Made by a program: the position numbers and the translations under genes
Notes under the pieces: model-generated
What the model saw: only the letters and a program-made list of their open reading frames with translations
Database searches by the model: none
What the model was told of the DNA's origin: nothing
Part shown: in pieces, positions 1 through 26,591 of the stretch
Numbering within the stretch: the first letter of the stretch is position 1
How the letters are laid out: each line of letters opens with the position of its first letter
DNA from: an uncultured Candidatus Saccharibacteria bacterium
Lineage (GTDB): Bacteria; Patescibacteriota; Minisyncoccia; Phycocordibacterales; UBA5272
Direction: 5' to 3'
NCBI GenBank assembly: GCA_964516655.1
Contig: CAZEXZ010000001.1
Span: 1-26,591 of the forward strand
DNA: 26,591 nucleotides

Positions 1-1688
1 GATTGTTTATCTCCAGGTGCTAGCGTGTCAGGAATCTTAATTTGACCCATACGCACTGACATCTGAAGGAATTGCTCACGCGCTTCAATACTACCAAGCG
101 TATTCATATTAATTGCATTAATGAAGTCATCTTGTTGAATCTTTACTTTGTCTGCAAAAGGTTTATTAGGTTCTGACTGGATGATACTCATCGCCTCAAT
201 CACAAGTTTGTTTACAAGAAGCGGTCGATAATTAATGTAATAGAATGTGACAAGAAGTAGAATTCCAATAACTGGAGCAACGAGAAGGTTCATTTGGTCC
301 TTATCAAAAAGAACTTTACCGTTTCTTTCACCGCCTGCTTTTGTACGGGATGTGATGTACGCAAGAAGTGCAAAGAATAGAATATAACTTGTTAGGTTAT
401 CGAACACGAAGAAGTTGTGTATGAAGTAACCTGCAAGCATACCAGTTATAATAGCTTTCTCAGTAAGCGTCATTTGATTCTCTCTCTTCCACATGAACCA
501 TAGTGTTACACCATAGAGTGAGAGGTAAGTTAGTAGCCCAAGAGTTCCTGCTGCAACAAGCCAGTCAAAGAACACATTGTGAGAACGGTCATACCATGGT
601 TCTAGGTTACACATACTATTTGGAAGGAACTTTCGAGCAAACACATAACTGAAGTTATCCTGTCCGTATCCGAGGATTGGTCTTTCTTTCCATGCTGCAT
701 AACTAATCTTCCACATTGCAATACGACTTGCACCAGTAACATCATTTACTGAGATGGTTGAAAGACGATTAAGAGTTGGAGAGTTTTTAATAAACGCCGT
801 ATTTTTAAATACAAAAATAGAGCCTACAAGTATCATAAAAACTACAATACTGCCGATAAGCACTTTTCGCATTTTAGCGTGCCCCTTTAGCGCCATGATG
901 CCTAGCGTAATAAATCCACCAACGATCAAGCCCACCATTGTCCCACGAGTACCTGAGTAGAATAGACCAATTACGTTAAGAACAATAAGGAGCGGGTAGA
1001 ACCACTGCTTCTTTGGGTTTTGAGTTTGTGACCATAAAAGAGCGGCGATAAAAATATACATGAGACAGAAGATGGCAAAATAAGCAGAGTTACCAATTGT
1101 TGCATCTAGTCGGTTTGTACTCATGTGAATAGGGAAACGTGCAGAAAAGACTGCAGCCAACTTCGGGAAATGATCCGCAAAGAAAAGTCCCTTTGCGCCA
1201 AGTAGTTGCCCATAACCATAGATAAGCACTAAGATATTTGAAGCAATAAATATTTTCCACATCTTCTGCCACTCTTCTAGTGATCGGATCATAACTGTGA
1301 GTACGAAGAAATATGCAAAGAAGTGGATATGCCCGACAAATCCTTCCATACGTTCAAAGTTACTCCACATACTCTTTTCTCTATCTACTCCAAAAAGATC
1401 TGCAAGTAAGAGAACAATAATGAAAAGCCCGTACGCAATCATTATTGGCGATTTCCTAATATTGATTCTGTATGAGGTGTCCGAAAGTGCAAGTATTGCC
1501 CATCCAGCAAATGCAATTTCAACAAAAATTCTAAAAAGAATATTTTTTCCTGAAATAAAAGGGAAAAACATTCCAGACCCAGTAAACCAACTTAACACAT
1601 CAAATCTTCCACCGTCAGCAACATGTAAAACGATAAAAGGAATAATCGCTAAACAAACCCAAACCACTTTCTTTATAATATTTTGCAT
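1..1688 (-). CDS. O-antigen ligase / Wzy_C family polytopic membrane protein (3' end outside the window)
   Basis: Hand translation from ATG at 1688 (MQNIIKKVVWVCLAIIPFIVLHV...) stays open to the window edge (...IPDTLAPGDKQ). It has many hydrophobic segments, a YSGTRGTMVG segment, a loop with RIAMWKISYAAWKERPILGYGQDNF, and the ligase-type motif RSHNVFFDWLVAAGTLGL. Missing from the ORF track, probably because there is no stop in the window. Confidence 0.85.
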   Translation of the reverse strand, partial: MQNIIKKVVWVCLAIIPFIVLHVADGGRFDVLSWFTGSGMFFPFISGKNILFRIFVEIAFAGWAILALSDTSYRINIRKSPIMIAYGLFIIVLLLADLFGVDREKSMWSNFERMEGFVGHIHFFAYFFVLTVMIRSLEEWQKMWKIFIASNILVLIYGYGQLLGAKGLFFADHFPKLAAVFSARFPIHMSTNRLDATIGNSAYFAIFCLMYIFIAALLWSQTQNPKKQWFYPLLIVLNVIGLFYSGTRGTMVGLIVGGFITLGIMALKGHAKMRKVLIGSIVVFMILVGSIFVFKNTAFIKNSPTLNRLSTISVNDVTGASRIAMWKISYAAWKERPILGYGQDNFSYVFARKFLPNSMCNLEPWYDRSHNVFFDWLVAAGTLGLLTYLSLYGVTLWFMWKRENQMTLTEKAIITGMLAGYFIHNFFVFDNLTSYILFFALLAYITSRTKAGGERNGKVLFDKDQMNLLVAPVIGILLLVTFYYINYRPLLVNKLVIEAMSIIQSEPNKPFADKVKIQQDDFINAINMNTLGSIEAREQFLQMSVRMGQIKIPDTLAPGDKQ

Positions 1689-1731
1689 ACAGAATATACT
1701 TAAAAACTTTATTTTACGGAATAATTAGTAA

Positions 1732-1740
1732 AGTGTATCA
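1732..1740 (-). promoter_or_regulatory. putative extended -10 promoter element (TGATACACT)
   Basis: TGn+TAnnnT match on the minus strand, 43 nt upstream of the ATG at 1688. Confidence 0.4.
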
Positions 1741-1892
1741 CAAAATATCTAAAACACTATTTCAAAATTCATATTTCTGTATTGTCAGAAGAAGTCATAA
1801 AACCATTTTAAAATAAAGCTAATTCAGCATTTATGTGTATCGTAGTTGGCCACATTTCCTTCTCTAGGCAACCCTTACAAATCATCAGAGTG

Positions 1893-1901
1893 TGGTATTA
1901 T
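1893..1901 (+). promoter_or_regulatory. putative extended -10 promoter element (TGGTATTAT)
   Basis: TGn+TATTAT 12 nt upstream of the ATG at 1914; no SD in between. Confidence 0.5.
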
Positions 1902-1913
1902 ACATGTATTCTC

Positions 1914-2615
1914 ATGCCTCCGAAAATCCCAAAAATTATTCATTACTGCTGGTTTGGTAAAACCCCACTTTCCCCTCTCATAGAAAAATGTATACGAAGT
2001 TGGGAACAACAGTGTCCAGAATATGCGATTGTACGTTGGGATGAAAAAAAGTTTGATGTAGAAAGTCACCCATTTACTTCACGAATGTATCATGAAAAAA
2101 AATTTGCATTCGTAGCAGACTATGTTCGACTTATCGCACTACAAAAGGAAGGCGGTATTTATCTTGATACTGATATGCTTCTTGTTCAACCACTAGATTC
2201 ACTTTTAGACACTTCGCTTTTACTTGGAAAAGAATCAGATACTTATATTAGTTGCGGAATGATTGGATCAATTCCGAACCACCCATTTATAGAAAAAATG
2301 CGGGAAAAATATGATGACATGAAAGAGCTAAGGCCAAACCCCGTCATCATGACTGAACTTTTTACTATCATGCAACCAGAAGGTGCAACTATATTACCTC
2401 CAGAAGCATTTTATCCATTTGATGCAGAACATATTAGTAACTACGTTGGGCAAAAACTTGATAAAGATGTGTTTGGTGTGCATCTTTGGAACTACTCATG
2501 GGGTCACCCTCTTAATAAATTTTTTAAGAAAATAGGTATCTATAGCCTAGGCAAAAAAATACTTGAGACATTAGGCTTAAAAAAAATCCTTAAAAGATTA
2601 CTCGGATTTATATAA
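1914..2615 (+). CDS. glycosyltransferase with DXD sugar-binding region (GT32/OCH1-like)
   Basis: IPKIIHYCWFG start, ADYVRL..L..EGGIYLDTD motif. Start moved from 1833 to ATG 1914 because the family N-terminus begins there. Confidence 0.88.
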   Translation: MPPKIPKIIHYCWFGKTPLSPLIEKCIRSWEQQCPEYAIVRWDEKKFDVESHPFTSRMYHEKKFAFVADYVRLIALQKEGGIYLDTDMLLVQPLDSLLDTSLLLGKESDTYISCGMIGSIPNHPFIEKMREKYDDMKELRPNPVIMTELFTIMQPEGATILPPEAFYPFDAEHISNYVGQKLDKDVFGVHLWNYSWGHPLNKFFKKIGIYSLGKKILETLGLKKILKRLLGFI

Positions 2616-2639
2616 ATACTGACTGATCGCGTTACAACT

Positions 2640-3419
2640 ATGAAATTTAGCATTATTACTCCAACTCATAAACGAAAGGAAAAATTAGAACGAGCGGTTG
2701 CTTCAGTTCTTGCTCAAACATATCATGACTGGGAAATGATTATTGTTAATGATTCACCTCATGATGAGTCATACCTGCCATTTTCATCTTCAATTAACGA
2801 TGCACGAATCCATTATCATAAAAATGATACTAACAGAGGGGTAAACTACAGCAGAAATACTGCACTTGCTAAATTATCAGCCGATTCTCGTTGGGTACTT
2901 TTTTTAGATGATGACGATTACCTTGCTCCAGATACGCTTGCAACATTTGCCAACTTGATTCACACCCACAGTGAAGCAAAATGGTTTGTTACAAATCGTG
3001 CATTTAAAAATGGTGAGAGCGTTACAAAATTTCCCACCGATGAAACATTCTATTCCTACGCTTGGAAATATCTTATTCTTAAACGGTGCAAAGGTGATGC
3101 TACACATTGTATCGAAACAAAACTTATTACCCAAAATCAAATTCGTTTCTCAAAATATGTAAAACAAGGAGAGGAATGGTTTTTCTTTTATCAATTAGGA
3201 CTTCACGCAAAGCTTTTTTATCACGATCATAACAGCACTATAACTGATGGGTATGATGTTGAGTCTGGCCTTAATTTTCGAAAACGTTCATTTACTCAAA
3301 AATTCGAAACCATAACAACACTTATGTATGAAGGGCTCGAGAAAAAAATCCTTTATAGATTTTCTTTCTTTACGTACATCTTACTTCGTTATATTAAATT
3401 GTGTATTCCTTTTCGTTAA
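2640..3419 (+). CDS. glycosyltransferase family 2
   Basis: FSIITPTHKR...SVLAQTYHDWEMIIVND.S.D, NRGVNYSRNTAL, FLDDDD (DXD). Confidence 0.9.
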   Translation: MKFSIITPTHKRKEKLERAVASVLAQTYHDWEMIIVNDSPHDESYLPFSSSINDARIHYHKNDTNRGVNYSRNTALAKLSADSRWVLFLDDDDYLAPDTLATFANLIHTHSEAKWFVTNRAFKNGESVTKFPTDETFYSYAWKYLILKRCKGDATHCIETKLITQNQIRFSKYVKQGEEWFFFYQLGLHAKLFYHDHNSTITDGYDVESGLNFRKRSFTQKFETITTLMYEGLEKKILYRFSFFTYILLRYIKLCIPFR

Positions 3420-3517
3420 ATACAATATCTCTTTCAAAGTTGTAACTCGCAATCACAATCTTTAAATAGTGGATATGAAAATAGGTAGATATATGTCAGA
3501 ATAACAGAATACCCAGG

Positions 3518-4822
3518 ATGAACTATACATACATTCAACAAATAAAAGAAAAAGTTACTGCTGCAGGTTTCCAGAGATATTTAAAAAATATGGGCTGGTT
3601 AGTTGTGTCGAGAATTTTATGTATGGTCATCTCTTTCGTAACGACTGCATTTATTGCACGTCAACTAGGTCCCACAAATTTTGGACAGTTAAGTTATGCA
3701 CTCAGTTTTGTGGCAGTTTTTTCATTTTTGGCATCTCTTGGAATTGACGGGGTTGTTTACAGAGATCTTGTAAAATTTCCCGAGAAAAAGATGGAGTACC
3801 TTGGTACTGCGCTTAGTATAAAATTATCTGCGAGTATCTTGACTTCGATCATTATCATTATTTCTGCACTTACATTTGCCGATGATGACGTTTCAAAAGT
3901 ACTTATCATCATTCTTTCTTTTACGTTTATATTTAATTCATTTATGGTTGTGAATAATGAATTTCAAGCTAGTGTTCGCTCAAAAGCGCCGGCTTTGATT
4001 TCTCTCGCTGTTACCATTATATTAAACATCTTAAAGATACTAGTTATATTTTATAATAAGGGTGTCATCTATCTTTCTTTAGTTCTCCTTCTTGAAACAA
4101 TACTCTATGCATCATTTTACTGGCTAGCTTACGAAAAAATTCTCGGGGGTAAATTACGTAACTGGAAATTCGATAAACTCATAGCAAAATCATTACTACA
4201 TGATTCTTGGCCTGCTATTTTTTCAGCAGCATTTGCACTTATTTACGCACGCGTTGACCAAATATTCATTAAGCACATGATAGATGCCACAGCAGTAGGT
4301 ATTTATGATTCTGCAGTTCGAGTTGCTGAAACATGGTACTTCCTTCCAAGTATTGCTATTGGATCCCTTTTTCCTGCAATTGTTAATGCAAAAAAAACCA
4401 GTGGCGAATTATATAACTCTCGACTTAAAAAGTTAGTTATATTTGTTCTATGGATAACTATTTGTATGGCTATAGTTATTACATTATCTGCTTCACTAAT
4501 TATTGATATACTTTATGGGAAAGCTTTCATGGGAGGTGTAATTATACTCCAGATTTATGTATGGTCCGCTGTTGCCATTTCATTAAATTCAATCATTTCA
4601 AGTTACTTGGTAATAGAAAATTTTAGAAAAATATTATTTTTAATAAATTTTATTCCAATGGTTAGTAATGTGGTGCTTAATCTTATGTGGATTCCACTCT
4701 ATGGTATTACTGGTGCAGCCTATGCCACTTTAGTCTCCTATTTCTTAGGACCACTTTGCTTGCTTCTGTTTAGAGAAACGAGGAAAAGGATTATTTCTTT
4801 AACTAAAAAAGTTGATTTATAG
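3518..4822 (+). CDS. wzx: O-antigen/polysaccharide flippase (Wzx, MOP superfamily)
   Basis: 434 aa with about 12 hydrophobic segments; ARQLGPTNFGQLSYA, YARVDQIFIKHM...VGIYDSAVR, IPLYGITGAAYATLVSY. Confidence 0.88.
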   Translation: MNYTYIQQIKEKVTAAGFQRYLKNMGWLVVSRILCMVISFVTTAFIARQLGPTNFGQLSYALSFVAVFSFLASLGIDGVVYRDLVKFPEKKMEYLGTALSIKLSASILTSIIIIISALTFADDDVSKVLIIILSFTFIFNSFMVVNNEFQASVRSKAPALISLAVTIILNILKILVIFYNKGVIYLSLVLLLETILYASFYWLAYEKILGGKLRNWKFDKLIAKSLLHDSWPAIFSAAFALIYARVDQIFIKHMIDATAVGIYDSAVRVAETWYFLPSIAIGSLFPAIVNAKKTSGELYNSRLKKLVIFVLWITICMAIVITLSASLIIDILYGKAFMGGVIILQIYVWSAVAISLNSIISSYLVIENFRKILFLINFIPMVSNVVLNLMWIPLYGITGAAYATLVSYFLGPLCLLLFRETRKRIISLTKKVDL

Positions 4823-4837
4823 AATCTAAATAATAAA

Positions 4838-5686
4838 ATGAATAAATGCATGTATCAAAATTTTATAAAGAAATTAAAAAAGATAAGACAAATTGCGGAA
4901 ACCTATTATTTTTTAAAAAGTCATAGTAATCGTCTACGAGAGCAAATGTACCTCAAATGGGCTTTTTATCTTGAAAGACCCATAGTAGTCTCACGCTGTG
5001 CTTGTCTTGGAGAGTTTATTTATAACTTACGGTACACCGATAAAAAACCCTACAGAATACACCAACAAAAAACACGATTCGATATTTTTTTAAAAAAACT
5101 TCAGATGACGCCTTCAGAGCCCAGAACAAATAGCAGAGCTGTCAAAAAGCACCTTAAACATGATTTTGTGTATCCTTGGATACAAGAACAGGAATATCTC
5201 CCATGGATTGGTGTAAAGGATTGCGAATATGCGCTCATTGATTCTTTTGCAGAACTCACAGATCAAAAATTTACCCATAAAGCTGAAGGCTGGTCATTTT
5301 GTGCTCACTACGGGGACATAGAGCATAGTCAAGAATTTGAGGAGCAATTCATGTGTGAGGATTTACTTGCTGTAGACGACTTCGAAAAAACATATACACA
5401 TTTTTTTGATTGGTTTGAAAAAAAGTACCCAGGAAAACATGTATTCTTTTTTCACTACCCAACAACCTTAGATGGCAGAGAGAAGTATAAAGTTAGGGCA
5501 AGTAAAATACTTGAAGTTATGAAAGTAATCGAAGAAAAAAGGCCATACATTCATAATATCTATGTTGAAGATTCTGCAGTAGATTATAATGAACATGACA
5601 CATTTCCATACCACTATTCGAAAGAAACTAACCAGGCTTTTTTAAATACTTGGATTGCAATTGAAAGTAGTTTAGCAAAGCATTAA
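4838..5686 (+). CDS. hypothetical protein, possibly SGNH-like fold (start may be ATG 4850)
   Basis: Clean 282 aa ORF co-oriented with wzx. LIDSFAELTDQ and C-terminal FPYHYS resemble SGNH-like proteins of glycan loci only weakly. Confidence 0.6.
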   Translation: MNKCMYQNFIKKLKKIRQIAETYYFLKSHSNRLREQMYLKWAFYLERPIVVSRCACLGEFIYNLRYTDKKPYRIHQQKTRFDIFLKKLQMTPSEPRTNSRAVKKHLKHDFVYPWIQEQEYLPWIGVKDCEYALIDSFAELTDQKFTHKAEGWSFCAHYGDIEHSQEFEEQFMCEDLLAVDDFEKTYTHFFDWFEKKYPGKHVFFFHYPTTLDGREKYKVRASKILEVMKVIEEKRPYIHNIYVEDSAVDYNEHDTFPYHYSKETNQAFLNTWIAIESSLAKH

Positions 5687-5688
5687 TC

Positions 5689-5925
5689 ATGACCAAGAAA
5701 CCAATATCTACCATAAATGCAATAATCCTAGAGCAGAAAACCTTCCAACACCATTCTTCATGCTAGTAACTTGCCGGATACTATGCTTCCAATTAACGGA
5801 GAATCTGTTATTGTTATATTTTAGAAGACATAATAAGTAGAAATATTAAGAGAGTGATTATTCTTATTCGTGAAGTTGATGTACGAACAGAAGAATACGT
5901 GAGGCTTGAATTTCTAAAAAATTGA
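5689..5925 (+). pseudogene. frameshifted N-terminal fragment of a sugar nucleotidyltransferase (NTP_transferase family)
   Basis: Stitched across frames it reads MTKKPISTINAIIL[xAG]KPSNTILHASNLPDTMLPINGESVI[G]YILEDIISRNIKRVIILIRE..., which fits the IILAAG...MLPINGKPVIGYILE start of nucleotidyltransferases. Frame breaks near 5731-5737 and 5813; stop at 5923-5925. Confidence 0.7.
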
Positions 5926-6208
5926 CCTTTGCAATTTTAAGATGGAAGTACTAAAAGGCTCCGAAAGGCTATTCGTTGAAAATCGTATAGATGTTGTAAT
6001 TATAGAATTAGCTACTATTAAAAAATATGAGGGTCAGCAATTATTTTATGAGTTCTTAAATTTTTTTGAAAAAAAGAATTTTATCATTTTTGACTTATAC
6101 CCGTTTTATTATGAGCAAAAGGGACCTTTGACTGAAATTGATGTTGTTTTTGTAAATCGTAACTCAAAGCTGTATAATCATTTATATAATGTCGAAGTTG
6201 CAATATAA
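5911..6208 (+). pseudogene. C-terminal fragment of an FkbM-family methyltransferase
   Basis: ORF 5942..6208 (MEVLKGSERL...IDVVIIEL...FIIFDLYP...EIDVVFVN) matches only the C-terminal part of FkbM proteins. Upstream in-frame KIDLCNFKMEVLKG keeps the spacing of the KIDVQGFExEVLKG motif. The SAM-binding DxGAxxG half is absent. Confidence 0.7.
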
Positions 6209-6812
6209 AGCAATACTTTTTGACTTAGACGGTGTACTAGTAAATATGCCCGACGGTCATTATGAAGCACTCAATAAAACACTTGAGCTTTTTGGTGCAC
6301 ATATTAATGAGGAGGAACATTATAATCATTTTAACGGACTTCCATCAAAGAAAAAAATTGAAGAACTTGAACGACAAGGTAGACTGCCACCAGGACTAAA
6401 GGAATTCATTAATGACATAAAGCAAAATCATACTAAAAGTATTATTCCTAAATATTGTGTACCTGACTATTCTAAAATAATTCTTCTAGGTCATCTTAAG
6501 AGCCAAGGGTACAAACTTGCATGCTGTTCTAATTCAATCAAAGAAACATTACACCTCATGCTTAAATCTGCGAAACTTTTTGATCACTTTGATATTATTT
6601 TAGGAAATGATGAGGTTACTAACTCTAAACCTGATCCTGAGATTTATCTTACCGCATTTAAAAGACTCGGAGTTAAACCTGAGGAATGCATCATAGTTGA
6701 AGACTCCCCTCACGGGATACAAGCAGGAAAAGCTAGTGGTGCAACAGTGTACGAAGTACGAAATGTTAACGATGTAAACCTTTCGTTGTTTGAACATCTT
6801 CTTACCTTATAA
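6189..6812 (+). CDS. HAD-superfamily phosphatase (subfamily IA, beta-PGM-like)
   Basis: Motif I FDLDGVL, motif II CCSNS, motif III SKPDPEIY, motif IV IVEDS. Confidence 0.9.
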   Translation: MSKLQYKAILFDLDGVLVNMPDGHYEALNKTLELFGAHINEEEHYNHFNGLPSKKKIEELERQGRLPPGLKEFINDIKQNHTKSIIPKYCVPDYSKIILLGHLKSQGYKLACCSNSIKETLHLMLKSAKLFDHFDIILGNDEVTNSKPDPEIYLTAFKRLGVKPEECIIVEDSPHGIQAGKASGATVYEVRNVNDVNLSLFEHLLTL

Positions 6813-6822
6813 TTATTGCAAT

Positions 6823-7143
6823 ATGAAAAAATTTAAACTTGAAAATTTTACTCGAGGATGGGTGGTGGGAGATTTTGAGCCAAACATTATTCGCTCAAAA
6901 GATTTTGAGGTGATGGTGCGTTATTACAAAAAAGGAGACAAGGAGGCACAGCATGTGCACAAACTTGCTGATGAAATAACTATTATTGTAAGTGGTAAAT
7001 TCTTAATGAACGGTGAGTATTTAGAAGCGGGAGATATCATCCATCTTTCGCCGAATGACCCAACTGATTTTGAATGTCTTGAAGATGGTGCAAATACAGT
7101 TATTAAGACACCTTCAGTTATGGGGGATAAATACCTCATATAA
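6823..7143 (+). CDS. small cupin-domain protein
   Basis: HVHKLADE (HxHx4E metal motif), ITIIVSGK, GDIIHLSP. Start moved from TTG 6790 to ATG 6823 (MKKFKLENFTRGWVVGDFEP). Confidence 0.8.
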   Translation: MKKFKLENFTRGWVVGDFEPNIIRSKDFEVMVRYYKKGDKEAQHVHKLADEITIIVSGKFLMNGEYLEAGDIIHLSPNDPTDFECLEDGANTVIKTPSVMGDKYLI

Positions 7144-7180
7144 GAACTAGGGATCAGGAGCAATCTACTACTTAAATAAA

Positions 7181-8041
7181 CTAATTACACAAACCTTTCA
7201 CATAATCTGGGTAATCAGTACATATTGCATCAGGGGCACATGAAACAATGTCATTAAAACGAAGAGAGAGAGCCTCAAAAGACGTGGCACTAGGGTGTGC
7301 CTCACCACCTAAAAGACCTGGAGAGGTCCCATGTAACTCTGGAGTAACTAGACCGACCCAAAGACCATGAGACCGGAATAGATTAACCAGTTCCTTTGTA
7401 TAGAATTTTTTAACCCCTTCGTTTTCATCCTGTAAGTCCCATTCGTCTAACCAAACACCATTAAACAACTCACGATTACGCAGCACATCATTTACTGTAA
7501 GAAGTGTTCCGCCAACCACATCATTAAAACGATTAATATCGTACCGATGTGCTACTGAAGGTGCGAGTTGAAGTTTTCGGTTCCTTTCTTTTAGATATTT
7601 TGCTGTTTCCACTGTTGTGTCAAAAATAAAAAAATATGTAGGATCTATATTTTCTAAATATGAGAGCAGGATATCTAGGTCTTCTTTATTTTGATTGTCA
7701 CTTTTTAAATGTAATGCTGATACCGCACCCGGGGCTTGCTGTTCTTGAATGAGTGAGAGCAAAATATCTAATGTTGTAAAGTGAGAACCATCTACTGTAA
7801 TTTTTAAAATTTCAGATGCCGTAACATCTATTATCTCTCTTCGGTCACCATTTTTTGTAATACGACTTAGGCTTTTATCATGCATAATAACCATCTTTCT
7901 ATCTTTTGTTTTTCGTACATCAAATTCAAGACCGTACCCTCGCGCTAACTGATCTTTAAAAGCCTCTATGGAACTTTCTGCAAAATACCCTTCTTTTGTT
8001 GGATCAAGTCCACGGTGTGTTATTACTTGAATTGAATTCAT
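7181..8041 (-). CDS. glycerophosphodiester phosphodiesterase (GDPD)-like protein
   Basis: ITHRG...ESSIEAF...GYGLEFDVRKTKD.KMVIMHD..L.RIT, and C-terminal AICTDYP. Confidence 0.85.
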   Translation of the reverse strand: MNSIQVITHRGLDPTKEGYFAESSIEAFKDQLARGYGLEFDVRKTKDRKMVIMHDKSLSRITKNGDRREIIDVTASEILKITVDGSHFTTLDILLSLIQEQQAPGAVSALHLKSDNQNKEDLDILLSYLENIDPTYFFIFDTTVETAKYLKERNRKLQLAPSVAHRYDINRFNDVVGGTLLTVNDVLRNRELFNGVWLDEWDLQDENEGVKKFYTKELVNLFRSHGLWVGLVTPELHGTSPGLLGGEAHPSATSFEALSLRFNDIVSCAPDAICTDYPDYVKGLCN

Positions 8042-8047
8042 GAATAA

Positions 8048-8056
8048 ATACTATCA
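8048..8056 (-). promoter_or_regulatory. putative extended -10 element (TGATAGTAT), leaderless geometry
   Basis: 6 nt between the -10 hexamer and the ATG at 8041, so the predicted start site falls at or next to the ATG. Confidence 0.5.
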
Positions 8057-8126
8057 CAGAACTAAACCGCCAACCTACTTGAATTCATTTTTGTTATAGG
8101 GTAGTCTGGGTTAATATATACTCTAT

Positions 8127-8954
8127 ATGAAAATTATTATTCCAATGGCTGGCCTTGGATCACGCTTCCAAAAGGCATCTGACACTAACCCTGAGTATAA
8201 AAAACCAAAACCATTTATTCTTGTTAATGGCATCCCTATGGTCAGGTGGGCAACTGGAGCACTCCCTTTTATCGAACACCCTGGACAGCACATAGACTCC
8301 CCTCTTCGTGTTACCCCTTCAGATATGATTTTTATTATTCTTAAAGAGCACAATGATGCTTATAACCTAGAGGACGGTTTAAGAAAAATATACTCAGATG
8401 CGATACGGGTAATTATCTTACCTTCACTTACACGCGGAGCTTCAGAAACAGCATATAACATGAAACCGTTTGTGAATGACGACGAAGATATTATCATTAC
8501 AGATTCAGATCATTACTTTGATGGTTCCATTTTAGAACGCGAAATTATTAATCACAAAAATTCTGAGACAGCTGGAATTATTCCTGTCTTCACTGCACCA
8601 TCTGACGGTATCCCTAGATGGAGCTACTCTCTCATTAAAAGTGATTCAACTCGTATCCTAGAGACACGAGAAAAAAGTAAAGAATTAATGGAAGCTGGAG
8701 CTCACGCAAACATCGGTGCATATTATTTTTCAAAGGCAAAATATTTCTTTGAACAATTTGAAAAAGTTGCTCGAGAAAATAAAATGTTTGGGGAGGAAGG
8801 TAAAAAGGAGTTCTATATTGCACCGCTCTACCAAGAAATGATTGAAGATGGAAAGCAGGTACATGCCGCACTTTTACCAAATGTCTGGGGACTTGGTACT
8901 CCAGCTGATCTAGAGTATTTTCTTGCAAACTACGATAAGAAGATGCCATACTAA
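8127..8954 (+). CDS. nucleotidyltransferase-fold (GT-A-like) protein, paralog 1
   Basis: IIIPMAGLGSRF...PKPFILVNGIPM, ITDSD, RWSY, GAYYF, EFYIAPLYQEMI, GLGTPADL. Confidence 0.8.
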   Translation: MKIIIPMAGLGSRFQKASDTNPEYKKPKPFILVNGIPMVRWATGALPFIEHPGQHIDSPLRVTPSDMIFIILKEHNDAYNLEDGLRKIYSDAIRVIILPSLTRGASETAYNMKPFVNDDEDIIITDSDHYFDGSILEREIINHKNSETAGIIPVFTAPSDGIPRWSYSLIKSDSTRILETREKSKELMEAGAHANIGAYYFSKAKYFFEQFEKVARENKMFGEEGKKEFYIAPLYQEMIEDGKQVHAALLPNVWGLGTPADLEYFLANYDKKMPY

Positions 8955-8958
8955 AATA

Positions 8959-9711
8959 ATGGGGAAAAACGCACAGCATGTATTAAAAATAGTAATACCG
9001 ATGGCAGGTGGTGGAAGAAAGTTTGTGGAAGCTGGATATGCTTTCCCAAAGCCACTCATAGACATTAACGGTAAGACAATGATTGAGCTTGTAACTCATA
9101 ATGTAAAACCGAAAGAAACTCATTCATTTGTGTTTATTTGCCAACATGAGCACTATACAAAATACGACCTTCATAATGTCTTAAAGCGAGCGACAAACAA
9201 CCAATTTGAGGTTGTACCAATTATGGGTAAAACTTCTGGAGCAGCTTGTACAGTCCTATGTGGTATACAACATATCAATAATGATGATGAACTCATCATT
9301 GCTAACTCTGACCAAATTATTACTTTTGACATGGACGCTTTTTTGGCACACGCGCGATCAAAAAATGCTGACGGACTCATAATGACCTTCTCCTCTAATC
9401 ATCCAAAATGGAGTTATGCGCGTACAAACAAAAATGGTCAAGTGCTTGAAACTGCTGAAAAAAAAGTAATATCAGGGAATGCGACAGCTGGTATTTATTA
9501 TTTTAAAAAAGGTAAAGATTTTGTTCGAGCTGCACAAGAGATGATCCATAAAGGATGCCACTATGACAATGAATACTATGTCTGCCCCTCATTTAATGAG
9601 CTCATCCTCGAGGGTAAGAAAATATTTATTTATGAAATTGATTCAAAAAATATGCACGGGCTTGGTACCCCGGAAGAAGTGAAGGACTATTTGTCAAACG
9701 AACAGAAATAA
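8959..9711 (+). CDS. nucleotidyltransferase-fold (GT-A-like) protein, paralog 2
   Basis: IVIPMAGGGRKF..AGYAFPKPLIDINGKTM, IANSDQ, KWSY, AGIYYF, EYYVCPSFNELI, GLGTPEEV. Start moved to ATG 8959, 4 nt after the previous stop. Confidence 0.8.
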   Translation: MGKNAQHVLKIVIPMAGGGRKFVEAGYAFPKPLIDINGKTMIELVTHNVKPKETHSFVFICQHEHYTKYDLHNVLKRATNNQFEVVPIMGKTSGAACTVLCGIQHINNDDELIIANSDQIITFDMDAFLAHARSKNADGLIMTFSSNHPKWSYARTNKNGQVLETAEKKVISGNATAGIYYFKKGKDFVRAAQEMIHKGCHYDNEYYVCPSFNELILEGKKIFIYEIDSKNMHGLGTPEEVKDYLSNEQK

Positions 9712-9759
9712 CTCAAGGTTAATTATTGACTCGTAATTTAGACAAGATTAATCCAGTAC

Positions 9760-10743
9760 ATGTATAAAAAAATACTAAAACTTATTCGAATTATAACAGA
9801 GAAAACTACTGGGTATGTTAGTTTTTCTCATACTCGTCCCCTGTTTGAAAAAGATTATAATCTTTACTCTGACGAAACACTGCAACATGAAAGAATAGGT
9901 GTAGTTATTCAGGGCCCGATTATTACACACAATGATTTCACTCTAGAAACTGTCAAAATATACAAAAAAACTTTTGGAGAAAAAACTCAATTACTCATTT
10001 CAACATGGGCAGGAGAAGATTCGTTGACAATAAAAAAACTAAGAGACCTTGGTGTCATAGTTCTTGAAAATGAGAAGCCAAAACTACCTGGTATAAAAAA
10101 TATAAATTTTCAAATCGTTTCTTCAAGAAACGGAATACAGAAAGCAAAGTCTCTTGGAGTAAACTATATATTAAAGACTCGCACCGATCAGCGAATGTAT
10201 GCACCTAATATTCCAGATTTTCTTTCAACGCTCATAGAAACATTTCCTCTTACACACTCCTACAAACAAGAAAAAAGGATTATTGCAATTAGTTTAAATA
10301 CCTACAAATATAGGCCATATAGCATATCTGATATGACACTCTTTGGAACTACTCATGATATGGAGTTGTACTTTAGTCCAGAAGAAGACACTCGAACTAC
10401 ACCACATTTCCATAACATAAAAAGCTGGTCAGAAGACAGACTTTGCGAAGTATATCTTTCTACAACCTACCTTGAAAAAATAGGGAGGAAACTCACATTT
10501 ACGCTAGAAGATTCATGGAAAGTCTTTGCAGAACACTTCTGTATTATTGATTCACAGATGATTGATATTTTTTGGTATAAGTATGAATACTGGAAGGAAT
10601 ACCACGATCTTACCTATGAAACGATGAAGAATGATCAAGAATTGAACTTTAGAGAGTGGCTACTTCTCTACTCCGCACTGCCAAACAAAGCCACAATCCC
10701 AGAATCAATCATTGAAGGTCAGTTTGGTACGACTATTTCTTAA
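9760..10743 (+). CDS. WavE lipopolysaccharide-synthesis family protein (putative transferase)
   Basis: IGVVIQGPI, LISTW, NINFQIVSSRNGIQKAK, YILKTRTDQR, YSISD motifs of the WavE family. Confidence 0.75.
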   Translation: MYKKILKLIRIITEKTTGYVSFSHTRPLFEKDYNLYSDETLQHERIGVVIQGPIITHNDFTLETVKIYKKTFGEKTQLLISTWAGEDSLTIKKLRDLGVIVLENEKPKLPGIKNINFQIVSSRNGIQKAKSLGVNYILKTRTDQRMYAPNIPDFLSTLIETFPLTHSYKQEKRIIAISLNTYKYRPYSISDMTLFGTTHDMELYFSPEEDTRTTPHFHNIKSWSEDRLCEVYLSTTYLEKIGRKLTFTLEDSWKVFAEHFCIIDSQMIDIFWYKYEYWKEYHDLTYETMKNDQELNFREWLLLYSALPNKATIPESIIEGQFGTTIS

Positions 10744-11575
10744 GTAGTTTTTTAATCGTAAACCAAATATAGCGAACATAATAGTTATCTTGAAATGTTC
10801 TATGTGCTTTTAGTCGTATCCAGCCATCAACAAAAATATCATTATTTGTTACTCTACACATCGGCAAAAACCAAGACTTAGGAATGATAATTCTTTTATC
10901 TTTATGCTTGCTAAGGTAAGCAGCCCACCAGCTAAATGTTGACGGCGAACATACGATATCTTTACAAAGTGACATAAGGTACAAATCTTCATAATCTTTA
11001 TTCCCATCAATAAATACGACATTGTCCCCGATTTCACCTAGATATTTTTTCGCTAACGAAATATCTTCTGAGAAGACTAAAACTGTTCCTGATGGCTTTA
11101 GTATTTTTAATGCATTTTTAAAGTATGTAGGTGTTGGGGCATAAAACATAAGAGAAGGATGAAGATAGTCTCCGAGGCGAACATGAAGTGCACACGCGGT
11201 ATCAAAATTAATATATTTATATTTTTCTTGTACGTCTACAAACATAGCCTCATTAAACAAAAACCACGAGCTGACATCTTCTTTACTAAAGTATGCAGGA
11301 CTTTGAAAATACCCTGAGATCTCTGTATTATCTTGAATTCTCACCGCATCCTCGTTAAATCCGTGAGTATGAGAACCTTCAACAAACATGTGCAACGGGG
11401 AAAATATTTGGCACTTAACCTCTTTATCACGGAGGGAGAAAATAGTATCCCCTCCCCACTCTGGAACATAAAAATTGACCCCAAGCCTCTTTGCCTGTGA
11501 CCTCACGAATGCGTATTGAAACATCTGGTTACCTAATCGAGCACCAGTTTTGCCTAGAGTACTAAAGGAAATCAT
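10733..11575 (-). CDS. alpha-1,2-fucosyltransferase (GT11)
   Basis: RLGNQMFQYA, GYFQS, ALHVRLGDY, DLYLMSLCKDIVCSPSTFSWWAAYL. Confidence 0.88.
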   Translation of the reverse strand: MISFSTLGKTGARLGNQMFQYAFVRSQAKRLGVNFYVPEWGGDTIFSLRDKEVKCQIFSPLHMFVEGSHTHGFNEDAVRIQDNTEISGYFQSPAYFSKEDVSSWFLFNEAMFVDVQEKYKYINFDTACALHVRLGDYLHPSLMFYAPTPTYFKNALKILKPSGTVLVFSEDISLAKKYLGEIGDNVVFIDGNKDYEDLYLMSLCKDIVCSPSTFSWWAAYLSKHKDKRIIIPKSWFLPMCRVTNNDIFVDGWIRLKAHRTFQDNYYVRYIWFTIKKLLKK

Positions 11576-11585
11576 TATGGAGTAC

Positions 11586-11591
11586 AGTATA
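11586..11591 (-). promoter_or_regulatory. putative -10 element (TATACT)
   Basis: 10 nt upstream of the ATG at 11575. Confidence 0.4.
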
Positions 11592-11621
11592 TATGAAAAT
11601 CTTACATAAATTAACTGAGTA

Positions 11622-11630
11622 TGCTACCAT
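11622..11630 (+). promoter_or_regulatory. putative extended -10 element (TGCTACCAT)
   Basis: 14 nt upstream of the ATG at 11645. Confidence 0.4.
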
Positions 11631-11644
11631 CTTACTAGCGTACC

Positions 11645-12589
11645 ATGAACCAAAAATTAGATATTAACTTAAGAATACGAAAACTCCTTTTCCCTTTAAA
11701 AGTGAGGACGACACATGTTTGGGTGCGGTGGCTTAAAAGGTTCCTAACAAGAAAACTTACCTTGCATCGCCCAAGTACATACCCTTTTATTTCTGGAGAC
11801 GCATTCAGAGTTTTAGCTAAGCATATTCACGACGAATCTGCGACATTTGACCCACTAGCAGTTGACGATGGTGATATAGTCTTTTTAAATACTGACTTCT
11901 ATAAAGAATTTTTTGAAACTAAGCACCCTTATATTAAAAATAAGTACGTGCTGATTTCTCACAATAGTGATGTCTGTGTTTCAAAAGAGTTAGAAAAGTA
12001 TATTGACGAAAAAATTCTACATTGGTTTTCCAGAAATGTTACTACATCGCACAGCAAGATAACCCCCATTCCAATCGGCCTCATCAATAGTGCATCAAAT
12101 AGAATCGGGAAGCTCTCAGATTTAATCAGGCTGATAATGTCTACTAAAAATATAAAAAAACAACCTGGTATTTCTTTTGGTTTTTCACTTGTGAGTGGGA
12201 AAGACAGAGTAAAAGTACAAACCATCCTCAAAAACCATAAGCTCGGAAAACATATTTTGGAATACAATCAAGCTCGTTACTTCGCCATGATGAACACTTA
12301 TTCATTCGTAGCTTCACCTGAAGGAAATGGTCCAGACTGTCACAGAACCTGGGAAGCGCTCTACTTACAATGTATCCCAATTGTTCCAAAAAGCACTTTT
12401 ATAGAGTATTTTGTCTCTCTTGGTATTCCAATCTACATAATTGAAAATTGGGATGCTCTTACCTCATTTGATGAGCACTTTTTAGAAAAAACGTACTCAG
12501 AGATGTCTCTTTCATTTAAACACCCAGCGCTCTATATGGATTATTGGATTGAGCGCATCCAAAACGAATGCCAAAATGCATTTAAATAA
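11645..12589 (+). CDS. exostosin-like (GT47-related) protein
   Basis: C-terminal FVASPEGNGPDCHRTWEALYLQCIPIV motif; N-terminal ISGDAFR and LISHNSD segments. Confidence 0.7.
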   Translation: MNQKLDINLRIRKLLFPLKVRTTHVWVRWLKRFLTRKLTLHRPSTYPFISGDAFRVLAKHIHDESATFDPLAVDDGDIVFLNTDFYKEFFETKHPYIKNKYVLISHNSDVCVSKELEKYIDEKILHWFSRNVTTSHSKITPIPIGLINSASNRIGKLSDLIRLIMSTKNIKKQPGISFGFSLVSGKDRVKVQTILKNHKLGKHILEYNQARYFAMMNTYSFVASPEGNGPDCHRTWEALYLQCIPIVPKSTFIEYFVSLGIPIYIIENWDALTSFDEHFLEKTYSEMSLSFKHPALYMDYWIERIQNECQNAFK

Positions 12590-12608
12590 AAGATCTTTTT
12601 AGGCACTT

Positions 12609-13391
12609 TTATTTACTAAAAATAAATTTATTGTATTCTCCTGTCAAAGGTCTTTCTGTCTCAAAAATATAATCTTCCTTATTAAGAAAATCAATTTCGT
12701 ATGATTTAAAGAAAAAGAATTTTTTAGGCTGAGTAAGATAATTCCAAATAAAAAATTTCTTATCACAGTTAACAATTAGTTTGGTGAAGTATTCCTCTTG
12801 ATTCTCTCTTCCTATTTCTGAAATACAATAATTAGATATCACAAGATCAAATGTCTCACCCGCAAGTGAATCAAGTGTAGTTCCGGGTATGCTTTTTGCA
12901 TGTTCTAACCCAGTCACCTGAATAAACTTATTCTGAAGTGCACTTGGCTCTGGTAAATCAACGATTGTATAATCAATGTCGTATTCCTTAAAGATTTTCT
13001 TTATGTAAAGACATAATCCGCCGTAGCCACCACCCACTTCAACAATTCTTATCTTCTTCTTATCTTTAAACCATACATCACATTTGCTTTTAATAAGAAG
13101 AGCATGATAGATATATCTCAAATTTGATGGTGACATCATAATGCCATCAAAATCAAACTTAATAGGGTTCCCAATTGAATCATTGAGCGTACTAATTTCT
13201 ATGAAATTCTTCGGATCTTCATTAAACTCATCTTTGATAGCAGCTTTATACTTATCCCCAAACGCTTTGTCGGTATGTTCCAAAATATCCATAAATGCTG
13301 AACTGCTCTTAAAATTTTCAAACACAGAACTATCACTTTCTAAGTTTTTTAAAGATTCCGTATATTTCACATAAATATCGTCTGTTTTCAT
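12609..13391 (-). CDS. putative sugar O-methyltransferase (SAM-dependent)
   Basis: SNLRY, IVEVGGGYGGL, YTIVDLPEPSALQ, FDLVISNYCISEI. Confidence 0.8.
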   Translation of the reverse strand: MKTDDIYVKYTESLKNLESDSSVFENFKSSSAFMDILEHTDKAFGDKYKAAIKDEFNEDPKNFIEISTLNDSIGNPIKFDFDGIMMSPSNLRYIYHALLIKSKCDVWFKDKKKIRIVEVGGGYGGLCLYIKKIFKEYDIDYTIVDLPEPSALQNKFIQVTGLEHAKSIPGTTLDSLAGETFDLVISNYCISEIGRENQEEYFTKLIVNCDKKFFIWNYLTQPKKFFFFKSYEIDFLNKEDYIFETERPLTGEYNKFIFSK

Positions 13392-13424
13392 TGTTATTTA
13401 TCAATTAAGCACAACCCATAAAGT

Positions 13425-13430
13425 ATTATA
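13425..13430 (-). promoter_or_regulatory. putative -10 element (perfect TATAAT)
   Basis: 33 nt upstream of the ATG at 13391; no clear -35. Confidence 0.35.
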
Positions 13431-13481
13431 TACATAATAATATCATAGAAATTTTTTAATATACACTTACAAAGTATCAAT

Positions 13482-13510
13482 TTTACAAAAGAGCAAAAGT
13501 ACGTTACTCT
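13482..13510 (+). promoter_or_regulatory. putative sigma70 promoter TTTACA-17-TACTCT
   Basis: -35 at 13482-13487, 17 nt spacer, -10 at 13505-13510, 11 nt before ATG 13522. Confidence 0.45.
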
Positions 13511-13521
13511 AAATAAACTAC

Positions 13522-14448
13522 ATGGAACGATACAATAAGAAAACAATGAGTATTCATTCAAAAGAATACGATAACCTGCTTCAGAAAGAAATTGATGTTT
13601 GGAGCACATACAGACACGGTGAGACACATGTAGTTGATTTCGAAGCACTTAAGAAAACGCACGCCTATCTAACTTACAGGAAAGGTACAGTGGAGTTAGA
13701 ATTACAGTTTATAAAAGATTTGGGTGAAGAAATATCCGTTCTTGAACTTGGAAGCGCAGACGGATGGCTTACGAATGAAATACTAAACTTTCCATCAGTT
13801 AAAACTGTGACCTCTATCGATATTTCGTTAGAAAATAACAAAGAGAAGTATAGTGAGAAGAGTATCGCAATCCGTGGTGATCTAAATAAAGTGGACGAAA
13901 TACAATTTGATCAACAGTATGACTGCATCATTACCCATGGAACACTTCATCATCTTGTTGACCCTCGCAAAACACTCCAATTTTGTGTAGACAACCTTCT
14001 AAAAAAGGGAGGTATTCTTATAGTAAACGATACTTGGACATTAGAAAAAGGCCAGCTCACTGTGAACGCTTTTTTTTACCTGTTACTTAATCGTTTACCT
14101 CATGCTATCTTAGACCTTAATTTTAAAAATTTCTTTTCAATCATTTTCTATAAAATACCTATGGTTCTTTGGAGTAAAGACTATGCGGCCTACATAACAC
14201 ACGCACACGAAACTTCTCCATTTGAATCAATATCGTCTGCAGATGATTACAAAGATTTATACTCTAAAGAAGAACTCCATATGCTTCATTTCCAAAATCT
14301 AGCTGCATTACCTGGATTACAAAATAGCTGGATGAGATCCCCTCTTTTTATTAAAAACTTTATTCAAAAAATTGATACTTTTTTAATTAAAAAAAATATT
14401 CTTTCTGGTGACTACCATATAGCAATTCTAAAAAAAATAAACAACTAA
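13522..14448 (+). CDS. class I SAM-dependent methyltransferase
   Basis: VLELGSADGWL, TSIDIS, RGDL, YDCIITHGTLHHLVDP, LKKGGILIVND. Confidence 0.82.
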   Translation: MERYNKKTMSIHSKEYDNLLQKEIDVWSTYRHGETHVVDFEALKKTHAYLTYRKGTVELELQFIKDLGEEISVLELGSADGWLTNEILNFPSVKTVTSIDISLENNKEKYSEKSIAIRGDLNKVDEIQFDQQYDCIITHGTLHHLVDPRKTLQFCVDNLLKKGGILIVNDTWTLEKGQLTVNAFFYLLLNRLPHAILDLNFKNFFSIIFYKIPMVLWSKDYAAYITHAHETSPFESISSADDYKDLYSKEELHMLHFQNLAALPGLQNSWMRSPLFIKNFIQKIDTFLIKKNILSGDYHIAILKKINN

Positions 14449-15410
14449 AGAATTCTGGTGAGAGAGTGATCAGCCTCAACATCCATCTGATCTACACTGC
14501 TGTACTCAAAATCCTTGAGTCTAAAATTAACCCAATCTCCAAAATACGGCCTTTCGTGTGAGACTAAACCTGCAAGTGCACTGACCCCCGCCCCGATATC
14601 GATAAAAACAGCGTTGGATTTAGTTGTGAAGCTGTGCATTACCGCCAGTTTAGCTATACCAATTCCAACTAAGTAGATATCAATATCATCCTTAATATGA
14701 CTTAGAATATGTTCTTCTAATTTCTTAACATCATTTGATGAGCCTCGCTCTGGAACCGTTATATAATCCTGAAAAGCATCTCGTCCAATATATTCTCGGT
14801 ACTCTTTAAATTCAAGTAATTTTTTAATAATTTCAATTTTATTATCTGCACCTATTATCCCAATTCTAAACTTATTTTTTAAAATTTTTTTTGAAGAGAT
14901 TAAAGCGTAAATACATTCGAATGGAATCTCTGAAAATATATTTTTTTTGTAGAGATTAAAAAAATTACTTTGATATTTTTTGTACATCTCTATGTGAATT
15001 GAGTCACATTGCGTCAAACCGTTCTTAAATAGATCAAGATTAATATCGTGCAAAGACTTACTCTTTGTAAAATGTCGTAATGGACCATTACCTACTAATT
15101 TCCCTTTTAGAAAAAAATATTCACCGTCTGAAACTCGAATAATTGTATATGGTTTCTTTTTTTCAATTTTATCAATAATCATGTGATACAAATGCTCGTA
15201 ATACTCTACGATTGGCACTTTCAGGTGTATCATTTTACCTGCCCTAAATTGTGGCTCGAGACTAATATCAGTACAACCTTCTATGTTGAGAAATTGATTT
15301 TTATAACTCTCAAATTTTTTCTTAGAATAGTAGATACCAATACATGTTTCCTTGTATTTTATAAGCTGTCGTTTTATTTTTTTTAGTAAAAATAGCAATA
15401 CTTCAAACAT
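14445..15410 (-). CDS. putative GT-D-fold (DUF1792-like) glycosyltransferase
   Basis: IIRVSDGE resembles the GT-D RFGDGE motif; IYLVGIGIAKLAV...AVFIDIGA resembles the LIALGPTAKVL...AIDIGH motif. Confidence 0.6.
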   Translation of the reverse strand: MFEVLLFLLKKIKRQLIKYKETCIGIYYSKKKFESYKNQFLNIEGCTDISLEPQFRAGKMIHLKVPIVEYYEHLYHMIIDKIEKKKPYTIIRVSDGEYFFLKGKLVGNGPLRHFTKSKSLHDINLDLFKNGLTQCDSIHIEMYKKYQSNFFNLYKKNIFSEIPFECIYALISSKKILKNKFRIGIIGADNKIEIIKKLLEFKEYREYIGRDAFQDYITVPERGSSNDVKKLEEHILSHIKDDIDIYLVGIGIAKLAVMHSFTTKSNAVFIDIGAGVSALAGLVSHERPYFGDWVNFRLKDFEYSSVDQMDVEADHSLTRIL

Positions 15411-15419
15411 TATAATATT

Positions 15420-16202
15420 TTATTTACTAGTAAGTCCGATGTAGTCCTTTGTTTTACCAGATCTCGTAAAAAACTTATCTAGTTTTTCTTTTATTAAACT
15501 AAAGTCCTCAAATGAATTTAGAAGCACTATAGTTCTTAGGTCTACCACTTCTACAAAATACTGATACGAGGTGTAACCTTCAAAATATGGGCGATTATTA
15601 TTTTCTATCGGGGGAGCACCGTCAAGACTGGGTGTAAACGTATCTGGATGAAGACTGTCATGCATAACAACAACAGGAACACCAGCGAGAGCACAATTTT
15701 GAATGCACTGAACCCTGCAACGTGCATCTACAAAAGCTAAGTCAAAAGGTTTATTAATTTTATCTGTAATTGCTAAAATTTCTTTAGGATATTCTAACTC
15801 ATTATGCTCTGCAATTGGAGAAAGAATAATAGTGGTGGTATTACTGTTATATGATTTGTAAAAGGTAAACCAATGTTTATCGTGCTCGACTGAATATGTC
15901 AAATTCATCATCTTCTCTGCAAGTTTTGTATTTCTTCCTGGCCCCCATTCAAAATAGTTACCCCCTTTACACATTTCCATGGCTGCCTTTAAAACAAAAA
16001 AATAACTTTGGAATATTACTTGATCATATATATTTTTATAGATAGGGATTCTAAGGCGTCTAAGTACGCGAAAAAAAGACCTTACATTATCAATTAAAAC
16101 TCTATCGTTTTTATGCTTAGAGGTAAACGTATAAAAATAATCGACAATTCTTTCATTCATAAATAATAGTAAGTTGTTAAGAATATTCATATATTCTATC
16201 AC
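15420..16202 (-). CDS. putative SAM-dependent methyltransferase
   Basis: YFEWGPGRNT, YSVEHDKHW, FDLAFVDARCRVQC, VVMHD pattern; start uncertain (several Met). Confidence 0.65.
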   Translation of the reverse strand: MIEYMNILNNLLLFMNERIVDYFYTFTSKHKNDRVLIDNVRSFFRVLRRLRIPIYKNIYDQVIFQSYFFVLKAAMEMCKGGNYFEWGPGRNTKLAEKMMNLTYSVEHDKHWFTFYKSYNSNTTTIILSPIAEHNELEYPKEILAITDKINKPFDLAFVDARCRVQCIQNCALAGVPVVVMHDSLHPDTFTPSLDGAPPIENNNRPYFEGYTSYQYFVEVVDLRTIVLLNSFEDFSLIKEKLDKFFTRSGKTKDYIGLTSK

Positions 16203-16246
16203 AGAAAGTTGACTTACTTTAATGGCGAAGACTGCAAATTACTAAC

Positions 16247-16963
16247 TCAAAGAGTTATGTTCCTTAAACCTAAATCAATATACGACCTCTCTAGTGTATC
16301 AATAAAATATTCTAACTCTTTTACGTAGAGTCTACTTAAATCTTTTGCTTTTTTGATTCGAAACTGGGGTGAATATTCACTTATATTTAGCCTAAGATTA
16401 TCTAAAATAGACAGAGGGTTAGCATACGTAGAGTTTGGGTTTTGCTTTCCGAAAAAAGAAAAATCAAACACTGGGGTAGTGCTTCTAAATTGACCGGCAC
16501 GTATCACAACAGGAAGCATTAGATTTGATAACCTGTCTGCATCCATGAGAATCTGCTGTGTCAAGGATTGGTCCAATTGGTTTAATTCACTGTGCCTCAT
16601 TGCGGCTTCCTTGATTTCATCTTTCTCTAACTCAGTAAACATCCCTTTTGGGAGATATTGTAAATAAGTATTCATATGGGCACGCACCCTTTTTTCAGAT
16701 ACCTCTTTAATTTCTTCTGAATATATACCCACAAGAACTCTATCTAGTGAGTGCAAAAGTGCAGCACAGTAAGAAAGCGCAGCCGACTTTGAATCTGGAG
16801 AAATTGCAACTGCAAGCATAGCGACAGTTATATCATGATCAAACCCATGCCCCCTGTGTTGATATTCTGAAGTATCGTGCCCCTTTTTTACGATAGTGTA
16901 AAAATCTATAAATGTATTCCTGTATACCTCGAATTCACTTTCATTTATCATTGTTTTAATCAA
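16247..16963 (-). CDS. HD-domain superfamily protein with a variant motif
   Basis: GHGFDHDITV...AALLHSLDR...AMRHSE...LMDADRL, the H...HD...H...D spacing with HS in place of HD. Confidence 0.7.
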   Translation of the reverse strand: MIKTMINESEFEVYRNTFIDFYTIVKKGHDTSEYQHRGHGFDHDITVAMLAVAISPDSKSAALSYCAALLHSLDRVLVGIYSEEIKEVSEKRVRAHMNTYLQYLPKGMFTELEKDEIKEAAMRHSELNQLDQSLTQQILMDADRLSNLMLPVVIRAGQFRSTTPVFDFSFFGKQNPNSTYANPLSILDNLRLNISEYSPQFRIKKAKDLSRLYVKELEYFIDTLERSYIDLGLRNITL

Positions 16964-16970
16964 TTATACT

Positions 16971-17636
16971 TTATAGTTCTATGTACTGATCATTAACCAT
17001 GTCGTGCCACAGTATCCCGAGTTTTTCAACTCGTACAAAAGGAATTTTTTTATTATTAAGAAAAAGAAAAAGATCATCTTCGATACTTATCTTCCTCGCA
17101 ACCATTCTAACAAGGTCTACGCTCTCTACATAAGACTCTACACTCTTCCATTTGAAACAAACCAAACCTGTCAATATTTGATCAATTACTCTTGGAATTA
17201 GTTTAAACTTTTTAATTTTAACAGTAGAAACCTTGCAGTATGCTTGCGGATCTTTACTGAATCGTTCAAAAAAAGAAGCGTCCACTAATTTTTGTCGAGG
17301 TTCGAAACTAATCATGTACTCATACTTTTTAGTATTAACTCTTTTAAGTACCTCCTTCCACTGCACAATTAGACCAGCCCCCTTGTTTTTCTTACCTAAT
17401 TCATTGTCAAAAAAGAAAACTTTTTCTTGAAGAGTTGAAATAGAATGTATTGAATCGATAATACGAAGATCAATCTTAGATTCGTCACTTATGGTGCTAT
17501 CTACAACATAAACTTCAAACTCAGGATACTTATTAACTAATTCAGCAATTTGCTTAAATCCATTTACAAACTGCTGAATCCTACCCTCATCTGAAGAGAT
17601 TCCTATTGCTGTTGGTAAAATAAGTGCTGTTTTCAT
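16971..17636 (-). CDS. hypothetical protein, possible GT-A-like fold
   Basis: Clean 221 aa ORF; LILPT, VYVVDST, KNKGAG segments loosely resemble GT-A-type proteins in glycan loci. Confidence 0.55.
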   Translation of the reverse strand: MKTALILPTAIGISSDEGRIQQFVNGFKQIAELVNKYPEFEVYVVDSTISDESKIDLRIIDSIHSISTLQEKVFFFDNELGKKNKGAGLIVQWKEVLKRVNTKKYEYMISFEPRQKLVDASFFERFSKDPQAYCKVSTVKIKKFKLIPRVIDQILTGLVCFKWKSVESYVESVDLVRMVARKISIEDDLFLFLNNKKIPFVRVEKLGILWHDMVNDQYIEL

Positions 17637-17668
17637 GTTGTTACTATTACTGATAGTGGTTCTATTTT

Positions 17669-18520
17669 CTATAAATACTTGCTAACCGCATGAAGAAAAA
17701 ATCCAGGGCCAGTGGTGTTGGGTATCAAGCCATACTCAAATGAATAATTACTTTCTTTCAAAAAAAGTGGGAGATTGTAGTGTATATCGTTACTTTCATG
17801 GGAGAGAATTTTTTCTTTACTGTCTGCATACAAGACTGGGTCAACTGGTGTGTAATAGTACCAAATAATATATTCAACTTTTTTAGAGAGTAACATTTCA
17901 AGCTCATCTTGTTTCATAAAATTAATAACTCCATTACAAATAAGTATTGTATTTTTTTCAAATGTCTGAACATAAGAGTCGAGGTTATTTACATTATCCC
18001 AAACAACATCATTATAAAGTAATGAGTTATACTCCATTACTTCCTCCCTAATATCTAGCCCAGTTACATGTAAGTTAGGAAATTCTTTTGCACATGCACG
18101 AGCTAATACACCTGCTCCACATCCAAAATCAATTACCGAAACTATTTTTGGTGATTCTTTAAGAATTTTTTTCAGACTCTTAAAAGTATACGAGTAATTA
18201 TTTTTAAAAATAAAATCAGAAAAATAAGAGTGTGCGATTGAGAATTTTAAGTCTAGAACATAGCCAGCAACCCCTTCATATGAGGGTAGCGTATAGTTAT
18301 TAGACATTTTAATAAAGATTTTATCTAAAACATAAAATAATAACCTTCGTAATGGCACGTAACCTTTTGTCTTTAAGAAAAGGTACCTTCTACCTTCTTT
18401 TGTCTTTAATTTATTTTGCAAAAAATAATATACAAACGGATAAAATGGTAACTCAATAAGAAGGAGTGCTTTATCTAAAAATTTTTGTATTTTTTCTTTT
18501 AATTTCTTACTATTATCCAT
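17669..18520 (-). CDS. class I SAM-dependent methyltransferase
   Basis: VIDFGCGAGVLA, VTGLDI, LICNGVINFM; hydrophobic/basic N-terminal extension. Confidence 0.78.
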   Translation of the reverse strand: MDNSKKLKEKIQKFLDKALLLIELPFYPFVYYFLQNKLKTKEGRRYLFLKTKGYVPLRRLLFYVLDKIFIKMSNNYTLPSYEGVAGYVLDLKFSIAHSYFSDFIFKNNYSYTFKSLKKILKESPKIVSVIDFGCGAGVLARACAKEFPNLHVTGLDIREEVMEYNSLLYNDVVWDNVNNLDSYVQTFEKNTILICNGVINFMKQDELEMLLSKKVEYIIWYYYTPVDPVLYADSKEKILSHESNDIHYNLPLFLKESNYSFEYGLIPNTTGPGFFLHAVSKYL

Positions 18521-18557
18521 AACTTATTTAATACTGATAAAGAAAAGTATTCTGTGC

Positions 18558-18566
18558 AGTATACCA
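18558..18566 (-). promoter_or_regulatory. putative extended -10 element (TGGTATACT)
   Basis: 37 nt upstream of the ATG at 18520. Confidence 0.5.
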
Positions 18567-18612
18567 TGTTAACCTTAATAAAAAGGTACTGAATTGAACG
18601 ATATAGACTCTC

Positions 18613-18641
18613 TTGTATTTTTACCTAAATATTAGTATTCT
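18613..18641 (+). promoter_or_regulatory. putative sigma70 promoter TTGTAT-17-TATTCT, leaderless geometry
   Basis: -35 at 18613-18618, -10 at 18636-18641, 6 nt before ATG 18648. Confidence 0.45.
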
Positions 18642-18647
18642 AGAAAG

Positions 18648-19568
18648 ATGCTACAAAATAAAGCAAAAACAAAAATTCTCATAACCGGAGGACTCGGATT
18701 TATTTTTTCTCACGTAACGGAATATTTTGTTAAAAAGGGATGGGATGTAGTCGTTTTAGATAACGAATCAGAAGGGTCACATCCAGAAATTATTGACTCG
18801 ACTTTTACATATCACAAAATAGACGTTTCTAAACCTGAGGTAATTCAACTGATTATTAACGAAAACCCAGACTATGTTGTACATGCAGCAGCAATATCTG
18901 ATGTCGACTATTCCATACGAGAGTCACACAAGACTATGGTTAGTAACGTTATGGGGAACATTAACATTTTTGAGGCTTGTAAAAGTATTCCTAACCTGAA
19001 GAAATTCATTTATGTTTCGACTGATGAAGTGTACGGTGAATGTGAGAACAGAAAAAATGAATCCGAAATACTTTTCCCAAAAAACCCATACGCTTGCTCA
19101 AAAGCGGTTGGTTCGATTATGCGCTATGCATATGACAATAGTTGTATCGAACTTCGAGATAAAACTGCTGAGACTCGTTTTTGTAATGTGTTTGGGCCAC
19201 GACAAGATAAACGAAAAATATTTCCTGCAATCAAAGAAAGCTTAGAAGGTAATTACTCAATACCACTGCACCAAGGAGGCAAAGGTTACCGAGAGTATAT
19301 TTATGTGAAGAACATTCCTCCAGTAATCGATCTTATTTTGGAAAAAGGTGACAGAACATATAACCTTACATTAAATGATGGGTATACGGTCCAAGAAATA
19401 ATCGCACTTTCTGAAAAGGTAACCGGTAAAAAATGCCTGACACACCCAAGTCACCGTGAGGGCATGGATCTAAAGTATCAGATGGATGCTAGCCGTATAC
19501 GTGAATTAGGATGGAAACCACTTTATACATTTGAAGAAGGCCTACAAGAATATCTATGCAAAAAATAA
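18648..19568 (+). CDS. NDP-sugar 4,6-dehydratase (RmlB-like extended SDR)
   Basis: ITGGLGFIFSH, HAAAISDVDYSI, YVSTDEVYGE (dehydratase T-D-E), NPYACSK (YxxxK), CNVFGPRQ. Confidence 0.82.
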   Translation: MLQNKAKTKILITGGLGFIFSHVTEYFVKKGWDVVVLDNESEGSHPEIIDSTFTYHKIDVSKPEVIQLIINENPDYVVHAAAISDVDYSIRESHKTMVSNVMGNINIFEACKSIPNLKKFIYVSTDEVYGECENRKNESEILFPKNPYACSKAVGSIMRYAYDNSCIELRDKTAETRFCNVFGPRQDKRKIFPAIKESLEGNYSIPLHQGGKGYREYIYVKNIPPVIDLILEKGDRTYNLTLNDGYTVQEIIALSEKVTGKKCLTHPSHREGMDLKYQMDASRIRELGWKPLYTFEEGLQEYLCKK

Positions 19569-20581
19569 AACTATTTAAACCTTATGTTTCGAAAAAAGCA
19601 ATTAGTAACGTTATTGAAGTCTTAAACGGGACACAGCTAGCGGAAGGGCCAAAAGTTAAAGAGTTTGAACAAAAGTTTGGTGAAAAATTTGGACTTAAAC
19701 ATGTAGCTGCTGTTAATTCTGGAACAGCAGCACTTGAACTTGCATATGAAATAGCTGGCATTAACGAAGGAGATGAAGTCATAACCCCTGTTCTTACGTG
19801 TACTGCTACAAATATTCCCCTCATTCACCGTAGAGCAAAAATTATTTTTGCTGACACTGACAAAGATCTTAATGTGAGTATAGATGATGTCAAGCAAAAA
19901 ATAACTCCTAAAACAAAAGCAATTGTTTTTGTTCATTTCGGAGGAAATAATAGAGGATTAAAAGAGCTCCTATCTCTTTGCAAGAAGCATAAAATTATCT
20001 TAATAGAAGATGCAGCGCAAGCGGTTGGAAGTGACTACTGGGGGAAGGCTGACTTTACTTGTGTGTCTTTGCAAGCAATTAAAACATTAACAAGTGGTGA
20101 TGGCGGTTTTATTATCTGTAAAAAGAAGGAAGACCATCAAAAAGCAAAAAGATTACGATGGTTCGGATATGACAGAGAAGAAAAGCAAAAGCTTGGAGAC
20201 ACCGACTTAAAGGAGGCTGGCTACAAATACCACATGAATGATATTTCTGCTGCAATTGGGCTAGGTAACTTGGAAGTTGTTGACAAGCTTATTTCACACA
20301 GAAAAAAACTAATGAAAGTGTATGGTGATGCTGGCTTTATAGTTGGAATTTGGATGACTGCAGTACTAAAAAACTATAAGGCATTAAGGCCGAAACTTGA
20401 GGAACATGGCTATGAAATTGGCCAGCATCATTATAGAAATGATAAGTACACACTTTTTAAAGGAAATTATACTCTTCCGATGATGGATAAGATTGAACAA
20501 GATTATTTCTTTGTTCCAATGCATCACGATGTATCCATTGCTGATGCAAAAAAAATAGTTAAGTTAATTAATGAAAAATAA
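19556..20581 (+). CDS. DegT/DnrJ/EryC1/StrS family PLP-dependent sugar aminotransferase
   Basis: AVNSGTAAL, GDEVITP, IEDAAQAVG, SLQAIKTLTSGDGG (PLP lysine), GYKYHMNDISAAIG; 13 nt overlap with the dehydratase. Confidence 0.9.
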   Translation: MQKIKLFKPYVSKKAISNVIEVLNGTQLAEGPKVKEFEQKFGEKFGLKHVAAVNSGTAALELAYEIAGINEGDEVITPVLTCTATNIPLIHRRAKIIFADTDKDLNVSIDDVKQKITPKTKAIVFVHFGGNNRGLKELLSLCKKHKIILIEDAAQAVGSDYWGKADFTCVSLQAIKTLTSGDGGFIICKKKEDHQKAKRLRWFGYDREEKQKLGDTDLKEAGYKYHMNDISAAIGLGNLEVVDKLISHRKKLMKVYGDAGFIVGIWMTAVLKNYKALRPKLEEHGYEIGQHHYRNDKYTLFKGNYTLPMMDKIEQDYFFVPMHHDVSIADAKKIVKLINEK

Positions 20582-20616
20582 TTAGAACCAGATTATAGAA
20601 AAAAACTATAGTTTAC

Positions 20617-21555
20617 ATGCTACACTTACAATCTATGACAAGGCATGAAAGAGATAGTCTTACACAAAAAATCTTAAAGAGGCAAGAACTGTACGAACTT
20701 CAAAGTAGTAGAATTAAAAGACTACTAAAGGACCCGCTACGAACTTTTACATATTATGTAATGCAGTTTATGGCATACCAGAGACCGTATAAGGTAAATT
20801 ACACAACATTATGGGGAGATAAAATGAAATTCTACCTCCCAGAAGGAGGGGCACTTTACTATTACGATTTCTTTGAAGCGAATGTAACTAATTTTTTACT
20901 ACATTTTCTTAAAGAGGGTGACGTATTTTTTGATATCGGAGCTCACGTTGGCTACTACTCTATGCTTGCTAGTTCTCTGGTTGGAGACACAGGTAAAGTT
21001 ATTAGTTTTGAACCTACCCCTCGTACTTTTGAAAGTTTAGCTGAAAATGCAAAAATAAAAAAAAATATAGAAGTTTATAATAATGCTGTATTAGATAAAG
21101 AGACAGAGATTGAATTCTTTGATTATGGGCCAAAATTCAGCGCTTTCAACTCGTTTAAAAAAAGAACTAGTGACGACATATATTTCAAGGAAAGTGCTGA
21201 AAAAATTAAAGTTAAAACAGTTGCTATCGATTCTTTTTGTTTTGAAAAAAACCTAAAGCCTACAATAATAAAAATAGACGCTGAAGGCTCTGAGTATCTT
21301 ATACTTGGGGCAATGTCTAAAGTTCTCGATACTGCTTTCCCGCTCGTCACACTTGAAGTCACAGGTGGCGATGAATGGAAGGATAACTGTATGAAATCAA
21401 TAAAAATACTCACCGATAAAAACTATGACTGTTACGAGATTTCACTAGATGGATATCTAAAAAAGCACACTATCAAGGAAGTCTACACCTACGACAATCT
21501 TCTATTTGTTCACCCAACAAAAAATGACCGTATTATGTCATTACTTAAAAACTAA
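20617..21555 (+). CDS. FkbM-family methyltransferase
   Basis: FFDIGAHVGYYS, ISFEPTP, IKIDAEGSEYLIL.A. Confidence 0.9.
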   Translation: MLHLQSMTRHERDSLTQKILKRQELYELQSSRIKRLLKDPLRTFTYYVMQFMAYQRPYKVNYTTLWGDKMKFYLPEGGALYYYDFFEANVTNFLLHFLKEGDVFFDIGAHVGYYSMLASSLVGDTGKVISFEPTPRTFESLAENAKIKKNIEVYNNAVLDKETEIEFFDYGPKFSAFNSFKKRTSDDIYFKESAEKIKVKTVAIDSFCFEKNLKPTIIKIDAEGSEYLILGAMSKVLDTAFPLVTLEVTGGDEWKDNCMKSIKILTDKNYDCYEISLDGYLKKHTIKEVYTYDNLLFVHPTKNDRIMSLLKN

Positions 21556-22448
21556 GAGAGGGAGTTTTTAAAATCAGCAATATGATCCCTTAGACTGTTC
21601 TTAGCCTTCCATCCGAACTCATGTTTTGCTCGTGAGACATCAACATATGCTTGCATTCTATTTCCTTTTCGTTCCGGGAGCATAATTACTTCCCCGCCAA
21701 ACATTTCTGCAATTTCATTTATTGTAAAAGCTTCTTCAGAACCAAGGCCATACCCATCACCCTCCCCACTTTCACCTACAGAAATTAGTCCGTCGACAAT
21801 ATCACTAATGTGGGTAAAATTTCTTAATTGTGTCCCAGGAGAAACAACAGTTAGAGGTTCTTTTGCCTTTACTTTTTCTTTAAAAATACCGACTAGAGTT
21901 GCATACTTCCCTTCTGTAATTTCACGGTGACCATACACATTATAAAAATAGGTAATTGCATATTTTAAGTCATACCAGTTCCCATAATTGATAACGAGTT
22001 CTGTATTAGTCGCTTTAGTCCACGCATACGGGCTCTGGTCACGCCCTAGACCGCCGTCTGCAAACTTTGTGCTTGAACCAGCGTATACAAGTTTAGCGCC
22101 ATTTTTTCGGCAAAACTCAAGAACTGCGAATGTTCCGATCTTATTGAAATCAAATACAGTTGTAACATCTTCGAAACTACTTTCAACTCTCGAATACTCC
22201 CCTAAATGAAATACGAGATTTGGTTTTACTGAAATGAGACTTTCGATATCTTTTGTGTGACCTTCAATATAGGTAACACCTTCAATATGATTGGCAACTT
22301 TACCTGTAAAGTAATTATCGAGTGAATAAACACGGTAATTCGGATATTTTTTTATTAGATTTTCAACTAAATGAGAACCAATAAAACCAGCACCTCCAGT
22401 GACTACAATTGTTTTTCCATCCTCTTCTTCGTTCAGAATATTTAGCAT
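21552..22448 (-). CDS. NAD-dependent epimerase/dehydratase (extended SDR)
   Basis: VVTGGAGFIGSHL, LDNYFTG, YAGSS, SPYAWTK (YxxxK), YNVYG, RNFTHISDIV. Confidence 0.88.
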   Translation of the reverse strand: MLNILNEEEDGKTIVVTGGAGFIGSHLVENLIKKYPNYRVYSLDNYFTGKVANHIEGVTYIEGHTKDIESLISVKPNLVFHLGEYSRVESSFEDVTTVFDFNKIGTFAVLEFCRKNGAKLVYAGSSTKFADGGLGRDQSPYAWTKATNTELVINYGNWYDLKYAITYFYNVYGHREITEGKYATLVGIFKEKVKAKEPLTVVSPGTQLRNFTHISDIVDGLISVGESGEGDGYGLGSEEAFTINEIAEMFGGEVIMLPERKGNRMQAYVDVSRAKHEFGWKAKNSLRDHIADFKNSLS

Positions 22449-22456
22449 ATCTTGTC

Positions 22457-22462
22457 AGTATA
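22457..22462 (-). promoter_or_regulatory. putative -10 element (TATACT), near-leaderless
   Basis: 8 nt upstream of the ATG at 22448. Confidence 0.4.
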
Positions 22463-22495
22463 TCGTACATTTAATTTAAATTCACACTTCCTTTG

Positions 22496-23293
22496 TTAAA
22501 CTCGTATCCAACCAACAGGCACAGTATCTCTATCTGCTCTACACCAGAATCTTGATTTAAACCACCTTTTTGGGGCGATAACTTTCTTATCCTCAAAAGG
22601 TGAAAGCCAAGCACCCCACCAAGAAAATGTACTATTAGCTATAATAAAATTTTTCGCCTTAGACATTAACATCATTTCTTCAAAATCGGTAAGTCCCTGC
22701 CCGCTTACTGCAACAACATTTCTTTTAAGAACACCTGAGAGCCACACAATATCATCTGAGAAAGCAAAAATAGTTGCATCTTTATCAAAGTACGTAAGCG
22801 CTTTCTCATAATACGAAGCATCAAGATTAACAAATCCAGAACCCACGAAATCTCCTCTTCTAGCATGCACAACAACCGCATTCTTATCTTCCGATATTTT
22901 CTTTTCCCACTCTTGATAAAGCACACTAGGCTCGCGCAATTTAATTTCTTCTAGAAGAATACTTCTGATATTTGAAAAATATTTTTCACTTGTATAATAT
23001 CCATCAGCCCTATAATTATCTACTGGCTGGCTGACATACCTCACCCGCCTATCTACATCGAGTTTGTTAATAACTCTTGTTACCCATTTTTGTTTTGGGG
23101 ATGAGTTAACTGTTTTAATAACATCACGAATCAAAAAATTATCTAAGAGGTACGTTCGTTTGGTATATTTTTTGTTTTCGTCAAAAAAACTGATGTCGTA
23201 AACAACATCTTTACCTTTTTCTGTCAAAGACCTGCCATATGCATACTGAAATAACTGATTTCCTAACCCTCCCTGAAGCACGACAGTTATCAT
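22496..23293 (-). CDS. alpha-1,2-fucosyltransferase (GT11), second copy
   Basis: MITVVLQGGLGNQLFQYA, VHARRGDFV, LMSKAKNFIIANSTFSWWGAWL. Start moved from TTG 23347 to ATG 23293. Confidence 0.9.
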   Translation of the reverse strand: MITVVLQGGLGNQLFQYAYGRSLTEKGKDVVYDISFFDENKKYTKRTYLLDNFLIRDVIKTVNSSPKQKWVTRVINKLDVDRRVRYVSQPVDNYRADGYYTSEKYFSNIRSILLEEIKLREPSVLYQEWEKKISEDKNAVVVHARRGDFVGSGFVNLDASYYEKALTYFDKDATIFAFSDDIVWLSGVLKRNVVAVSGQGLTDFEEMMLMSKAKNFIIANSTFSWWGAWLSPFEDKKVIAPKRWFKSRFWCRADRDTVPVGWIRV

Positions 23294-23303
23294 AATAGAA
23301 TCA

Positions 23304-23309
23304 AGTATA
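23304..23309 (-). promoter_or_regulatory. putative -10 element (TATACT)
   Basis: 10 nt upstream of the ATG at 23293. Confidence 0.42.
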
Positions 23310-23376
23310 CCTAAATATAGGGCTTCATGCACATACAATAAGTTCAAAAAATTAAGTTTTATCTATTCCACTCTAA

Positions 23377-23385
23377 TGATATACT
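23377..23385 (+). promoter_or_regulatory. putative extended -10 element (TGATATACT)
   Basis: 15 nt upstream of the gmd ATG at 23401. Confidence 0.5.
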
Positions 23386-23400
23386 TGTAACATAAACCTT

Positions 23401-24468
23401 ATGAAAAAAGCACTTATTACTGGAATTACTGGGCAAGATGGTGCGTACCTTGCGGAATTTTTACTAGAAAAAGGATACGAAGTTCATGGCATCAAAAGAA
23501 GAACTTCACTTTTTAATACAGCACGTATCGATCATCTCTATACGGACAAGCACAATAACCCAAAATTATTTTTGCATTTTGGTGATCTTACAGATGCAAC
23601 GAGTCTCATTAGAATAATTGGGGAGGTGCGACCAGACGAAATATATAACCTTGCCGCACAATCTCACGTAAAGGTTTCATTTGAAAATCCAGAATATACA
23701 GCAGATGTCGACGCAATGGGAGTACTACGACTACTTGAAGCAATTAGAATTTGTGGACTTGAAAAAACAACAAAATTTTACCAAGCATCATCATCTGAAA
23801 TGTTTGGAAAAGTTCAGGAAACACCGCAAAGTGAAATTACACCTTTTTACCCACGAAGCCCGTATGGTGTTGCAAAACTGTTTGGGTACTGGATAGTAAG
23901 AAATTATCGTGAGAGTTATAACATGTTTGCATCAAACGGAATCCTTTTTAATCATGAAAGCCCACACAGAGGTGAAACATTCGTAACACGAAAAATAACA
24001 CGTGCTGTTGCTCGTATTCATCACGGATTAGAAGAAGTCCTCTACCTTGGAAATCTTGATGCGAAACGTGACTGGGGACATGCAAAGGATTACATAGAAG
24101 CTATGTGGAAAATCCTCCAACATGACAAACCTGATGATTTTGTTATAGCAACAGGTGAGCAACACAGTGTTCGTGATTTTGTTACGTGGGCATTTGAGCA
24201 TACTGGCAGAAAAATTGAATGGAAAAATAAGGGATTAGAAGAAATTGGAGTAGAAAAGGAAACTGGTGTAATTCGAATCAGAATAGATATCGAGCATCAT
24301 CGACCTGCAGAAGTTGAGACACTTTTAGGAGAAGCGGAAAAAGCTAGAAAAGAGCTTGGGTGGGAATTGAAAAAGTCGACCAAGGATCTTCTGAAGGAGA
24401 TGATGGACCACGATCTTATTTTAGCTGAAAGAGAAAAACACTTACTAAAAGGTGGGTATAAAATTTAA
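23401..24468 (+). CDS. gmd: GDP-mannose 4,6-dehydratase
   Basis: [86 protein letters not shown]. Confidence 0.97.
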
Positions 24469-24475
24469 TTTTGCC

Positions 24476-25423
24476 ATGAAAAAAGATTCACTCATTTTTG
24501 TTGCTGGTCACACTGGAATGGTTGGAAGTGCACTTGTTCGAAATCTACAAGAGAATGGTTACACAAACATAGTAGTAAAAACCAGAAAAGAATTAGATCA
24601 TCTTAACCAACAGCAAGTTCTTGAGTTCTTCGCGAATCATTCCCCTGAGTATGTTTTTATAGCATCAGCAAAAGTTGGTGGGATTATTGCAAATAAAACC
24701 TATCCAGCAGATTTTATTTTCCAGAACCTTACAAGTATTACAAATCTTATCCACGCAGCCCATGTTCACAAAGTAAAGAAACTGCTTTTTTTAGGTTCAT
24801 CATGTATCTACCCAAAGTTTGCAGAGCAGCCAATGCATGAAAGTGTTCTTCTTACTGGACCACTAGAACCGACAAATGAAATGTATGCAATTGCAAAGAT
24901 TGCTGGAATAAAAATGTGCGAAGCATATCGTACACAGTATGGCGATGATTTTATTTCAGTTATGCCAACTAATCTTTATGGACCAAAAGATAGCTATGGT
25001 CTACAAAACTCACACGTAATCCCAGGAATGATTAGAAAATTTCATGAAGCCAAAGAGTCTAACTCACCTTCTGTGACACTATGGGGCACAGGGTCACCGA
25101 TGCGGGAATTCTTGTATGTTGATGACTTAGCGGACGCTTGTAGACACCTCATGGAGACATATAGTGACAAGGAGCATGTAAACATAGGAACAGGTACTGA
25201 CGTAACCATTAAAGAATTAGCTGCTCTTATACAGGAAATTGTTGGTTATAATGGCACAATCATTTACGACACAACAAAGCCAGATGGTACACCAAGGAAA
25301 CTTCTAAATGTAAAAAAACTTAATGACCTTGGGTGGAAACATTCAGTGTCGCTAAAAGATGGTTTACGAAAAACATACGAATCTTTCTTAGCTGAAAAAA
25401 ATTCTAAAACTCTCAGGGAGTAA
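24476..25423 (+). CDS. fcl: GDP-L-fucose synthase
   Basis: [75 protein letters not shown]. Start moved to ATG 24476. Confidence 0.96.
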
Positions 25424-25424
25424 C

Positions 25425-26591
25425 CTAGTGTGTGAAAAGCGATCTAAAGAAGGAGGCTAACCGAGTATCTTTTTTTACTGTCGTTTGAAGTACTGTTGAT
25501 GAAGATGTTGATAAGGGCCCCATCTTTGATGCAACGTTGGGGGTAACTTTTGTATTTAAATGTACATTATTGACGGTCGCTTTTTGTAAGGTCACCTGCT
25601 TTGGTGCGACAGTTGCCTTCTGTATTGTAGTAGTTGATACAACTGGCTCAATTTGTTGTGTAACTCGAAGCACTTCATCCATATTTTGAAAAAGCAATTT
25701 TATAATAGTGCTTGAAGAAAATGTTGTGCTCGCAAAACCAAGTGCACTCCCTGGGAATCGCGTCACCCCATTTGAAAGAATTGTGTTTTTAGGAAATGAA
25801 AATAACACACCATCAATTGAAAGCTTCCACAAGGAAAGATCTAATTCGTAGTTATTTGGATTAGTAATATCAATAAATAAACCATATTTACCCTTTTTGA
25901 TTGAAGACAGTATTACTTCTGGAGACACAACACGTACAGTCATCTTTGCAGTACCAGCAATTAAACCGTTAGTGCCCTCAACTAAAACAATGTACCTCCC
26001 TGGATACAGAAACCTATACAGCGTGGAACTACCTGTGCCTTGCCCGCCATCTCCAAATGCCCATGTATACGACATATTATTAATGGGTAAACCTGAGTGT
26101 GTGGTACTAAAAACATTAAATGGTGCAGGGGCGCCAGCTACAACCGTTTTTTCATCAGGAAGATACAGTGTAATATCAGCAAGTGGTGGAGAAGACTGGA
26201 TAAAAGTTGTTTGATTGCCTGTTTGAGAAATTGTCGTTGGCGCTTCATCTTCAGATACAAGTGCTTTATTTTCTTCTCCGGGAGTTGGAAAAACACTGCT
26301 ATAGCTCCCTGCGATGAGTGAGTAGGAAAAACCCTCTTTTGCAGCAGTGTACGATGAGAGTAAGCTCACTGAGCTGCCTTGTAATCGAATTTCAAGCGAT
26401 GCCACCCCTGTATTAACTAAATTCATCGTACTTTTAAATAGCGGCCCTGTGTACGACGGAAAATCCTGTGTAAATCGTGTCACACCACTTACTGTTGAGC
26501 CAATAATTGCATATCCATGCGCAGCAATAGTAGCACCACCTGAAACTGGTGTTATAGGTACAAAAGTGCCACCTTTAACTGAAAGAGTAAG
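25425..26591 (-). CDS. surface/secreted protein with lamin-tail-like and PKD domains (5' end outside the window)
   Basis: The frame stays open from the track's GTG 26483 to the window edge (LTLSVKGGTFVPITPVSGGATIAAHGYAII...). PKD motif YTWAFGDG...YPGRYIV; lamin-tail-like FIDITNPNNYELDLSLWKL...FSFPKNTIL; Ser/Thr-rich tail. Confidence 0.72.
   Translation of the reverse strand, partial: LTLSVKGGTFVPITPVSGGATIAAHGYAIIGSTVSGVTRFTQDFPSYTGPLFKSTMNLVNTGVASLEIRLQGSSVSLLSSYTAAKEGFSYSLIAGSYSSVFPTPGEENKALVSEDEAPTTISQTGNQTTFIQSSPPLADITLYLPDEKTVVAGAPAPFNVFSTTHSGLPINNMSYTWAFGDGGQGTGSSTLYRFLYPGRYIVLVEGTNGLIAGTAKMTVRVVSPEVILSSIKKGKYGLFIDITNPNNYELDLSLWKLSIDGVLFSFPKNTILSNGVTRFPGSALGFASTTFSSSTIIKLLFQNMDEVLRVTQQIEPVVSTTTIQKATVAPKQVTLQKATVNNVHLNTKVTPNVASKMGPLSTSSSTVLQTTVKKDTRLASFFRSLFTH

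Follow-up and report, generated by a model that had tools for sequence, protein, structure and literature searches.

A compact gene cassette occupies positions 6189 to 10743 of the window (the whole stretch of 26,591 nucleotides analyzed here) and encodes a HAD-type hydrolase, a cupin, a GDPD-like protein, two nucleotidyltransferases (NT1 and NT2), and a WavE-family protein (Table 1). The original prediction had read these six genes as one module. All of the open reading frames are present and uninterrupted and the genes recur together elsewhere, but the GDPD-like gene is encoded on the minus strand, which rules out a single operon of all six, and two start codons need to be moved. The cupin frame opens with TTG at 6790 and that of NT2 with TTG at 8923; alignment with homologs and with PDB 4EVW places the most likely starts at ATG 6823 and ATG 8959, which would give proteins of 106 and 250 aa, respectively. 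The window also carries Gmd, a GDP-fucose-synthase-like gene, and two GT11 fucosyltransferases, with no recognizable ManC, and the contig holds a second NT2-like pair 25 kb downstream. In the best explanation, the cassette sits within a surface-glycan locus of the Wzx/Wzy type in a Patescibacteria-like bacterium with a small genome.

Table 1. Genes of the cassette and the principal evidence for their assignment
Gene product	Position	Strand	Evidence
HAD-IA hydrolase, beta-phosphoglucomutase-like group, 207 aa	6189..6812	+	PF13419, 132 bits
Small putative single-domain cupin, 106 aa	6823..7143	+	HxHx4E...H metal motif
GDPD-family phosphodiesterase-like protein, 286 aa, cytoplasmic	7181..8041	-	PF03009, 51.1 bits
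NT1, divergent GT-A-fold nucleotidyltransferase, 275 aa	8127..8954	+	Homology to NT2 and PDB 4EVW
NT2, nucleotidyltransferase, 250 aa, NT1 paralog	8959..9711	+	PF00483, 51.9 bits
WavE-family protein, 327 aa, GT-A glycosyltransferase fold	9760..10743	+	PF07507, 36.7 bits

NT1 and NT2 are clear paralogs (hhalign probability, 100%; E value, 2e-53). NT2 exceeds the gathering score of PF00483 (NTP_transferase; 21.2 bits). NT1 has no Pfam match and contains an insertion at about residues 44 to 66; its homologs are 55 to 79% identical in many Patescibacteria. The IPMAGxG, PKP, WSY, and GLGTP motifs originally quoted for the pair were found in both proteins, which also retain the motifs of sugar-1-phosphate nucleotidyltransferases (GxGxR/K...PK, Asp, and E-K). 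Invariant in NT1 are the motifs GxGxR, KPKP, DSD, and EK (residues G9, G11, R13, K26, P27, K28, D126, D128, E182, and K183), and invariant in NT2 are G17, P30, K31, D118, E167, and K168. The best solved relative of both is PDB 4EVW, a structural genomics entry for a “nucleoside-diphosphate-sugar pyrophosphorylase” of Vibrio cholerae RC9 (E values of 8e-25 for NT2 and 3.5e-11 for NT1), which shares the PMAG...WS[YF]...EK...YIAP motifs and whose title names no substrate. Neither protein reaches the equivalog cutoff of RmlA, GalU, GlmU, ManC, or HddC: the best NCBIfam equivalog scores of NT2 were 43 bits (cutoff, 292) and 37 bits (cutoff, 320), and NT1 gave no equivalog score. Since no cutoff is approached, neither paralog is an ordinary Glc-1-P or heptose-1-P enzyme. 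By sequence, NT1 and NT2 share a family with 4EVW and with the 241-aa nucleotidyltransferase adjoining kfoE in Escherichia coli K4.

The HAD protein passes the HAD-IA model TIGR01509 (72.3 bits; cutoff, 29.4) and falls under the cutoffs of the beta-phosphoglucomutase (beta-PGM) equivalog TIGR01990 (97.7 versus 189.4 bits) and the subfamily TIGR02009 (110.5 versus 153 bits). Its best PDB matches are a putative beta-PGM (3E58) and the sugar phosphatase TM1254, making it a candidate sugar-phosphate mutase or phosphatase; in sequence comparison it is as similar to plain sugar phosphatases as to beta-PGM. The cupin contains the originally noted HxHx4E motif and a later His; its Cupin_2 score is only 17.7 bits (cutoff, 27.2), and its family is found elsewhere at 50 to 81% identity. 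It is a candidate sugar or sugar-phosphate isomerase or epimerase. Gene fusions tie a phosphatase or mutase to the cupin: one genome has an HAD-cupin fusion (locus L008), and in another a His_Phos_1 (histidine-phosphatase/mutase) domain takes the place of HAD in the fusion (locus L029). The His_Phos_1 family includes both phosphatases and mutases. No member of the alpha-phosphohexomutase family PF02878 turned up in three of the four module-bearing genomes searched, including the source genome, a gap that an HAD mutase would fill.

The WavE-family protein scores above the PF07507 gathering score of 27 (36.5 bits in the search of its own genome). Its AlphaFold model (pLDDT, 91.6) has a GT-A glycosyltransferase fold: all top Foldseek matches are GT-A enzymes, and Z scores of 10 to 13 over approximately 175 to 220 residues were obtained for many such enzymes (VIA Z of 13.3 for B4GALNT1, 12.3 for WrtF, and 11.9 for SpsA). 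K139, R141, D143, D191, and E230 are invariant; a canonical DxD is not obvious, and the conserved motif is K-x-R-x-D. The modeled fold makes the transferase role first suggested for WavE reasonable, and the protein is a candidate transferase for the product of the module.

Recurrence was assessed in 36 distinct Patescibacteria loci found through NT1. The two nucleotidyltransferase genes are almost always adjacent, in either order, and are accompanied by a beta-phosphoglucomutase-like HAD in 32 of the 36 loci and, in an iterated search, by a GDPD-like gene in nearly all. The 106-aa cupin occurs in between 18 of the loci (19 with one weak match) and about two thirds of them. WavE is present in about one third and is thus not obligatory; a WavE-like gene neighbors an NT2-like one in 10 of the 36 loci and also outside Patescibacteria, in 7 loci from other bacteria and in a single E. 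coli capsule locus. The families co-occur as the recurrent module that had been anticipated, in Patescibacteria and also in Campylobacterales, and the gene set is more than a chance neighborhood. These patterns are best explained by a conserved core of beta-PGM-like HAD, two paralogous nucleotidyltransferases, and GDPD-like protein, with the cupin and the WavE-family GT-A transferase as common accessories. Of 400 other genomes sampled from the phylum, only one yielded NT1, and no sampled member of the genus, family, or order of the source did. In the best explanation, the cassette is self-contained and moves horizontally.

This distribution bears on whether the cassette simply supplies an ordinary nucleotide sugar, with the cupin as a PMI/PGI, the HAD as phosphomutase, and the nucleotidyltransferases as pyrophosphorylases, for example providing GDP-mannose for the GDP-fucose genes of the window. 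Cupin isomerases and HAD mutases are already known as enzyme types, the window combines Gmd, the GDP-fucose-synthase-like gene, and two GT11 genes with no recognizable ManC, and PF02878 mutases were not found in the source genome or two other module-bearing genomes. Nevertheless, all of the 400 genomes need a nucleotide-sugar supply and NT1 was found in only one, only 8 of the 36 module loci have a Gmd ortholog within 10 kb, and Campylobacter jejuni carries the cassette despite possessing the ordinary pathways. Housekeeping supply also gives GDPD and WavE no role, and the missing ManC means little since the source genome is 70% complete. This explanation is very improbable.

The GDPD-like protein exceeds the PF03009 threshold of 23.6 bits over residues 17 to 160 only, and its C-terminal half departs from the canonical family. 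Among 26 homologs, H9, R10, E39, H54, and D55 are invariant and D41 is nearly so. The model (pLDDT, 94.7) is a GDPD TIM barrel with TM scores of 0.64 to 0.69 to GlpQ-type structures, and the closest folds are hydrolases. Candidate roles are supply of a phosphomonoester or movement of a sugar phosphate from an NDP-sugar. Polyol-phosphate decoration would use the former: the GDPD would free sn-glycerol-3-phosphate from glycerophosphodiesters taken up by scavenging, one nucleotidyltransferase would form CDP-glycerol, and a transferase would add glycerol phosphate. The intact catalytic set in nearly every module locus, the proximity of the fold to GlpQ-type enzymes that release glycerol-3-phosphate, and the weak IspD/TarI-like matches of the NT2 family are consistent with such a route, and small-genome bacteria scavenge lipids. 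It would, however, leave the HAD, the cupin, the HAD-cupin fusion, and the second nucleotidyltransferase without a role, and the partial Pfam coverage and noncanonical C-terminal half also weigh against it. Furthermore, E. coli loci with NT2-like genes are not glycerol-phosphate capsules, and the true K2 locus, that of strain CFT073, contains a TagD-like gene but lacks an NT2-like one. Glycerol-phosphate decoration is accordingly judged improbable, if less so than housekeeping supply.

The reading we prefer, with a probability of about 65%, is that this recurrent cassette converts a sugar phosphate to the NDP-sugar of an unusual sugar destined for a cell-surface glycan; the sugar is probably nonstandard. 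The cupin would isomerize or epimerize a common sugar phosphate, and the HAD would reposition or trim the phosphate, either as an ATP-free mutase making the anomeric phosphate or as a phosphatase. NT1 and NT2 would then join the sugar phosphate with a nucleotide to yield the NDP-sugar, from which WavE would attach the sugar as a side group of the growing glycan. The GDPD-like enzyme may use sugar-1-phosphate from the NDP-sugar to form a phosphodiester link, or may supply or edit a phosphodiester. Each step and the order of the steps are inferred. The heptose-nucleotide pathway (GmhA isomerase, HddA/HldE kinase, GmhB HAD phosphatase, and HddC/HldC nucleotidyltransferase) follows the same logic of isomerase, HAD phosphate repositioning, and then GT-A nucleotidyltransferase. 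Unlike that pathway, the cassette lacks a SIS isomerase, a kinase, and a GmhB-type HAD, and its nucleotidyltransferases are not HddC/HldC equivalogs. Points that weigh against the preferred reading are the HAD score below the beta-PGM cutoff, the sub-threshold Pfam score of the cupin, whose chemistry is not readable from sequence, the lack of WavE in two thirds of loci, and the opposite strand of the GDPD-like gene in the window.

A variant that differs from this reading only in the main transferase makes the product a phosphodiester-linked sugar: the nucleotidyltransferases would form the NDP-sugar, the GDPD-like enzyme would be the true transferase of sugar-1-phosphate, releasing NMP, and WavE, where present, would add a further sugar. 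Module loci keep the GDPD-like gene much more consistently than they keep WavE. That a nucleotidyltransferase could have a GDPD-type partner has a precedent in AvrBs2 and agrocinopine synthase, GDPD-derived sugar-phosphodiester synthetases that act on NDP-sugars; AvrBs2 forms a sugar phosphodiester from UDP-galactose with release of UMP (PMC12807533). This clade shares with the window protein the GDPD fold and the canonical His/Glu/Asp/His set, which AvrBs2 also needs. The motif specific to the clade is R544/D547 in AvrBs2. The window protein scores far below the cutoff of the NCBIfam AvrBs2 model NF041304 (24 bits versus 1000, covering the common N-terminal GDPD motif only), and it is short and cytoplasmic, with hydrolases as its nearest folds. 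The variant is unlikely, although slightly better placed than glycerol-phosphate decoration.

The closest relative of the cassette in a culturable organism lies in C. jejuni capsule DNA (contigs L094/L095), where the same core occurs in the same order (GDPD-like, HAD, NT, cupin, NT) at 37 to 50% identity. The genes there encode a GDPD-like protein of 213 aa (same subfamily; hhalign, 99.8%), an HAD of 212 aa (46% identical to that of the window), a nucleotidyltransferase of 241 aa, a SnoaL-like protein, a cupin of 108 aa (50%), and a nucleotidyltransferase-methyltransferase of 619 aa; identities between nucleotidyltransferases are 37 to 43%, with NT2 37% identical to the capsule enzyme. The SnoaL-like gene and the methyltransferase fusion distinguish this cassette from that of the window, and no WavE was recognized in it. 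Of 301 Campylobacterales genomes, 9 contained orthologs of the cupin marker. The C. jejuni cassette is directly beside a complete KfoE-type cassette and MeOPN-type genes, and this adjacency suggests that the module and the KfoE cassette yield different products. No publication on the L094/L095 genes was found; their presence in C. jejuni capsule loci makes the cassette open to bench testing.

A resemblance to the kfo region of E. coli K4 had been proposed from the outset. K4 capsule region 2 (locus L091) encodes a small HAD (126 aa), kfoE (522 aa), and, downstream, the 241-aa nucleotidyltransferase, which is homologous to NT2 (29% identity; E value, 9e-28) and NT1 (E value, 3e-16). The profile of the KfoE N-terminal domain also matches the NT2 family (hhalign, 95%; E value, 3e-8). 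A glycan locus with two nucleotidyltransferase-like domains and an HAD enzyme is thus common to both systems, as is the company of WavE-like genes. Deletion of kfoE yields unfructosylated chondroitin, with loss of the fructose branch of the capsule (PMC7925653), and the published deletion arms map exactly around the 522-aa nucleotidyltransferase-like/kinase gene; genetic evidence was found for kfoE only and not for the adjoining nucleotidyltransferase. In K4, however, one nucleotidyltransferase-like domain is fused to an APH-type kinase, and there is neither cupin nor GDPD. The window has no such kinase, and a KfoE-like query found none in the 70%-complete genome. The K4 HAD is of the class III EcbF/BcbF type (TIGR01689; 202 bits for the E. 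coli homolog), whereas that of the window is class IA and beta-PGM-like, and TIGR01689 was not among its best 25 of 37 NCBIfam matches. The small HAD, kfoE, and the homologous nucleotidyltransferase therefore bear out the K4 link in part; of the original interpretation as a whole, the recurrent module and the nonordinary nucleotidyltransferases stand, the transferase role is reasonable, and the likeness to K4 is partial. Locus L088 was rejected as the K2 locus, given the gene content of the true one in CFT073.

Among single candidates for the sugar, a ketofuranose such as fructose leads because of the family tie to the kfoE cassette, but this tentative assignment has a probability well below even and is more doubtful than the cassette function itself. 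The tie amounts to 25 to 30% identity, which is as distant as paralog pairs whose substrates presumably differ.

A more specific and unlikely possibility is an ATP-sparing, kinase-free route to a nucleotide-activated ketofuranose or another sugar for which no donor is known, built from an HAD- or His-phosphatase-type mutase, the nucleotidyltransferase pair, and a GDPD-derived installer. The HAD (in one genome the histidine-phosphatase-type enzyme) would be a new phosphomutase converting a sugar 6-phosphate to the anomeric phosphate, the paralogous pair would make the NDP-sugar, and the GDPD-derived enzyme would install it in phosphodiester linkage. If true, this kinase-free chemistry would be common to ultra-small Patescibacteria and Campylobacter capsules.

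The six genes between positions 6189 and 10743 probably form a sugar-activation cassette of a kind that is known but unsolved. The gene content described in the original prediction is confirmed, and its interpretation finds support in part. All six genes called there are intact: a HAD gene, a cupin gene, a GDPD-like gene, two paralogous nucleotidyltransferase genes (NT1 and NT2) and a WavE-family gene. The entire window is a surface-glycan locus and represents the first 26.6 kb of a 45.9-kb contig from a 654-kb assembly (completeness, 70%). Sampled relatives have genomes of 0.5-1.1 Mb at ~100% completeness, and Patescibacteria MAGs supply the nearest homologs of its proteins, indicating that the host is a small-genome, CPR-type bacterium.

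Features of the window and of related loci (coordinates refer to the locus named)
Feature	Locus	Position	Strand	Remarks
HAD	Window	within 6189-10743		class IA, beta-PGM-like
Cupin	Window	from ATG 6823		106 aa, HxHx4E...H; start moved by homolog alignments
GDPD-family gene	Window	7181-8041	minus	
NT1	Window			nucleotidyltransferase, paralog of NT2
NT2	Window	from ATG 8959		nucleotidyltransferase; start moved by homolog alignments
WavE-family protein	Window	within 6189-10743		
Wzy_C-domain protein and Wzx-type flippase	Window			Wzy_C: O-antigen ligase/polymerase family
Several glycosyltransferases and methyltransferases	Window			
Gmd, GDP-fucose-synthase-like gene, two GT11 fucosyltransferases	Window			
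Decayed coding fragments	Window	5689-6208		gap behind 282-aa ORF
Second NT2-like pair	Source genome, same contig beyond window	~35.4-38.0 kb (L093, 9450-12022)	minus	270 and 295 aa
GDPD-like	L020, closest related locus	11585-12445		
Transketolase-like pair, SDR, DegT aminotransferase	L006/L007 (Magasanikbacteria)	10990-14840		transketolase-like gene split
kfoE deletion arm, upstream	E. coli K4 kfo region	9332-9366		
522-aa gene	E. coli K4 kfo region	9374-10942		
kfoE deletion arm, downstream	E. coli K4 kfo region	10945-10980		
WavE-like 'hypothetical protein'	L090, E. coli KP63 capsule locus	9394-10764		456 aa; jackhmmer E 1e-35
GDPD-like	C. jejuni gene row			213 aa; same subfamily as window's (hhalign 99.8%)
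HAD	C. jejuni gene row			46% identity to window HAD
NT	C. jejuni gene row			37% identity to NT2
SnoaL-like gene	C. jejuni gene row			
Cupin	C. jejuni gene row			50% identity to window cupin
Second NT	C. jejuni gene row			fused to methyltransferase

NT1 and NT2 share 30% identity (hhalign, 100%), and both keep the nucleotide loop, acidic residues and E-K motif typical of sugar-1-phosphate nucleotidyltransferases. Neither approached the NCBIfam equivalogs RmlA, GalU, GlmU, ManC or IspD, and their best solved relative is an unannotated 'NDP-sugar pyrophosphorylase' of V. cholerae (PDB 4EVW). Prediction of an NT1-NT2 complex gave a score of 0.02, which speaks neither for nor against a heterodimer. 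WavE has no PDB match by sequence; its model is confident (pLDDT 91.6) and contains a GT-A glycosyltransferase core (Z 10-13). The GDPD-like protein is modeled as a GDPD TIM barrel (pLDDT 94.7, TM 0.64-0.69), and its catalytic His-Arg, Glu-x-Asp and His are conserved across 26 homologs. The HAD protein is about as similar to plain sugar phosphatases as it is to beta-PGM. Methionine-salvage (HAD enolase-phosphatase with ARD cupin) and phosphonate readings were dropped, as no ARD or PEP-mutase family match was found among the window ORFs of at least 80 aa that were scanned.

Eighty genome loci were fetched with an NT1 profile, and their ORFs were classified with phmmer, BLAST clustering and jackhmmer. 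The six genes are grouped by more than chance, in that the families recur across 36 Patescibacteria loci. In nearly all of these the two NT genes lie side by side, in one order or the other, and nearly all contain a GDPD-like gene when divergent forms of 210-230 aa are counted; the HAD is present in 32 of the 36, the cupin in approximately two-thirds and WavE in approximately one-third, and 10 carry an inositol-monophosphatase/FBPase-family gene. HAD and His_Phos_1 families each include phosphatases and phosphomutases. One locus (L008) encodes a HAD-cupin fusion and another (L029) a histidine-phosphatase (His_Phos_1)-cupin fusion in place of the HAD, and these fusions tie phosphate handling to the cupin.

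NT1 homologs with 55-79% identity occur across many distant Patescibacteria. The module is nevertheless rare: a search of 400 other genomes sampled from the phylum detected NT1 in one, and no genome sampled from the same genus, family or order yielded a match. High identity combined with this patchy distribution points to horizontal spread, and specifically to a surface-glycan decoration passed among bacteria living attached to hosts. An ordinary route supplying GDP-mannose is a weaker explanation, contradicted by this rarity as well as by the loose association of the module with Gmd (8 of 36 loci). The alpha-phosphohexomutase family PF02878 (GlmM, ManB and Pgm) was not found in three of four module-bearing genomes, namely, the source genome (G000) and those carrying loci L004 (G001) and L003 (G002). 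One of these three is a single 1.2-Mb contig, and all three nevertheless have genes for RmlA-like and other nucleotidyltransferases.

In the closest related locus, the order is HAD-cupin-NT1-NT2-GDPD-WavE on one strand, unlike the window, where the GDPD gene is inverted between cupin and NT1. Repeats and promoter- and terminator-like sites around the inverted gene are at chance level, with no flanking inverted repeats beyond chance. In two Magasanikbacteria loci, a split transketolase-like pair, an SDR and a DegT aminotransferase directly follow the module's WavE gene, a combination that resembles pathways for branched sugars or amino sugars.

Outside Patescibacteria, a single NT2-like gene always adjoins a ~130-aa class-III HAD (TIGR01689, 'capsule biosynthesis phosphatase') and a ~520-aa protein with an NT-like domain and an APH-type kinase, and a WavE-like gene often follows this triad. 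The triad is also found in E. coli group 2 capsule loci, including the K4 kfo region. Recombineering arms published for kfoE deletion (PMC7925653, Supplementary Table 3) map to both ends of the 522-aa gene of that region. The upstream arm stops shortly ahead of this gene; the downstream one begins 3 bp past its end, where the next gene, which overlaps it, starts. Deletion of kfoE yields unfructosylated chondroitin (PMC7925653). The 241-aa NT directly downstream of kfoE is homologous to NT2 (E 9e-28) and NT1 (E 3e-16), and the N-terminal domain of KfoE also belongs, distantly, to the NT2 family. The link to K4 drawn in the original prediction is therefore real: the NT family and a HAD are shared, but the K4 HAD belongs to another subclass and K4 contains neither cupin nor GDPD. 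The module and the K4 cassette represent the same enzyme family, of which the module is a second, differently built member. To our knowledge, kfoE is the sole genetic handle on how bacteria activate fructofuranose and similar labile sugars for use in capsules and LPS, a question still unsolved.

KfoD and KfoB of K4 have no WavE likeness detectable by BLAST. In the KP63 locus, the WavE-like gene lies just upstream of the triad and beside a Bcs3-like multidomain polymerase. For a possible V. cholerae connection (WavE, 4EVW and the fructose of the core), no paper on wavE was found in the open literature, and no V. cholerae homolog was among the matches listed. Another E. coli locus (L088) was considered as a K2 (galactose-glycerol-phosphate) capsule that would support CDP-glycerol; this was rejected, as CFT073 (K2) has a TagD-like gene without NT2-like genes or the triad.

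Tracing of a KfoE-like protein identified C. jejuni capsule contigs that carry related genes in one row, directly followed by a complete KfoE triad. In addition, of 301 Campylobacterales genomes sampled, 9 carry cupin orthologs, and two complete Campylobacterales chromosomes contain the arrangement HAD-NT-...-cupin-NT. The module thus extends beyond Patescibacteria. Because the two cassettes lie side by side in C. jejuni, they probably make different products. No paper characterizing the C. jejuni cassette genes was found. Two C. jejuni candidates were set aside: the HS:19 (sorbose) cluster, which as described in the paper text comprises only 13 genes, with no kinase, nucleotidyltransferase or cupin gene among them (PMC13276843), and HS:1, which uses a TagD-type enzyme and HS1.08. 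An 11.5-kb contig (L101; GC, 35%) binned in a 1.8-Mb Campylobacterales genome (contig C10 of G620) encodes proteins with 81% (cupin), 64% (NT2), 58% (GDPD) and 38% (WavE) identity to those of the window and either results from recent transfer between phyla or is a Patescibacteria contig placed in the wrong bin.

In the proposed pathway, the cupin would isomerize or epimerize a sugar phosphate and the HAD would reposition or trim its phosphate; acting as a mutase, the HAD could do the work for which the KfoE cassette uses a kinase plus a phosphatase, at a lower cost in ATP. The NT pair would then form the NDP-sugar, from which WavE may transfer the sugar. The GDPD-like enzyme might transfer sugar-1-phosphate from the NDP-sugar, for which AvrBs2 and agrocinopine synthase provide a precedent (PMC12807533), or might supply or edit a phosphodiester. 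A glycerol- or polyol-phosphate route is a weaker explanation, as it leaves no role for the HAD, the cupin or the second NT. For the sugar-activation cassette, the tie to kfoE makes a ketofuranose the best single guess for the sugar, with a probability of about one in four.

Close homologs in C. jejuni capsule loci make this chemistry solvable with existing tools. The main value of the module is that it is now testable in C. jejuni, and a result obtained there would also be informative for uncultured lineages. The module further hints that a GDPD-family enzyme may have a new function in assembling glycans.

The decayed fragments in the window look like a pseudogenized remnant. One of them, in one frame, is a short NT-like N terminus ('...INAIILEQK...'). 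The second comprises 88 aa from the C-terminal part of an FkbM-type methyltransferase (Methyltransf_21, E 0.004), and its end overlaps the beginning of the HAD gene. The second NT2-like pair (E 5e-27 and 1e-33 versus NT2) encloses a 254-aa gene of unknown function and adjoins a PMT_2 (ArnT-like GT-C) gene and a GT2 gene. There, the paired-NT theme probably recurs with another substrate. A similar set of NT, GtrA and PMT_2 genes lies near the module in another locus (L002).
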